Numbered from the stretch's first letter, positions 1 to 64,000 are shown. The stretch is 64,000 bases of DNA from Bdellovibrio sp. (GCA_036676395.1 JAKFCY010000002.1:1600001-1664000); one strand, 5' to 3'. The notes: a model not told the origin generated them from the sequence alone. Numbers and translations are program-made.

Positions 1-306
1 GCCTTTGTTGGAAAACCATGCGCTGTCTTCGTTCTTAATCATTCTGTCGGCGGCAAGGCTGTGTTATCAAGACTTCAAGGAGTGCTATCAACTTTTGGAT
101 GCTTGATTCCACCGATGAGTGGAATGGTTTATTCACTCGTGACCAAATTGGCATTGAAAAATTCAAAATCGGCTCACAAAGATGATTTGTGGACTCCGGA
201 TGATATTCCGATGATTTTAGAAAATTTCAAATTAGCTTTGGATATCAAAACAAAATGGCAGACCTGGCCAGTTGATCGTAAAAATTTTCGTAAGAGCTGG
301 GTTTAA
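1..306 (+). CDS. Flavodoxin-like NAD(P)H-dependent FMN reductase family protein (5' partial)
   Basis: Frame 1 is open from base 1 (AFVGKPCAVFVLNHSVGGKAVLSRLQGVLSTFG). The GKP..V....GG pattern is typical of the C-terminal half of flavodoxin-fold reductases. Confidence 0.55.
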   Translation, partial: AFVGKPCAVFVLNHSVGGKAVLSRLQGVLSTFGCLIPPMSGMVYSLVTKLALKNSKSAHKDDLWTPDDIPMILENFKLALDIKTKWQTWPVDRKNFRKSWV

Positions 307-575
307 ACAGGACAGATTTTTTTAAACTCTTGAAGAGTCACTAATGTTGGCGTCGCTGTTTCAAAATCAAAAACAATTTTGATCAGCTCTTTATCGAGCT
401 GCCTACGCACTTGCTCTTTTTTCTTATCAAGGCTGATTTCTTGCGAACCGTAGTCAGTGCCTTCGCGAAGTACGAACTCTTCTATCAGGGCATCAATAAC
501 CTCAGTAGACAGTTTTTCAATTGGAACTTCAATGGGTGGTCGCACTTCGTTTTTCGTCTGATTAAATTTATCCAT
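303..575 (-). CDS. yheU: YheU (UPF0270) family protein
   Basis: LIEEFVLREGTDYG signature and matching size. Confidence 0.85.
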   Translation of the reverse strand: MDKFNQTKNEVRPPIEVPIEKLSTEVIDALIEEFVLREGTDYGSQEISLDKKKEQVRRQLDKELIKIVFDFETATPTLVTLQEFKKICPV

Positions 576-773
576 TGCCAGTAGTTTTTAATTTTTACGG
601 GTGAATAGCAACCAGTGATTCGTGAAATTAGTTCATAAGCGTTTTGTGACCGATACCCCTGCACAGGTTGTGTTGCTGGCTTCATTGCGTGTGTCATTTT
701 TGTCAGATGCATTTAATCTGTGATCGGCGCTTTTCATGTAAAAACTTTCTAGTGTCACAATAGCCTAATATTG

Positions 774-789
774 CGGCACGTCAGTTGCT
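774..789 (+). promoter_or_regulatory. Putative sigma54 promoter
   Basis: CGGCACGTCAGTTGCT (GG-N10-GC) about 50 nt upstream of the ATG at 840. Confidence 0.65.
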
Positions 790-839
790 TTATAGAAACC
801 CGAACGACAAATAAAACCAAACCATTAGGGGAAAAAATC

Positions 840-1517
840 ATGAAAAAGCTATTATTACCGATCGTATCAAGCGCGTTATTATTACTAGTATCATGTAAAC
901 AGGAGTTTTCAGGAACTGTAGACATCCTATCTCAAATTCAATTGAGATCTACTAAGGGTGAAAATGTTCTCATCAATCCTGGTTATAAAAACTCAAAAAT
1001 CAAATTCACCGGCAAAAAGAAATTTGAATTACACTTAGACGGAAAAAAATTCGAATTCAGAACTGAACAAAACCTTAAAAAAATCAATGCAGGCGATTCT
1101 TTAAATTTACCTGCTGGATCAAACGGCCAATCCTATCATCTTAATGCTAAGTATGACGTTTCAACTCAAAGCTCTGGCTTAATTCGTTCTGTTGAAAGCT
1201 GTTCATACAATGTAACTGAACAACGTTGTCAAAACATCCAACAGCCAAAAGGTTGCCAACAAGTTAAAGAGTGCGCACCAAACGGTGGATCTTGCAAAGT
1301 TCGCGAAGTATGTACTGATGGCCAAACAGTCACTAAATGCGGCCCAGTATCAGTAACTCGTTACGGTAACCAAGAAGTTGAATACTATAACAGAACAACA
1401 ACTGACCACATGAATGGACAATTGATCCATCCAGCTAACGGCGCCGTCGTAGCTAAACTTAATGTTGCTGACAGTGAAAACGAAAAAATCTACCAATACA
1501 GAGCTGTTTGTAGATAG
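840..1517 (+). CDS. Cysteine-rich lipoprotein, unknown function
   Basis: ATG at 840 follows AGGGGA. Lipobox LVSC. Multiple cysteines in the C-terminal half. Confidence 0.75.
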   Translation: MKKLLLPIVSSALLLLVSCKQEFSGTVDILSQIQLRSTKGENVLINPGYKNSKIKFTGKKKFELHLDGKKFEFRTEQNLKKINAGDSLNLPAGSNGQSYHLNAKYDVSTQSSGLIRSVESCSYNVTEQRCQNIQQPKGCQQVKECAPNGGSCKVREVCTDGQTVTKCGPVSVTRYGNQEVEYYNRTTTDHMNGQLIHPANGAVVAKLNVADSENEKIYQYRAVCR

Positions 1518-1548
1518 TTTCGAAATTAAAAATTTTAAGTTTCATTAT

Positions 1549-1573
1549 AGGGCACCTAGTTAGGTGCCCTTTT
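1549..1573 (+). terminator. Intrinsic terminator
   Basis: AGGGCACCTA-GT-TAGGTGCCCT inverted repeat followed by a T-run, just after the 1517 stop. Confidence 0.8.
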
Positions 1574-1636
1574 CATTTTGAAACATCTTTAATCACTTGA
1601 ATTATTAAGCATTTATGAAATACACGGCCCCTTCAT

Positions 1637-1663
1637 TTTAACCAGCAAGTTATCCGCCGACAA
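1637..1663 (+). promoter_or_regulatory. Putative sigma28 (FliA) promoter
   Basis: TTTAA...GCCGACAA directly upstream of a chemoreceptor gene. Confidence 0.5.
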
Positions 1664-1669
1664 GAAATT

Positions 1670-3664
1670 ATGGCAATACTTGATCAATTATCTTTAAAGA
1701 AAAAAACCACCAGTCCCTTAATTTTAATGGCCTTCGGGTTGTTAATGGCTGGGGCAATCTTAATTACAAATTCATGGTACAGATTAAACCAGGCAAAAGG
1801 TTTAACTTATTCAAACGAGGCCCTTTCACTTATTTCAAATGTTATCCATGAAACACAAATAGAAAGAGGCATTTCTTCATTGTATCTGACCGGAAAAGCA
1901 ACGTTAGATGAAGTTCGCCAACAGCGAAAAAAAGTAGATGAAAATCTAAAAACAGCTGCAGCCTATACCCAAGAAGAAAAGTCGGTTGAATTACTTAAGA
2001 TAAAAGAGCAGGCTCTGGGTCGTTTAAATGAAATTCGTAGCGGTGTAGACAAACAAGCCGTAGCTACTGAAATGGCAAAAGGTTTTGGTCAAGTGATCGA
2101 CATCTGGATGAATTTACAAATCGGATACGCACGCCTTTATCAGATGGATGGACTTGAATCGAACTTGCTAAGCATCGTAATTTTTGAAAAATCAAAAGAA
2201 AATATGGGGCGGCTGCGTGCCTTACTTAACGTATCTTTAGGCGCAGACAAACCAATTCCGCCACAGACTGTTTCGCTATTATCAAATTTTAAAGCTGGGA
2301 TCATGTCTAATTTAGATTCGCCGGGTCTTTCAATTACTGCCGACAGCCGCAAAGCCGTCGCGAACATACTCGCCTCAGAAGATTGGAAGTCAGTACAAAC
2401 TACTTTCGATACAGTTATTGAACATTCGGCAACTGGCTCTTATGGTGTTGATGCAAAAAATTTTTCGGCCACAATTACCCGTGTTATCAACGGCGTCAAA
2501 GAAGTCATCGATCCTGAAATTGACCACACTCGCCAAACATTACAGGCAGCACAAACTTCTGCAAGTATTCATTTCTGGGTCAGTTTAAGTTCACTTCTGG
2601 TTTTATTGCTGGCCAGTTTTTCTTTGGCTTTTGTTGTTATTCGGTCGATGACTGAGTCTTTATCAAATATTTCTGACCAGCTTTCAAACGGAGCCGATCT
2701 GGTTTCAAGAATTGTAACGCAAATAGATTCAGCCAGCCAAAATCTTTCTGCGAGCACCTTGCAACAAGCGGCCGCCCTGCAACAAACAGCAACAGCCGTT
2801 GAAGAAACCTCGATGATGGTTAAACGCAATGCTGAAAATGCCGTCGCATCGACAGAACTTTCTGAACAAAGCAGGCACACAGCGACCGAAGGGCAAAAAA
2901 CAGTTGAAGCCATGAAAACAACTATTAAAGAAATCTCGCAATGTACAGAAGCCATCGCCAATCAAATTCATGAAAACGACCGCGAGATGAGTGTTATTTT
3001 ACAAATCATCAGCGAAGTCGGCTCTAAAACAAAAATTATTAACGATATCGTTTTTCAAACTCGTCTTCTTTCTTTTAATGCTTCAGTTGAAGCCGCCAGA
3101 GCCGGAGAAGCCGGAAAAGGCTTTGCTGTTGTCGCCGAAGAAGTCGGAAACCTTGCAAAATCCAGTGGCGCGGCCGCTCAAGAAATTTCGCAATTACTTG
3201 AAAAAAGCATTCAGCAAGTCAATGGCATCGTTGTTACAACAAAAACGCGTATCGAAGGTTTAGTCGGCAGCGCAAAAAATAAAGTCGAAGCTGGAACTAC
3301 TGGAGCCGAAGAATGTGGAAATGTTCTGGGTCAAATTGTACTTCACGCCTCTGATGTCGGATCACGACTTAATCAAATATCAATAGGAAGCACAGAACAG
3401 TCTCGCGGCATTGATGAAATTTCTAATGCAGTTCGTGAACTTGATAAAGTCGCTCAAATCAATTCGACAAGTGCACAGCAATCAACGGCTTCAGCTCTTG
3501 AATTAAGCGATCAGGTTACCGAATTAAACAATATGATCCAACGATTGCATATGGTTGTTCATGGTCTTGGTGAAAGTAACCAGCACAAGCCTCATAATTT
3601 AACTCCTCTTTCTGCGGCAAAACGCCCACAGAAAGTAGCGCCTCAGAAAAAGATCGCCAGTTAA
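1670..3664 (+). CDS. Methyl-accepting chemotaxis protein with NIT-like periplasmic sensor
   Basis: Two TM helices. MCP hairpin motif QTRLLSFNASVEAARAGEAGKGFAVVAEEV. HETQIERG and KENMGRLRA resemble NIT-domain motifs. Confidence 0.9.
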   Translation: MAILDQLSLKKKTTSPLILMAFGLLMAGAILITNSWYRLNQAKGLTYSNEALSLISNVIHETQIERGISSLYLTGKATLDEVRQQRKKVDENLKTAAAYTQEEKSVELLKIKEQALGRLNEIRSGVDKQAVATEMAKGFGQVIDIWMNLQIGYARLYQMDGLESNLLSIVIFEKSKENMGRLRALLNVSLGADKPIPPQTVSLLSNFKAGIMSNLDSPGLSITADSRKAVANILASEDWKSVQTTFDTVIEHSATGSYGVDAKNFSATITRVINGVKEVIDPEIDHTRQTLQAAQTSASIHFWVSLSSLLVLLLASFSLAFVVIRSMTESLSNISDQLSNGADLVSRIVTQIDSASQNLSASTLQQAAALQQTATAVEETSMMVKRNAENAVASTELSEQSRHTATEGQKTVEAMKTTIKEISQCTEAIANQIHENDREMSVILQIISEVGSKTKIINDIVFQTRLLSFNASVEAARAGEAGKGFAVVAEEVGNLAKSSGAAAQEISQLLEKSIQQVNGIVVTTKTRIEGLVGSAKNKVEAGTTGAEECGNVLGQIVLHASDVGSRLNQISIGSTEQSRGIDEISNAVRELDKVAQINSTSAQQSTASALELSDQVTELNNMIQRLHMVVHGLGESNQHKPHNLTPLSAAKRPQKVAPQKKIAS

Positions 3665-3778
3665 GCAAACATCTGCGCATCTGGCCTTACAATGTAATGC
3701 ACAATTAATAGAAATTGCCGTAAAATGAGTGCACTGCTCTTGGATTTTCGCTAAATTATAACCTTTAGAGGTTTAATT

Positions 3779-5722
3779 ATGTCAGATGCACAAAAACCAC
3801 AGTTTACGCAGCCAACTGATGTTAAGTCAGTTTTAGCCATGCACAAAAAACCTAAAAAAGTTGTCGTGACCGCGGGTATGCCCTACGCGAATGGTCCACT
3901 GCATTTAGGTCATTTAGCCGGAGCCCACGTTCCAGCCGATATTTACGCGCGCTGGATGCGAATGCTTATTGGTGCAGAAAATGTTTTGTTCGTTAACGGT
4001 AACGATGACCACGGTTCAACTTCTGAAGTTGCAGCTAATAAAGCTGGTAAAACCATTCGTGAATTTATCGACGCGATTCATGAACAGCAAAAAGACACTT
4101 TAAAAAAATATTCTGTTCAAACCGATGTGTTCACAGGAACTTCACGCCCTGAGACCTACCCGCTTCACGAAAAGTATTCGCAAGATTTCTTACGTCGTTT
4201 ATACAAAAACGATATGCTAGAAAAACGCATTACCAAACAATGGTTTGATCCGAAAGCTAATCGCTTTTTACAAGATCGTTTTGTTCGTGGCACCTGCCCG
4301 AATTGCCAAAGTACTGAAGCTTACTCTGATGAGTGCGACGCTTGTGGGGCTAAGTTTGATCCCAATGAATTAAAAGAACCACGCAGTCAGTTAACTGATG
4401 CTACTCCTGAACTACGTGACACCGCTCACTGGTGGCTGAACATGTGGAAAGTGGCTGATCCGTTAAAGGCCTGGATTGATACCAAACAAAAAGCTTGGCG
4501 CACTGGCGTTGTTCAAGAAGTGACAAACACGGTATTAATCGGTTGCCGTTTTGAAAACTCGCATGAGCCTGCGTACAAAATTATTAAAGATACTTTACCA
4601 AAACACAAATCTCGTTACGTGCCTGGTAAAAAAGTTGAATGTTTATTTGATAACAAAGCCGATCTTGCTTCAGCACAAGCTACACTAGAAGCTGCGGGCA
4701 TTCCGTCGACGATCACTGACAAATGGGGCTTTCGCCCGATCACTCGTGATGTGTCGAATGGTATTCCGGTTCCACCAGAGTTAGATCCAGAGATGAAAGG
4801 TAAAACACTTTACGTCTGGCCTGATTCATTAATTGCTCCGATTGTGTTTTCGCAAGTTGCACTTAAACAATCAGGTCGTGATCCTGAATCTTACAAAGAT
4901 TTCTGGTGTGATCCAGAAGCCACTGTTGTGCAGTTCTTAGGGCAAGATAACGTTTTTTTCTATGTGATCATGCAAGGCTCTATGTGGTTAGGCCAACAAG
5001 CTAATACACAAATTCAACCAACCAAGGGTGAATTACAGATGACAGAAATCTTAAGCGTTTTTCATTTAATGGTGAATGGCGAAAAGATGAGTAAATCAAC
5101 TGGCAATTTTTATTCTGGCGACCAACTATTAGACATGGGTTACGGCGCTGATCAAATTCGTTATTACTTGGCGATGTTGTCTTTACCTGTAAAAGCATCG
5201 AACTTTGATTTTGCGCACTTTGCTGAACGTAATAAATTTTTAGCGGGTCCGTTAAACGCAGCTTTAGAAAAGCCAATTTCTGCTTGTAATAACAAATTCG
5301 GCGGAGTTGTGCCCGAAGGAAAATTAATCGGTAAAGCAGAAGCCGAAACTGTGAAACTTGTGCAAATGTATTTACGGTCGATGCAAAAAGGTGATTATTC
5401 GACCTTGTTAGGACAAATTGAAAACTACGCGCGGCAAATTAATTCACTCTTCACTCAGTTTAAACCGCACGATGATCGTGGAGTTGAAGCTGATCGTAAG
5501 GACGCTTTGTTTACCTGCTTTTATGTTTTAAAGAATTTAATGATAATGCTAGCGCCATTTGCGCCGAGCACGATGAATGAACTTCGTCTGTCGTTGAATT
5601 TACCTGAAAGTGTAATGATGGCTTCAGAGCTTGGCACTGGCATTCCTGCAGGGCACAAGATCAATGAAAAGCGCACTTACTTTCCTGCTGTCGCTGGTGA
5701 AGCTACTGAAGAACAAGCTTGA
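3779..5722 (+). CDS. metG: Methionine--tRNA ligase
   Basis: PYANGPLHLGH, DDHG, CPNC/CDAC knuckle, ITRD, LYVWPD and KMSKS motifs. Confidence 0.95.
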   Translation: MSDAQKPQFTQPTDVKSVLAMHKKPKKVVVTAGMPYANGPLHLGHLAGAHVPADIYARWMRMLIGAENVLFVNGNDDHGSTSEVAANKAGKTIREFIDAIHEQQKDTLKKYSVQTDVFTGTSRPETYPLHEKYSQDFLRRLYKNDMLEKRITKQWFDPKANRFLQDRFVRGTCPNCQSTEAYSDECDACGAKFDPNELKEPRSQLTDATPELRDTAHWWLNMWKVADPLKAWIDTKQKAWRTGVVQEVTNTVLIGCRFENSHEPAYKIIKDTLPKHKSRYVPGKKVECLFDNKADLASAQATLEAAGIPSTITDKWGFRPITRDVSNGIPVPPELDPEMKGKTLYVWPDSLIAPIVFSQVALKQSGRDPESYKDFWCDPEATVVQFLGQDNVFFYVIMQGSMWLGQQANTQIQPTKGELQMTEILSVFHLMVNGEKMSKSTGNFYSGDQLLDMGYGADQIRYYLAMLSLPVKASNFDFAHFAERNKFLAGPLNAALEKPISACNNKFGGVVPEGKLIGKAEAETVKLVQMYLRSMQKGDYSTLLGQIENYARQINSLFTQFKPHDDRGVEADRKDALFTCFYVLKNLMIMLAPFAPSTMNELRLSLNLPESVMMASELGTGIPAGHKINEKRTYFPAVAGEATEEQA

Positions 5723-5725
5723 GTT

Positions 5726-6094
5726 CTACTTAGGCTTAATTTTCGTAAGTTCAGTTTCTTGATGATAAACTTTAACATCATAAAAACCGTTATTGTACTT
5801 TTTGATTTCGACTAATTCAGCTGTGCCGATATATGAAAATACGCTTTTATCCAGTTTAATGATGGCTACAACCTTATGATTGTCTTTGAATTTTAAACCT
5901 TCGACGAGCTTTCCGCTTAATTTAAAATTCGTTTCATTGTCGGTATCGCGATTAACCGTTAAAAAGACATCCGTCTTATTCTGTACTGTTAGATACCCTT
6001 CTAATTCGTAGGTTCCAATATCAAACCGTAAAAGCGCCTGCGCCTGAAAAAAGAATAGGCATACTGTTGCGAAGAGAAATATTTTTTTACTCAT
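5726..6094 (-). CDS. Secreted hypothetical protein
   Basis: Signal peptide ending AQA. Translationally coupled to the upstream gene. Confidence 0.7.
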   Translation of the reverse strand: MSKKIFLFATVCLFFFQAQALLRFDIGTYELEGYLTVQNKTDVFLTVNRDTDNETNFKLSGKLVEGLKFKDNHKVVAIIKLDKSVFSYIGTAELVEIKKYNNGFYDVKVYHQETELTKIKPK

Positions 6095-7452
6095 TAGATA
6101 CTTCTTTCCATACAGGCTTTGAGTTTGCGGTATTTTTCAAGTTGCTCTGGGCTTGCTGATTGTAAGAATGTAATTTGCTTTTGATAATTAAGAATATATT
6201 CGTTTAAATTTTTTATTTTCGTTTCATAGATCTTTTTGGTTTCTTCTAGGGCGTCAGCTTTTTTATTAAATGCCGCATAGGCTAAATCCTTTTCAGGGCC
6301 TTCTTTCATATTAAATAATTTCTGATGTACACTGCTCATCTCATTTCGGGTGCGGCGGTATTCATTGTCTACAAAGTCTGCCTGTTTAAATTTTAACGAC
6401 TTTAGATTTTTCTGCGTTTGTTCGATCTGCGCTTTTACCGCTAATACTTCAGCTTCAGCAGCTAAAGGCTGGGCCACATTTTTTGCTGCATTGGCTGAAC
6501 CTGCGGGATTAACCGAAGTACAAACCGGTTTTGCACTTTTTGCTTTTTTTAATTCATTGCCGACAAAATAATCCAAACTATTCATAGATCCGACATTTTC
6601 TGGAAATATATCAACGGCCCTGGCATCTTGATAGCTTTCGTAAAAACTTTTCTTACCCAAACTACTTGCATAAGCTCCGGCAAAAGGACTTGTATCTAAT
6701 TTTGATTTACTGAAGTGCTTTGAATCAACTTGCGAAACTACACAAGTATTTAAATCGGGATCAGTTAATTCGACAAGCTTTCCGCCATAACAGATATTAT
6801 TAGCGATTTGCACCGTCACTCCTGGCGGAAGCAACTTAATCATTTCTTTGAGCTGATCGACACTCATCGTTTTTGAACGCATCGCTGTAACGCCGTGTTG
6901 TTTTTCGTAAGCGCGATCTTCAGCAGTTTTTTCAGCCTCAGGCTTAGGCTCATGCCCCCACATCACCACATTGCCTTTAGTGCTACCGTGATCAGTGACA
7001 TAAAGACTAACAATGTCGCCTGGCTCAGCTTTAGCGGCGATGCTTAAAAAAGCTTTTTTTACATCTTCAACATTTGCAGGCCCGTTAACATCAATATTTT
7101 CATTTTTTTTAAAAGAACTGGCGGCATTAAACGTAAGATCTTTTTTTCCACGCGTAAAATCCTTATCTAAGACGCCGATTTTTCTGGTGTCATTGGTTTT
7201 CGAGTTACCACTGGCAAAAAAAGTATAAATATCTGTTCGATCAACACCGTTATTGATAAAAGCTTTGTGCATTTTAGTCGTTGTTTCGTAATAACGAAAG
7301 TGATTGCTCTCTTGAGCCGCACCACCACTCAGAATAATACCGTAGGTTTTTGAAGGCGAGCTTTGCTGTTGCGCCCACGCTATGTGAAATAAAAATATAA
7401 TAGATGCCAATCCTAGAGCGCTTTTCATTCTGCTAGTATACAACGAAGTCAT
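6094..7452 (-). CDS. Secreted clan CD cysteine peptidase (C13/legumain/caspase-like) with C-terminal coiled coil
   Basis: Signal peptide, GIILSGG, LYVTDHG (His) and NICYGG (Cys) dyad motifs, and a K/E-rich helical tail. Confidence 0.7.
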   Translation of the reverse strand: MTSLYTSRMKSALGLASIIFLFHIAWAQQQSSPSKTYGIILSGGAAQESNHFRYYETTTKMHKAFINNGVDRTDIYTFFASGNSKTNDTRKIGVLDKDFTRGKKDLTFNAASSFKKNENIDVNGPANVEDVKKAFLSIAAKAEPGDIVSLYVTDHGSTKGNVVMWGHEPKPEAEKTAEDRAYEKQHGVTAMRSKTMSVDQLKEMIKLLPPGVTVQIANNICYGGKLVELTDPDLNTCVVSQVDSKHFSKSKLDTSPFAGAYASSLGKKSFYESYQDARAVDIFPENVGSMNSLDYFVGNELKKAKSAKPVCTSVNPAGSANAAKNVAQPLAAEAEVLAVKAQIEQTQKNLKSLKFKQADFVDNEYRRTRNEMSSVHQKLFNMKEGPEKDLAYAAFNKKADALEETKKIYETKIKNLNEYILNYQKQITFLQSASPEQLEKYRKLKACMERSI

Positions 7453-7488
7453 ACAAAACTCGCTAGACCTTGGACTCGAAATACTTAA

Positions 7489-7935
7489 TTAAGTATTAAA
7501 ATGCGCAGCTAATTTTGCGTGACGATGCTCAAAGAATTTTTGAATAACAAACCTAGTGATATTTTTAAACTGTCGCGGTTCAAAAGTCAGCTCGTCGATG
7601 ACCGAAGTCTCGGTCGAACTCACAGCAACGATCTTACGTTCGTGACGCCAGTATTTCATTGAAGCCATATTCGACTCTTCTACAAAACCTTTAAGCGGCA
7701 CTAAACTTGTCAATTGCAGATCTGTATGATCAATCGGAAAAACCCCGAATAACAACACCCAACTGCGAAAATTACTTTTTCTTGGATAGATATCACTCAG
7801 GGTTTTAAAACCCTTCGGTGCAGTTAAGCGCATCAATGGCATCATCTCGCGGGTTAAGCCCTCTAAAGAGGTGATACTACTCCACACTTGTTCTGGCGTG
7901 GCTTTGAGGTGGGCTTCGAATCTTAAATTAATCAT
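7489..7935 (-). CDS. SRPBCC/START-fold protein
   Basis: ATPEQVW start, WRHER, DELTF. Confidence 0.7.
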   Translation of the reverse strand: MINLRFEAHLKATPEQVWSSITSLEGLTREMMPLMRLTAPKGFKTLSDIYPRKSNFRSWVLLFGVFPIDHTDLQLTSLVPLKGFVEESNMASMKYWRHERKIVAVSSTETSVIDELTFEPRQFKNITRFVIQKFFEHRHAKLAAHFNT

Positions 7936-7996
7936 CTTTAGTAATTATACACGTCAAACCTTGAATCTGCACTCTATTAAGCTTTAAACTAAACCA

Positions 7997-8485
7997 ATGC
8001 ATATTTTGAACATCTACAAAGAGTCTTTAAAAGCCGCTGGTCGCACAAATTACAAAGGCGGAGTCCTTGAGTTAGCCGAAACTTTTGGAGCTAAAAACCT
8101 TGGTTTTCATGTCGAGACTTTAGATCCGAAAAATTTCTCGTGCCCGTATCATTATCATGAACAAGAAGAAGAACTTTTTTTAGTTTTAGAGGGTGAAGCC
8201 ATCGTTCGCAAAAATAATGAATTTCGTAAAGTTAGCGCTGGCGATATTATTTTTTATGAAGTTGGCGAAAGCTCTGCGCACAATATGTATAACTTTACTG
8301 ACAAACCATTTAAATTTTTAGCGATTTCAAACAATAGCGACACAGATGTTTGCTACTACCCTGATTCGAAAAAAAGAAATGAATCAGGCCAAGTTACGCA
8401 AAACGGATCTGTTGTTGATTACTTTCATGATGAAGAAGATCCTGCGAAGTACTGGCCTGAACATGCACTACGTGGTAAAGTTTGA
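7997..8485 (+). CDS. Cupin domain protein
   Basis: PYHYHEQEEELFLVLEG, AHNMYN and YYPDS motifs. Confidence 0.9.
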   Translation: MHILNIYKESLKAAGRTNYKGGVLELAETFGAKNLGFHVETLDPKNFSCPYHYHEQEEELFLVLEGEAIVRKNNEFRKVSAGDIIFYEVGESSAHNMYNFTDKPFKFLAISNNSDTDVCYYPDSKKRNESGQVTQNGSVVDYFHDEEDPAKYWPEHALRGKV

Positions 8486-8571
8486 GAAGTTTGTGCTAGT
8501 CAAACTCCATTCCTTGCCTATAACCCCGTCTACCCCACTGTTATACTAAAGCCATCCACATGGAGGGTTAT

Positions 8572-8766
8572 ATGAACGATGCTGTATTCACTGTTTTTAC
8601 TGGCGGCATTGCCGTGTTCTTTGCAGCAAGCCTTGTGTATGTTTGTTTTCTTATCTTTTTACCTGAATGGGTTGGCGTAACTGGTAAAGTCGCCCTTGAT
8701 GCCGAAAAAAGTCATACCAAAGGTTCAGCTGACGAAGAAGCTGGGTTTGGAAAAAATATTAGTTAA
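8572..8766 (+). CDS. Small membrane protein
   Basis: GGAGGG RBS before ATG 8572. One TM helix followed by PEWVG. Confidence 0.6.
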   Translation: MNDAVFTVFTGGIAVFFAASLVYVCFLIFLPEWVGVTGKVALDAEKSHTKGSADEEAGFGKNIS

Positions 8767-9616
8767 CTAATTTTACCTTGGCGCGAAACTTTGCCGGCGA
8801 TGCTTTTACTGCCTTGGTGAAAAAACGCGTAAAGTAATTCGCATCATCAAAACCTAAGGCATAGCCGACTTCGGCCACACTCAGCTCTGAATACGATAAC
8901 AATCTTTTAGCTTCTAAAATAAAACGCTCTTGAATCACAGCTTTTGGCGATTTCTTTAACGCCCGACTGACCTGCATGGTTAAGGCTTTCGGAGTCATAT
9001 GCATTTTCTTAGCGTAAAATCCCACAAGGTGTTCGGTCTGATAATTTTCATCAACTAACTTTTGAAAACGTTCAATCACGCTTGAAGTATTATGTTGCGC
9101 AACGCTCGTTGAAACGCGAACCAATTGCACTAATAAATTTTGCAGCAGACCTTCTAAGCATGCTTCAAATTGCGGTTTCTGCGCATTAAATTCTTTAAGC
9201 ATCAGTTCACAGACGTCTAAAAAATCACTCCACTGGCTTTCTGCTTTAAACTTGATGGCATCTTCGATGGCTGGCACTTGTTTTAATAAAAATAAGGACT
9301 TAGCAGAAATAGCTGGTAGCGATTCTCGGGTAAATTCGATCACGATGCCTTCAGCGCCTTTAGCAAAAGCCCACGCGTGCACCTGGCTTGGCTTCATAAA
9401 AAAGATCTGGCGTCCGTTAATTTTATGCTTAGTAAAATCAATGTCGTGCCAGCCTTTACCCTTGATCACGAACGTTAACTGGTAGAAATCATGGCGATGC
9501 GGAAAATCAACTTTTGGTTTTAATCTGTCGATGAGTTTTTCGACGCGGATTTCACCAGCTGTGGCTTTTATAACGCCTAACGCTTCGATGGGATGAAGAA
9601 TATTAATTGATTTCAT
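8759..9616 (-). CDS. AraC family transcriptional regulator
   Basis: PHRHDFY cupin arm and C-terminal HTH (VGYALGFDDANYFTRFF). Confidence 0.92.
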   Translation of the reverse strand: MKSINILHPIEALGVIKATAGEIRVEKLIDRLKPKVDFPHRHDFYQLTFVIKGKGWHDIDFTKHKINGRQIFFMKPSQVHAWAFAKGAEGIVIEFTRESLPAISAKSLFLLKQVPAIEDAIKFKAESQWSDFLDVCELMLKEFNAQKPQFEACLEGLLQNLLVQLVRVSTSVAQHNTSSVIERFQKLVDENYQTEHLVGFYAKKMHMTPKALTMQVSRALKKSPKAVIQERFILEAKRLLSYSELSVAEVGYALGFDDANYFTRFFTKAVKASPAKFRAKVKLVN

Positions 9617-9684
9617 GATGGCACAATCATGCCCGATGCGGCCTTGATTGACCACACTTGTTACTACCCGTTATGATTTTATCT

Positions 9685-9969
9685 ATGGGTGATATTGCTG
9701 AAATCGAAATTGGGATTTGTTCAAGTTGTATGGCTAAATGGGCTGATGCCAAGACTCCCCCTGAATTTGATAAATTCGTCGCTAAAGTAAGAGCCGAGCT
9801 TCAAGCAAAGCGTCCTGATCGGGCTTGGAATATCAAAATGCAATCGTGTTTTCGCTTATGCCCCGAAGAGCGAATTACGATATCTGTAGCTCAGAAAATG
9901 ACGATGACTCGCAATGCTACTGTGGATAGCGTTGTGCAAGAGATTTTAAGTTTTCTAAAACCTGTATAA
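9685..9969 (+). CDS. Small thioredoxin-like Cys4 protein (DUF1636/[2Fe-2S] ferredoxin-like)
   Basis: ICSSC and CFRLC cysteine pairs. Confidence 0.55.
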   Translation: MGDIAEIEIGICSSCMAKWADAKTPPEFDKFVAKVRAELQAKRPDRAWNIKMQSCFRLCPEERITISVAQKMTMTRNATVDSVVQEILSFLKPV

Positions 9970-10051
9970 ACTGCCGAAATTTCTATTTTTTGCCCAAAAA
10001 ATCAACTCCTTGATAGTTGTTAAACGCTGATTTCACGTCTACATTATACAG

Positions 10052-11053
10052 ATGGCAAAAAAGACTATTTTAAGCGGAAGTACAGTAACTGGTGATTTAA
10101 CTCTTGGTAATTATATCGGAGCCATCAACACCTGGACGCAGTTACAAGATGAATATGACTGTCTTTATTTTTTAGCCGATCTGCATGCGCTTACAGTTCA
10201 TCAAGACCCCGAAGTTTTACGTAATCGCACGTACAGTTTTTTTGCACAGTACGTGGCTTTAGGACTTGATCCGAAAAAAAATATTATCTTTGCCCAGTCA
10301 CAAGTTTCACAACACACAGAGCTTTCATGGATTTTAACTTGTCTGACGCCGATGGGTAATTTAAATCGCATGACTCAGTTTAAAGAAAAAGCTGAAAAAC
10401 ATACGAAAAATATTAACGCCGGGTTATTTACTTACCCCGTCTTAATGGCCGCAGATATTTTAATGTATCAAGCTGATTTTGTTCCGGTAGGTGATGATCA
10501 AAAACAACATTTAGAATTATGCCGTGATCTTGTGACCTTTTTTGAAAATCGTTATGGTAAAGGTATTTTCAAAATGCCAGAGCCAATGATTGGAAAAACT
10601 GGCGCTCGTATTATGTCGCTACAAGACCCGACTAAAAAAATGTCGAAGTCTGATGAAAATGATAAAAACTTTGTTTCTATCATTGATGACGCTAAAAAAA
10701 TTGAAAAGAAAATTAAATCTGCTGCGACTGATTCAGGCACTGAAATTAAATTTGATCCTGAAAATAAAGCCGGCGTTGCAAACTTATTGACGATCTATTC
10801 TGTGTTAAGTGGTAAAACTATCGAGCAATTAGAAAATGATTACGCCGGTAAAATGTATGGTCATTTAAAAGTAGACCTTGCAGATGTTGTTATTCAAAAA
10901 CTAGCTCCGGTTCGCACTAAATATGATGAACTTATGAAAAACAGGGATTACCTGGATCAGTTATTAAAAGAAGGCGCAGAGCGAGCTTCAGAGCGCGCCG
11001 AAGCGACCACTAAAAAAGTCTACGATGCTGTCGGTTTAATTAAGCGCCGATAA
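10052..11053 (+). CDS. trpS: Tryptophan--tRNA ligase
   Basis: TLGNYIG, ADLHA, YPVLMAADIL, VPVGDDQKQHLE and KMSKS. Confidence 0.97.
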   Translation: MAKKTILSGSTVTGDLTLGNYIGAINTWTQLQDEYDCLYFLADLHALTVHQDPEVLRNRTYSFFAQYVALGLDPKKNIIFAQSQVSQHTELSWILTCLTPMGNLNRMTQFKEKAEKHTKNINAGLFTYPVLMAADILMYQADFVPVGDDQKQHLELCRDLVTFFENRYGKGIFKMPEPMIGKTGARIMSLQDPTKKMSKSDENDKNFVSIIDDAKKIEKKIKSAATDSGTEIKFDPENKAGVANLLTIYSVLSGKTIEQLENDYAGKMYGHLKVDLADVVIQKLAPVRTKYDELMKNRDYLDQLLKEGAERASERAEATTKKVYDAVGLIKRR

Positions 11054-11057
11054 TATT

Positions 11058-12371
11058 ATGGCTATAAAGATTTCGCGAATTTTGCATGCGGGATATTTAA
11101 TTCAAACAGAGCATACACAAATCTTGATAGACCCCATTTTTGAAAACCCGTTTAGCCGTAATTGTTATGCTTACCCTAATGTTGAATTTGATCTTGCGCA
11201 GATTAAGACCCTAAAGCTAGACGCTATCTTCATTTCGCATCATCATGACGATCACTGTTCATTCGACAGTTTAAAATTATTAAACCGTGATATTGCGATT
11301 TACATGTACTGTGTGCATGCAGAAATGTTTTCGCTTATTCGCGAATTAGGATTTAAAAACGTTTTTTCTATAAAATTAAATGAAATCATCAAAGTAGCAG
11401 ATTTGGAAGTTATCGCCCATAGAGCTTTAGATGCGAATGTTGATTCGCTTTTTCAAATTAAATCGCAAGGTTTAAATATATTAAATGTTGTTGATTCATG
11501 GATAGATGAAGAAACTCTTGTCTTACTTTTAAATGAGCCTGCTTGGGATTTAATAATGTGGCCATTTCAAACCATGCGTGAAGTCGAAGTCTTATCACCT
11601 AACCGCTATAAAACCGAACCACAGACCTTGCCAGAAGAATGGCTTTCGCAATTAGCAAAACTTAAACCTAAAAACTTAATTCCAAGTTCTTGCCAGTTTC
11701 GCATGGAAGATTGGTCTTGGTATAACCAAGCATTTTTTCCGATCAGTTATCAGCAGTTTGATCACGAAATTAAAGCGATTCTACCGGATACCAAAATTGC
11801 CCGTCTTAACCCTGGCAAAACACTTTCATTAAATCAAAATGAAATTGCTGAAGATCAACCCCTTTCGTGGATTAAACCCATTGGCGATCAGAATGTTGAT
11901 TATCATTATAATCTGTCCGTGATTCCACAAAGTACCAGCGAAATCGCAAAACATTTTCCAGCACTCAATACTGTTAATAAAAACAGCGTACGTAATTACT
12001 GCGAAGAAAAGCTTTTACAAAAATTCACCTCTTTGGGGCCAGCAGAAGATTCGTACTTTATTAAAATTAGATTTTGGCAGCTTTCACTTTTTGATCACAC
12101 AGGTCTTGTGAAAAATTATTATTACCAATTAAAAGAAGAAAATATCACCTTATTAACTAAAACACCCGCTGTGATAAATTGGACCACTGAGGTTTCTGAA
12201 AATAAATTATATGCGGCTCTTAAGCTGGGCGAATCTTTAACTTCGATGTATGTGCGAATAAATTGCGACGATGACGACGTTGATATTATCCAAGACCCGC
12301 TTATTCGCTGCTTATTTAGCGAAGGTTTTGCAAAGTATCAAAAAGCTCAGCTTAAACAAATTTTATCTTAG
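11058..12371 (+). CDS. MBL-fold metallo-hydrolase
   Basis: HAGYL, LIDP and SHHHDDH motifs. Confidence 0.85.
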   Translation: MAIKISRILHAGYLIQTEHTQILIDPIFENPFSRNCYAYPNVEFDLAQIKTLKLDAIFISHHHDDHCSFDSLKLLNRDIAIYMYCVHAEMFSLIRELGFKNVFSIKLNEIIKVADLEVIAHRALDANVDSLFQIKSQGLNILNVVDSWIDEETLVLLLNEPAWDLIMWPFQTMREVEVLSPNRYKTEPQTLPEEWLSQLAKLKPKNLIPSSCQFRMEDWSWYNQAFFPISYQQFDHEIKAILPDTKIARLNPGKTLSLNQNEIAEDQPLSWIKPIGDQNVDYHYNLSVIPQSTSEIAKHFPALNTVNKNSVRNYCEEKLLQKFTSLGPAEDSYFIKIRFWQLSLFDHTGLVKNYYYQLKEENITLLTKTPAVINWTTEVSENKLYAALKLGESLTSMYVRINCDDDDVDIIQDPLIRCLFSEGFAKYQKAQLKQILS

Positions 12372-12574
12372 TAATGTGGTGGCTTTTCGTGGGGACGAAT
12401 TTCGTTATCACCACTTTGAACTGAGTGCACCTGACTTTTAAATAGTGCAAATGCTTTTTCGAGCTGATCGATTTGTTTTTGCTGTCCAATCACAACGGCA
12501 TTCAAATCTTCAATAACTTGATCTTGAAAAGCAATTTTGGTCTCTAAATCTATCAGGCGAAATTCTAATTCCAT
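12368..12574 (-). CDS. slyX: SlyX family protein
   Basis: RLIDLETKIAFQD and C-terminal PPHY. Confidence 0.9.
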   Translation of the reverse strand: MELEFRLIDLETKIAFQDQVIEDLNAVVIGQQKQIDQLEKAFALFKSQVHSVQSGDNEIRPHEKPPHY

Positions 12575-12592
12575 GGCCGAAATAAACCAATA

Positions 12593-12629
12593 ATGCGGCA
12601 AAAGATCAATCATTAATCTTTTGCCGCAT
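12593..12629 (-). terminator. Hairpin, probable terminator of the DUF4142 operon
   Basis: 14-bp perfect stem ATGCGGCAAAAGAT / ATCTTTTGCCGCAT just after the 12646 stop. Confidence 0.65.
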
Positions 12630-12645
12630 CAAAATTACTGCATTT

Positions 12646-12975
12646 CTAATAACCTTGTGTATCGCTAGGCACTACCGTTCCTGATGCCGGAGGTGCCATC
12701 GCTCTACGGCGTGCCTCTGACATATCGGATTCTGTGCCTCTGCGGGAATCAGTGGCTGGATCCATTGGATTCACCGTGGTGATTTCGCTTGGTGCTGTTT
12801 GTCCGGGAACTGCAGGTGCCGTATTCGTAGTTGTCTGAGTCGGACTGACCACACCGGCTCCGGCGTTAGTTCCAACGCCATTTGCTTGCGGTTGCGACTG
12901 TGCCCCACTGAAAGCGCCGTAGCTTATCGTTAAAAACAAAGTAAGAATTTTAATTTTACGTCTAAGTTGAATCAT
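12646..12975 (-). CDS. Secreted low-complexity (T/P/A/G-rich) protein
   Basis: GGAGG RBS, signal peptide, probably disordered. Confidence 0.7.
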   Translation of the reverse strand: MIQLRRKIKILTLFLTISYGAFSGAQSQPQANGVGTNAGAGVVSPTQTTTNTAPAVPGQTAPSEITTVNPMDPATDSRRGTESDMSEARRRAMAPPASGTVVPSDTQGY

Positions 12976-12983
12976 AGTACCTC

Positions 12984-13529
12984 CTACTGAATCACTGATT
13001 TGATTTCTTTAGCGTGTGCGAGATGCACGGTGATCGCATCACGAGTTTTTTCTAAGTGAGCCTTATAGGCCGCATTTTGCGCCCCAGAAATTAACGTGTT
13101 CACAGTGTCTAAAGCTTTTTCGTGCATGCCCACCTGCTGATCCATATACGCACGATCGAAGTCTTCTTTAGCTGTTTTTTTCAAAGTTTTTTCCATATCT
13201 TGGGCTTCGGCTTCTAATGATTTACTCATGTCTGTTTTTTTGAAGTCTAAGTCTTGTTTACGTGCTATTTTTTTTGTGTCTTTTTCATTTTTCTTGTGTT
13301 GATCGACCATCATTTTAGCGTAGTCTTTGACTTGTTTGTTGCTGGCTTTACGTTTGGCTAATTGACCTAAATCAATTTCACCTTCGTTTAGAGTCACCAT
13401 GACCTCTGCACTTTCTCCGTCAGAAAGCGTTGTGGGCATAGCCTTAGCCATGTCTTCAGCTGTAGCATAAGGAATATTGCTTAAAGTGAATAACACGAGT
13501 GTTACCATTGATATTAAAAGTTTTCTCAT
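12984..13529 (-). CDS. DUF4142 (ferritin-like) secreted protein
   Basis: EIDLGQLA, VKDYAKMMVDQH, FDRAYMDQQVGMH and HLAHA. Confidence 0.9.
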   Translation of the reverse strand: MRKLLISMVTLVLFTLSNIPYATAEDMAKAMPTTLSDGESAEVMVTLNEGEIDLGQLAKRKASNKQVKDYAKMMVDQHKKNEKDTKKIARKQDLDFKKTDMSKSLEAEAQDMEKTLKKTAKEDFDRAYMDQQVGMHEKALDTVNTLISGAQNAAYKAHLEKTRDAITVHLAHAKEIKSVIQ

Positions 13530-13594
13530 TTCTAAGTCTCCTTTTTAAGATTGTTTATTTTGCTGCGTGATCCAACAGCGATTAACAATAATAT

Positions 13595-13610
13595 TGCAAG
13601 CGACCCGCCA
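13595..13610 (-). promoter_or_regulatory. Putative sigma54 promoter
   Basis: Minus strand TGGCGGGTCGCTTGCA upstream of the DUF4142 gene. Confidence 0.6.
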
Positions 13611-13687
13611 GAATTGGCGGGGTGATATTCCTCGAAATTGAAAATTTAATTTGGTTTACGACACGTAACGGTGCTAATCTTTTGGCT

Positions 13688-14137
13688 ATGAATACATGGG
13701 TTAGTTTTCTTCCGGCAATCTTAGGTGTGGTCGTTGTTTTACAAGCAGGCCTTAATAAAAAAATCTCTGCAAATTGGGGAATAACTTCAGCCGTTTTATT
13801 AAACGCTATCGTCTTCTTTGTGATTGCGGCTGTATTCTTTGCTGTCGCTTTATGGCGCGGTGATTTGTTCTCAGCGAACATGAAACCCAGTTTAGACCTG
13901 AAAACTTTTTCCCTCTGGTATTTAATTCCAGGCGCTCTAGGTTGTGTTTTAGTTTTTGGTGGCCCGCTGGCGATTATGCGCTGGGGCGCTGTTCACACCT
14001 TTATTTTAATTATTTCAGCACAGTTGTTAGCAAGTCTTATCTGGGATTGGAAAATCGAAGCCCTACCGGTTTCGCCGATGCGTATTGCCGGAATTTCTTT
14101 AGCTTGGATAGGTGCCGTGCTGGTATGCAAGGCCTAA
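13688..14137 (+). CDS. DMT family transporter (YdcZ/DUF606)
   Basis: LQAGLN, WYLIPGALG, QLLASLIWD and five TM helices. Confidence 0.85.
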   Translation: MNTWVSFLPAILGVVVVLQAGLNKKISANWGITSAVLLNAIVFFVIAAVFFAVALWRGDLFSANMKPSLDLKTFSLWYLIPGALGCVLVFGGPLAIMRWGAVHTFILIISAQLLASLIWDWKIEALPVSPMRIAGISLAWIGAVLVCKA

Positions 14138-15033
14138 TCAGCTACTATGCCACGTTACAATCATTGGTTGAAGTGGGCTTAGGAAGTTTTTTACACGCGA
14201 TGCATATTCCTTTCTCAGGGCATGCCTTATCGTTAAACCAAGGATTGATCTTAACTCAAGCTTGTCAAAAAACTGAAAACCGTAAAGAGGCGATCACAGC
14301 AACCAATGGCATTTCAATTATCACAGCCATTCTCAAATCACTTTCGCCAATGGGAAAACGCCTGACGCCGATGCTTGCGATCAGCATGCAGGGGTTTTTA
14401 TTTTCAATCGGTGTGTTTATTTTCGGAAATAATATTCTAGGCATGATTTTAGGTATTAGCCTTTTATCACTCTGGAGTTTTGCGCAACCGCTGCTGTTTG
14501 CTTATTTGTTTTTTGGTGAGAAATTATTTTTTGCTGTTGAAAAGCTTTGGCTAGATACCGCTGAAAAATTATCGCTATCTGCTGAGTATGGTCTAAATAT
14601 CTTAATCGCTTTTGTTGGCTTAAAAATTATCTTAGCATGGATTGTAGCTCTGATTGGCTGGAAGTACCCCACTTGGATTACCGAAAAGTATTTCACTAAA
14701 ATCATGAAGTACAAAGACTTCACGACGAATAAAATTAAAAATAGAAAAACTCAAAGCGCTACTAGCGGCGCTTTTAAAGATTTATTAAACCCCTGGATGA
14801 TCATTTCATTAGTCTTAACGATTGGGTTTATGATTTTAACCGAGAAATCAGATTATTTTCAGATTTTTGTTTATAGTCTGCGAGTCATCGCCATTGCCTA
14901 CGTGGTGTTTTTTATTTTACGGGCTTTTCCGCAAAGCTGGATCAAAAAAGCTCTTAAGTCGTTTCCCACTTTAGCAAAGACTGTGGATCAAGTTTACGAT
15001 CGCGCTCCTGAATCAACTGAGCCGAAACACTAA
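14125..15033 (+). CDS. Polytopic membrane protein, unknown function
   Basis: Likely start at ATG 14125, overlapping the upstream stop. Many TM segments. EVGLGSFLHA and LKSLSP motifs. Confidence 0.7.
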   Translation: MQGLISYYATLQSLVEVGLGSFLHAMHIPFSGHALSLNQGLILTQACQKTENRKEAITATNGISIITAILKSLSPMGKRLTPMLAISMQGFLFSIGVFIFGNNILGMILGISLLSLWSFAQPLLFAYLFFGEKLFFAVEKLWLDTAEKLSLSAEYGLNILIAFVGLKIILAWIVALIGWKYPTWITEKYFTKIMKYKDFTTNKIKNRKTQSATSGAFKDLLNPWMIISLVLTIGFMILTEKSDYFQIFVYSLRVIAIAYVVFFILRAFPQSWIKKALKSFPTLAKTVDQVYDRAPESTEPKH

Positions 15034-15763
15034 CTGCAATCTCATAAGGATGATTTTGTCCGATGGGAAAGCCAATTGGGCAATGAAAGTCTTTAAGCGC
15101 TTCTGCACGAATACCGAATTCTTGTAATTCTTTACGCAGTCTTAACCCTTTAACTTTGCTGCCGATGTTTCCAATAAATGGAGCTTCAGCAAAATGCGTG
15201 TAGAGTTGTTTTAAAATTGGTAAATCCATGGCATGACCTTGAGTCATGATTACAAAAAAAGAATCTTTATTTAGCGTTTCAACCATCGCTGATGGATCTT
15301 CGGCATGAATTTTTTTAAGATTAAAGCTTTCAGGAAGTTTATCTAACCATTCGGTGCGATTATCTATGCAAGTGACCTGACAATTTAAATTAATCAATAA
15401 CCGAATCAAGGCTTGCGAAACATGTCCCGCACCGAAGACCACAATCGGCCAGGTGCTATAACGATGCACTTCAAATAGATATGTGATCTCGCCGCCACAG
15501 CTCATACCGATATCACGCTGTAAGTTCCACGTGATAAGTTCAGGTTCTGATTTATTCTGGTTGATCATTTCTTTACTGTGTAAAATCGCACGCGCTTCAA
15601 CCCGACCACCACCAATAGTACCCCAGTGAAGTCCGTTATCGGTGATAATAGCTTTAGCTCCTGCATCTTGCGGCGCTGAACCGCGCGAACCAATCACTGT
15701 TACGACAACAAAAGACCGTGCCCTATTTTGTAATTCGAAAGCTACATCCCAATATGTTTTCAT
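14954..15763 (-). CDS. xdhC: Xanthine dehydrogenase accessory protein XdhC
   Basis: GSAPQDAGAK, GTIGGG, MSCGG, FGAGHV and IGSK. Coupled to xdhB through TAATG. Confidence 0.93.
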   Translation of the reverse strand: MKTYWDVAFELQNRARSFVVVTVIGSRGSAPQDAGAKAIITDNGLHWGTIGGGRVEARAILHSKEMINQNKSEPELITWNLQRDIGMSCGGEITYLFEVHRYSTWPIVVFGAGHVSQALIRLLINLNCQVTCIDNRTEWLDKLPESFNLKKIHAEDPSAMVETLNKDSFFVIMTQGHAMDLPILKQLYTHFAEAPFIGNIGSKVKGLRLRKELQEFGIRAEALKDFHCPIGFPIGQNHPYEIAVSVSAQLIQERDRKLDPQSLLKWETT

Positions 15764-18195
15764 TAATGCAGCTTCGACCATTTTTTGAAACGTTCAGGAT
15801 TAATGGCTTTTAAAATTTCTTCGTTCGTCGCTGGCAACTCCATCAAAGGATATTTTCCTTTATACGGTGTTAACGTCTTAAGTGCATCGTGAATCGCTGT
15901 CCATACACTTAAACAAAGCAATAATGGCGGCTCGCCTGCCGCTTTGGTGCCGCGAACGTTGGGTTTGTTTTCATTATTATTTAACAAGCGCACATTAAAA
16001 ATTCTTGGCGTATCTTGAATATTCGGAATTTTATACGTACTTGGTGCATGTGATAATAAATAGCCGTTTTTATAAAATAGTTTTTCAGTCGTAACCCAGC
16101 CCATGCCTTGAATAAATGCGCCAGTTACTTGGCCTAAATCAAGCGCTTCATTAATTGGTCGGCCCAGATCCATAATAATATCAACACGAGTCACTTTAGC
16201 TTCGCCGGTGTCTCGATCAATACTGACTTCAGAGCAAGCGGCACCTTGGGTGAAATATAAAAAGGCTACACCTTTGCCCGTTAACTTATTAAAAAGTAAA
16301 CCTGGAAATCTATAATGCGCGTATTCGCTTAGTGAAATTCGATTATGATAGGCTTCAACGATTAACGAATGAAAGCTCATGCGCTTTTCTGGATTTTTTG
16401 TCGAGAAAACTTGGCCATCTTTAAAACTTACCCCGAAGTACTCAGCAATTCCCGAGCTCCATTCAGCGCCTTCGTTAGGATCATTCGTAAGTTTTGCTTC
16501 ATTCACTTCGACTTCGGGCTGAGTACCAAGACCTGCCGTGTGCCTTGCCCAGTGGCTTTCTGGAATATCAAAAAGTTTCAGGGCTAATTCACTCAAGCGC
16601 TGTTTAATTCTGCGAATTCCAATAAGTGCTGCTGCTCCGTTTAGATCTGTACCACTAGAAGCGGCCGTTGGTGAAGTGTTGGCATTTTTATCAGTTGATG
16701 TTGGCATCATGCGAACATCACTGCGCTGCAACCCTAATTCAGAAGCAACTAGTTCAGAAATGCGCGCGTTCACACCTTGGCCCATTTCAGTGGCCCCAGT
16801 TGAAACTTGCAATGTGCCATCACGGTGAATAATGACTAAAGCATTGGCTTGATTCAAAAATCTGGTCGTAAATGAAATACCAAATTTTACTGGCGTTAAT
16901 GACAACCCCTTCATCGGAAGTGATAAATCAGTTATAGCTTTTCGATTATGATCTTCGATTTCTTTACGACGTTTTAAATAATCACTTTCTTTTTCAAGAT
17001 CACTTAATAATCTAGGTAGGCAATTATTTTCAACGACTTGATCGTAGTGAGTCATGTTTCTGCCGTCACGGTCTTCGTAACAATTTAATTTTCTAATCTC
17101 TAAAGAGTCTTTTCCTAAGTAATGCGCGATTTCTTCGATGATTTTTTCAATCATCGCGACACCTTTGGGCCCGCCGAAACCACGAAATGCTGTGTGGGGA
17201 TGGTAATTCGTGCGGCAAACTTGGCCTACAACTCGCATATGCGGAATAAAATAAGCATTATCTGAATGAAGCATCGCGCGCTCCATAATTGATGTCGATA
17301 GATCAGCGTAAGCGCCGCCATCAGAATAAAGTTTGGCATCAAGAGCTGTGATGATACCCTCGTTATCAAAACCGACATTATAAAACACTTCAAACGGATT
17401 GCGTTTACCCGTCATGATCATGTCGTCATCTTTTGTCAGATTAATACGAGCGGCACAATTTAGTTTTTGCGCCACTAACGCTGCGTAGGCCGCAATCGGA
17501 GCAGCTTGGGATTCTTTACCACCAAAACCTCCGCCCATACGTTTTACAATGACGCTCACATCTTTAGAAGTAAGCCCAAGACCGTGCGAAACAACATGCT
17601 GACATTCAGTTGGATGTTGCGATGAAGAATGAATTTCAATCTGCCCGTCTTCTTTAGGGTATGCAACGGCCACATTACTTTCTAAATAGAAATGATCTGC
17701 TCCGCGGATAACTAGTGAATTTTCTAATTTATTGGGTGCAAGTTTTAATGCTTGTTCGACATCACCGCGTTCAATTTTTCTAGACCCTGCGATCCAAGAT
17801 TCTAATGAGATCGCATCTTGAATAGAAAGTACAGCAGGCTTTATTTCATAACTAATTTCAATTAAGGCTTTTGCCTCACAGGCAGCATCAATACTAGTTG
17901 CTGCGATAAGTGCGATCGCTTCGCCAACAAAATTCACTTCAACGTCAGCCAATAACGGCTGATCGCGAAAAATAGTTCCCCAAAGGTTTTCATGAAAGTC
18001 TTTACCTAAGAATATACCCTTTACGCCAGGATGTTTTAAAGCTTTATCAATATTGATCTTTTTAATTTTAGCTTTGGCGTGCGGACTAAATAACACTTCA
18101 ACATGTAATTCATTGGATAACTTTGGGCGATCATCAACGAATTCACTTTGGCCGGTTACATGGGTATGTGCCGAATCGTGAGGAAGATTACTCAT
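15763..18195 (-). CDS. xdhB: Xanthine dehydrogenase molybdopterin-binding subunit
   Basis: PHDSAHTHVTG, RMGGGFGGKESQ, AFRGFGGP, TEMGQG, TAAS and GEPP. Confidence 0.95.
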   Translation of the reverse strand: MSNLPHDSAHTHVTGQSEFVDDRPKLSNELHVEVLFSPHAKAKIKKINIDKALKHPGVKGIFLGKDFHENLWGTIFRDQPLLADVEVNFVGEAIALIAATSIDAACEAKALIEISYEIKPAVLSIQDAISLESWIAGSRKIERGDVEQALKLAPNKLENSLVIRGADHFYLESNVAVAYPKEDGQIEIHSSSQHPTECQHVVSHGLGLTSKDVSVIVKRMGGGFGGKESQAAPIAAYAALVAQKLNCAARINLTKDDDMIMTGKRNPFEVFYNVGFDNEGIITALDAKLYSDGGAYADLSTSIMERAMLHSDNAYFIPHMRVVGQVCRTNYHPHTAFRGFGGPKGVAMIEKIIEEIAHYLGKDSLEIRKLNCYEDRDGRNMTHYDQVVENNCLPRLLSDLEKESDYLKRRKEIEDHNRKAITDLSLPMKGLSLTPVKFGISFTTRFLNQANALVIIHRDGTLQVSTGATEMGQGVNARISELVASELGLQRSDVRMMPTSTDKNANTSPTAASSGTDLNGAAALIGIRRIKQRLSELALKLFDIPESHWARHTAGLGTQPEVEVNEAKLTNDPNEGAEWSSGIAEYFGVSFKDGQVFSTKNPEKRMSFHSLIVEAYHNRISLSEYAHYRFPGLLFNKLTGKGVAFLYFTQGAACSEVSIDRDTGEAKVTRVDIIMDLGRPINEALDLGQVTGAFIQGMGWVTTEKLFYKNGYLLSHAPSTYKIPNIQDTPRIFNVRLLNNNENKPNVRGTKAAGEPPLLLCLSVWTAIHDALKTLTPYKGKYPLMELPATNEEILKAINPERFKKWSKLH

Positions 18196-19654
18196 GACTT
18201 GCCCCATTTTCGCGAAAGAATTTATTAAATAGATTTTCGGTCACGATATGGCGAAATGTATCCGATGCACGTAAATCACTTAATGGCGTAATTTCAGCAT
18301 GCAAATGATCTAAAGCTTTTTCTAACAAGGCTTGGTCGATTGTTGTGTTCGTTAAGCTTTTTTCAGTTTTATATAAACGTAGTGTCGTCGCAGCTACGCC
18401 GCCAACGGCGATTTTAATATCTTTGATTTTAGTTTTTTCTTTATCAGCCCATAATACACGAGCTGCAAAGTTAACCGCTGAAATATCTAAATCTTTACGC
18501 TGAGATATTTTATAAAGCGCTAAAGATTCATGTTTTTGCGGAATATCAAAATGCAAAGCTACGATGATCTCTTTCGAAGTCAGTGCGATTTTGCGATAAT
18601 CTAAAAAAAACGATTCTAATTTCACGAAACGTTTTTTAGTAGGACCATGAATTTCGACTTCAGTGTTCATCGTTAGCAAAAATGGCGGTGTATCAGCAAT
18701 TGGCGAAGCATTTGCCACGTTTCCGACTAAGGTAGCTAAGTTTTTAATTTGTGGCGATGCGAATAAATCTAAAAATCTGGCAAATTCAGGAATCAGATCT
18801 TTCACGTACAAACGCAAATCACTTAACGTAACACGGGCCCCAACCGACAAGCGCGTTTTCGATGTTTTTTCGATGTCATATAATTCGGGCACTAAATGTA
18901 AGCTTAGAGTCTGCGATAAACGCATTTTGCGTTTATTATGCACAACTCCCAGATCTGTGGCCGCAGCTACAATTTTAGCCGATTTGTTTTTACCTAAGAA
19001 ATTAACAGCATCTTTAATTTTAACAGGGGCAAAGAACGAAAATTTATCGCTAGTTAACACAATTGGTACTTTTAAATGAGCTGCCACATCTTTTTGCGAA
19101 GCAAGGCTTGAAAATCTTTTACTCACCGATTCAGATTCGCTCAAAGAAATGTTTTTCGCAGCATCAATAATGGGTTGATAACCGGTGCAGCGGCAAAGAT
19201 TACCTGTGGTCGCATTTTTAGCATCACAAGAAGTAATTTCTGTTTGTTTTTGGCAAAGTTTTTTCTCGACTAAACCAGTCAACGCCATCACAAAACCCGG
19301 AGTACAAAAGCCACACTGACTGCCATGGCAAGTCATCATCGCCTTTTGCACTGGCGTATGCTCTGGATTCGCCAAGGCATCAACTGTGACTAAATGTGAG
19401 CCATCCATCTGTGCAACTGTCGTCACACATGAATTAATCGGCAGAAAAATGTTTTTCTTTTTTCCAGACTGATAAGGGTAAAAACGCAGCACCGAGCAGG
19501 CGCCACAGTCGCCCTCAGCACAGACGATTTTTGTCCCCGTAAGATTCTTATGATAACGAAGATAATCTGAAAGCATCACGCCGGCCTGTTCGCCCGAAAT
19601 TTGATGTCTTTCACCATTAAGATAAAATAGGATGTAATTGCGTGTCTTCATCAA
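18188..19654 (-). CDS. xdhA: Xanthine dehydrogenase Fe-S/FAD subunit
   Basis: CAEGDCGAC, QCGFCTPG, GNLCRC, ASPIAD and DISAV. Confidence 0.95.
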   Translation of the reverse strand: MMKTRNYILFYLNGERHQISGEQAGVMLSDYLRYHKNLTGTKIVCAEGDCGACSVLRFYPYQSGKKKNIFLPINSCVTTVAQMDGSHLVTVDALANPEHTPVQKAMMTCHGSQCGFCTPGFVMALTGLVEKKLCQKQTEITSCDAKNATTGNLCRCTGYQPIIDAAKNISLSESESVSKRFSSLASQKDVAAHLKVPIVLTSDKFSFFAPVKIKDAVNFLGKNKSAKIVAAATDLGVVHNKRKMRLSQTLSLHLVPELYDIEKTSKTRLSVGARVTLSDLRLYVKDLIPEFARFLDLFASPQIKNLATLVGNVANASPIADTPPFLLTMNTEVEIHGPTKKRFVKLESFFLDYRKIALTSKEIIVALHFDIPQKHESLALYKISQRKDLDISAVNFAARVLWADKEKTKIKDIKIAVGGVAATTLRLYKTEKSLTNTTIDQALLEKALDHLHAEITPLSDLRASDTFRHIVTENLFNKFFRENGASHE

Positions 19655-19716
19655 TCTTCATTGTTCCCTTAAAACGCTCTTGATCTAAAGATTTTTCTTT
19701 TGTAACGTAGTTCGTC

Positions 19717-20181
19717 ATGAACAATCAATATATGAAAAGAGCCATTGAGCTTTCAAAAAATAATATCGCCCACGGCGGCGGTCCCTTTGGCGCTGTCATT
19801 GTAAAAGATGGTAAAATTATCGGTGAAGGTTTTAACAAGGTCACCGCTAACAACGACCCCACAGCTCATGCTGAGGTTGAAGCCATCCGCGAAGCTTGTA
19901 AGAACATCAGCAACTTTGATTTAAACGGTGCCGAAATTTACACCAGCTGCGAACCCTGCCCGATGTGCTTATCGGCTATTTACTGGGCGCGCCTATCGAA
20001 AGTTTATTACGCCAATACAAAAAAAGATGCTGCAGATATCGAATTTGATGATGCTTTCATCTACACTGAAATTCCAAAACCGATTGAACAACGAAAAATT
20101 TCAATGGTTCAGATGATGCGCCCCGAAGCTTTAGAAGTTTTTAAAGCCTGGCAAACTTCAACAGTAAAAATTAAGTACTAG
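19717..20181 (+). CDS. guaD: CDA-fold nucleoside deaminase, probable guanine deaminase
   Basis: GGPFGA, AHAE, PCPMC, FDD..IY and C-terminal Tyr, as in Bacillus GuaD. Divergent from xdhA. Confidence 0.85.
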   Translation: MNNQYMKRAIELSKNNIAHGGGPFGAVIVKDGKIIGEGFNKVTANNDPTAHAEVEAIREACKNISNFDLNGAEIYTSCEPCPMCLSAIYWARLSKVYYANTKKDAADIEFDDAFIYTEIPKPIEQRKISMVQMMRPEALEVFKAWQTSTVKIKY

Positions 20182-20233
20182 GCATACGAATTGTAACTTT
20201 GTTTTGGAACACGATTCCAATCGAGGTAAAACA

Positions 20234-20644
20234 ATGCACAATGCCCCAACTTTTAAACGACGCCTATTTTTGCAAAACATTTTCGGTTTTTCGATCCTTC
20301 TATCAGCTACGAGTCTGTCTGTTTTTACTGGCTGCTCAGGCAGCGGCAGTAGTTCTGATGACCCAAATTCAGCCTTAGACGATGGCGGAAGCTGTATCGT
20401 TAGCGGCACGCAAATCGAAATTCAAATGGTGCATACACCTAACCACACGTTACTCATTTCAAAAGATGACGTTAATGCTGGAGTTCAAAAAACATTTATT
20501 TTAGAAGACAACGGCTCTGGACACATTCACGCCGTAACACTTTCTTCAGCCGACTTTGCCACCTTACGAACTAATAGCGCCATTCAACTTATAAGCACAA
20601 CCGATGATGCCCATGCGCATGTTGTTGCCGTTGGCTGCGCCTAA
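20234..20644 (+). CDS. Tat-exported His-rich lipoprotein
   Basis: KRRLFL Tat motif, FTGC lipobox, and HTPNH, HIH and HAH motifs. Confidence 0.75.
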   Translation: MHNAPTFKRRLFLQNIFGFSILLSATSLSVFTGCSGSGSSSDDPNSALDDGGSCIVSGTQIEIQMVHTPNHTLLISKDDVNAGVQKTFILEDNGSGHIHAVTLSSADFATLRTNSAIQLISTTDDAHAHVVAVGCA

Positions 20645-20650
20645 ATCTTG

Positions 20651-20666
20651 TGGCCGCCCACTTGCA
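20651..20666 (+). promoter_or_regulatory. Putative sigma54 promoter
   Basis: TGGCCGCCCACTTGCA, 33 nt upstream of the ATG at 20700. Confidence 0.65.
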
Positions 20667-20699
20667 TTTTTATTCACCGCTTAAGTCAAAGGAGGCTTT

Positions 20700-21278
20700 A
20701 TGGAACAAAACAAACCAAGTAACGCTACTACCGAAATAGATACCGCTGCAGAGCGTGCACGCGCCGCCGCAACAAACATCGCCACGACTGCGCCGGTCAC
20801 AGTGACCAACACCCCGAGTGTCGTTGTCGAAGGTGAAATTCGTCAGCTTTTAGAAGAATTTGCAGATTCAGTTCGCAGCGGAAAAATAGAAGATATTATG
20901 TCGTTTTATGATCCAAGTTTAGTCGCCTTCGATGTCGCCCCACCCCTACGCTTTACCAGTGCTACTGAATATAAAAAGAATTGGGAAACCATGTTCACAT
21001 CGGCCATGGAATTTCCAGTCACTTACGAATGGAGTGAAGAAAGAATTTTTGCTAGTGGTGAGATTGGTATTTTTCATTGTCTGATTCACACGGCAGGAAC
21101 ATTTAAAAATCCGCCAGAAGGCCAAGATAAAAATATGGACTGCTGGGGTCGCTACACGTGCGCCTTGAAAAAAACGAATAATCGCTGGCGCATTGTGCAC
21201 GAACACTTTTCAGTGCCCGTGGGTGAAGATGGCAAAGGTTTAATGAATTTGAAACCTGGCTTTCAGGCTTCTCATTAG
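20700..21278 (+). CDS. SnoaL/NTF2-like (YybH) protein
   Basis: AFDVAPPL and WRIVHEHFSVP. Strong AGGAGG RBS. Confidence 0.88.
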   Translation: MEQNKPSNATTEIDTAAERARAAATNIATTAPVTVTNTPSVVVEGEIRQLLEEFADSVRSGKIEDIMSFYDPSLVAFDVAPPLRFTSATEYKKNWETMFTSAMEFPVTYEWSEERIFASGEIGIFHCLIHTAGTFKNPPEGQDKNMDCWGRYTCALKKTNNRWRIVHEHFSVPVGEDGKGLMNLKPGFQASH

Positions 21279-22711
21279 ATCGGTGAATTATTAGAGCATT
21301 GCATTTTACGAAACTGATCCATTTTTGAATAAATGAGGTCAGCCCATAATTCATTAATTCTAGAATTTAAGGCATCGCCTTTTAAACCCGTTTGTTTTTC
21401 AACAAGCTTTTTAAAAGGCATGTCGACATCGTGAAAATTTGAAACTTGCAAGATCGTCATTAAATCCTGACGAGAAACTAAATCTAAACGAGCTACGAAA
21501 TCACGGCGAGCTTGCTCTGTAACAGTTTTTAATCCAGGTAAGTCTTTATTAGGACCTTTTCCCGGCTGCGCTGTCAGGGTACAGTTATTATCAGCAAACA
21601 TATTTAAAGCTCTGTAAGCATTGTAGTCACCACGCGGATGATTTTTATTTTTAACAAACTTCAAATCGCGATTTCCAAATGCAGAACCTAAATCGTGGGT
21701 TCCGGCAATCGGTGAATTACAAAGTTTTTTAAGACCATCAGCAGATTTCACAACATTCGCCTCTTCACATAATAATACGTGCTGCGAACCACGTTCTTCC
21801 ACCGTATGAACCAGATTGATAAATAACGCTAACACCTGAATTTCGTGCTGCTGCAGAACTGATAATTTTTTGAAATTCGTAATGTATTCATCCCAGCGCC
21901 AAGGTGTGTTTACAAAACTTTTTCCAAGTTTTGGATTTGAAGTAAAAGCCTTCATGATACGTTTACCTTCAAACTTTCTCTCGATACTTGCACCCGGAAA
22001 AATATTTGTTTTAGCCACCGGAACTAGCTGCGGTTCTAAACCGTTCTTCCAAGGGTCGGTATCACAGCCAAAGCACACCACTTCATTCACCGGGTAATAA
22101 TTTTCAGACGGAAAGCCCATCATCCAAGCTAAGCGAGTAGCTACGCTACTGGTGTAAGCTTCGCGGTGACGCCATTCATTTAATTCTGATTGGTTTTTCA
22201 TGCCCTCTTCAGACACTTTAAAACGAACTTTTAAAACATCACCGATCATTGGTTTTACTTCGCCTTTTTTAGTCGTATAGGTGATCACGCTGCCATCCTT
22301 ACGAATCATAACATCTTCTTCAAGTTTTCCAGAAATCAATACATCTTTAATCATCGCAGCTTCTGGTGAAAGCTGGCCTTTATCAGACATCATTACATTT
22401 TTATCATCAGTTCTGACACAGCGAAATTTATTGCTTGAGCCATTTTGGTAGCGATAAAAATAGCGGCAAAACAAACGGCTTTGCGCCGTGATTTGAGGCT
22501 CACTGCTCTTAGCACCGGCAATGATTTCATCTGGTGTTTTTTTAGCTGGAGCAGGTAATAAAAAACGAGACTCACGCAAACAATTAATACGGTTAGCGTC
22601 TTTATTGCTGATAGGCTTTTCTAGATCGGCAAAAATTTCGCAGGCGGCAAAGCTAGTTTGAGCAAAGGCCGACGTCATTAATACCATAGCCAAAATACGA
22701 GATAATTTCAT
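21275..22711 (-). CDS. Secreted protein with degenerate atypical kinase-like motifs
   Basis: GGAG RBS before ATG 22711 and a signal peptide. Motifs GSSNKF, LKVRF, EAYTSSVATRLAWMMGF, LVHTVEERGSQ and HDLGSAFG. Confidence 0.6.
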   Translation of the reverse strand: MKLSRILAMVLMTSAFAQTSFAACEIFADLEKPISNKDANRINCLRESRFLLPAPAKKTPDEIIAGAKSSEPQITAQSRLFCRYFYRYQNGSSNKFRCVRTDDKNVMMSDKGQLSPEAAMIKDVLISGKLEEDVMIRKDGSVITYTTKKGEVKPMIGDVLKVRFKVSEEGMKNQSELNEWRHREAYTSSVATRLAWMMGFPSENYYPVNEVVCFGCDTDPWKNGLEPQLVPVAKTNIFPGASIERKFEGKRIMKAFTSNPKLGKSFVNTPWRWDEYITNFKKLSVLQQHEIQVLALFINLVHTVEERGSQHVLLCEEANVVKSADGLKKLCNSPIAGTHDLGSAFGNRDLKFVKNKNHPRGDYNAYRALNMFADNNCTLTAQPGKGPNKDLPGLKTVTEQARRDFVARLDLVSRQDLMTILQVSNFHDVDMPFKKLVEKQTGLKGDALNSRINELWADLIYSKMDQFRKMQCSNNSPI

Positions 22712-22736
22712 AAGATTCTCCAACATGAATTAACCC

Positions 22737-22752
22737 AGCAACCAAGGTGCCA
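22737..22752 (-). promoter_or_regulatory. sigma54 promoter
   Basis: Minus strand TGGCACCTTGGTTGCT, an exact match to TGGCAC-N5-TTGCW. Confidence 0.8.
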
Positions 22753-22875
22753 CTTCAGCTGGTGTTTATTTGCCTTAGAGACCGCAAAAAATGCAAATAG
22801 GCTCCAGATATTGACAGCTTGTCGAATTTCTAAACAGCGAAAGTCGTCTCAAAATGACTATAACGAAAGCCTTCT

Positions 22876-22891
22876 TGGCACCTAGCTTGAA
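22876..22891 (+). promoter_or_regulatory. Putative sigma54 promoter
   Basis: TGGCACCTAGCTTGAA, with one mismatch at -12. Confidence 0.65.
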
Positions 22892-22935
22892 GTTGTAACT
22901 CTCGGTTAAAAAGCCCTTTTTTTTGGAGATACAAA

Positions 22936-24414
22936 ATGACCCTACGTCAAACTTCGCTATTTTTTGTGGTTTTACCATCGTTTTTGGCAACACCTGTCTT
23001 TGCCTTGATGGATTTAAAAACTCCGCGCGGAAGCCAAACGATCAGCTATACGAAAAACGAAGTTTGCGTGATTCCCAGAAAATTTCCGAATATCGATGCT
23101 AAAAAGCAGAATCAATCAAATTATTCGAATAAGGATTTAGAGAGCGAATTAGAATTATGCCGCATGGATTTTTACGCTCAATCCCCGTTTACCAAAAACA
23201 CCGCTACGAGTTACGCGACAGGTTTATGCCCGAAATTACATAACACCAACCCAGGTCTTGAAATTTACGAAATTCAACAAGGTGATAATAAACAAGCTTT
23301 AGAAAATAGAATTTGCGATATGCCCTCAGACATGCGCGACGGCACTAAGCTTGCAAAATATAAATTAAGCACCAGCTGCAGTTACACGCCGTCAATTTTA
23401 GCTTATTATCATGTGTCTCGCATCATGGGAGACCTGTTGAAAGTTCCGCCCGTGGTGTTACGTACCATGGATGTTGAAACTTATAAAGCTGTGCCGGTAA
23501 AAGGTAAAAAAACTTTATCTAAAGGCGGCGTTATCGCTGCTACGTGGAAAAACGTGATCAACCAGTTAAATAACCCAACAACAGATAAACGTGGCCCTTA
23601 TTTATTTACTCATGATTACCAACAAACTTTCGGCGGCCTAATGAAAAATGCCAAAGGTGAAGCCGACTGGTCAGAAATTTCTAATCATGCCGGTGGCGAT
23701 CAAATGGCGCGCGGCAAAGCCTTTATGCAGGAACAAGTGTATTTAGATTTAATTAATCCAAATTTAACGTCTGAATTTATTGGCCAAAACTGGGATCAAA
23801 ACAATGCGCAACGCATGCGTTTAATGGGTGATGCCGCAGATATGTTAGTTTTAGATTTTATTTTACGCCAAGAAGATCGTTTTAATAATATCGCTTACAA
23901 ACTTGAAGTGTCAGGGCTTGTGAAAAATGCGCAAGGCCTGCTTGATATTAAATCTATCGATGTAAAAAAAGCTGATTCAGCTGAAGAGTTAGCCAAAGCC
24001 AATTTAGAGTTTAAAAATAAATATAATACAGACAGTTTCGCCATTCGCCGAATTATGCTTAAAGATAATGACTGTGGCGTGGCCGTCGAAGGCCCTGTAG
24101 CTCGCACAGGTATTGCTGAAAAATTAAAAATGTTAGAAAACATTCGTCATTTGAAAAAATCAACTTACAACCAGCTCTTACGTTTTAATTTATATTTATC
24201 AAGCGCAAGTTCTGCCAGTTACGCCAAAGATTTTTTCATTAAAGAAACGATGATGACAGATAAAGATTATAGTCAGTTTGTTTTAAACACGAAACGTTTA
24301 GCTGAGGGCTTAAAATCATTATGTAACGCAGGCCAATTACATTTAGATCTGCAATTAGAAACCCATTTCGGCGCAAGTTATAAAGCTGGCGCTCAAAACT
24401 GCTCCGTCGATTAA
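22936..24414 (+). CDS. Secreted Fam20C/Four-jointed-like atypical kinase-fold protein
   Basis: Signal peptide. Motifs AKYK, ILAYYHVSRIMG..KVPPVVLR, MLVLDFILRQEDRFNN and LKDNDCG. Confidence 0.7.
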   Translation: MTLRQTSLFFVVLPSFLATPVFALMDLKTPRGSQTISYTKNEVCVIPRKFPNIDAKKQNQSNYSNKDLESELELCRMDFYAQSPFTKNTATSYATGLCPKLHNTNPGLEIYEIQQGDNKQALENRICDMPSDMRDGTKLAKYKLSTSCSYTPSILAYYHVSRIMGDLLKVPPVVLRTMDVETYKAVPVKGKKTLSKGGVIAATWKNVINQLNNPTTDKRGPYLFTHDYQQTFGGLMKNAKGEADWSEISNHAGGDQMARGKAFMQEQVYLDLINPNLTSEFIGQNWDQNNAQRMRLMGDAADMLVLDFILRQEDRFNNIAYKLEVSGLVKNAQGLLDIKSIDVKKADSAEELAKANLEFKNKYNTDSFAIRRIMLKDNDCGVAVEGPVARTGIAEKLKMLENIRHLKKSTYNQLLRFNLYLSSASSASYAKDFFIKETMMTDKDYSQFVLNTKRLAEGLKSLCNAGQLHLDLQLETHFGASYKAGAQNCSVD

Positions 24415-25181
24415 GCTGATTTTTTATTTTTTAATTCGTCGATATTAAGTCTGCGGCCCGAGCCTTCACCCGGATATTTTTTATGATTGGCTCCGGGATA
24501 AGCATAGCCGTTGATCAGCACCCTGCGCGGCGTAGCCGAAACATTCTTCGTGCTGGCATGAATAACATAAGGGTGAAATAAAACAATATCACCTGGTTGC
24601 ATTAATAATTCTTCAGCCCGCGAAATATCGACCACAGAATTAATATCTGCAATATTATTTAAACCCATATGATTTAATTTATTGCTGCCAGCAATGAACT
24701 TTACCGGGCCTTTATCAGCTGTCACTTCGTCAATGGCAATGAGAGTTTGCACATAACTTCCAAGTCCATTCACATCCGTCCAATCGCTGGTTCCATAACC
24801 GCGATGCTGGCTATCTTGGTGCCATTCAAATTCGATATCATCACCTGGCATTTTAAAATGTATTTGATTGATCAATTGATCCATCTCGATTGTGCCTAAA
24901 AGCTGGCTCACGGGTTCTAAAATACGAAGATCAGCACCAAAATCTAAAAGATCTTTTTCATGCGCCCCTGCCCACACCACTCGGTGCAACGCCTGGTTTT
25001 CGAAAACAAATTGCGAACCGTTAAAGACTTGAGATGTTGAATTTAATTTTTTACTAGATTGCAGCAGTCCTTCGGTCGCCGAAATCATTTGCGCTAAATC
25101 CTGCCTGCTAAATACTTTGGGTATTACAATAAAGCCACGTTCATAGAATTCTGCTATCTGTAGTTTCGAAAGTGTTACCAT
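24411..25181 (-). CDS. Phytanoyl-CoA dioxygenase (PhyH) family 2OG-Fe(II) oxygenase
   Basis: WHQD, IAID, IHAS..N.S..PRR. Confidence 0.9.
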   Translation of the reverse strand: MVTLSKLQIAEFYERGFIVIPKVFSRQDLAQMISATEGLLQSSKKLNSTSQVFNGSQFVFENQALHRVVWAGAHEKDLLDFGADLRILEPVSQLLGTIEMDQLINQIHFKMPGDDIEFEWHQDSQHRGYGTSDWTDVNGLGSYVQTLIAIDEVTADKGPVKFIAGSNKLNHMGLNNIADINSVVDISRAEELLMQPGDIVLFHPYVIHASTKNVSATPRRVLINGYAYPGANHKKYPGEGSGRRLNIDELKNKKSA

Positions 25182-25267
25182 GACATTATTTTCGCAAGTC
25201 TACAGATTTACAGAAAGTCTTGATTCATAAAACCTAGACAAAAGACTTTTAACTTAACCAGCAAAAC

Positions 25268-25293
25268 GTTGGCCCACATCCATGTTAGCCAAC
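25268..25293 (-). terminator. Possible terminator hairpin
   Basis: GTTGGC..ACAT..ATGT..GCCAAC imperfect stem downstream of the CBS gene, followed by Ts on the minus strand. Confidence 0.4.
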
Positions 25294-25315
25294 ATCCTTT
25301 CTCTTAATGTTCAAT

Positions 25316-25765
25316 TCACTGCATATTGCGGCCGGATCGTGATGCAGGAGCACTTTGCGATATTCGGCTCACCGCAGCTTCAAACTGCTCTGGTGAAAAT
25401 TCAGAAAGAGAAATATCTCCTAATGATAAAACTCCAACTAATCTTTTATCCCGGTTCAATACCGGAAGACGACGAACTTGATTGTCACCTAAATTGCGTG
25501 TGACTTCTTCAAGCGTTTGATCTTCAAAACAGTACAACACTTTTTTAGACATCACCTCATGTACTTTTGTTGTGTCTGGCGACAGACCCGAAGCCACACC
25601 GCGAATGGCGATGTCACGGTCAGTGACTGTACCGATTAATTTATCGTTTTCTTGAATTGGTAAAAATCCAAAATCCCCGTCGCGCATCAGACAAGCCACT
25701 TCTTTGAGTGACATGTCGGGGCGCCCAAGCTCTACATAATTTGACATGCATTCTTTGACTAACAT
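25316..25765 (-). CDS. CBS domain protein
   Basis: GTVTDRDI, VRRLPV and GVLSLGD. Confidence 0.93.
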   Translation of the reverse strand: MLVKECMSNYVELGRPDMSLKEVACLMRDGDFGFLPIQENDKLIGTVTDRDIAIRGVASGLSPDTTKVHEVMSKKVLYCFEDQTLEEVTRNLGDNQVRRLPVLNRDKRLVGVLSLGDISLSEFSPEQFEAAVSRISQSAPASRSGRNMQ

Positions 25766-25782
25766 AAAAATTCTCCTTTACT

Positions 25783-26265
25783 TTATGGTGTTGTTACTTC
25801 TAACTGCTCTTGCTCTGGTGATAAATCCACACCAACATGGTCTTTAGCAACAAGAGTATACCCGTGATAAGCGGCAACCACCGTTAAGCCAAAACCTAAT
25901 CCTGTAATCATGGTATTGATTATATTCGGAAGAACGCTTGCATTGAAGGTACCCCAAATTAGATACAGATTTATCGAAAATAAAATTAATGATGTTACAT
26001 TTAAGGCTGCATGAATATAGCCCCGCTTTTTTGCTGGCGAGCTTTTTGGCACGCCTGCATACAAATCAATGGCCCCTGGCAGTGCGGCAACAACTGCAGC
26101 GCACACACCGGCAAGATTTGTCATAAATGCCACACGATACCAAAAAAGATTTTCTGTTCCTTGAAATAAACAAAAACAAACAAAAGCGCCAGTATAAAAC
26201 ACGATGGGAAAACTGACCAACATTGGGTGAACGGCCCGCCCCAAAATTTTGACTTTGCTATACAT
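25783..26265 (-). CDS. DUF2231 membrane protein
   Basis: HPMLVSFPI, four TM helices, HAALN. Confidence 0.85.
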   Translation of the reverse strand: MYSKVKILGRAVHPMLVSFPIVFYTGAFVCFCLFQGTENLFWYRVAFMTNLAGVCAAVVAALPGAIDLYAGVPKSSPAKKRGYIHAALNVTSLILFSINLYLIWGTFNASVLPNIINTMITGLGFGLTVVAAYHGYTLVAKDHVGVDLSPEQEQLEVTTP

Positions 26266-26305
26266 AATAATTTCCTTTCGTTTAAGGTTTAATACAGTCT
26301 TAATG

Positions 26306-26321
26306 AGCAAGTTAAAGGCCC
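26306..26321 (-). promoter_or_regulatory. Putative sigma54 promoter
   Basis: Minus strand GGGCCTTTAACTTGCT (GG-N10-GC). Confidence 0.45.
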
Positions 26322-26379
26322 GCGTTAAAAAACATATGCTGCCTTATCCCAATTTGAGACACGAAACTTTAGAATACTT

Positions 26380-26407
26380 TAAAGATCGCAGGCCTTAGGT
26401 CCGATAC
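26380..26407 (+). promoter_or_regulatory. Putative sigma28 (FliA) promoter
   Basis: TAAAG-N15-TCCGATAC, 9 nt upstream of the ATG at 26417. Confidence 0.55.
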
Positions 26408-26416
26408 CTAGACTAT

Positions 26417-27328
26417 ATGCCAGATCAATACCTGCACCGCATTTTACCTCATATTAAAGATACTTTTTCTGATGCAGAAATTTCTATTCAGGCAAATCAT
26501 GCTGTCGTTGAAAAATTAAATCACAATTTTACTTTAATTTTAGAAGACAACAAAATTCACAACGATGATTCGTTTGGTTTTGTTAAACTGAAAGTACCGA
26601 TTGATAGCCAAGGTTTAAACTACGAACAGCTGAATCTATTTGTCGCGCAAATGAATCATTGTCATCGCGGTTGCCACTGGGCCATAGACACCGTCACAGA
26701 CACGATCTCATCAGATGATGTGCAACTTTATCTCTACGCTACGATGATCACAGAACTTGGCCGAAGAATTGATGATAAAGATCAGATCGTGATGGAAATT
26801 TTAAATCTGCAAAAAATGAAATATTACACCGATCAATATTTAACCGAGATGAAATCAAATCCATTGTGGTTAACTAGTTTTTCGTTAACTTACGGTAAAA
26901 ATATTATTCCGTGCTTAGCGCCTGAGAATTTTCTAAATCCAGAAGACAACTCGATTTACAAGCGGACGATAAAGCACATGGAAAAGCTGAATTATCGCAT
27001 CGAACAGATCAATGGCTCATGTTTTAAAGTGACTAACGAAAAGCTGACGGTTTCGGTTCTGACTTTTCTTGGGCCAGAACTTATGAGTATTTATTCAGTC
27101 GTCACAGAAGAAAATAAAACCTTTCTTAACTTAAAAAAACTGCTGAATGAACGTAATCAAGACTTAATCATGGGACATTATGAAATATCGCCTATTGCGC
27201 AAATTGTAGGATACACTAACTACCTGCGTTTAGCTGATGGCATGCGTGATATTAAGCTACGTTTGTTCTTAGACTCGCCAGACATTGCAAAAATGATTTA
27301 TTTTGACAATCAATCTGTGGCCGCCTAA
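26417..27328 (+). CDS. Hypothetical protein, possibly tandem YbjN/type III chaperone-like domains
   Basis: Long ORF. Both halves show a helix-Asn-x(4)-Gly-aromatic pattern (QMNHCHRGCHW; ERNQDLIMGHY). Confidence 0.55.
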   Translation: MPDQYLHRILPHIKDTFSDAEISIQANHAVVEKLNHNFTLILEDNKIHNDDSFGFVKLKVPIDSQGLNYEQLNLFVAQMNHCHRGCHWAIDTVTDTISSDDVQLYLYATMITELGRRIDDKDQIVMEILNLQKMKYYTDQYLTEMKSNPLWLTSFSLTYGKNIIPCLAPENFLNPEDNSIYKRTIKHMEKLNYRIEQINGSCFKVTNEKLTVSVLTFLGPELMSIYSVVTEENKTFLNLKKLLNERNQDLIMGHYEISPIAQIVGYTNYLRLADGMRDIKLRLFLDSPDIAKMIYFDNQSVAA

Positions 27329-27340
27329 AAAAACTATCCC

Positions 27341-27994
27341 ATGAATAAAAAATCAAAATATTTTAAGCATTATAAAAACAAGCCCTATCGTTATGTGGGC
27401 GTAGCCAAACACTCTGAAGAATTAAAAGACTATGTGATCTATGAATGCTTATACCCAAACGATTTAGCGACCTTATGGATTCGTCCGAAAGATATGTTTT
27501 TTGAAGTGAGTGAGTTTCAGGGAAAGACGACTCCCCGTTTTGCACAAGTTCCCTTTGAAATCAAAAAATTCTCTGGCCTTGTTTCTGAAATTCAAGCACC
27601 GCTATTACAGCTTTGCCAAGACGCTTTCACAGATTTTGAAGAAGAAAAATTTAAACTGCGCTTTAAGAATCAAAAGAACATGATGATATTTTGTTTTTAC
27701 TACGAGCAAGAACTTGTGGGTTTTAAAGCAGGTTATGAATTAGATGAAACAAAATATTACAGCTGGATCGGCGCGGTTGCAAAAAATCATCGCCAACTAG
27801 GCGTGGCCCACGCGTTAATGCAAGAGCAACATGCCTGGGCCAAAACAAACAATTATACATTAATACAAACCAAATCCGATAATCGCCATAAAGAAATGAT
27901 GCAGCTAAATCTAAAAGCCGGTTTTAATATCGTTGGAACAGAATTTACAACTCTGAGCCCTGTATTAAAAATACTTTTTGAAAAAAAGTTATAG
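27341..27994 (+). CDS. DUF1653-GNAT acetyltransferase fusion
   Basis: N-terminal FKHYKNKPY..AKHSE..WIRPKDMF..RF. C-terminal V...HRQLGVA and NLKAGF. Confidence 0.85.
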   Translation: MNKKSKYFKHYKNKPYRYVGVAKHSEELKDYVIYECLYPNDLATLWIRPKDMFFEVSEFQGKTTPRFAQVPFEIKKFSGLVSEIQAPLLQLCQDAFTDFEEEKFKLRFKNQKNMMIFCFYYEQELVGFKAGYELDETKYYSWIGAVAKNHRQLGVAHALMQEQHAWAKTNNYTLIQTKSDNRHKEMMQLNLKAGFNIVGTEFTTLSPVLKILFEKKL

Positions 27995-27996
27995 CC

Positions 27997-28797
27997 TTAT
28001 TTCAAGACAACAAATTGCGCTAAAACTTCACCAGAAACAGACAGAAATTTAATAAGTCCATTTTCAAAAGTCGCTTTAAAAAATGGAACCGAAGAACCGC
28101 TGTGCTTGTAACGGTCCACAACAAAATATTCTGAATCAGTGTATTTTTTGATGTCATCCACTGAAGTTTGAATCACTTTTCGAAAACTGTAAAAAGTCAT
28201 TTGTTCATTGCAAAAATTAAAAGTCAGCATGTTTTTATCGTTGTTTTCAAAATCACAACAATTAACCCACATAGAATCGACTTGGCTCAAAAAACGATCG
28301 TCATTGTTACACTCTACCAGCAACAACGGCACCCGGTGTTGACGAACCCGAAGGCCAATACTAAGCACGCCCTGTGAAGTTTTAAAATTTAAATGCAGCT
28401 TACTTCGACAAAGGTTCTGATCAAGAACTTCAATGGCCACTTGATCAGAAAAATAAGCTTTAAATAACTCTCCTAAACCTGAATTTCCACCAGAAAGATG
28501 TAACCCTGCATTCAACATTTGTTCATTTCTAATTTCCGTCTCGGCAATTAAAATATCTGCCGACAACGAAAGACCCGAATACATAAAATTATCTATCAAG
28601 CTCAACGAAATTCCGAAACAGTGTGTTTTGGGGCTATAAACATGCCCGCCGATTGCCGCATCCAAAATGGCGACGACATCAGCCTTAGTTTTTATTGCCG
28701 ATAACTTTTCGCTCCAATTTAAAATTTGCGAATCATTAACAGGTTCTGAATTTTTATTGAGTAGATTCGAAAGTCTTTCGAATAATTTCTTCGTCAT
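27997..28797 (-). CDS. Hypothetical protein
   Basis: Long ORF filling the gap. No recognised motif. Confidence 0.55.
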   Translation of the reverse strand: MTKKLFERLSNLLNKNSEPVNDSQILNWSEKLSAIKTKADVVAILDAAIGGHVYSPKTHCFGISLSLIDNFMYSGLSLSADILIAETEIRNEQMLNAGLHLSGGNSGLGELFKAYFSDQVAIEVLDQNLCRSKLHLNFKTSQGVLSIGLRVRQHRVPLLLVECNNDDRFLSQVDSMWVNCCDFENNDKNMLTFNFCNEQMTFYSFRKVIQTSVDDIKKYTDSEYFVVDRYKHSGSSVPFFKATFENGLIKFLSVSGEVLAQFVVLK

Positions 28798-28896
28798 GGC
28801 TATAAATTTTATCACTCTGAATACAAAGTGATACTTTACCTGGCCTAGATGATTCTATGAAATGCAAATATTCGCTCTCAAAACTTGGAGCAAATA

Positions 28897-29811
28897 TTAA
28901 TTTTGCCCGCAGCGATCAAGACTGACCGTTGGAGTCTGAACTACACCATTTTCAGTGTAAGTAAGATCGGCTATACCACAACCGGTGATAGTCATCGTAA
29001 AATTACCCAGCGAAGTGCATGTACCTGTCCAATGTCCTTGTGTAGCACAGTTACAGTTTGCAGTACCCCAGGCCACCGAAACCGGTTGAAACGTGCAAGT
29101 TTCTCCCGAAGTCGCATTCACGATCTCTAGGGCTCCCGCACCACTTGATAACACACGGTTACCACGCGTATTACCAGTGATTGTAAGTGGCGTCACCGTT
29201 CTGGTATTAAGACTTAATAACACTGTGCCATTAGAATTTAATGAGCGATTAATGCCATCATTCACATAAGAAAATACTCTGGTTGTGCCTGAACCTGTAG
29301 CCCAAGTCAGAATCGACCCGTAAGTACCAGTTTTAGTTGCAGATAATGACATGTTATTACTAGCGATTGTGTAATTCGGCGCAATTCGAATAGCTTGGCC
29401 AGCTGCAGACATCGTGCAATTTGTGCCACCAGTCCAAGTCATGCCGACTGAGCCAGTTAAAACATATCCGCCAATCGTACAGCTATTGAAGTTTCTTAAA
29501 ACAGAATTTGCAGAGCACGTGCTAAATTCGGCCGTGTTGCAAGTCGCCGCTTGCGCTTGCGGAAATAAAGCGAACATTAAATTATCGACAGAGACATTTT
29601 TTGAAGAAGAGTTATTAAAAGTCGGCGCAAAATGTGCGATCGCAGTTGTACCGCGTCCCGCTTCATCAATCGTTGCCATGACATCACCAAGTTGATTTGC
29701 GACTTCGAGAGCGGTGTTGGCTTCGCCGAATGAAACCTGCTCTGAAGCGCCACAACCTAAAATCAGGTTACAAACTGCAGCCATTAAAACTAGCAAAAGT
29801 GTCTTGTTCAT
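28897..29811 (-). CDS. Cys/Thr/Gly-rich beta-strand lipoprotein
   Basis: GGAG RBS, lipobox ILGC, many Cys. Confidence 0.75.
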   Translation of the reverse strand: MNKTLLLVLMAAVCNLILGCGASEQVSFGEANTALEVANQLGDVMATIDEAGRGTTAIAHFAPTFNNSSSKNVSVDNLMFALFPQAQAATCNTAEFSTCSANSVLRNFNSCTIGGYVLTGSVGMTWTGGTNCTMSAAGQAIRIAPNYTIASNNMSLSATKTGTYGSILTWATGSGTTRVFSYVNDGINRSLNSNGTVLLSLNTRTVTPLTITGNTRGNRVLSSGAGALEIVNATSGETCTFQPVSVAWGTANCNCATQGHWTGTCTSLGNFTMTITGCGIADLTYTENGVVQTPTVSLDRCGQN

Positions 29812-29974
29812 GTTTACTCCAAGTGCTCTATAGAGCTAATTATTGGGCAAAATACCCCGATGTCATCAAGATTGTGTTATTACGCACAGAGTGCATTAAT
29901 TTTTTTTTGCAACTTCTGTATTTTCATAGCGAAATAGGCCCACAACTTAGATTATCCAGTGGAGGGGTTCCATT

Positions 29975-31048
29975 ATGTTAATGCGTTTAATAATTATTAC
30001 TTTATTTTTTAGTTTATCTGCCCAAGCCTATTCACCAAAAGTGGCTTGGTTATCACAGTTAAAATCAATCGATGATTTAGAATTAGTGGCAACTCCAGAA
30101 CAAAATCACACGCCTCTGTTTGAGGCTTTCGCTAAAGCGCAAAAAACTATTCGCATCGGAATTTTTGGAATCTCGTCCCAAGAGATGGCTGATCAAATTG
30201 AAAAACAAGTTAAACGCGGGATCAATGTTACAATTATATGTGATAAATACTGTACGAATAATGAAAAACGCAAAGCCATTTTCGAGCAATTAAAAAAAGC
30301 GGGCGCTAACATCATGGTGGCCACTAGTGGCTTTACAATCACTCACTGGAAAATGTTTGTCATTGATGAATCCTTAGCTTTTGTTTCAACGATGAATTTT
30401 ATTAGCCGATCAAATCAAATGCGCGATTTGGGCGTATTTACTGCGGATAAATCAGTGATCTCTGAAATTATCTCTGTGTTTGACCAAGATGTTAAAAATT
30501 CTGTGAATCAAACTAACATTACACCAGAGTTAGTAAGCACTAATTTAGTATGGAGCCCAAATAATTCCGAAGCTAAACTTGTGGACCTGATTAATTCAGC
30601 TGATAAAACCATCGAAATTTGGATCGAAAACATGGGACATGTAAAAATACATGCAGCGTTACAAGAGGCCGTTAAACGTAAAGTCAATGTGCGCGTGTTA
30701 ACCAGCGTCTGTGGTTTAGGTATGTCAGGTGCACAAGCTTATAAAAATCTAAAAGACTTAAAATCACGTGGTGTGATCGTTAAAGGAACCCCCTACCCTG
30801 CGACTGAAGGCATCCCGTATATCCACGCAAAAACAATCAATGTTGATCATCAGGCCGTATTTTTAGGGTCTGAGAATTTTTCTGGAAATTCGATCAATAA
30901 AGCTCGTGAATTAGGAATTGTATTTAGAGATGTCGCTGTTGAACAGAAGATGGCAGCCCTTTATGAAAAAGATTGGGCCCAATCTGTCGAAATTCCGGAT
31001 TCTCACCCAGAAAAATGTAGCCCATTGACTGCAAATACGGAAGAATAG
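29975..31048 (+). CDS. Secreted phospholipase D superfamily protein
   Basis: Two HKD motifs (HWKMFVID and HAKTINVD..GSENFS) and a signal peptide. Confidence 0.9.
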   Translation: MLMRLIIITLFFSLSAQAYSPKVAWLSQLKSIDDLELVATPEQNHTPLFEAFAKAQKTIRIGIFGISSQEMADQIEKQVKRGINVTIICDKYCTNNEKRKAIFEQLKKAGANIMVATSGFTITHWKMFVIDESLAFVSTMNFISRSNQMRDLGVFTADKSVISEIISVFDQDVKNSVNQTNITPELVSTNLVWSPNNSEAKLVDLINSADKTIEIWIENMGHVKIHAALQEAVKRKVNVRVLTSVCGLGMSGAQAYKNLKDLKSRGVIVKGTPYPATEGIPYIHAKTINVDHQAVFLGSENFSGNSINKARELGIVFRDVAVEQKMAALYEKDWAQSVEIPDSHPEKCSPLTANTEE

Positions 31049-31052
31049 TCAT

Positions 31053-32870
31053 GTGACTATTCTTCATCTATTGTCTCAAAATCAACTTACTGGTGCAGAA
31101 GTCTATGCCAGTCAGCTTATCGATACCCAAGTGGCCGCAGGCCATAAAGTCTATCAAGTCTCTAATGGGTTTTATTACCCGACAAAAGCTGAAAAAATTG
31201 AACTTAAAGTCGAAACTAAATCTATTTTCGAAACTTATAATAGCGTAAAAAAACTTCGCGACATCATCAAGAAACACAATATCCAGGTGATCCACGCCCA
31301 TTCGCGTGCTGCTTCAAAGCTAGCCGACAAGGCGGCTTGCGGAATGCCTGTGGGTTACGTAAGTACGATTCATGGCCGTCAGCACTTATCTTTTTCAAAA
31401 CGCTGGAAAAACATCTACGGCACGCACCAGATCGCCGTTTGTGAAAACATCAAATCGCAGTTAGCCATCGAATTTAATTACAACCCTAAGCACATTAAAG
31501 TGATCAGAAACGGAATCAGCACAGAATTGTTTTTTCCAAAACGTGTGAATTCTGCGAAAAGCAAAACTGAAACGTTAAAAATAGCCATCATCGGCCGCGC
31601 TACAGGCCCTAAAAAAGTCAGAACTGAAAATACGATTAAATATTTCACCGAGATTTTAACAAAACAAAATATCGTCTGCGAAATTCATATCATCGGCACA
31701 AGTGAAATAGATATTGATCCAGCACTTCATTCTAAAAACATACACTTTCACACAGCTCAAAATCTGCACCAGGGTATTTACGCTCAGTTTGATCTGATCG
31801 TGGGCGCAGGCCGTGTCTGTATGGAAAGCTTAATGAGCGGCGTGCCAACAATTGCCTTCGGCGAAGCCAAGTACTTAGGTTTAGTAAAAAAAGAAAATAT
31901 CACTGAATTTATGCAGTCTAATTTCGGCGACATTGAAAAATCATCTTGGGGAGCTCCTGAAGTAAACGTCGAACAATTAAAAATCGATATCGAAAATTAT
32001 TATAAATTAAATATCCAAGAAATTTTAGATTTAGCCAAAGTAACAAAACTTCACTTCGCGCTTAAAACTGTCAGCGATCAGATTCAAAAAATCTACGAAG
32101 CCAGCTACTTTGAAAAAAATCACAAAAGCTGGATTCCGGTTCTAATGTACCATAAAATCCCGAAGCAAGAATTAGATTCACCTCACAAGATTTATGTTAC
32201 GCAAAGCAATTTCGAAAAACATCTGCAGTTTTATAAAAACCAAGGTTTTCAAACGGTTACTTTTTCTGAACTTAAAGACTTTAAAAACGGCACCCGCAGT
32301 TTTAGCGAATTTCCGAAAAAACCGTTAGTGTTAACTTTTGATGATGGCTATTGGGATAACTACAATAACGCCGACCCGTTACTTAAAAAATATAACTTTA
32401 GAGCGCAGATTTTCTTATTAGCCAATAGTGATATTTCACACAATCAATGGGATGAAGCCAACGCTGAAAAAGGCGATAAGATTGTTGCTGGTAGCGATCG
32501 CAAGTTATGGCTTAAATCAAATTTTGAAATCGGCTCACACGGCTTTAGCCACAAACGCATTACTGAAATGACTTCTGATGTAGCTTTTACAGAATTAGTT
32601 GATTCAAAACGTTCGCTTGAAAAAGAATTCGACCGCGAAGTGTGCGTTTACGCTTATACTTACGGCGATACTAACGCAGCCTGTGCGTGTTTAGCTGAAG
32701 CCGCTGGATATGACTTTGCGGTTAACACAGATACTGGTGGATTTAAAATGTTTGATGATCCTTTTCAGATCTTTAGAGTAAATATTTTTCCGGATGAGAC
32801 GAAGTTTTCTTTATGGAAAAAAACTTCGTCTTGGTATCGTAAGAATTATTTCAGAAAACGCGGTAAATAA
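31053..32870 (+). CDS. GT-B (GT4-like) glycosyltransferase fused to a NodB polysaccharide deacetylase
   Basis: N-terminal TGAE, IHAHSR and STIHG. C-terminal VLMYHKI, LTFDDGY and GSHGFSH. Confidence 0.9.
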   Translation: MTILHLLSQNQLTGAEVYASQLIDTQVAAGHKVYQVSNGFYYPTKAEKIELKVETKSIFETYNSVKKLRDIIKKHNIQVIHAHSRAASKLADKAACGMPVGYVSTIHGRQHLSFSKRWKNIYGTHQIAVCENIKSQLAIEFNYNPKHIKVIRNGISTELFFPKRVNSAKSKTETLKIAIIGRATGPKKVRTENTIKYFTEILTKQNIVCEIHIIGTSEIDIDPALHSKNIHFHTAQNLHQGIYAQFDLIVGAGRVCMESLMSGVPTIAFGEAKYLGLVKKENITEFMQSNFGDIEKSSWGAPEVNVEQLKIDIENYYKLNIQEILDLAKVTKLHFALKTVSDQIQKIYEASYFEKNHKSWIPVLMYHKIPKQELDSPHKIYVTQSNFEKHLQFYKNQGFQTVTFSELKDFKNGTRSFSEFPKKPLVLTFDDGYWDNYNNADPLLKKYNFRAQIFLLANSDISHNQWDEANAEKGDKIVAGSDRKLWLKSNFEIGSHGFSHKRITEMTSDVAFTELVDSKRSLEKEFDREVCVYAYTYGDTNAACACLAEAAGYDFAVNTDTGGFKMFDDPFQIFRVNIFPDETKFSLWKKTSSWYRKNYFRKRGK

Positions 32871-34811
32871 TTAAAGCCCGAAAGCTTTAAGTGATTGAAC
32901 CGCGATCACAGCTAACAAGTAGGCCACAGCGTTACTTCCTACTAATTGCAGACCAGTCCACAACCAGCTGCCGTTTTCTTTTCTTAATACGCCGACAGTC
33001 GTTAAGCACTGCATAGCGATCATAAAGAATATGAAAATACCGACAATAGAAGCCACAGTGAAAATCGGCGTGCCATCAGCAAATTTAGCTTCTGCCATTT
33101 TCTCTAATATTGGTGTCGTGTTTTCTTCGTCATCCACTTGCGCATTCATTGATAAGGCTAAGCTTGATACGAAAACTTCGCGGGCTGCGAAAGATGCCAA
33201 GTACGCAAATCCCACGCGGCCATCTAAGCCTAGGGGTTTAAATACAGGCTCGATAGCATTCGAAACTTGCATAGCATAAGTTAGTGGCGCTTGATCTTCA
33301 GGCGTACCTTCGGCAGCTTTTGGAAACGTTGTAGCAACCCACAAGATCACAGAAAGACCGATAATGATCGGACCTGCTTTTTTAACAAATGAAATTGATT
33401 TATCCCACGATTGACGAAGAATCGTCGAAAAACGAGGTCTACGATAAAAAGGTAAATCCATCATTAAGCGCGAAGTCTGTTGGCTTTCAATCATTTTAGA
33501 TAAAATAGCTGAAGCAACAGCGCCGACAACAATTGAACCAAAGTATAACGAGGCCATCACAAAGCCCGCAAGTACGGGGCTACCGTCTGCGAACAAAAAT
33601 GAAATTAGTAGCGCATAAACTGGTAAGCGCGCAGAACAAGACATAAATGGAATTGTAAATTGCGCAATCATACGCTCTTTACGTGAAGTGATGTTACGAG
33701 TAGCCATAATCGCAGGAATCGCGCAGGCAAAACCTGAAAGCATCGGAACAAATGAACGGCCACCAAGACCCACTTTTTTAAGGGGCCCGTCGATTAAGGC
33801 GGCTACACGCGAAAGATAACCTGTGTTTTCGAAAATACCGATTCCGATAAAAAGAATAAAAATCTGTGGAACGAAAATAACCACGCCATTGATCGCAGCT
33901 AATAAACCATCACCTATAAATTCACCGATAAGACCAGGAATGTGGGCTTTTGTATAATCAATTGAAGTGGCCATGGCTCCATCAATTAAATCCATTAATG
34001 GCGCAGCCCACCAGTAAACCGAAGCAAAGAAAAGTGTCATCAGCGCAAAGAAAAATACATAGCCTAGCACTGGGTGTAATAACCATTTATCTACATTCAG
34101 AGTGAATTCTAATTGTGATTGGCTTTGAACCGCCGCCTGAGCCGCTTGCACTTTTTCTTTCATAAAAGCATTCTCTTTTAAAAACTGAGAAATAACTTTT
34201 AGCTCTTCAACTTTTTGAGCTTCAGAGTATTTAACTTCATTGTATTGAGAAAGTTTTTGCGGTGTGTTTTTTAACAAAGCAACGATTTCAAATAAACCTT
34301 TACCTAAAACACCATCGAATAAAACAACATGTTCAACACCTAAAAACTTTTTGATTTCTAAGACGTTAATCTGTTGTTTTTCTTTAGCCACAAGGTCAGA
34401 CATCGTTAATACAACGATCACATGTGAATTCGGCTGGATTAAATGTTTAGCTAATAATAACTGACGGTTCATTTGTGTCGCATCGATAACAAGAATAACT
34501 GCGTTGTATTGCACGTGGTGAGAATGTTTTAAAATTCCTATGGTTACTTTTTCGTCATCAGATTGCGGATCAACCGAATAAATCCCCGGTGTATCAACGA
34601 TACTAACAGGCTTCATATCAGCTTTAGTCGCTAACTCATGCTGAAGTGAACCTAACGAGTACTCAACTGTAGCCCCTGGATAATTTACGGTTTTAAATTT
34701 CGAGCCAGTCAGCCAGTTGTAAAGTGTTGTTTTACCCGAGTTAGGTGATCCAACTAATAAAACATTTCTTTGATCTAGCGGAGTTAGTGAGTCATTTAGT
34801 GCATGAGACAT
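32871..34811 (-). CDS. feoB: Ferrous iron transporter B
   Basis: GSPNSGKT, NYPGATVE, DTPG and PFMSCSARLPVY. Confidence 0.96.
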   Translation of the reverse strand: MSHALNDSLTPLDQRNVLLVGSPNSGKTTLYNWLTGSKFKTVNYPGATVEYSLGSLQHELATKADMKPVSIVDTPGIYSVDPQSDDEKVTIGILKHSHHVQYNAVILVIDATQMNRQLLLAKHLIQPNSHVIVVLTMSDLVAKEKQQINVLEIKKFLGVEHVVLFDGVLGKGLFEIVALLKNTPQKLSQYNEVKYSEAQKVEELKVISQFLKENAFMKEKVQAAQAAVQSQSQLEFTLNVDKWLLHPVLGYVFFFALMTLFFASVYWWAAPLMDLIDGAMATSIDYTKAHIPGLIGEFIGDGLLAAINGVVIFVPQIFILFIGIGIFENTGYLSRVAALIDGPLKKVGLGGRSFVPMLSGFACAIPAIMATRNITSRKERMIAQFTIPFMSCSARLPVYALLISFLFADGSPVLAGFVMASLYFGSIVVGAVASAILSKMIESQQTSRLMMDLPFYRRPRFSTILRQSWDKSISFVKKAGPIIIGLSVILWVATTFPKAAEGTPEDQAPLTYAMQVSNAIEPVFKPLGLDGRVGFAYLASFAAREVFVSSLALSMNAQVDDEENTTPILEKMAEAKFADGTPIFTVASIVGIFIFFMIAMQCLTTVGVLRKENGSWLWTGLQLVGSNAVAYLLAVIAVQSLKAFGL

Positions 34812-35020
34812 TTGAACTCCTGTTCATTTAGCGCTAACAAAGTTTGGTGAAAACGAATCACTGTCACGTTAGAGAAATTTAATTTTTTGATAATTTCAAA
34901 TTCAACACCTGGGTATAACCCGAAATCAATTAGACGCTCGACCAACACTTGATTGGCTTCAGGAGTGTCCTCAACTTGATTAAACCCATTTAACTTTAAT
35001 ATTGTGCTTTTTTCACTCAT
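34796..35020 (-). CDS. feoA: FeoA family protein
   Basis: RLIDFGLYPG motif, directly upstream of feoB. Confidence 0.85.
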   Translation of the reverse strand: MSEKSTILKLNGFNQVEDTPEANQVLVERLIDFGLYPGVEFEIIKKLNFSNVTVIRFHQTLLALNEQEFKCLMH

Positions 35021-35044
35021 ACGGTTTTGTAGCTTTCCTTGCTC

Positions 35045-35067
35045 TAAATGAAAATGTTTTGCATTTA
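35045..35067. promoter_or_regulatory. Putative Fur box
   Basis: TAAATGAAAATGTTTTGCATTTA, a 7-1-7-like palindrome 25 nt upstream of feoA. Confidence 0.7.
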
Positions 35068-35155
35068 AGACTCACTTAATGAAAACCAACTGACACATCT
35101 CACATAGAAATCTTGTAAAATAGCTCTGCCAAAGTCTAGAAAACCCCACCACTGG

Positions 35156-35183
35156 TCAAGTCCTATAACCCTAAGTCCGATCT
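35156..35183 (+). promoter_or_regulatory. Putative sigma28 (FliA) promoter
   Basis: TCAAG-N15-TCCGATCT, 7 nt upstream of the ATG at 35191. Confidence 0.5.
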
Positions 35184-35190
35184 GGTTTAC

Positions 35191-36222
35191 ATGAACAACC
35201 GCCTACGATTTAAGACTTTCAGCTTGATGATCTTGGTGCTTACACAACTAGCAACGCCGACTGCGCTTGGCGAAGTATTTCGCTGGCCAAAACTGTGCGT
35301 TAACCAAACGGTCAGTATCGAAAATAAATCGAACAAAGAACAAACTGTGTGGTTACAAGAATGGGAAAAATACATCGTTGATGAAATCGATCATCAGGTT
35401 CCGGCAAAAGGAAAAATCTTTTTACAACTTTCACATGACCCGTCGACTTCTGCTCAAGATTATTCATTATTAGCCTTAGATAGTCCAAAAGACTTAATCA
35501 TCGAAACAAACTGCAACTTACGCGATATCGCATCGGGTGATTCATTAGAAGGTGGCGTCGTTTATTATAAAATAAATCCGCAGGCTACGAATGAAGTTCA
35601 GCTTAAAAATTTATTTCCGGGTCGTAATACTTTTTACATTGAAGATTTAAGTTTTACAAAAAAATCAGCTCCCCTTGAAATCGATGTTGAAGGCCGTGAA
35701 CTTTTTAAATTCACTTTAAAACCAGAACCCACTTCGACGTGGGTTAAAATCACTGCCCGCGAGCGTTTTCGTTCGAGTGTAAATACCTCTTCTGCCGTTT
35801 TAAAACCTGTCTATGTTGAAGCACAACGTTCCGTGGCCTCGACTGATGAGAAATATTTTTTAATGGGCTCTAGTGATAACACTGGTGATCAATTCGTGGT
35901 AAAAATCAAAGATCCTGCGATGGTGCAAAAAGCGCGCGATCAAATCACGAATCCAAAATTACAAAAAATTGTTTTTGCGAAAATCATTTTAGGGCATCAA
36001 GGCTATAATCGTAACCTGATTAAAAAAGAAAAAAGCTTTTGGTCATGGTCTGTGACTGAAGTCACAAATATTTCTGATATCGGAAGCACTGCGTGTAACG
36101 GTTTTCCGCAAATGTTAGAAGACCAAGCTGTAGCCTGGGTTCGTGGTTTAGGCAAAATTTGTTTTTGGTCATACCGAATCAAAAAAGAACTGACTTACGA
36201 CGAAGTTACAAATCCGAAATAA
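35191..36222 (+). CDS. Secreted protein with BP74-like C-terminal domain
   Basis: Signal peptide. C-terminal FVVKIKDP..ARD, GYN..WSW, ACNGFP and CFWSYR. Confidence 0.6.
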   Translation: MNNRLRFKTFSLMILVLTQLATPTALGEVFRWPKLCVNQTVSIENKSNKEQTVWLQEWEKYIVDEIDHQVPAKGKIFLQLSHDPSTSAQDYSLLALDSPKDLIIETNCNLRDIASGDSLEGGVVYYKINPQATNEVQLKNLFPGRNTFYIEDLSFTKKSAPLEIDVEGRELFKFTLKPEPTSTWVKITARERFRSSVNTSSAVLKPVYVEAQRSVASTDEKYFLMGSSDNTGDQFVVKIKDPAMVQKARDQITNPKLQKIVFAKIILGHQGYNRNLIKKEKSFWSWSVTEVTNISDIGSTACNGFPQMLEDQAVAWVRGLGKICFWSYRIKKELTYDEVTNPK

Positions 36223-36726
36223 CTATTCTATAGTTGTTGCCGCTGATTGACCGCGCGTCTCTTCAACTTCTACGGTTAATTTAGCGATGCCGTATTTTTT
36301 AAATTCTTTAAAAAACTCTTCAGCTAATACAGAAGACAATTGTTCAACACTCGTATTTGAAATATCTAACCAAATCACTTCTTCTTTGGGTAATGAATAA
36401 AAACGATCGCGAAAAGTGATTTCATAGTTTTTACTATCAGAAGACATTTTTGATTTCACATCAGGATGATTTTTAGGTAACAAAACGTGTTCATCCCAAA
36501 TATCTAATCTGGCTTTAATGAACTTTTTAAGAACATTGAAATCCACCATGTAGCCCATTTTGCCCTGTTCGTCTGCAGCATTACCCACATCAGGAGCCAA
36601 AATAGAAACCACCACTTGGTAATTATGGCCATGAAGCATTTCTGCAGATTTCTGGTCAAAAATTAAAAAGTGCGCCGAAGAGAACTTAAAATTTTGCTTA
36701 GATAGGCGTAATGAAGTGGTTTTCAT
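36223..36726 (-). CDS. 6-pyruvoyl-tetrahydropterin synthase family, PTPS-III-like
   Basis: FSSAHF, EMLHGHNY, VDF, TSVE and VEE. Confidence 0.85.
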   Translation of the reverse strand: MKTTSLRLSKQNFKFSSAHFLIFDQKSAEMLHGHNYQVVVSILAPDVGNAADEQGKMGYMVDFNVLKKFIKARLDIWDEHVLLPKNHPDVKSKMSSDSKNYEITFRDRFYSLPKEEVIWLDISNTSVEQLSSVLAEEFFKEFKKYGIAKLTVEVEETRGQSAATTIE

Positions 36727-36764
36727 GCTGACAGTATAATCTTTTTGGGGGTATATAACAACCC

Positions 36765-37133
36765 ATGAGTCAGATCTTTGAACTTAAGACCCACTACCAA
36801 ATCGAATCAGCTAGGTTTTTACCTCACCTACCTGAAGGTCATCCGTGCAAACGCATGCATGGCCATAGTTTTAAAATCATTCTGACATTACGTGGCCCTT
36901 TACAGCCACACGTCGGCTGGGTGCAGGATTACCACGAAATCGATCACATCATGAAGCCTCTATTGGCTGCTATCGATCACCGTCTATTAAACGAAGTGAC
37001 AGGTTTAGAAAATCCAACATCTGAACTTTTAGCTAAATGGATATTCGATCATGCTGTCGTAAAATTACCATTACTTAAGTCGGTGACTATCATGGAAACA
37101 CCTACTACAGAGTGCACTTATCCCGTAATTTAA
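36765..37133 (+). CDS. queD: 6-carboxytetrahydropterin synthase (QueD/PTPS-I-like)
   Basis: CKRMHGHSF, DHRLLNEV, NPTSE and ETP. Confidence 0.85.
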   Translation: MSQIFELKTHYQIESARFLPHLPEGHPCKRMHGHSFKIILTLRGPLQPHVGWVQDYHEIDHIMKPLLAAIDHRLLNEVTGLENPTSELLAKWIFDHAVVKLPLLKSVTIMETPTTECTYPVI

Positions 37134-37960
37134 TTTGCGAAATCTGAATTTACTTTAACGGCTTTATTGTGAAATTGTTCAAGCTGTGAATCTTGTAAAC
37201 CCAGCACACCTTTTTGATAAAGCATAACAATGGTTGAACCCATTCTAAACATGCCAAGTTCATCGCCTTTTTGCACTTCTAAGTTTTTATACTCTTTAAT
37301 TAAAGGTTTAAAAACCTTGAACTGATTGCCGCGAATTTCAGGATCAAAACTAAGAGCGATATCACCAACATTTGTTGCCGCAACAAACACCACGCCAACT
37401 AGGCCGCGATCGGTTTTAATTTCTACATACACACGTTCGTTGATCGAAAACAATTCGTGAATATTTGAAGTCGACCAGTTATTCACCGGCCATAAAGCCC
37501 CTGGAATATGAATTACACGCACAATTATACCATCCACAGGTGAATGCACGCGGTGGTAATCTGTCGGGCAAAGATAGTATGTTAAAAATTGGCCATCGCT
37601 ATAAATATCTAAAGCTTTATCAAAACCTGCAAAATCTTTTACGTTATAAGTCTTACCCTTAGCTTGAATGAGTTTACCGTCTGCCATAAGAGCAGCCTGA
37701 GTAATCACTGAATCTGCAGGGTGCACAGCCCAAGTTCTACCCAGTGGGCGGCTGCCTGATTTTAGTTTTCTGATAAAAAATTCACCCAAAGATGGGTACT
37801 GATCGACTGGTTTTTCAGCCTCTTCAAGGTTGATATGATAAGCTTTTGCAAAAATTCTAATGATCGGAGTCCAAATAAAGCGTGGAAACTGCAAATGAAC
37901 CAATTTACCCACGATATAGCTTAAATGATTTTTCGGTAAGAACTGTGTGATTGCTGCCAT
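37130..37960 (-). CDS. psd: Phosphatidylserine decarboxylase
   Basis: FFIRKLK, YLCPTDYHRVHSP, NER and FRMGST. Confidence 0.93.
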   Translation of the reverse strand: MAAITQFLPKNHLSYIVGKLVHLQFPRFIWTPIIRIFAKAYHINLEEAEKPVDQYPSLGEFFIRKLKSGSRPLGRTWAVHPADSVITQAALMADGKLIQAKGKTYNVKDFAGFDKALDIYSDGQFLTYYLCPTDYHRVHSPVDGIIVRVIHIPGALWPVNNWSTSNIHELFSINERVYVEIKTDRGLVGVVFVAATNVGDIALSFDPEIRGNQFKVFKPLIKEYKNLEVQKGDELGMFRMGSTIVMLYQKGVLGLQDSQLEQFHNKAVKVNSDFAN

Positions 37961-37988
37961 GGGCTGATTCTGCTACATTACCCTTTCA

Positions 37989-39542
37989 ATGTCGAAGATT
38001 TTTAAAGATATTAAACTCAAAATTGATGATGATTTAGAAGCACATCTTGAATGGCTCATGCCTAAGCATGGCGAATTTCGCATCTTACGCAAATCTGTCG
38101 ACGCGCGCCAAAAACACTCTCCCCACTTTGTTTACACCATTGAAGTCGCTGAAGAGGGCGAAACGTTATCTTTAGAAAAATTTGAATTAGAAAAAATCAA
38201 TTCTGAGAAAAAATTCGACCGCCCGATCGTTGTCGGCACCGGCCCGGCTGGGTTATTTGCTGCCATTCGTTTAGTTGAACGCGGAATTCCGTGTTTGTTA
38301 TTTGAACGTGGGTCTGAATCTGCAGAGCGCATCAAAGGGATTAATAAGTACTGGCGCTACGGCCAATTAGACCCAAAAAATAATGTTTGTTACGGTGAAG
38401 GTGGCGCAGGTTTATATTCTGACGGAAAACTAATTACGCGCATTAAGTCTCCGCATATTCCTTATGTGTTAAACCGTCTGGTGCAATTCGGCGCCCCTGC
38501 TGAAATTCAGTGGTTATCAAATCCGCACGTAGGTTCTGATAAAATTCGCCGTGTGATTCCGAAAGTTCGTGATTTTTTACGCGCGAATGGCTGCGAAATT
38601 CATTTTGATTCTAAAGTTGAAAAATTAATTTACGGCGAAAAATCAATTCAAGGTGTTGTCATTGATGATGGTTCTGGAAAATTAACAGAGTACAAATCAG
38701 ATAATGTGATTTTAGCCACCGGCCATTCGGCTGAAGACATGCTTTATCACCTATTAGAATCAGGTGTGCATATCGAAGGTAAATCTTTTGCGATGGGTTT
38801 ACGTATTGAACATCCGCAAAAATTAATTAATGAAATTCAATTTCGTCAATTTTCAGAACACCCAAAATTGGGATCTGCGAATTACAAGTTAGTTCATCAC
38901 GATGACAAAACCGGAATCGGTGTTTACAGCTTTTGTATGTGTCCAGGCGGATACGTTTTATCAAGCGGTACGGAAAAAGACGGCGTAGTTTGTAACGGCA
39001 TGAGTAATTTTAATCGCAACTCTGAATTTGCCAATGCGGCAATCGTGGTCAGCATTCAGCATGAAACATTATTTGGTAATGATTTACTTGGTGGCATGAA
39101 AATGCGTCGCCAGCTAGAGACCCAAGCTTTTCAAGCAATTCAAGACAAAAAAGGCACTAAAGAATTACCGGCACAAAATTTAGTATCGTTTTTAAATAGA
39201 TCAAATAAAAATGAATTACGTAAAACATCTTCACCATCTGGAGTATTACCGATTCGTTTAGACGAACTACTTCCAAAATTTATGTATCAAAAAATCGCTG
39301 AAGGTTTAAATAACTTTAATAGCAATATGCGTGGATTTATCTCTGAACATTCACAGCTTTATGGCGTTGAATCACGCACCTCTTGCCCACTGCGCGTAAC
39401 CCGCAATGATGACTCATTAGAAAGTCTTTCGCACAAAGGTTTATACCCTTGCGGCGAAGGTGCTGGCTACGCTGGTGGAATCACTTCAGCCGCAGTCGAT
39501 GGCATTCGCTGCGCTGATAAAATCTTTGAAAAACTTAAGTAA
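37989..39542 (+). CDS. NAD(P)/FAD-dependent oxidoreductase (uncharacterised family)
   Basis: GTGPAG, GEGGAGLYSDGKL, SFCMCPGG and GEGAGYAGGITSAAVDG. Confidence 0.9.
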   Translation: MSKIFKDIKLKIDDDLEAHLEWLMPKHGEFRILRKSVDARQKHSPHFVYTIEVAEEGETLSLEKFELEKINSEKKFDRPIVVGTGPAGLFAAIRLVERGIPCLLFERGSESAERIKGINKYWRYGQLDPKNNVCYGEGGAGLYSDGKLITRIKSPHIPYVLNRLVQFGAPAEIQWLSNPHVGSDKIRRVIPKVRDFLRANGCEIHFDSKVEKLIYGEKSIQGVVIDDGSGKLTEYKSDNVILATGHSAEDMLYHLLESGVHIEGKSFAMGLRIEHPQKLINEIQFRQFSEHPKLGSANYKLVHHDDKTGIGVYSFCMCPGGYVLSSGTEKDGVVCNGMSNFNRNSEFANAAIVVSIQHETLFGNDLLGGMKMRRQLETQAFQAIQDKKGTKELPAQNLVSFLNRSNKNELRKTSSPSGVLPIRLDELLPKFMYQKIAEGLNNFNSNMRGFISEHSQLYGVESRTSCPLRVTRNDDSLESLSHKGLYPCGEGAGYAGGITSAAVDGIRCADKIFEKLK

Positions 39543-39585
39543 TTTAGGCTCGCTTAAACGAAGCTATGCTTCGATCAGTGAAAAA

Positions 39586-39903
39586 TTACTGGTAACAAGA
39601 CACATAAGCTTCAGCCTGCACAGTGCATGTGTTATTTACCGTTTCAGTTCTAACGTTCCATTTCGAACGCAAAAAATAACCTGATCGGCAGAGGCTTTGA
39701 GCGTAGTTAGATGCTGCATGGATTGCGGCCTTTTCGCCTACTTGCGGATCTTCTGGTGTGCATTCTGCCGAATCAAAAGCGCGATGAATACCGCAACCAT
39801 CCACGCAGCCATTATGCGGATTACACGAATCCACTGGGCATAAGATAGCTGAAAATGCTGAAGCAGAAATTAATAACGTTGATACAAATAAAGTAAGTTT
39901 CAT
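39586..39903 (-). CDS. Small secreted Cys-rich protein
   Basis: AGGAGA RBS, signal peptide, 8 Cys in the mature part. Confidence 0.75.
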   Translation of the reverse strand: MKLTLFVSTLLISASAFSAILCPVDSCNPHNGCVDGCGIHRAFDSAECTPEDPQVGEKAAIHAASNYAQSLCRSGYFLRSKWNVRTETVNNTCTVQAEAYVSCYQ

Positions 39904-39969
39904 AAGAGTTCTCCTTGATGGAGTTACTAAAACGCAGTTGACCCAATTTGTATAAAACTATATATAAAA

Positions 39970-39984
39970 GGTCAATAATTGACC
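39970..39984. promoter_or_regulatory. Palindromic operator candidate
   Basis: GGTCAA-TAA-TTGACC, with a further TTGACCC half-site at 39938-39944, between divergent genes. Confidence 0.6.
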
Positions 39985-40005
39985 CGAAAAGTAGGAAATT
40001 AGGCT

Positions 40006-40746
40006 ATGGATTACGAATGTAAGAAAATTCAGAAAACATTAAAGACCATCATGAAGTCTAAAAAAGCCACTTACGAGAGCCTGGCTAAAGCGTTGAAAAC
40101 TTCTCCGGCTACAATCAAGCGCAGGCTAAACGGTGATGATTTAACTTTAAAACAAGTCAAAGACTTAGCAAGCACGCTTTCAGTTTCTTTTTATGAAATT
40201 ATTGAATTATCAAAAATTGCAAAACGTGAACCGCATCTATTTACTGTCGAGCAAGAAAAGCTTCTATCTTCAGATTTTAAAATCAAAATGTTATTTCGCC
40301 AAATTTTATCAGGTACAAGTTTTTCTGATATTAAAACCATTTTAAAGATTTCAGAAAAAGAATTACGCTCTTACGCGCGTGATTTAGAAAAAGTAGGTTT
40401 AGCGCAATTACTGCCCGGCGATCGTTTTCTATTGCTCGTGCACTACCCATTTCGCTGGCAACCCAACGGAGCTCTTCATAAAACTTACGGTGATATGGTT
40501 TTAAAAAATATTTTTAACCGCATCGAAACTGATAAGGGCGAATCTGGCTTACATAAAAAGTTTGAACTGATTCTAAACGATGAAGCCTATAGTAAATTCT
40601 GCGAAGAAATTCAAAGCGTCTATGGCAAGTATTTAAGCCTATCTGAAATCCATATGGAAACGCGGCCTGATTTAAGCCGCGTTGTCTCGGGAATATTTTT
40701 TATTGATCGTTTTTCGGTCTGGGAAGACTCGAAAAACCGCCTATAG
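40006..40746 (+). CDS. XRE-family HTH transcriptional regulator
   Basis: N-terminal TYESLAKALKTSPATIKRRL and a second helical/HTH region. Confidence 0.85.
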   Translation: MDYECKKIQKTLKTIMKSKKATYESLAKALKTSPATIKRRLNGDDLTLKQVKDLASTLSVSFYEIIELSKIAKREPHLFTVEQEKLLSSDFKIKMLFRQILSGTSFSDIKTILKISEKELRSYARDLEKVGLAQLLPGDRFLLLVHYPFRWQPNGALHKTYGDMVLKNIFNRIETDKGESGLHKKFELILNDEAYSKFCEEIQSVYGKYLSLSEIHMETRPDLSRVVSGIFFIDRFSVWEDSKNRL

Positions 40747-43700
40747 ATTACGACGGTACTGCCCGCCGACTTCGTATAGGGCTTGTGACATTTGATATAA
40801 CGTACAGTATCTTGCCGCACTCATTAGCGCTTGAAAGATATTCGCACCGCTTAGACAAGCTTCTTTAAGTTTTTTAATCTCAATTTCTGCTTGCACGTGG
40901 TTGGCTTTTTGTACGGTCTCAATTTGTTTTAATTGATAATTTTTTTCTTCTGTTGAAGCACGCGCTAATTCAATTTTTGGTGGTTCATAACCTTTTTCTA
41001 AAGTTTTTGGATCAATAAAGGTATTTACTCCAATAATTGGCAATTCTCCAGAATGTTTAAGATGTTCGTAGTACATCGACTCTTCTTGAATTTTTGAGCG
41101 TTGATACTGAGTCTCCATCGCACCTAATACACCGCCACGCTCGCTGATGCGCTTAAATTCAGCAAGCACTGCTTCTTCAACAAGATCAGTTAATTCTTCG
41201 ACGAAGTAACTGCCTTGGTTTTGGTTTTCATTTTTAGATGCCCCGAATTCACGGTTGATGATCATTTGAATGGCCATTGCACGGCGAACTGATTCTTGAG
41301 TTGGCGTTGTGATGGCTTCATCGTAAGCATTCGTGTGTAACGAATTGCAGTTATCATTTAGGGCGATTAACGCTTGCAGCGTAGTACGAATATCATTGAA
41401 ATCGATTTCTTGCGCGTGCAATGAGCGGCCTGAAGTTTGAATATGGTATTTTAACTTTTGTGAACGATCGTTACCTTTGTAAAGATCACGCATCGCTACT
41501 GCCCAAATACGGCGAGCCACGCGGCCTAACACTGTGTATTCAGGATCTAAACCATTTGAAAAGAAAAAACTTAAATTCGGTGCGAAATCATCGATCTTCA
41601 TACCGCGAGACAAATAGTACTCAACAAAAGTAAAACCGTTTGAAAGTGTAAATGCCAATTGTGAAATCGGATTCGCACCCGCTTCAGCAATATGGTATCC
41701 AGAAATTGAAACTGAATAGAAGTTGCGAATATTTTTATCAATAAAGAATTGCTGAATATCGCCCATCATTTTAAGCGCGAAGTTAATCGAGAAAATACAC
41801 GTATTCTGACCCTGATCTTCTTTTAAAATATCAGCCTGAACCGTACCACGCACCTGCGACATCGTTGCTGTTGCCAGTTGCTGCCATTCTGTATCTGAAA
41901 GTTTACGACCAAGTTCAGTTTCTTTTTTAGCCACTTGCTGATCAATGGCTGTATTAAAGTAAAATGCTAAGATCATTGGAGCAGGGCCATTGATCGTCAT
42001 TGATACAGATGTATTAAGATTTACTAAATCAAAACCATCATAAAGCTTTTTCATGTCATCAAGACAACAAATGCTAACACCTGATTCACCCACTTTACCG
42101 TAGATATCCGGACGTAAATCAGGATCTTGACCGTAAAGAGTTACTGAATCAAATGCTGTTGATAAACGATGAGCTTTTTCGCCTTTACAAAGGTAATGAA
42201 AACGACGATTAGTGCGTTCTGGCGTGCCTTCGCCGGCAAACATACGTTTAGGATCTTCATCGGCACGTTTTAATTGAAATACGCCTGCCGTGTATGGAAA
42301 TTCTCCGGCAACGTTTTCCATTTTTAAAAAAGTAAAACGATCGCCCCAGTCTTTTAAAGTAGGTAAAACGATTTTACGAATTTTTGTGCCGCTTAATGAT
42401 TTAGTCACAAGCGATTGGCGAATTTCTTTATCACGCACTTTAAAGATTAATTCATCTTGGGCATAGATACGTTTTAATTCATCCCATTTTTCTAAAGACT
42501 GTAATTCTTCAGTGGTAAAACCTTCTGAGAATTCATTACGTTTTTTAGTCACAACTTCTGGAGTCAGGCCCAGATCAGTTTTTAAATTCTCTAAAGCTCC
42601 AAGTTTTGAAGCTTTCTCAGATAAAGTTTTAACGCGGTCTTTGTACTTATGTACACTTGATACGATTTCAGCCAGATAGTTTTGGCGATCTGGTGGAATC
42701 ACCGTGTGTTCATCAGCAGATAATACCGTGTCACGGTAAGCCTTAGGAACTTCAGGTAGTGATTTTAATTCATGTAATTTATCTGCAACCGAGAAAAATA
42801 AATTATTAACCCCACCATCATTAAACTGCGAAGCTTGGGTTAAGAATACCGGAACCGAAATTTTATCATCCCAGATTTTACGAGAGCGTTTATATTGTTT
42901 TGTTACATCGCGAACCGCATCAAGGGCCCCGCGGCGATCAGCCTTATTCACAGCTACGAAATCAGCAAAATCGATCATGTCGATTTTTTCTAGTTGTGAT
43001 TGTGCCCCGAAATCAGAAGTCATCACATACATTGATAAATCTGACACATCAGTGATTGCCATGTTACCCTGACCGATACCTGAAGTTTCTGCGATAATAA
43101 AATCAAAATCGCATTGCTTTAAGAAATTTAAAATATCTGGCAATGAACTTGCGATCTCTTTACCAGATCCACGCGAGGCCACAGAACGCATAAAAATATG
43201 CGGGCGCGATAACGAGTTCATACGAATACGATCGCCTAATAGCGATCCGCCCGTTTTACGTTTCGATGGATCGACACACACGATTGCGATCTTTTGTTCA
43301 GGGTAAGCATTTAAAAAACGTTGCGATAATTCATCGATCAACGACGACTTACCGGCCCCACCTGTTCCTGTGATACCCAAAATTTTGGGTGCGGCACCTT
43401 TGCGGATAAAATTCTTTAAACCAAAGTCTTCAGGCTTAACGCCTTTTTGCCCGTTTTCAATGGCTGTTAGCGCAATGCCAATTTCAGTTGAAGGAATATT
43501 ATCGCCAGCGAAAACATTTTTAGATTCTGTCGATAATTTTGAAGGCATTGCAAAGTCACAGCCTTCAACGATCATTTTAATCATGCCTTCTAAACCAAGT
43601 CTTCGGCCATCATCAGGATGAAAAATTTGCGAGATGCCATAAGCTTCTAGTTCACGTTTTTCATCATAGACGATAACGCCACCACCACCGCCGTAAATTT

Positions 43701-43965
43701 TTACATGCGCAGCACCTGCCTGGTTTAATAAATCACGTAGGTATTTAAAGTATTCCATGTGACCGCCCTGATACGAGCTAATACACACGCCTTGTGCGCC
43801 TTCTTGCAGAACCGCTTTAACAACGTCATTCACTGAACGGTTATGACCTAAATGAATAACTTCAGCCCCGAATTCCTGAAGCATACGGCGAATGATATTG
43901 ATCGATGCATCGTGGCCGTCAAAAAGTGAAGCTGCAGTTACAATACGCACAGGATTTTTTGTCAT
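40741..43965 (-). CDS. icmF: Fused isobutyryl-CoA mutase/GTPase IcmF
   Basis: DGHDASI B12-binding domain, GTGGAGKS MeaB domain, and mutase motifs RMFAGEG and QADILKE. Confidence 0.95.
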   Translation of the reverse strand: MTKNPVRIVTAASLFDGHDASINIIRRMLQEFGAEVIHLGHNRSVNDVVKAVLQEGAQGVCISSYQGGHMEYFKYLRDLLNQAGAAHVKIYGGGGGVIVYDEKRELEAYGISQIFHPDDGRRLGLEGMIKMIVEGCDFAMPSKLSTESKNVFAGDNIPSTEIGIALTAIENGQKGVKPEDFGLKNFIRKGAAPKILGITGTGGAGKSSLIDELSQRFLNAYPEQKIAIVCVDPSKRKTGGSLLGDRIRMNSLSRPHIFMRSVASRGSGKEIASSLPDILNFLKQCDFDFIIAETSGIGQGNMAITDVSDLSMYVMTSDFGAQSQLEKIDMIDFADFVAVNKADRRGALDAVRDVTKQYKRSRKIWDDKISVPVFLTQASQFNDGGVNNLFFSVADKLHELKSLPEVPKAYRDTVLSADEHTVIPPDRQNYLAEIVSSVHKYKDRVKTLSEKASKLGALENLKTDLGLTPEVVTKKRNEFSEGFTTEELQSLEKWDELKRIYAQDELIFKVRDKEIRQSLVTKSLSGTKIRKIVLPTLKDWGDRFTFLKMENVAGEFPYTAGVFQLKRADEDPKRMFAGEGTPERTNRRFHYLCKGEKAHRLSTAFDSVTLYGQDPDLRPDIYGKVGESGVSICCLDDMKKLYDGFDLVNLNTSVSMTINGPAPMILAFYFNTAIDQQVAKKETELGRKLSDTEWQQLATATMSQVRGTVQADILKEDQGQNTCIFSINFALKMMGDIQQFFIDKNIRNFYSVSISGYHIAEAGANPISQLAFTLSNGFTFVEYYLSRGMKIDDFAPNLSFFFSNGLDPEYTVLGRVARRIWAVAMRDLYKGNDRSQKLKYHIQTSGRSLHAQEIDFNDIRTTLQALIALNDNCNSLHTNAYDEAITTPTQESVRRAMAIQMIINREFGASKNENQNQGSYFVEELTDLVEEAVLAEFKRISERGGVLGAMETQYQRSKIQEESMYYEHLKHSGELPIIGVNTFIDPKTLEKGYEPPKIELARASTEEKNYQLKQIETVQKANHVQAEIEIKKLKEACLSGANIFQALMSAARYCTLYQMSQALYEVGGQYRRNL

Positions 43966-43970
43966 ATTAT

Positions 43971-44774
43971 TTATATACCTTTAAAAACTGGTTTTCTTTT
44001 TTCTGTGAACGCTTTTGTGCCTTCAGTGGTATCAAACGAACCAAATAGGCCGCCAAACACCTCAGCTTCATTTTTTAATGCGGGTTCTGTTTCTAAATCA
44101 AAAGCCTGGTTGATAGAAAACTTAGCTTTACCAATCGCTAACGGAGACTTTGTTAACATCATTTCGATTTTTTTATTCACCGCGTGCATAAGCTCAGATT
44201 GCGGCACAACTTGCGAAACTAAGCCAAGCTTTAAGGCTTCATCAGCTTTAATCATTTCGCCAGTGAAAGTTAATTCACGAGCTTTACGGATACCTACAGC
44301 GCGAGTTAAACGAACTGTTCCGCCAAAGCCTGGAATTAATCCTAACGATACTTCTGGTAAACCAAATTTTGCGTTGTCACTTGCGATCATAAAATCACAG
44401 CCTAGAGCTAATTCTAAACCGCCACCTAAAGCGAAGCCATTGACAGCTGCGATCACTGGAATTTTTAATAAGTTTAATTCATGAAATACGGCTTGGCCTT
44501 TTTCAGCAAATTTCACCGCTTGGTCGTTTGACATATCAAGCATTTCTTTAATGTCAGCGCCGGCTACGAAAGCTTTTTCTCCAGCTCCTGTGATGACTAA
44601 GACTTTTGCAGTTTCGTAATCAAGTTCTGAAATTTGGCGAAGAGTATCGGCCATTTCGTTTAACACTGTTTGGTTTAACGCGTTTAAACTTTCTGGGCGA
44701 TTGATGGTTAAAATCCAAACGCCGTTATCTTTTTGTTCAAGTTTAATAGTTTGATAATCTAAATTCATATTCAT
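43971..44774 (-). CDS. crt: Enoyl-CoA hydratase (crotonase)
   Basis: AFVAGADI, ALGGGLEL and PEVSLG. Confidence 0.9.
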   Translation of the reverse strand: MNMNLDYQTIKLEQKDNGVWILTINRPESLNALNQTVLNEMADTLRQISELDYETAKVLVITGAGEKAFVAGADIKEMLDMSNDQAVKFAEKGQAVFHELNLLKIPVIAAVNGFALGGGLELALGCDFMIASDNAKFGLPEVSLGLIPGFGGTVRLTRAVGIRKARELTFTGEMIKADEALKLGLVSQVVPQSELMHAVNKKIEMMLTKSPLAIGKAKFSINQAFDLETEPALKNEAEVFGGLFGSFDTTEGTKAFTEKRKPVFKGI

Positions 44775-44782
44775 ATTCCTGC

Positions 44783-45646
44783 TTACTTTGCGTAATTATA
44801 AAAACCGCGACCAGATTTGCGGCCTAACCAGCCAGCCTCTACATATTTTACTAATAATGGGCTTGGGCGATATTTTGAATCACCTAAACCATCATGAAGC
44901 ACGTTCATAATCGCAAGGCATGTGTCTAAACCGATAAAATCAGCTAACGTCAAAGGCCCCATTGGTTGGTTGGTTCCAAGTTTCATCGCATTATCGATAG
45001 ATTCAACTGACGCAATACCTTCATGTAATGTGTAAACCGCTTCGTTGATCATCGGCATTAGAATACGGTTTACGATAAAACCTGGCATATCCTTTACTGA
45101 TTCAACGAAAACTTTTCCAAGTTTTTCTGATAAGGCCTTAGTTGTTGAAAAAGTCTCATCACTTGTTTGTAAACCTTTGATGCCTTCAACTAATTGCATA
45201 AGTGGAACTGGATTCATGAAATGCATTCCCACGACTTTGTCTGGACGCGAAGTGCAGGCCGCAATTTTAGTGATCGAAATCGAAGATGTGTTTGTTGCTA
45301 AGATCGAACCAGCTTTTACTGTTTGATCTAAGTCTTTGAAAATTTTAAGTTTTAAATCAATGTTCTCGGTCGCAGCTTCAACAACGAAATCGCAGTCTTT
45401 AAGATCTGTTAATTGCGTTGTGGCTTTTACTTTTCCAAGTAAGGCTTTTTTAACATCTTCAGTCATCGTGCCTTTTTTGATTAAACGATCACAGCTTCCA
45501 GCGATAGTCGTTAGACCTTTGTCGAGAGCGGCGTTCGAGACATCGAACATCACAACTTCATATCCACAAGCTGCTGCAACTTGTGTAATACCGTTACCCA
45601 TTTGGCCTGCGCCAACAACGCCGATTTTTTTGATGTTTTGAACCAT
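44783..45646 (-). CDS. hbd: 3-hydroxybutyryl-CoA dehydrogenase
   Basis: GAGQMG, TNTSS, GMHFMNP and PMGPL. Confidence 0.93.
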   Translation of the reverse strand: MVQNIKKIGVVGAGQMGNGITQVAAACGYEVVMFDVSNAALDKGLTTIAGSCDRLIKKGTMTEDVKKALLGKVKATTQLTDLKDCDFVVEAATENIDLKLKIFKDLDQTVKAGSILATNTSSISITKIAACTSRPDKVVGMHFMNPVPLMQLVEGIKGLQTSDETFSTTKALSEKLGKVFVESVKDMPGFIVNRILMPMINEAVYTLHEGIASVESIDNAMKLGTNQPMGPLTLADFIGLDTCLAIMNVLHDGLGDSKYRPSPLLVKYVEAGWLGRKSGRGFYNYAK

Positions 45647-45739
45647 GACTTTGCCTCCTAAATAGCTTCGAAAATAAGGCTTAGTTATAGCAAAGAACTG
45701 GTCTTGAATGAAACGACTAAGATCAGTGACAATGGTTAG

Positions 45740-47044
45740 ATGCTGTTTGTCATGCTAGCTTTTAGCGTAATTTTGACTAGTTTTTCTGCTAATTCAGCAG
45801 TGAACGCCGTGGCTACGAAGCAAGCCCCTATTTTAAGCGAACTTTTCGCTGGCCGTAAGACAAAAGAGATCCCCTTTTTTAAGTCAAAAATGAGCATTTT
45901 CCCTTCAGGACATACAAGCCTTGATAAGCTCAATGAGCAATTAATTTCGTCAGAAACCAGCGAAGCTTTTTACTTGGCCAAAGATGAGAAAAAAATTTCG
46001 CCGACACTTGTTCCGCACATCACGGCTTTTCATCTATCACGCGTGTGGATTGAAAAATATAGTAAACGCCGGGTTAAACCTAACAGCAACGCAGACCTTG
46101 CGACCATTTTATTAAACTACGACACTGACCCCTATGACCGTGGTTTAGTCTTAACGTTAAATGACACCAAACTTCGAGTAAGTAGCGATATAAAAGCTGC
46201 GGCTCTAAAAGCTATTCCAAAATTTAATTATTTTATTCCGATTAGTTTTGAAAAGGGTTTTGTTAAAGTTTTATTTAGTGGCCAATTTGGTTTTATCGAC
46301 ATCAATGACTGTATTTCAAAATACGATTTTGCAAAATTTGCTTATTCATTCAAAACAAAAACCAACACTTGGGAAGTCGTCAATCACCGTGAATTCGACA
46401 CATTAATTACAGCTAAAAGCGAAAGTCTGCAGTTAGCAGAAATCAAAGGTTTAGTGGTTGATCAAAAGCTTGCGTTTGCCTTTAAAGACAATGAACATTA
46501 TCCAAAATGGACAAGTTTTAAATTAGTAAAAGAAAAAACCAAACCGTGGCTGCAAAGTGCAATTAAAGGCCATGGATCGATTTGGTGGCAACGCCCCGAC
46601 ACTGAAATTGTCGGTAAAAATACGATTTCTATTGATGATCTGATCAAAAAAGAAATCTACTCAGTTTCATTTCAAACAGATAACCCCAAAAAAGGTTTAG
46701 CTTCTGCCAATGGTGTTTTTATCACTGAAGATGGCCAAAACTGGAACGAGATCGCGCAATTCAAAGACTATTCTGGCCCGGTTTATTATTACAGCAACAC
46801 TCTCATCTATGTTGGAAATTACCGAAGCCTTGATGGCGGTAAAACTTTTGAAAACTATATTCAAGTGGATAAAGTCTCTTCAGCAATTACAAAATCGACT
46901 GGCATTATTCCGAAAAAAATTCAGATCACAAAAATCAAAGTGCAAAAACCGTATAACGTCGTGATCGACGTTCATACAGGCACACGCAAGGTGCGGCTTA
47001 AATCCCCGATCTTCTCGCAGGATTGGACAACTGCTAAGTATTAG
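45740..47044 (+). CDS. Secreted protein with Asp-box (BNR) repeats
   Basis: Signal peptide. ITEDGQNW and YRSLDGGKTF. Confidence 0.6.
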   Translation: MLFVMLAFSVILTSFSANSAVNAVATKQAPILSELFAGRKTKEIPFFKSKMSIFPSGHTSLDKLNEQLISSETSEAFYLAKDEKKISPTLVPHITAFHLSRVWIEKYSKRRVKPNSNADLATILLNYDTDPYDRGLVLTLNDTKLRVSSDIKAAALKAIPKFNYFIPISFEKGFVKVLFSGQFGFIDINDCISKYDFAKFAYSFKTKTNTWEVVNHREFDTLITAKSESLQLAEIKGLVVDQKLAFAFKDNEHYPKWTSFKLVKEKTKPWLQSAIKGHGSIWWQRPDTEIVGKNTISIDDLIKKEIYSVSFQTDNPKKGLASANGVFITEDGQNWNEIAQFKDYSGPVYYYSNTLIYVGNYRSLDGGKTFENYIQVDKVSSAITKSTGIIPKKIQITKIKVQKPYNVVIDVHTGTRKVRLKSPIFSQDWTTAKY

Positions 47045-47069
47045 AGGCTACAACATATAAACGCTAAGC

Positions 47070-48008
47070 TTATACCCCAAAGTGATCAAAAATTCGTAGC
47101 GCTACGACAAATTCTTCCTCTAAATCCAGAGGATCGGCTGGTAAGTAGAATGTATCAGCCTGATCGCCCACCTGAATTTTTTTAAGCTTTTGCTGCCCCG
47201 ATTTCCAGTAAAGATCTTGCCATACAGGGTTTGTCACGCGCACGAAAAGTTCGCTCAAACCTAATGCGCGTTTCACGGCCTTGCGGTTTAAAGCTTTTTG
47301 CCCAGGTAAAACGTAATCAACAGCTGCAGTCACATCGTCGTAGTGCATACCTTCAAGCGCATAGTAAGTGGCAGCCAGGATAGCCAATAAATATTTGCGG
47401 TATTCAGCTCGAGTTTCATTCACTGGGCTATCTTTGGCGCCGGGGTGATAAATCACCTTCATGCGTTCAAAAGCTGTTGAAAGTTTTAAACCCAACTGAT
47501 CACCTAACGCCATATCAAGCGTTACCACCAAGCTTTCGGCAAAGTTTAAATAGCGTTGCACATCTTCTTTTTCTTCAGGTACGGGCGGAAGTTCACGCCA
47601 AATAATACGGTGATTCTGCTCGTGAAAAATTGAAATTTCGGTAAACTGCATCAGCGAATAAATCTGATCGCTCGCACCTTTTACTTGATAGCCAAACTCA
47701 CGCAGCCAGTTTAATTCAGACAAAGCCGGAGTGTATTCAATTTGGTTTTTAAATAAATCGTGTGTGCTTAACCCGCGCATGGTTGAACACATCGTTGGCG
47801 AAAAAACGCCACCTAATTTTAAATAAAGTTTACGGCTTTGACGATACAAAGAACTTAAATTTAACAGCTGCACATCAAACGGAAGTTCGCTGACTACAAG
47901 TTTCGGAAGTTTTTGAATAGTCGGAACTGCAAAAAGGAGGTTCGCATCTGCGATGAAGTTTTTAACTTCTTTTTTTAACTTTTGTTTTGCCGCAGTCTTT
48001 TTAGCCAT
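47070..48008 (-). CDS. Hypothetical protein with HExxH motif
   Basis: IFHEQNHR with a downstream FAESL. Confidence 0.6.
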   Translation of the reverse strand: MAKKTAAKQKLKKEVKNFIADANLLFAVPTIQKLPKLVVSELPFDVQLLNLSSLYRQSRKLYLKLGGVFSPTMCSTMRGLSTHDLFKNQIEYTPALSELNWLREFGYQVKGASDQIYSLMQFTEISIFHEQNHRIIWRELPPVPEEKEDVQRYLNFAESLVVTLDMALGDQLGLKLSTAFERMKVIYHPGAKDSPVNETRAEYRKYLLAILAATYYALEGMHYDDVTAAVDYVLPGQKALNRKAVKRALGLSELFVRVTNPVWQDLYWKSGQQKLKKIQVGDQADTFYLPADPLDLEEEFVVALRIFDHFGV

Positions 48009-48455
48009 TTAGTTATCTTCCACATAAGCTTTTAATTCTTGCAGGTGATCGTTCCAGCCCATTTTAAAATCAAGCATCAGTTGTTTGCTTTGATCTTTAG
48101 AAAACTGATCCCAACCTTCGTGGTTTACTTTCACATCGCAAAAAGCGCCGTCTTTAATAATTTTTATTGTACAAACGGTTACTGTTTTTTGCGGCCAATC
48201 TTGCTCTTTCCAGGTAAATTGAATTTCTTCATTCACTTTAAAACTATTCACGCTACCGGTGGCTAATTGTTTAGTTCGTTTGTTATCTTCCCACGGTTCG
48301 CGAAACACTCCATTTTTTTGTGCCTGCAGACGTACGCCTTCGCCCCACCAGTTTTCAAGCTCATCTGAGTCTGTTAAAGCTTCCCAAATATCTGCAGGAG
48401 AAGCTTTAATTTTAAGGGTTAGTTCGATTTTTAACGGGGTTGTCGCTTGGGTCAC
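48009..48455 (-). CDS. SRPBCC/AHSA1 domain protein
   Basis: IWEALTD..LENWW, FTW, HEGW and GW..HL..LK. Confidence 0.88.
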   Translation of the reverse strand: MTQATTPLKIELTLKIKASPADIWEALTDSDELENWWGEGVRLQAQKNGVFREPWEDNKRTKQLATGSVNSFKVNEEIQFTWKEQDWPQKTVTVCTIKIIKDGAFCDVKVNHEGWDQFSKDQSKQLMLDFKMGWNDHLQELKAYVEDN

Positions 48456-48481
48456 GGGGCATCCTTGTTTAAGGCTAAGTA

Positions 48482-49210
48482 CTAACTCGTATACACATCA
48501 TTCATCATTTTATAGATTTTTTCTTGTAACGCCGTACGATCTGCATTCGATAGACCTACTGTAGGCACCGGCTTTAACACATGCACTTCAATAGTGCGCT
48601 TCCAACGATCAGAATTAGCTAATAGTTTACCTTTAGGCCAAATGGCATAGGCCCCCTTAATAACAACAGGAACCAGCGGCACTTGCGATGTTATACCAAA
48701 CACAAATGGCCCGGCCTTAAACGGTAAAAGTTTTTCGTCATCATGAAAACGGCCGCCTTCAGGAGATAAAGCAAAACGCTCACCTCTGGAAAAGCGCACT
48801 TTAGCTTCTTCGTAAACTTTAAAAACTTCTTCTCTGTTAGATCTGGCAATAGGAAGAGTTCCGAACCTGCGCATGCACGCGCCAAAAACCGGAATCTTAA
48901 ATAATTCAATTTTAGCCCCGAAGCGAATGTTATATAAACTTCCGCACAGAGCAAAAATATCCATAAAGCTTGAGTGGTTAAATAAAATAACTGCCCCCTG
49001 CTTGGGATCTAAATTTTCGCCGCCGAACACTTTAAGTTCAACGTTAAAAACCAAAAATGTCAGCTTAGACCACGTGGTCATAATCCAGTTATCGAAAGAT
49101 CTTCGGTTAAATAAAATATTAATCACTACGCCCTGAGCAGATAAATAGCCTGTGATCAATACGAATAAGAAACTCGCAATCAACGAACGTATGAACAAAA
49201 TTACTTTCAT
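48482..49210 (-). CDS. plsC: 1-acyl-sn-glycerol-3-phosphate acyltransferase
   Basis: NHSSFMD, PEG and PFKAG. Confidence 0.88.
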   Translation of the reverse strand: MKVILFIRSLIASFLFVLITGYLSAQGVVINILFNRRSFDNWIMTTWSKLTFLVFNVELKVFGGENLDPKQGAVILFNHSSFMDIFALCGSLYNIRFGAKIELFKIPVFGACMRRFGTLPIARSNREEVFKVYEEAKVRFSRGERFALSPEGGRFHDDEKLLPFKAGPFVFGITSQVPLVPVVIKGAYAIWPKGKLLANSDRWKRTIEVHVLKPVPTVGLSNADRTALQEKIYKMMNDVYTS

Positions 49211-50340
49211 GTCGACAGGATCCTTTTTCTGGCCGCTGTGATCTGACGATTTTTATAGGCTTCATGATCGGTATCGCCGATTTGCATTTTTTCATATGCC
49301 TGTTGATCCATGATCTGAACCTCGAAAGGATAGAAAAATGAAAATTCTTTCGCATTTTGCCCACCCGAAGAATTTAATCCAGGGGCAATTTTAATTAATT
49401 TACGACAGATAAATTTAATATATCTAAAATCAATTGATGAATATGGGTTTTCTTTACGAAATAACTTTAAAAGTGGATTAGTGCTCACTTTCAACTGTTG
49501 CCGAAGCAAACGATCAACTTTAGCAGAATCCATCATAAATTCTTTGCCATGCTTAGCTTGTAAGTGTTCACACACCTCTAAGAACTCTTGCACCGGATAC
49601 ATGTTATTTGAAGACTGATCCGGCATAATATGCGGATAGCTAATCAAATTTGCATCCGTTAAATAACGAATGACCTGAAACGAATCAAAGATCGTAGGCG
49701 TTACGATACGCACGCCTAGTTTATCAAAAACTTTAACGGCTAAGGCATCAGGTTTGGCTAAAAGCTTAATAACCGTCGATGTTGAAGTTTTAAATGGCTT
49801 AGTTTGAAACTTATGTAATTCAACTTTATTTGTGTCGTCTTTATGCAGCGGTTTAAAATAAAGTTTATCATGATGTTCAACTGCATTTTCAAAAGGAATT
49901 AAAATCTGCCTTTGAATTTCTTCAGCAAAATGCGAGAACAGATCAGTCTCTGAATGCACGAACACATGAATACAACGCAACATCGCACACGCCCACTTTT
50001 GAATCTTAGAATCATCATGGTGGGTCGCCCACACTAAAAGATTACGCATATCTTTTAAGTGTTCGGGGTTTTTAATCTCTTTCGGGATTTCATCGATATT
50101 AAATTTTAATTTTTCGGTCATCAACACCACAGAGCGGCGGTGAAAATACCAAAGACGTTTTAAATCTTCTTCATGAGAATAATCAAAGCCATAACTTTTA
50201 ACAAAAGCATCGGCCTGTTCAATATTGTGAATATAAAGTTTGGATTGATCTAACGTCGAAGCTCCACCTGCGATAACAGATAGAGCTGTAGGATCGAACT
50301 TAAAATGCGATTGGCTATGATGGCCGCTAGATGAGTGCAT
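49207..50340 (-). CDS. TIGR04552-like protein (RelA/SpoT-like nucleotidyltransferase motifs)
   Basis: KTSTSTVIKLLAK, FDKLGVRIV, NPYS..DFRYIKF.CR and PFEVQIMD. Confidence 0.75.
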   Translation of the reverse strand: MHSSSGHHSQSHFKFDPTALSVIAGGASTLDQSKLYIHNIEQADAFVKSYGFDYSHEEDLKRLWYFHRRSVVLMTEKLKFNIDEIPKEIKNPEHLKDMRNLLVWATHHDDSKIQKWACAMLRCIHVFVHSETDLFSHFAEEIQRQILIPFENAVEHHDKLYFKPLHKDDTNKVELHKFQTKPFKTSTSTVIKLLAKPDALAVKVFDKLGVRIVTPTIFDSFQVIRYLTDANLISYPHIMPDQSSNNMYPVQEFLEVCEHLQAKHGKEFMMDSAKVDRLLRQQLKVSTNPLLKLFRKENPYSSIDFRYIKFICRKLIKIAPGLNSSGGQNAKEFSFFYPFEVQIMDQQAYEKMQIGDTDHEAYKNRQITAARKRILST

Positions 50341-50352
50341 TGACCTCAGAGA

Positions 50353-51021
50353 CTATTTAATAATTCCGCAGCGAGCAACATAGAATTGACCTAACACACC
50401 AGAAGCTGCTGAACCACCGGTCACATTGACTGAATTTACGAAGCTAACTTGGCCTGATAAGTACTCACCGCTCAAATTTCCATCAAATCTGATCTCGCCG
50501 TACTGATCGCGAAAGATCACGTAACCTGAGCCTGTTTGCATATTAAATTGGCCTTCTGCAGCAGTCGTAAATTCGATAGGGATCGGTTGGTATTGATTTG
50601 TGCCATCAGTTGCGGATTGTAAAACAAAGCTATCGTAAACTTTAATTAAGATTTTAGTTTGCGCTAAATTAACTGTTCCGTTTGATTCGATTTTGATTTG
50701 GCCTTGAAAGCGAACACCTGTTTGATCACTTGGTGATGAAGAGATTTGACCGATTTCATTTGGATCAATCGTTGCTGATAACAAACCTTTTACGCGAGCT
50801 TCGAAATTTCCGTTTGAGTATAGACTTGCTTGCGTTCCTTGATCGTAAATTGTACCAATCGAAGAAAGATTATTTCCGCAATAGTTTTGAGTAAAGGTTC
50901 CATTTGTTGTTCCCGCTACCGTTGTGCGCAAGGCACCCGATGTACGTTTAGATGTTTCCTTATTAGGGTTACAACCGTTAAGAGTTAAAGCAATAATTGT
51001 GAGTAATAATACATTTTTCAT
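50353..51021 (-). CDS. Lipoprotein, unknown function
   Basis: AGGAG RBS, lipobox LNGC, beta-rich sequence. Confidence 0.75.
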   Translation of the reverse strand: MKNVLLLTIIALTLNGCNPNKETSKRTSGALRTTVAGTTNGTFTQNYCGNNLSSIGTIYDQGTQASLYSNGNFEARVKGLLSATIDPNEIGQISSSPSDQTGVRFQGQIKIESNGTVNLAQTKILIKVYDSFVLQSATDGTNQYQPIPIEFTTAAEGQFNMQTGSGYVIFRDQYGEIRFDGNLSGEYLSGQVSFVNSVNVTGGSAASGVLGQFYVARCGIIK

Positions 51022-51044
51022 ATAAGACTCCTACAACCCTATAG

Positions 51045-51060
51045 TACAAACGGGGTGCCA
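51045..51060 (-). promoter_or_regulatory. Putative sigma54 promoter
   Basis: Minus strand TGGCACCCCGTTTGTA. Confidence 0.6.
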
Positions 51061-51353
51061 ACATTTCTGTCTCACCCTGAGAAACAGGTTTTGTTATATT
51101 GGATTTGAGGAGTCCAAGACAATTACTGCCTAGAACCTTAGACAACTGTCAGGTTTCTAACAGGCTATGAGCTCCATGGTTTTGGTCCTACGCCTGAACA
51201 AAAGTTCTAAAGTAGTTTTACTTAAAAGAAGAAAAAGCCTCTAATATGGCACTTGAACAATGCTTTGACGGTCTAAAAGAACCTCTTGGATTTGAATGTG
51301 CCTTCTTTTTGCATCAACTTGACTTAATAAACCATTATAACAAAGAAGGTCTT

Positions 51354-51650
51354 ATGAAAATGCATTTAGCTTTATTCACCATTTTGGTATCTTTAAATTC
51401 TTTTGGATATGTTAAAGTAAATCCTTATACCGTGATTAATTATCAATTTAGTGAAATGGTCACTGAGGACGCAAGTGCCGAAGATTTACTTGTAAAATGC
51501 CAAGCTTCTCTTGTCGCCGAGCAAGCTCGATTAACTGCCGCTGGAGACTATGTTTTTCCAGTGACCGACTGCACGATTCGAATCAGCCAGGACTCTCAAA
51601 AAAATATTCAACTTGTTAGTGGCAGTCTTTCGGCTATTCACGAGTTATAA
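51354..51650 (+). CDS. Small secreted hypothetical protein
   Basis: Signal peptide from ATG 51354 and one Cys pair. Confidence 0.6.
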   Translation: MKMHLALFTILVSLNSFGYVKVNPYTVINYQFSEMVTEDASAEDLLVKCQASLVAEQARLTAAGDYVFPVTDCTIRISQDSQKNIQLVSGSLSAIHEL

Positions 51651-51666
51651 AGCTAAATAGACTTTA

Positions 51667-51745
51667 TGAACCTACCTCGATTTGATGGACACCAGATTTT
51701 GTGGTAAACACACAAAGGACAGGAGTCCACATGGTTAGAGGTTCT
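51667..51745. mobile_element. IS3-family-end-like remnant / MITE-like inverted repeat
   Basis: TGAACCTACCTCGATTTGATGGACACC resembles IS3-family terminal repeats. A degenerate inverted partner follows (GGAGTCCA...AGGTTC). Confidence 0.4.
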
Positions 51746-51879
51746 GAAATTAGCTGATCAATCCGCCGTCATCGCGCCACTCATCGTATGGCCTACAGCT
51801 TTACGCATAAATAAATCTTTAAATACTGACAAGTCAGCTATTGGCCACTGTCAGATCAAATCCTAACTTCTACAACTAA

Positions 51880-52449
51880 TTAATTGTCTAGTGGGTTTCT
51901 TTCGTAAACTTCCTTCACAGCATTAACATTGTTTTTTAATGACGCCGCAGAGGCGCAAGTTGCTTTAATTTGCAACTGACTCGGAGCTTGATCTGCAGTG
52001 AATTTTAATTGAGTTTCTGATGTGCCTTCAAATTGAAGTGAGCGGTCTACCACGATTTCACCCTGCGTAGTCATACGTCCTGTCCCACATGATTCATTAA
52101 TATCATAAACAGAAGACTCTGTGTAGTAACCAGGAATTATGCTGTAGTACAAAGTGTCTTTTTTTCCTCTGATAATAAGGCGATTTGCATCAATGGTTGC
52201 AATCCCATTCTCATCTGTGAGCGCTATTTGAATATCATTTACGACTTCAACATCATATTTTTTCTTGAACAAATTAGAAAACCAACTCCCACTGTTACCA
52301 CCAGATCCTCTTTCGGTCGTCGAGGCTTTAATTGAGATAGGAAAATCACTCACCGGTTCGCCCGAAGCATCCAAGACGCGAACTTGAAGAGCAGAGGCAG
52401 AGCCCACATAAACCATCATTGTGATTAAAATAAAACTAATTGATTTCAT
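51880..52449 (-). CDS. Secreted protein with N-terminal prealbumin/Ig-like strand motifs
   Basis: Signal peptide. VRVLDASGEPV and TDENG. Confidence 0.65.
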   Translation of the reverse strand: MKSISFILITMMVYVGSASALQVRVLDASGEPVSDFPISIKASTTERGSGGNSGSWFSNLFKKKYDVEVVNDIQIALTDENGIATIDANRLIIRGKKDTLYYSIIPGYYTESSVYDINESCGTGRMTTQGEIVVDRSLQFEGTSETQLKFTADQAPSQLQIKATCASAASLKNNVNAVKEVYERNPLDN

Positions 52450-52530
52450 AAAATATCCTTTCAAAAGGGACCACGATATTTTATATGCAATTCCTATGAA
52501 GGCACTAGATGCAATCTAAAAGGTCTTTGA

Positions 52531-52547
52531 TGTCAAAATTTTTGACA
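52531..52547. promoter_or_regulatory. Perfect palindrome, candidate regulator binding site
   Basis: TGTCAAAA-T-TTTTGACA in the intergenic region. Confidence 0.5.
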
Positions 52548-52574
52548 CTAACAAAAAGTGTTTCCAGAATATGT

Positions 52575-53729
52575 TTAGTTTGAGTTAAGCCATTCAGCCA
52601 CAACCGCAGATTCATTGATCACGCGCTGGCTAATAGCTAAATCTACACCAAAGTAACCAACACCTCGCAATTGGTGCGTGTTAAAAACTTGGGTACTTTT
52701 ATTTTCTAAATTGTAATTCGCATTTGTGTATTTAAACGCTGAAAATAAATTCTGATCTACAGTCGCGGGCAATTTTAGCGATAAATACTCACGTGCGGCT
52801 TGCGCAATATGACAATTTACACAGTCCATGCTTTCAGGATTAAAAAGATTTGGATTTTCAATCGCGTACGAGGCCTGAAGATTTGCAATAGCTTCTGCTT
52901 CAGTAAACACACCTGATGTTGTTGCTTGCTGAACAAAACCACCTAAATTTGATTCTGGAGCTACGGGCGGCTGGGCAATGCCTGCGCCTGTGTAGCCTTT
53001 TGAATTATTAAGTTGGTTAAAAAACATTTGCGAAGTTTTACCGTCTAATCGAGGAATTGCTCCGACAACAAGTTTACCATCAACAACTTCAGCTCCTAAA
53101 AATCCCCAAACATCGTTCATACGGCGCAATACCATGACTGTGACACGACTCAGATTTTTTTCGCCAGCGTACTTAGTAATTAATGTGTTGAATTCACCTA
53201 ATGAAGGACTTTGATCTAAATCTTTTTTCCAGAACGGATGAATGTCTAAAGCTGCTTTTGCATTATCGATTTCAGCTGTTTGAAATTTCTTTTTCCAAGT
53301 TTTTAGATCTGCAATCAGGGATGCGAATTCTTCATCAGTTAAAACATAGAAACTGTGAAAAGCGGCATCAATTGTTGTAACACCTGTGCTGGTTGCTTTG
53401 AGTGGCTGCCAAATCATGCGAATTTGTTTTTGACAGGCCATCGGTGTCGGCAGCGGAAAGCAGTTATCAATACGAACTGTCATCAATCGTGTCATTGCAT
53501 TGATTTCATTTTTTTCGTGCTGCATATCCATGAACGGAAGCTGCATCACCATCGCTTCTGGAACTAATGCTCCTTTAGAGCCTTCTGATTGCAATTTAAG
53601 TAAGTTATTTTCTGCAGCATCAGTTGGTAGCGGCATGATGTAAGTGACGTCGTTTAATCCCCATGAAAGATCTGAGGCTTGAACTAAGAATGGAATCACG
53701 AAAATAAAAGGTAAAATTAATAGTTTCAT
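52575..53729 (-). CDS. Secreted protein with a single CxxCH heme-c motif
   Basis: Signal peptide. MDCVNCHIA near the C-terminus. Confidence 0.7.
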   Translation of the reverse strand: MKLLILPFIFVIPFLVQASDLSWGLNDVTYIMPLPTDAAENNLLKLQSEGSKGALVPEAMVMQLPFMDMQHEKNEINAMTRLMTVRIDNCFPLPTPMACQKQIRMIWQPLKATSTGVTTIDAAFHSFYVLTDEEFASLIADLKTWKKKFQTAEIDNAKAALDIHPFWKKDLDQSPSLGEFNTLITKYAGEKNLSRVTVMVLRRMNDVWGFLGAEVVDGKLVVGAIPRLDGKTSQMFFNQLNNSKGYTGAGIAQPPVAPESNLGGFVQQATTSGVFTEAEAIANLQASYAIENPNLFNPESMDCVNCHIAQAAREYLSLKLPATVDQNLFSAFKYTNANYNLENKSTQVFNTHQLRGVGYFGVDLAISQRVINESAVVAEWLNSN

Positions 53730-53825
53730 GGCTCTGAAGTCTTGTCGTAAAGGATTCCGGAATCAATGAAGAAAAGTTACAGGCCAAGCAATCGAATGTG
53801 AGTTGATAATACAAATGCTTAAACG

Positions 53826-54353
53826 TTAGCCAACGCTATGTTGGTGCATATTTATGCGTTCGCGCACCATGCCATAGATAGCAATAAAGAACCCTAAAAC
53901 AATGGCCATATCTGCCACGTTAAACACACCCGTTCTTAAAAACGGAGAGACTTGAAAATCCATGAACATAAAATCGATCACATGACCATTTTCATGCGTC
54001 AGACGATCAATCACATTACCAATGCCACCAGCTAAAATAAATGAATACGCTAACAAGTCTGATAAATTCATTTTGTTTTTAACCAATGACCAAAGCATCA
54101 CAACTAAACCTACTAAAACGAATAAGCCGAACACCACAAAGCGTATTGATCTGGGCATATCGCCACCCATACCAAGAAATGCTCCCGGGTTTTCAGCGTA
54201 AACAAACTGGAATAATCCGCCAAAGTACATAATCGGAGCTTTTCCGACTAAGTGTTCAACGGCCAACACCTTAGTCCATTGATCAACAGCCACAACAGTG
54301 ATTAGAATTAGAAATAATATGAGAAGTCTCTGGCCTGTTGCTAAATTATTCAT
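53826..54353 (-). CDS. lspA: Lipoprotein signal peptidase II
   Basis: DQWTK, NPGAF, GNVIDR, VIDF and FNVAD. Confidence 0.93.
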   Translation of the reverse strand: MNNLATGQRLLILFLILITVVAVDQWTKVLAVEHLVGKAPIMYFGGLFQFVYAENPGAFLGMGGDMPRSIRFVVFGLFVLVGLVVMLWSLVKNKMNLSDLLAYSFILAGGIGNVIDRLTHENGHVIDFMFMDFQVSPFLRTGVFNVADMAIVLGFFIAIYGMVRERINMHQHSVG

Positions 54354-55260
54354 GCTTTCATTTTGCTTAATTGCCGAAGCTTCGGCAACTGAAAAAGTCT
54401 CGCCCTATGTGGGATTGGGATCAGACATGTTCGCTTTTAATATAGATAGCTTTAGCGATGCCCAGAAAGAACTCGCCTATGAGCCCAATATTCCCGGCCT
54501 TACGCGCGTGGGAATCAGCGCTTTTGGCTTAGGGGCGTCACTTTCGACCCGCGGCTCCGCAAAAGATTTAGAAGAAGCTAAGGGTGAAAGCGAGTTTTTT
54601 GATTTTCAAGTGGGCTACCACAACACCAAATGGGGTGTTGATCTGTACGTGCAAAACTATGAAGGTTTTTATCTTAAAAATTCTGAAGATGTTGGCGGCA
54701 CCTCTGACTATTATCTTTTTCCTGATGTTAAATTTAATCATTACGGCTTAATGGGTCGCTATGCTTTAGATAACAATGGCTTTTCAATTTCTGGATTATT
54801 AAATCAATCTGATGAAATTACAAAATCTGCAGGCAGTTATTTTTTAATTGGTGGACTTCGTCAACATAGCTTTGAAACAGAAAACACACTGATCCCAGCC
54901 CCCCTTCAGGGTGTTAATGTTGATATGGATAATTTAAGAAAACTTTCAGTGAATACATTAAATCTGGGAGTTGGTGCTGGTAAGTACTGGGTATCGTCTT
55001 CAAAATTTTTTATCGGAGCCGTAATTGATGCGATGGGAACGTTTGGACTCTATAAATACACGCTCACTACCGAAAATCGTTCAAGCGATTACGGCACCTT
55101 AAGTGTCTCAGCAAAATTAGGAACAGGCTATGCCGGAAAAAAATGGCGCTCTGGCATTAGCGCTTATACGGACTCAACAACTCTTCAGGCTCTTGATCGA
55201 ACGTACATAAAACCTCAGGCCATGGCCTTTATGATTTATGTACGTTATGTTTTTGATTAA
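54319..55260 (+). CDS. DUF4421-like outer-membrane beta-barrel protein
   Basis: Signal peptide, YEPN, YEGFY, QS....KSAGS and an aromatic C-terminus (YVRYVFD). Start is uncertain (54319 or 54352). Confidence 0.7.
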   Translation: MRSLWPVAKLFMLSFCLIAEASATEKVSPYVGLGSDMFAFNIDSFSDAQKELAYEPNIPGLTRVGISAFGLGASLSTRGSAKDLEEAKGESEFFDFQVGYHNTKWGVDLYVQNYEGFYLKNSEDVGGTSDYYLFPDVKFNHYGLMGRYALDNNGFSISGLLNQSDEITKSAGSYFLIGGLRQHSFETENTLIPAPLQGVNVDMDNLRKLSVNTLNLGVGAGKYWVSSSKFFIGAVIDAMGTFGLYKYTLTTENRSSDYGTLSVSAKLGTGYAGKKWRSGISAYTDSTTLQALDRTYIKPQAMAFMIYVRYVFD

Positions 55261-55263
55261 TTC

Positions 55264-57444
55264 TTAATTATAAAATTTCTTACCAGAACTTGCACGCTCA
55301 GCTAATTTAACACTTGGTGATAAACGAGCTTTAGCATTCCTGCTAGATGCGTAGTGAGTTAAACGCTCAGCTACGTACTTACAACCAACGCTATCAGCAT
55401 ACTTTAATAAACCACCACGGAATGGCGGAAATCCTGTACCCATAATCATCGCAAGATCGACTTCATGCGGAGTCTCAACGATTTTATCTGCATCTAAAGC
55501 TAAACAGCATTCGTTAATCATCGCAAACACACCGCGCTCAACACACTCTTTTGCATCATACGGGTTTGTACGCGCACTTAAGCCAAGTTCAGTGTAAACA
55601 GATTGATCGACTTCAGTTTTACGACCGTTGTGATCATACTTGTAAAAGCCTAAATTAGTTTTTTGACCTAACCGTGATTTATTTGCGGCAAGTTTTTCCA
55701 TGATTGGACTTACTTCAACGCGATCTGGATAAGCTGCACTAAATATTTTTAGAACTTTTGCACCCACATCTAAACCAACGCTATCCATTAATTCAAATGG
55801 ACCCATTGGCATACCAAATTTTAAGTAAGCTTTATCGACAGATTCGATATCCATGCCTTCAGTTAACAAGAAAGCCGCTTCTGCCATGTATGGTAATAAT
55901 AGACGATTTACTAAAAAGCCTGGACCGTCTTTTACAACTACTGGCATTTTTCCCATTTTTTTCGACAATTCAAAAACCGTAGAAATTGTTTCATCCGAAG
56001 ATTTTGGTCCGCGAATAACTTCAACTAATGGCATTTTGTGAACCGGAGAGAAAAAGTGCATACCTGCAAAATATTCTGGACGTGGATGACCATCAGCCAT
56101 TTCAGTCACAGATAATGATGAAGTGTTTGTTACGATAATTGCATCTTCACGCATATTTTTTGCAGTTTCTGCGATGACTTTTTTCTTAATATTCATATCT
56201 TCAACGATAGCTTCAACAACCACATCTAGGTTTTTGAATCCTGAAAAATCAAGAGTCGTAGAAACTAACGAAGTTTTTTGCGCGAATTGATAATTATCAA
56301 TCACTTTTTTCTTAGTTAATTTTTTCCAAAGATCGTAAGCATGTTTTAAGGCTTTAACGTTAGCATCATGAGAAATATCTTTTACACGCACGCCGATACC
56401 TTTATCAGCCGCCACATAAGCAATACCGCCACCCATTGTTCCGGCACCTAAAACACCGATATTTTTAACTGGTTTTGCTTTTACATTTTTATCGGCAACG
56501 CCAGTAGATTTTTTAACCATTTCAGTTAAATAAAATACGTGAATTAAGTTTTTAGAAATATCAGTTAAAGCACATCTTACAAAGTGATCTTTTTCGATCT
56601 CTAAGGCTTTCGCACGATCAGACATGCCGTAAGATTTTTTAATCACTTCTAAAGCTTCAAGCGGAGCTGGGTAATGACCTTTAGTCGCTTTTAAAGTGGC
56701 TTTTTTAGCTTGTGAAAACACAACGCCTTTTAATGGCCCTTCTAAAAGTTTTGCAACCATTCCTTTAGGACGGAACGTCTTTCTGCGTTTACCCTTACCA
56801 GAAGCTAAAATCTTTTCGATTTCTTTTTCTGCAAATGATTCTAACAAATTAGGATGAACCATGTAATCAACTAAACCGATTTTTAAAGCTTTTTTAGCGG
56901 CTAATAATTTACCAGCTAAAATCACATCTAATGCGGCTTGAATACCAACAACACGTGGTAAACGCACACAGCCGCCAAACCCAGGTAGAATTCCTAATTG
57001 AGTTTCTGGAAGGCCAATGCGAGTTGATGAATCATCTGAAGCGATACGATAATCACAGGCTAAGATAAATTCACAACCTCCGCCAGCGCAAGCGCCGTTG
57101 ATCAAAGCCATTGTTGGCATTGGCAGATCTTCAACCATGTTCATGATTTCTTGACCACCGCCGACGGCGTGACGAACAGCTTCTTCAGTATTTAATGCTT
57201 TGATTTCTTCAATATCTGCGCCAGCGATAAAAATTTTCGGCTTTACTGATTTAAAAACAACAAATTTATATGACGACGTACTTAACTTTTGAATAAGTGC
57301 TTTGAATTCATTCATCACCGGAGTTGAAAACTTATTAACTTTTTCTCCTGGTAAATCAAAAGTAACTGTCGCAATTCCGTTTTTTTCAGTTACAGAAAAT
57401 GCTTTTGCAGATGTATTTCCTTGAGTGGTTTTTTCTAATTCCAT
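55264..57444 (-). CDS. fadJ: Fatty-acid oxidation complex alpha subunit
   Basis: Enoyl-CoA hydratase domain (FIAGADI) plus HAD domain (GAGTMG, GMHFFSP, GFPPFRGG). Confidence 0.92.
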   Translation of the reverse strand: MELEKTTQGNTSAKAFSVTEKNGIATVTFDLPGEKVNKFSTPVMNEFKALIQKLSTSSYKFVVFKSVKPKIFIAGADIEEIKALNTEEAVRHAVGGGQEIMNMVEDLPMPTMALINGACAGGGCEFILACDYRIASDDSSTRIGLPETQLGILPGFGGCVRLPRVVGIQAALDVILAGKLLAAKKALKIGLVDYMVHPNLLESFAEKEIEKILASGKGKRRKTFRPKGMVAKLLEGPLKGVVFSQAKKATLKATKGHYPAPLEALEVIKKSYGMSDRAKALEIEKDHFVRCALTDISKNLIHVFYLTEMVKKSTGVADKNVKAKPVKNIGVLGAGTMGGGIAYVAADKGIGVRVKDISHDANVKALKHAYDLWKKLTKKKVIDNYQFAQKTSLVSTTLDFSGFKNLDVVVEAIVEDMNIKKKVIAETAKNMREDAIIVTNTSSLSVTEMADGHPRPEYFAGMHFFSPVHKMPLVEVIRGPKSSDETISTVFELSKKMGKMPVVVKDGPGFLVNRLLLPYMAEAAFLLTEGMDIESVDKAYLKFGMPMGPFELMDSVGLDVGAKVLKIFSAAYPDRVEVSPIMEKLAANKSRLGQKTNLGFYKYDHNGRKTEVDQSVYTELGLSARTNPYDAKECVERGVFAMINECCLALDADKIVETPHEVDLAMIMGTGFPPFRGGLLKYADSVGCKYVAERLTHYASSRNAKARLSPSVKLAERASSGKKFYN

Positions 57445-57452
57445 GTTCTCAA

Positions 57453-58793
57453 TTACCCTTCGTTTTCAATAACCATGGTGCCACCTTGGCCGCCACCGAT
57501 ACATAAAGTTGCTAATCCGAATTGTTTATTCGAACGTTTTAATTCTTTAGCTAATGTTAAAACCAAACGTGTGCCCGTAGCGCCTACCGGATGACCTAAA
57601 GCAATCGCTCCACCATTCACGTTTAAAATGTCATCAGTCACTGTTCCGACTTTAGCTGATAAACCTAATTTATCTTGAGCAAATTTGTCTGAATCAAAAG
57701 CTTTTTGACAAGCCATCACTTGGGCTGCGAAAGCTTCGTTAAGTTCTATACGATTCATATCTTTCATTGTAAGACCTGAACGACGAAGTGCAATAGGCGT
57801 CGAATAAACCGGGCCCAAACCCATTCTTTCAGGTTCACAACCTGCAAACGCATAACCGCGAATTTTCGCAATTGGTTTATAACCTAAGCTTTGCGCTTTT
57901 TCGCGCGACATGATTAACAACATCGCGGCGCCATCTGTAATTGGACAAGCATTACCGGCAGTGATTGTTCCTGTGACTTTGTCGACCATCGGTTTTAATT
58001 TTCCAAGGGCTTGCATAGTTTGTTCAGCACGAGGCCCGATATCTTCAGTCACAACATCTTTAAAATCTGGCTCTACATAAAGCGGAGTCATCTCTTCAGC
58101 GAATTTTGCTTTAGCACCGGCTGCTTTTAAATGTGAAGCTAGGGCGAAAGCATCTTGGGCTTCACGAGTTAAACCCCACTCCTTTGCTAAAATTTCTGCA
58201 GTTCCCATCATGTTGATTCCAACAAAAGGATCTGTAAGACCTTCAACAATTGAAATGATGGGTTTGTATTTTGTTTTCATCATCGGAGGTGTAGTTACCA
58301 TCTCTTTGATTTGCGAAAGATCAGCTTTAAACCAAGCCCATAATGCAGCCATACGTTGACCCGGAGTTTTAGCTGAACCTAATTTTTCTAAAATAGACGT
58401 AATTGAGGGTGGCATAATCAGAGGCATTTGCGACATATTTTCAGTTCCGCCAACTAATAATGCATCCATAGAGCCAGCTTTAATTTTCTCGAAACCAATC
58501 GAGATACTTTCTAACGCTGACGCACAGTTTCTGTGAACCGTAGAAGCTGAAGTTTTTTGCGGAACTCCTGAATTTAAAGCAATAACTCGGGCAATATTTA
58601 CGGCATCCGAAGGAGAACCCGTATTACCGATGATGACTTCATCAATAACGTTCACATCCAAATTCGTACGCGCGATCAAATCCTTCATGGCCACTTGGCC
58701 AAGTTTTGCAGCATGTACACTTTTTAATTTTGTTCCCGCTTTTGCAAATGGAGTACGCACTCCTTCGACAATCACAACATCTCTGTTAGACAT
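57453..58793 (-). CDS. fadI: 3-ketoacyl-CoA thiolase
   Basis: RTPF, NCAS, NEAFA, GHPVGATG and CIGGG. Confidence 0.92.
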   Translation of the reverse strand: MSNRDVVIVEGVRTPFAKAGTKLKSVHAAKLGQVAMKDLIARTNLDVNVIDEVIIGNTGSPSDAVNIARVIALNSGVPQKTSASTVHRNCASALESISIGFEKIKAGSMDALLVGGTENMSQMPLIMPPSITSILEKLGSAKTPGQRMAALWAWFKADLSQIKEMVTTPPMMKTKYKPIISIVEGLTDPFVGINMMGTAEILAKEWGLTREAQDAFALASHLKAAGAKAKFAEEMTPLYVEPDFKDVVTEDIGPRAEQTMQALGKLKPMVDKVTGTITAGNACPITDGAAMLLIMSREKAQSLGYKPIAKIRGYAFAGCEPERMGLGPVYSTPIALRRSGLTMKDMNRIELNEAFAAQVMACQKAFDSDKFAQDKLGLSAKVGTVTDDILNVNGGAIALGHPVGATGTRLVLTLAKELKRSNKQFGLATLCIGGGQGGTMVIENEG

Positions 58794-58937
58794 ATAAACA
58801 CCTCACTGTGAAAACTAACCTATAAAGCGTAAACCCAAATGAGAGCTAAAGCAATTGACGCCTATCAATATAGGACGTCTGTAATGATTGACCCTCGAAA
58901 GGTGTCAAACCTAGAATGAAAACTCTAGGAGAGAACT

Positions 58938-61283
58938 TTGAAAACTTCTGTAAATAAAACGAACCCAACTACTCAATCTGATAAAGCAACTGAACGTTCA
59001 AATTTTGATAAACAAGCCTTGGATTTTCACCAATTTCCAAAACCAGGTAAGATCGAAGTCATTTCAACAAAACCGTGTAACACCGAGAAAGCATTGGCTT
59101 TAGCTTATTCTCCAGGTGTTGCTGTTCCCTGCAAAGTGATCGCTAAAAACCCAGACGCGGTTTACGACTACACTTCAAAAGGAAACCTGGTTGCCGTGAT
59201 TTCTGATGGTACCGCAGTACTTGGTCTAGGCAACATCGGCCCCTTAGCTTCAAAACCAGTCATGGAAGGTAAAGGAATTTTGTTTAAAAACTTTGCTGGC
59301 ATCGATGTGTTCGATATCGAAGTTAAATCTTCATCAGCTGCAGAATTTATCGCGGCGGTTAGAACTTTAGAGCCCACGTTTGGTGGTATTAATTTAGAAG
59401 ATATTAAAGCCCCAGAATGTTTTGAAATTGAAGAGACTTTAAAAAAAGAAATGAACATTCCGGTATTTCACGATGATCAACATGGAACTGCGATTGTTTC
59501 AGCCGCAGCGCTAATCAATGCCTGCCAAATCGTGAACAAAAAAATTGGCGAAGTTAAGCTTGTCGTGAATGGTGCCGGAGCCGCATCGATTGCCTGTACG
59601 AAAATCTTTGTTAGCCTTGGGGTTAAAAAAGAAAATGTGATCATGTGCGATACAACTGGTGTGATTTTTAAAGGCCGCACCAACGGCATGAACAAATACA
59701 AAGAAGAATTTGCCAATGCCACAACTAAACGTACTTTGTCTGAAGCCCTTGAAAATGCAGATGTTTTCATAGGCCTTTCTGCCGCAGGTGCTGTGACAGG
59801 TGATATGGTAAAAACTATGGCGAAAGATCCAATCATTTTCGCCATGGCAAATCCAGATCCAGAAATTACTCCGGATGTAGCTCGCGCTGCCCGTCCGGAT
59901 GCCATCGTTGCCACCGGCCGTTCGGATTTTCCGAATCAAGTGAATAACGTTTTAGGATTTCCGTCGATCTTTCGCGGAGCCTTAGACACTCGTTCGACAC
60001 AAATTAATGAAGAAATGAAATTAGCTGCTGTTCACGCGTTAGCAAAACTTGCCCGCGAAGAAGTCCCTGACACTGTTTCTGCAAGCTACGGCGGACAAAA
60101 ATTTAAGTTTGGCCGTGATTATTTAATTCCAAAACCATTTGATACGCGCGTATTGATGTGGGTGGCTCCGGCTGTTGCAAAAGCAGCTATGGATTCTGGT
60201 GTTGCTAGAATCAAAATTACTGATTGGAATCAATATCGCGATCGCTTGGAAGCCATTCAAGGTCCACAAAAAGTTTTCATCAGATCTGCGATCAATCAAG
60301 TGCATGCAAACTCTGATCGCCAAGGTGCACTTCCGCGCGTAGTGTTTCCAGAAGGCTCAAGTTCAAAAATTTTAAAATCGATCAGATCTTTGATCGATGA
60401 AAAAATCTGTCATCCGATCGTGATCGGCAATCCAGATGTGATTCGCGAAAAAGCAAAAAAACACAGTATTCATATGGATGGCATTGAGATTTTAAATATT
60501 CAAGGTCACCCCAAATTTCATCAGTACTCAGAAGAGCTTTATAAACGCCGTCAACGCAAAGGCGTGAACATTAAAGAAGCCGAACGTTTAATGAATGATC
60601 CAAGTTACTTTGCAGCCATGATGCTTGATCAAGGTGATGCCGATGGCATGGTGAATGGCGCAACCACAAATTACTCGCAAGCGGTAAAACCAATTTTACA
60701 TGCGATCGGTTTAGCAAAAGATCACGTGCCTGCGGGCTTAAATATTTTAATATCTGACGACAGATTTTTATTTTTATCTGACACCACTGTAAATATTAAT
60801 CCAACGGCTGAACAATTAGCGCAAATCGCTATTCAAACAGCATTGATTGCAGAACATTTCGGTCAAAAACCAAGAATTGCGATGTTAAGTTTTTCAAATT
60901 TCAGTGGCGCCGATGGAACCCCTGCAAAAATGAAAAAGGCCGCAGAACTGGTTCGCCAGCTTCGCCCAGACTTAACCGTTGAAGGTGATATGCAAGCAGA
61001 CACCGCGGTCAGCGCAGAAATTCAAAGTCGCATCTTCCCGTTTTCACAATTAGGCGGCGAAGCAAATATTCTGATTTTTCCAAATTTAGAAAGTGCGAAT
61101 ATCTCGTATAAACTTTTACAACAGCTTGGAAAAGTTGAAGTCATCGGGCCTTTCTTAATGGGTGTACGTCGTGCAGCCAACGTTTTACAACGTACAACAA
61201 CTGAAGAAACTATTTTCAGCTCAGTGGTGTTAACTGCACTTGAAGCTCAGATTATTAAGGATCGCCGTACGGTGAAACACTAG
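58938..61283 (+). CDS. maeB: NADP-dependent malic enzyme with PTA-like domain
   Basis: AYSPGVA, FHDDQHGTA and NQVNN, plus C-terminal VFPEG and FPNL. TTG start after AGGAGA. Confidence 0.95.
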   Translation: MKTSVNKTNPTTQSDKATERSNFDKQALDFHQFPKPGKIEVISTKPCNTEKALALAYSPGVAVPCKVIAKNPDAVYDYTSKGNLVAVISDGTAVLGLGNIGPLASKPVMEGKGILFKNFAGIDVFDIEVKSSSAAEFIAAVRTLEPTFGGINLEDIKAPECFEIEETLKKEMNIPVFHDDQHGTAIVSAAALINACQIVNKKIGEVKLVVNGAGAASIACTKIFVSLGVKKENVIMCDTTGVIFKGRTNGMNKYKEEFANATTKRTLSEALENADVFIGLSAAGAVTGDMVKTMAKDPIIFAMANPDPEITPDVARAARPDAIVATGRSDFPNQVNNVLGFPSIFRGALDTRSTQINEEMKLAAVHALAKLAREEVPDTVSASYGGQKFKFGRDYLIPKPFDTRVLMWVAPAVAKAAMDSGVARIKITDWNQYRDRLEAIQGPQKVFIRSAINQVHANSDRQGALPRVVFPEGSSSKILKSIRSLIDEKICHPIVIGNPDVIREKAKKHSIHMDGIEILNIQGHPKFHQYSEELYKRRQRKGVNIKEAERLMNDPSYFAAMMLDQGDADGMVNGATTNYSQAVKPILHAIGLAKDHVPAGLNILISDDRFLFLSDTTVNINPTAEQLAQIAIQTALIAEHFGQKPRIAMLSFSNFSGADGTPAKMKKAAELVRQLRPDLTVEGDMQADTAVSAEIQSRIFPFSQLGGEANILIFPNLESANISYKLLQQLGKVEVIGPFLMGVRRAANVLQRTTTEETIFSSVVLTALEAQIIKDRRTVKH

Positions 61284-62545
61284 TGACGGAACTGCGGATT
61301 AACGACAAAGACAAAGTGATCGTAGTTGGGGTCGGTTTAAAAACTGAACCCATCTCTGAAATCAAAGAAAATCTTTGCGAACTTGAAGAGCTTGTCTCTG
61401 CCGCCGGTGGCGATGTGATTGGCTCAACAGTTCAGGTGTTACCTTCGTGGAATCCCAGCACTTTAATCGGCTCTGGCAAAGTGACCGAAATCAAAGAGAT
61501 GGTTCAAGAATCCGGCGCGCAAATTGTTGTCATCGATCATCAGTTATCAGGAATTCAATCCCGAAATTTACAAACTGAAATCGGCGTGCGCATTATTGAC
61601 CGTACGCAATTAATTTTAGATATTTTCGCCCAGCGTGCACGCACGTACGAAGGTAAACTTCAGGTAGAGCTGGCACAGCTTTTAGATCAAATGCCCCGCA
61701 TGATCGGCGCTTGGAATGATTCATTATCACGCTTAGGTGGTGGTATCGGCACACGCGGCCCCGGCGAATCAGCCTTAGAAAACGATCGCCGTCGCGCCAA
61801 AGAAAAAATTGCTTTAATTAAAAAGAAATTAGACGAAGTTTCACAACACCGTGCCCAGCACAGACAATCTCGTCGCCGTAATGAAGTTCCAAGTTTTGCT
61901 TTAATTGGTTATACCAATTCTGGAAAAAGTTCTTTATTAAATCGCCTAACAGGCGCTCAAGTTATGGCAAAAAACATGCTCTTTGCAACTCTTGATCCGA
62001 CAACCAGAAAAGTCTTTTTAGATGATGGCCCTCCAGCAGTTGTCACCGACACCGTAGGATTTATCAGAAAATTACCGACACAACTTATTGAGGCGTTCAA
62101 AGCTACGCTTGAAGAGTCTGCCGAAGCTGACATTCTTCTTCATGTCATCGATTTGTCGTCGCCAAATATGGAGCGCCAAATTGAAGTTGTTGATGGTCTA
62201 ATTAAAGAATTTGGCTGGGATAAGCAAAAGGTCATTCATATTTTTAATAAATGTGATGTGGCTTCACCGGATCGCCAGTTCAGAGTAAAACAATTTCCGC
62301 GCCTTTTTGTAAGTGCTTTAACAGGACAAGGTTTTGAGCAGCTTAAAAAAATGATGTCTGATTCAATCAATGAAATGCAAACCGAAGTAGAATTGTATTT
62401 TGCACATACCCAAGAATTTAAAATTTACGACCTTAGTCGAGAAGCTAAAATCACGCGTAAAGAGCCTGCCACAGAGGGCACCGTGTGCTATGCACTGATG
62501 ACCCCGACCTTAATCAACAAGTGGCGCGATTTCCTCGTAAAATAG
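61283..62545 (+). CDS. hflX: GTPase HflX
   Basis: GTRGPGE, GYTNSGKS, LFATLD, DTVGF and NKCD. Confidence 0.96.
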   Translation: MTELRINDKDKVIVVGVGLKTEPISEIKENLCELEELVSAAGGDVIGSTVQVLPSWNPSTLIGSGKVTEIKEMVQESGAQIVVIDHQLSGIQSRNLQTEIGVRIIDRTQLILDIFAQRARTYEGKLQVELAQLLDQMPRMIGAWNDSLSRLGGGIGTRGPGESALENDRRRAKEKIALIKKKLDEVSQHRAQHRQSRRRNEVPSFALIGYTNSGKSSLLNRLTGAQVMAKNMLFATLDPTTRKVFLDDGPPAVVTDTVGFIRKLPTQLIEAFKATLEESAEADILLHVIDLSSPNMERQIEVVDGLIKEFGWDKQKVIHIFNKCDVASPDRQFRVKQFPRLFVSALTGQGFEQLKKMMSDSINEMQTEVELYFAHTQEFKIYDLSREAKITRKEPATEGTVCYALMTPTLINKWRDFLVK

Positions 62546-62570
62546 CCTTATTGTTTGTTACAATTTAACA

Positions 62571-63716
62571 ATGAACAAAATCAAATCTGCTCTAGTGATT
62601 GTAGCACTTTTTCCTTTAACTGTTTTAGCTGACTCAGGCGAACAATGTTTATCAGGCACTTCAGGCAACAATCACTTACTGCATCAGCTTGCTCGTGTTA
62701 AAAATTCAAGCGCGGTCAGTCGCGAACTTACAAAAAAATATAATTTAGAGTCTACACATGCCGAGCCACCAGCGGGTCTTCCTTGTGCAAGTTGCCAACA
62801 AGGCCCCGGAAGCAATCCACTCAATGTAGGTAACCACGCAACCGCGCAGCTTTTACGCCAAATCGCACCCGATGCCAGATTGTTAATGAATACAGAATGT
62901 TTATCTGCTGCTGGTAAAATCGATGCACCCACAAGCGAATTAAAATGTCCTGAAGGCAAACTCTCACCAAAACACAATTTCTGTTTTAACTCTAATTTAA
63001 TGCGCTATCAAAATGCCGTGATTACAGATTTTTACAAATGCATAAAAAAATTAACAAACCTGCCTCTAACACCTGCTGGTTTATTTGAAATGTATTCTTT
63101 AGAATCTGGGTTTAAACCTCATTACACTTATGCAGGTGGTGTCGGTATCGGCCAGTTAACTGGAATCTTCATCGATGATATCAATCAAAAACATCGCGGT
63201 TTTAGCATCTTAAAAAAAGTCGCCGACACCAGCGATGCTGATTGCGATATCGCAAAAAAGATCGCCGCTAAAGATGTAAAAGCTCCGGTCCGTTTAAATA
63301 ACAATCGTTGTAAGTTTGTTGAATATGGCGAAGGCATGGAGCGTAATGTGCTTTACACTATGATCGGAATGGCTAATTCTTGGAGCAAAGATTTAGAGCC
63401 ACTTATGAGTGCCTACATTAAACGACACCACGGTAACCCGGCCTTACCACGGGTTCAAGAATTAGCCCTGCTGAATGGCTATGGCCCTGGCGGAAGAGCC
63501 GCTGCTCGTGCTGCGATTCGCCGTTTAACAAAACTGAGTCCCGTTAAATTTGCTACTACAATTAAAAAACCAATGTACGGCGGCAGAAGAGGTACCAACT
63601 TAACAAGTTATCTGGGTAAAATGGATAAGCGTCAAACACAATTGTTAGCAGATATGTCACCAAGTTTACGCAATGAGTACACGAAACAAGGAGCTCGCGC
63701 ATGTATCAACAACTAA
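62571..63716 (+). CDS. Secreted lysozyme/lytic transglycosylase-like protein
   Basis: Signal peptide. SLT-like motifs LESGF, GIGQL and NGYGPG. Confidence 0.6.
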   Translation: MNKIKSALVIVALFPLTVLADSGEQCLSGTSGNNHLLHQLARVKNSSAVSRELTKKYNLESTHAEPPAGLPCASCQQGPGSNPLNVGNHATAQLLRQIAPDARLLMNTECLSAAGKIDAPTSELKCPEGKLSPKHNFCFNSNLMRYQNAVITDFYKCIKKLTNLPLTPAGLFEMYSLESGFKPHYTYAGGVGIGQLTGIFIDDINQKHRGFSILKKVADTSDADCDIAKKIAAKDVKAPVRLNNNRCKFVEYGEGMERNVLYTMIGMANSWSKDLEPLMSAYIKRHHGNPALPRVQELALLNGYGPGGRAAARAAIRRLTKLSPVKFATTIKKPMYGGRRGTNLTSYLGKMDKRQTQLLADMSPSLRNEYTKQGARACINN

Positions 63717-64000
63717 GCTTAATCATAGCCCTATTAATTTCTGTTTCTGCTTTAGCCTCAACTCCGACGTCATTATCGCCTGAGTTAAGAAAAGACTATG
63801 ATGAGTTTCAAAAATCTTACGAAGATGCTGTGACGATGTCTGAAGATAAAGCTAAATTCTTAAAAGAATTTAAAGGCATCGAAACTAATTTGCAAAAAAA
63901 ATACAAAGCTTTTGATAAAAAAGAAGGCCAAGCTATCACCAACGAAGGCAATCAAATGGCCTTAGATATCGAAATGCTTGAGCCGTTAAAAATCATTGCT
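63701..64000 (+). CDS. Secreted helical hypothetical protein (3' partial)
   Basis: AGGAG RBS, ATG at 63701, MYQQLSLIIALLISVSALA signal peptide, open to the window end. Not in the ORF track. Confidence 0.7.
   Translation, partial: MYQQLSLIIALLISVSALASTPTSLSPELRKDYDEFQKSYEDAVTMSEDKAKFLKEFKGIETNLQKKYKAFDKKEGQAITNEGNQMALDIEMLEPLKIIA

Follow-up and report, generated by a model that had tools for sequence, protein, structure and literature searches.

In this Bdellovibrio genome, two divergent genes, A and B, encode kinase-fold proteins that look exported, and we propose that they form a two-gene module jointly switched on by sigma-54 RNA polymerase, with an enhancer-binding activator that would act on both genes from a single intergenic site. 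In this reading, to which we give as a whole a probability of about 0.4, B would be an active phosphotransferase of the Fam20/PI4KII type and A a remodelled, still functional nucleotide-using enzyme and not a decayed copy, in whose catalytic loop Asp, Lys, and Asn have each given way to a longer residue (Glu, Arg, and Gln, respectively), all three of them fixed. The two proteins may serve the same extracytoplasmic pathway, either acting on the same target or acting on each other.

The pair lies in a 64-kb window (the whole stretch of DNA analyzed), where the genes and their putative export signals are placed as follows.

21275..22711, minus strand: gene A, predicted exported 10-Cys kinase-fold protein, 478 aa counted from Met6
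22646..22711, minus strand: signal-peptide-like N-terminus of A, residues 6-27, ending in SFA before A, read by eye
22936..24414, plus strand: gene B, predicted exported 8-Cys Fam20/PI4KII-like kinase, 492 aa
22936..23004, plus strand: signal-peptide-like N-terminus of B, residues 1-23, ending in VFA before L, read by eye

The open reading frame of A (21275..22726, minus strand, 483 aa) is longer than the likely gene, since all 20 homologues begin at the equivalent of Met6 and a GGAG stands 6 nt ahead of the Met6 ATG; the true start of A is thus probably Met6. Counted from there, 224 bp separate A from B (209 bp if the first ATG of A is used), in agreement with an earlier note on this DNA that had described head-to-head genes of about 480 to 490 aa across about 225 bp. 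Its signal peptides and multiple cysteines were also recovered: by eye, both N-termini read as Sec-like, with the putative signal peptides MKLSRILAMVLMTSAFAQTSFA (followed by A) and MTLRQTSLFFVVLPSFLATPVFA (followed by L), and a hydrophobic N-terminus is present in 21/21 rows of the A family alignment and conserved across that of B. Every cysteine falls within the mature part and is invariant or at least 90% conserved within its family. A and B both look exported.

Folds and active sites

Both predicted structures are atypical protein-kinase-like folds, with top matches exclusively among Fam20, PI4KII, CtkA, HipA, and CotH, and the kinase-like motifs that the earlier note had read in order along the two proteins are present and conserved in both.

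23347..23364, plus strand: strand KLAKYK of B (predicted strand 138-143), candidate ATP-binding K138, K141, and K143, invariant in 49/49 rows
23854..23889, plus strand: catalytic segment of B, DFILRQEDRFNN, with D307, Q312, D314, R315, and N318 invariant in 49/49 rows
24061..24078, plus strand: DFG-like metal-binding segment KDNDCG of B; K376, D377, N378, C380, and G381 invariant, D379 at least 90% conserved
24079..24105, plus strand: six-residue insertion just after the DFG-like motif of B (VAVEGPVAR), specific to A-paired B proteins
22229..22231, minus strand: Lys166 of A in VLKVRF, candidate beta3 ATP-binding lysine, invariant in the A family
21779..21808, minus strand: catalytic-loop equivalent of A, HTVEERGSQH, in which E310, R312, and Q315 stand at the D, K, and N positions
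21668..21697, minus strand: DFG-like segment of A, HDLGSAFGNR, with Asp345 invariant in the A family

For B (AF2 model with pLDDT 92.3 and pTM 0.91), the top Foldseek match is Fam20C (E 3.6e-5), and structural comparison gives a Z score of 18.6 to DrFam20C1 (297 residues aligned within residues 49-473, rmsd 4.0), 18.0 to hydra Fam20 with bound sugar, and 17.6 to human Fam20C. The next family is PI4KII at Z 15-16 (PI4KIIalpha, 16.0). By eye, DFILRQEDR and KDNDCGV of B resemble the catalytic segment D-F-L-x-x-N-x-D-R and the metal site D-N-x-x-G-F-G of a Fam20A alignment (common patterns D-F-x-x-x-N/Q-x-D-R and D-N-x-x-G), which B may thus have in common with the Fam20 family (Fam20C, Fam20B, and the pseudokinase Fam20A; PF06702). 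B further bears a putative signal peptide by our reading, is Cys-rich, and is accompanied by a second kinase-fold protein, as Fam20C is by Fam20A in the sections of PMC7948968 that describe them. In contrast to the Fam20 proteins, B has neither a PF06702 match nor a PDB sequence match, is only 12-16% identical to Fam20 structures in structural alignments, and belongs to a bacterium in which its expression would be driven by sigma-54. B matched no Pfam model at E up to 1 and no NCBIfam model; a genome-wide search for PF06702 at E up to 10 gave no match, its controls likewise matching nowhere; and hhalign of B against a PF06702-positive bacterial protein aligned 18 columns at 3% probability. Neither A nor B has a PDB sequence match, profiles included, so that the argument for homology with Fam20 is one of fold and short motifs. 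PI4KIIalpha/beta, the second-best fold match for B and a joint best for A (Z 10-11), differ in that neither A nor B matches PF00454. PI4KII enzymes work in the cytosol as lipid kinases bound to membranes and are not exported Cys-rich proteins. Because the Fam20-type catalytic segment and the DFG-like Asp are kept, B is probably active, and we tentatively place it, by fold and catalytic motifs, as a bacterial relative of the Fam20/PI4KII secretory kinase group with predicted phosphotransferase activity. Members of the broader family around B turn up in records under the names Bradyrhizobium, Pseudolabrys, and Pyrinomonadaceae as well.

The model of A (pLDDT 85.8, pTM 0.86) matches CtkA, a secreted kinase of Helicobacter pylori, at Z 12.7 (246 residues aligned, rmsd 4.5), followed by Fam20 (11.1), CotH (11.0), and PI4KII (11.0), with weaker matches to the lipid kinase MavQ (9.8), LepB (8.3), and HipA/HipT (7-9). 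HipT and HipA head the Foldseek list, and the top 50 structural rows are all kinases of the Fam20/PI4KII/CtkA/HipA/CotH group. Since CtkA lies within about 1.6 Z units of Fam20, CotH, and PI4KII, no single family is favored, and A matched no Pfam or NCBIfam model, those for HipA (HipA_C) and CotH included. Unlike CtkA and HipA, with which it shares 10-11% identity, A carries E/R/Q for D/K/N, lacks an antitoxin-type partner, and has an N-terminal part that is long and Cys-rich. The CotH spore-coat kinases are likewise bacterial, extracytoplasmic, and Fam20-related atypical kinases, but they lack a DFG motif, as far as the relevant sections of PMC12189002 describe them, whereas A and B retain a DFG-like Asp and have no CotH Pfam match.

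The active site of A departs from the canonical protein kinase core (D166, N171, and D184 in PKA, as given in part of PMC12189002) in that its loop has no Asp, Lys, or Asn at the canonical positions, and agrees with it in the beta3 Lys, the helix-C Glu (E189), and the DFG Asp. K166, E189, and D345 are invariant, as are E310, R312, G313, Q315, and H316 (21/21 family rows), and H344 and G347 are conserved. A falls in a separate unnamed superfamily of kinase-like, apparently exported proteins with 427 cluster representatives, many with a canonical H-x-D-x-K-x-x-N loop, and its E310, R312, and Q315 align with the H-x-D-x-K-x-x-N/Q of distant relatives. Among 137 aligned representatives, 59 have D..K, 4 have E-R-Q (the clade of A), and 65 are without the loop residues, which indicates that loss of catalysis is tolerated in the superfamily; the DFG-like Asp is kept in all 137, and the Lys166 column holds K in 65 of 76 aligned representatives. 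No active kinase is known to us in which Glu occupies the place of the catalytic base. The loop changes in A are nevertheless conservative, so loss of activity does not follow from them, and A, with its nucleotide- and metal-binding residues retained, is not an obviously dead pseudokinase.

Linkage of A and B across genomes

A and B belong to two separate unnamed families. Descent of the two as paralogues in the manner of Fam20A and Fam20C was rejected on an hhalign probability of 0.45%; BLASTP between them gives E 0.02-0.03 over short stretches. The proposal in the earlier note, a co-regulated exported kinase with a pseudokinase or second kinase, is partly supported, by the kinase folds, the apparent export, the synteny, the conserved sigma-54-type promoters, and the presence of rpoN and 12 enhancer-binding proteins, but A and B are not paralogues and A is not plainly a dead pseudokinase.

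The divergent pair is found at 7/8 species loci and at 5/6 informative metagenome loci; the earlier note had asked whether homologues stay adjacent, and in these loci they do. In the closest relatives (L033-L036) the entire neighborhood is syntenic, and adjacency there is therefore uninformative. The flanks vary between lineages, the window neighbors being SnoaL-like, PhyH, CBS, and DUF2231 proteins, and the pair is retained despite differing flanks in L037, L038, and L040. It persists down to 41% identity for A and 34% for B; over the same genome pairs, A/B identities are 88/85, 80/77, 67/55, and 41/34, and this greater conservation of A argues against its decay. Orthologues of A and B are jointly present or absent in 14 genus genomes, and in those without A the best B match is 28-40% identical or lacking, with no B orthologue. 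The paired B proteins form a single clade (support 100/99) and carry both the insertion after the DFG-like motif (9/9 paired or probably paired rows, 0/12 unpaired rows) and a shared G-to-N change in the catalytic loop. One lineage, L039/L049, has an A with no B adjoining it.

These data bear on a possible, though doubtful, alternative in which A is catalytically dead, binds ATP for structure alone, and forms a complex through which B is activated or targeted, for which the pairing of Fam20A with Fam20C offers a precedent (described in part of PMC7948968). The absence of all three canonical loop residues, the fully degenerate loops of 65/137 relatives, the strict pairing of A with one B clade, and the clade-specific insertion adjoining the active site of B, a place at which an allosteric partner might work, are all compatible with it. 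However, the replacements in A (E for D, R for K, Q for N) are conservative and invariant where the loops of degenerate relatives are variable, A is the better conserved partner and is not a paralogue of B, and one A lineage exists without B. A also deviates in its catalytic loop, unlike Fam20A, which according to passages of PMC7948968 has lost the metal-binding Glu.

It is unlikely, in our estimate, that one or both enzymes instead phosphorylate something other than protein, be it a sugar, a glycan, or a lipid, in the cell envelope or in prey. B is nearly as near to the PI4KII lipid kinases as to Fam20, matches the sugar-bound hydra Fam20 well, and stands beside a family whose member Fam20B is a xylose kinase (PMC7948968, in part), and A also matches MavQ and LepB; yet fold similarity cannot name a substrate, no glycan- or lipid-synthesis genes lie beside the pair, and its flanks change between lineages.

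That A and B are functionally independent genes, kept together merely by ancestral position and by sharing a bidirectional control region, appears quite improbable. The neighborhood-wide synteny of L033-L036, a single origin for all pairs, and the A of L039 kept without B would all fit such independence, but the pair outlasts replacement of its flanks at low identities, the two orthologues come and go together in the genus, and the paired B proteins carry their own changes near the active site.

The putative intergenic control region

The spacer contains three elements that would link the expression of the two genes.

22738..22752, minus strand: sigma-54-type -24/-12 promoter of A, TGGCAC-N5-TTGC, by motif match and conservation
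22820..22836, no strand assigned: TGTCGAA-N-AACA (TGT-N11-ACA) between the promoters, candidate shared enhancer (activator) site, by conservation
22876..22890, plus strand: sigma-54-type -24/-12 promoter of B, TGGCAC-N5-TTGA, by motif match and conservation

TGGCAC-N5-TTG[CA] has two matches in the window, both in this spacer and both correctly oriented, TGGCACCTTGGTTGCT at 22752..22737 on the minus strand for A and TGGCACCTAGCTTGA for B, the latter ending in TTGA and not TTGC. In shuffled windows, 0.34 matches are expected and two were reached in 4 of 100 shuffles; the 3.4-Mb genome holds 16 matches against 8.7 expected by base composition. The A side is a full fit, with GG (-24) and GC (-12) spaced by 10 nt, and these letters are retained in the window and L033-L038 as the spacer letters vary. 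On the B side, TGGC-N7-TG[CA] occupies the same place in the window, in all 7 species loci having B, and in L050-L053; its -12 letters read GC in L034-L038, L040, and L050-L053, and GA in L033 and the window. L048 has neither element, and the A-side elements are weak in the distant pair clade. The claim that each gene has its own correctly oriented sigma-54 element is supported by conservation in orthologous spacers. Transcription of A would begin about 15 nt before its Met6 ATG. Short soil metatranscriptome contigs, 95-98% identical, map on A and on B, weak evidence of expression given that DNA carry-over is possible.

The window, L033-L036, L040, and L053 retain the TGT-N11-ACA element, which is altered in L037 and L038; from sequence it may be an enhancer site common to both promoters. 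The genome encodes rpoN (C2:2419914-2420387, 216 bits) and has 12 strong Sigma54_activat matches, none of them in the window; no enhancer-binding protein gene lies near the pair. The arrangement resembles NtrC/NifA-type promoters in its GG and GC 10 nt apart, in a TGT-N11-ACA 50-100 nt upstream, and in a genome with rpoN and activators, and differs from them in that two divergent promoters appear to use one central site and in that the activator gene is not adjacent.

We infer that A and B depend on sigma-54, and consider it highly improbable that the elements arose by chance or do nothing, with the genes read from sigma-70 promoters: the TTGA at the B-side -12, the lack of both elements in L048, a leader of only about 15 nt for A, and the intragenic and non-productive sigma-54 sites reported for E. 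coli (PMC4591121) would favor this, but the matches exceed expectation, their GG and G(C/A) letters stay constant across variable spacers, no correctly oriented, properly placed sigma-70-like site was found within the A-B spacer, and the paralogue B3 is also preceded by TGGCGC-N5-TTGC, about 65 nt ahead of its ATG.

A possible extracytoplasmic phosphorylation system

The resemblance of both apparently exported proteins to animal kinases of the secretory pathway and the retention of the pair across species, together with one sigma-54 control region, point to an undescribed extracytoplasmic phosphorylation system; no description of such an A-B module was found in the literature searched. The periplasm is generally regarded as ATP-free. 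A search of the genome for TLC-type nucleotide carriers found none, and its controls also matched nowhere. An action on prey is pure conjecture.

More speculatively, and with a low probability in our view, the pair may be an independently arisen bacterial counterpart of Fam20A/Fam20C, in which B would be controlled or aimed by an unrelated kinase-fold protein with a Glu/Arg/Gln triad, with A either activating B via the insertion or carrying out another nucleotide-dependent modification. Activated through sigma-54, such a system would work outside the cytoplasm, phosphorylating components of the envelope or of prey, and, if true, would mean that usable nucleotide reaches a compartment that textbooks call ATP-free.

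Putatively exported proteins and predicted folds

The two genes lie head to head, as the earlier note had described them, with the following features along the window.

21275..22726, minus strand: A, ORF of 483 aa
22936..24414, plus strand: B, ORF of 492 aa
22752..22737, minus strand: A-side sigma-54-type element, TGGCACCTTGGTTGCT
22876..22890, plus strand: B-side sigma-54-type element, TGGCACCTAGCTTGA
22820-22836, between both promoters: conserved TGTCGAA-N-AACA element (TGT-N11-ACA)
21812-22083: metatranscriptome contigs on A
23739-23935 and 24116-24292: metatranscriptome contigs on B

Because all 20 A homologues start at the equivalent of Met6 in the family alignment and a GGAG stands 6 nt 5' of the Met6 ATG, A probably extends over 21275..22711, which gives an intergenic spacer of 224 bp. 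The claim that both proteins carry signal peptides and several cysteines also holds, as both N termini resemble Sec signal peptides by eye (A ...SFA/A, B ...VFA/L), and every cysteine (10 in A, 8 in B) is in the mature part and is invariant or nearly so within its family, which fits disulfide-bonded exported proteins, as expected. Six short contigs of a soil metatranscriptome, 95-98% identical, fall on A, B, and their neighbors; the uncovered parts are uninformative, and the contigs hint weakly that a relative transcribes this region.

Neither A nor B has a usable match in Pfam or NCBIfam. Profiles from the two family alignments hit no PDB sequence at E up to 10, and a Pfam scan of the pair's neighbors and of eight distant A-like ORFs gave nothing informative on function. 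B has at least 368 relatives at E ≤ 0.001 among 6,499 candidates, termed "hypothetical" wherever they are named, in Bdellovibrionota and in records named Bradyrhizobium, Pseudolabrys, and Pyrinomonadaceae; close relatives of A number only 21. The window's own genome has one copy of A and, besides B, three B paralogues. A comparison of the A and B families by hhalign gave a probability of 0.45%, with no detectable sequence relation, and the two are hence not treated as paralogues.

Both proteins are nevertheless predicted to adopt a kinase-like fold, as had been proposed from their motifs, with confident AlphaFold2 models (B, pLDDT 92.3 and pTM 0.91; A, pLDDT 85.8 and pTM 0.86) whose best matches are atypical kinases. 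For B, Foldseek ranked Fam20C, Fam20A, and Golgi casein kinase on top (best E 3.6e-5) and PI4KIIalpha next, and a second structural aligner likewise gave DrFam20C1 as the best match (Z 18.6 over 297 residues, rmsd 4.0), then hydra Fam20 (Z 18.0) and human Fam20C (Z 17.6), followed by PI4KII (Z 15-16), CtkA (Z 12), and HipT (Z 11). The structural matches of A are exclusively atypical kinases with no clear best family, led by CtkA (Z 12.7 over 246 residues, rmsd 4.5) and followed by hydra Fam20 (Z 11.1), CotH and PI4KIIbeta (both Z 11.0), MavQ (Z 9.8), and HipA/HipT (Z 7-9). A language-model atlas offers similar leads, placing B near a bacterial PF06702 cluster (0.91) and four-jointed (0.87) and A nearest to unnamed clusters, the closest named ones being Fam20C, CotH, HipA, and PI3/PI4K (0.84-0.87). 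A search of the own genome with PF06702 (Fam20C) found no match, and since its controls were silent too, this is not evidence of absence; across 401 genomes of the phylum PF06702 gave six weak matches, one above the cut-off and none at the A/B locus.

Several related genes lie elsewhere. The B paralogue B3 (C2:1710236-1714603 in the own genome) is divergent, with VDNDAAL in place of KDNDCGV; some 65 nt upstream of its ATG (position 1435) stands a sigma-54-type element, TGGCGCCCAGGTTGCT (TGGCGC-N5-TTGC). B3 adjoins a rhomboid-family gene, with another exact TGGCAC-N5-TTGA site about 1.1 kb downstream at C2:1714235. The paralogue B2 (C2:1179559-1183962) is in an apparent three-gene operon (ORFs 2962-4392, 1474-2904, and 738-1451, all minus), flanked by proteins of 476 aa and 237 aa that bear signal peptides and have no Pfam match, the 237-aa one with an HCWNGWHASG segment loosely like a Cys-based phosphatase loop, without an Arg at the expected place. 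In a sister genome, a small exported kinase-like protein (L041, G156:C1:793616-796921, ORF 925-2337, plus) represents a third kind; it scores about 27 bits against Pfam Fam20C and matches the Fam20A catalytic segment in PDB at E 3.3e-6.

Active sites and possible functions

The kinase-like motifs of B were found in the order that the earlier note had reported, with invariant K138, K141, and K143 on a predicted strand, followed by the catalytic residues D307 and Q312-x-D314-R315-x-x-N318 and the metal-site stretch K376-D377-N378-D379-C-G, both likewise invariant save for D379 (at least 90% conserved). The Pfam Fam20C-positive bacterial ORF L041 aligns to a Fam20A chain in PDB and so exposes the Fam20 catalytic segment, with which B shares, by eye and at an hhalign probability of 3% between the B family and that ORF, the pattern D-F-x-x-x-N/Q-x-D-R and later D-N-x-x-G. 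Because this Fam20-type catalytic pattern is present, B is predicted to be an active kinase.

The A superfamily was collected by a profile search over 1.84 billion cluster representatives and comprises 427 representatives at E ≤ 0.001, 175 at 1e-10, and 50 at 1e-30. The best 150 of the 427 were aligned to the A profile, and the loop was covered in 137. Both the loop D and K occur in 59 of these 137, and 53 of the 59 read H-x-D-x-K with an N or Q after it (the Hanks-type kinase pattern); 9 have the D without the K, 65 have neither, and the remaining 4, the A clade, carry E, R, and Q at precisely the D, K, and N columns. The PKA counterparts of the catalytic-loop Asp and Asn are D166 and N171, according to the available part of PMC12189002. 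The DFG-like Asp is present in 137/137 representatives, and among those aligned at the respective columns a K is found at the beta3 position in 65/76 and an E at the helix-C position in 102/121. None of the 21 rows of the A family varies at E310, R312, G313, Q315, H316, H344, or D345, or anywhere along G347-R353. A thus appears to have kept its nucleotide- and metal-binding residues, with each catalytic-loop residue swapped for a longer, chemically similar one.

Two members of the superfamily have loops of other kinds. The loop of P0172, a cluster representative that is a 225-aa fragment, reads LVDERGSQH, which has Asp at the E310 position but already shares its Arg, Gln, and His with A, and may be an intermediate from the canonical to the A type. 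At L009 (G024:C1:407006-411265) two minus-strand genes of the A superfamily stand in tandem (ORFs 1507-2877 and 266-1528). The loop is degenerate in one (GFTSDAGFQN) and contains a D in the other (SQDADHHNN), and the two are possibly another degenerate-plus-canonical kinase-fold pair.

Our results lead us to propose, tentatively and with a probability of roughly 40%, that A and B form an inducible exported module of two enzymes in a common pathway. Both proteins would be exported and induced from a shared control region, B would act as a Fam20/PI4KII-like phosphotransferase, and A, with its catalytic loop rebuilt, would use a nucleotide within the same pathway. The Gram-negative periplasm is thought to lack ATP; a search of the own genome for PF03219 (TLC nucleotide carrier) found no match, and as its controls were silent too, this is not evidence of absence.

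It is possible, if somewhat unlikely, that A is instead a true pseudokinase that activates B. There is a precedent in Fam20A, a vertebrate-only pseudokinase which, according to the available part of PMC7948968, activates Fam20C in a heterodimer or tetramer and has a Gln in place of the Mn-binding Glu of Fam20C. However, the loops of the intermediate relatives of A, in a register anchored on the invariant Cys320, are variable and degenerate, unlike the fixed loop of A, and A is more conserved than B within the same genomes, and for these reasons we favor a remodeled, functional site over a dead one as a prediction for A. Substrates other than proteins, such as envelope sugars or lipids, are an improbable alternative that may overlap with the other readings; PI4KII enzymes are among the structural matches of both proteins, and in B they rank below the Fam20 kinases.

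Linkage of A and B

Screening one genome per species gave eight loci with A, all in Pseudobdellovibrio- or Bdellovibrio-labelled records, and a metagenome scan added eight more, six of them covered on the upstream side. Adjacency of the homologues across genomes, on which the idea of a module depended, is borne out, as B lies divergently upstream of A in 7/8 species loci, four of the seven in genomes shared with the first locus comparison, and is present in 5/6 covered metagenome loci (L048, L050, L051, L052, and L053). The pair is also found in at least one complete genome not labelled as a MAG, that of Pseudobdellovibrio sp. HCB154 (L036). In the four closest loci the entire neighborhood is syntenic, so adjacency there says little. 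L037 and L038, at 67% identity in A and 55% in B, and L040, at 41% in A and 34% in B, keep the pair but none of the window's other neighbors. The A ORF of L040 is open across 448 aa; one TAA was flagged in two A matches of the genome search. In the species locus L039 and the metagenome locus L049, whose printed 601-bp stretches around the A start are identical, A stands opposite an unrelated 586-aa exported protein instead of B.

Also syntenic in the four closest relatives are the upstream neighbors at window 15766-20181. By their translations, the minus-strand genes at 15766-19654 resemble the large subunit of a molybdenum hydroxylase of the xanthine-dehydrogenase type and an FeS/FAD subunit, and the plus-strand gene at 19717-20181 resembles a deaminase of the CMP/dCMP type.

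Full-length A is missing from 7 of 10 other genus genomes searched with B, and in these seven either nothing matches B or the best match reaches 28-40% identity, so that a B orthologue is lacking. In a maximum-likelihood tree of 30 B-family rows, 9/9 paired B proteins fall into one clade with 100/99 support, together with P0018 (identical to the B of L048) and with P0021 and P0070, which are probably paired, their contigs having the same lengths as those of P0141 and P0140, two homologues of A. The clade excludes B2, B3, and the types from Bradyrhizobium and Acidobacteria. The paired clade carries a six-residue insertion directly after the DFG-like motif (window residues 382-390) in 9/9 paired or probably paired rows and 0/12 others, and its catalytic loop has N in place of G (DR[FY]NN versus DRFGN). 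Among 401 genomes of the phylum the B family occurs in 65 and the A superfamily in 18, and comparison of the place lists found no A-like gene beside a B-like gene outside the paired clade. Because there is one paired-B clade and no other such adjacency in the phylum, the pairing appears to have had a single origin and to have been retained since, with co-occurring changes in B. The retained pairing and these changes support co-function of A and B, the related genomes being nonindependent samples, and make it quite improbable that the two are functionally unlinked, as the loci with A opposite another protein might suggest.

Control region and known systems

Both sigma-54-type elements that had been noticed at the start are present, and TGGCAC-N5-TTG[CA] occurs nowhere else in the 64-kb window (two matches, 0.34 expected; 4/100 shuffles reach two); the whole 3.4-Mb genome has 16 matches versus 8.7 expected from base composition. 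In the aligned orthologous spacers both elements hold their position while the five spacer letters vary.

Sigma-54-type elements at loci with A (locus; A-side element; B-side element)
window; TGGCAC-N5-TTGC; TGGCAC-N5-TTGA
L033; TGGAAC-N5-TTGC; TGGCGC-N5-TTGA
L034-L036, L053; TGGCAC-N5-TTGC; TGGCAC-N5-CTGC
L037; TGGCAT-N5-TTGC; TGGCAC-N5-CTGC
L038; TGGCCT-N5-TTGC; TGGCAT-N5-CTGC
L040/L052, L050; weak TGGCTx-N5-TTGA; TGGCAT-N5-ATGC
L051; none found; TGGCAC-N5-ATGC
L048; absent; absent

The spacer had no correctly placed sigma-70-like site in a sigma-70 and terminator scan and no match in an Rfam scan, and that the promoter motifs are nonfunctional is very improbable given their held positions, even with both elements absent from L048. 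Transcription is predicted to start near window 22726 and 22901, and the TGT-N11-ACA element, about 75 nt away from one start and 100 nt from the other, is a plausible candidate for a shared activator site. The own genome encodes rpoN and 12 strong enhancer-binding-protein genes, none of these 12 within the window. The single other place in this genome with TGTCGA-N-ACA within 200 nt of a sigma-54-like site (C2:2225415/2225282) is L055 (C2:2220500-2226500), where the sites near 4783 and 4916 (minus) lie upstream of a small operon whose last gene, at 1804-3261 on the minus strand (C2:2222303-2223760), encodes an NtrC-type activator; as about 0.3 such coincidences are expected by a rough estimate, this gene is only a weak lead to the cognate activator.

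Extracytoplasmic phosphorylation is established in animals, where most of the secreted phosphoproteome is the work of Fam20C, and in spores of Bacillus, through CotH, and is to our knowledge essentially undescribed in Gram-negative bacteria. CotH is the bacterial Fam20C-related kinase described in the available part of PMC12189002, the FAM20 cluster is taken to be specific to eukaryotes or Metazoa in the available part of a survey of the Legionella kinome (PMC9758233), and the accessible portion of a 2026 preprint counts FAM20B among possible Myxococcota-related genes. In full-text literature, largely outside subscription journals, neither Sec-exported Fam20-like kinases of Bdellovibrionota nor an A/B-type kinase-fold pair were found described, in agreement with the earlier note, which knew of none. 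What is new is the conserved pairing of B with a second, unrelated kinase-fold family, the Glu/Arg/Gln loop of A, the clade-specific insertion in B, and the predicted sigma-54 control region common to both.

Large as they are, neither the A superfamily (427 cluster representatives) nor the B family (at least 368 proteins) is represented by a model in Pfam or NCBIfam. At this locus two unnamed exported kinase-fold families are linked through deep divergence and one putative inducible control region, which makes it a compact, testable case of candidate extracytoplasmic phosphorylation in a Gram-negative bacterium, and the Glu/Arg/Gln loop of A is a natural experiment in what a kinase active site tolerates or can become.
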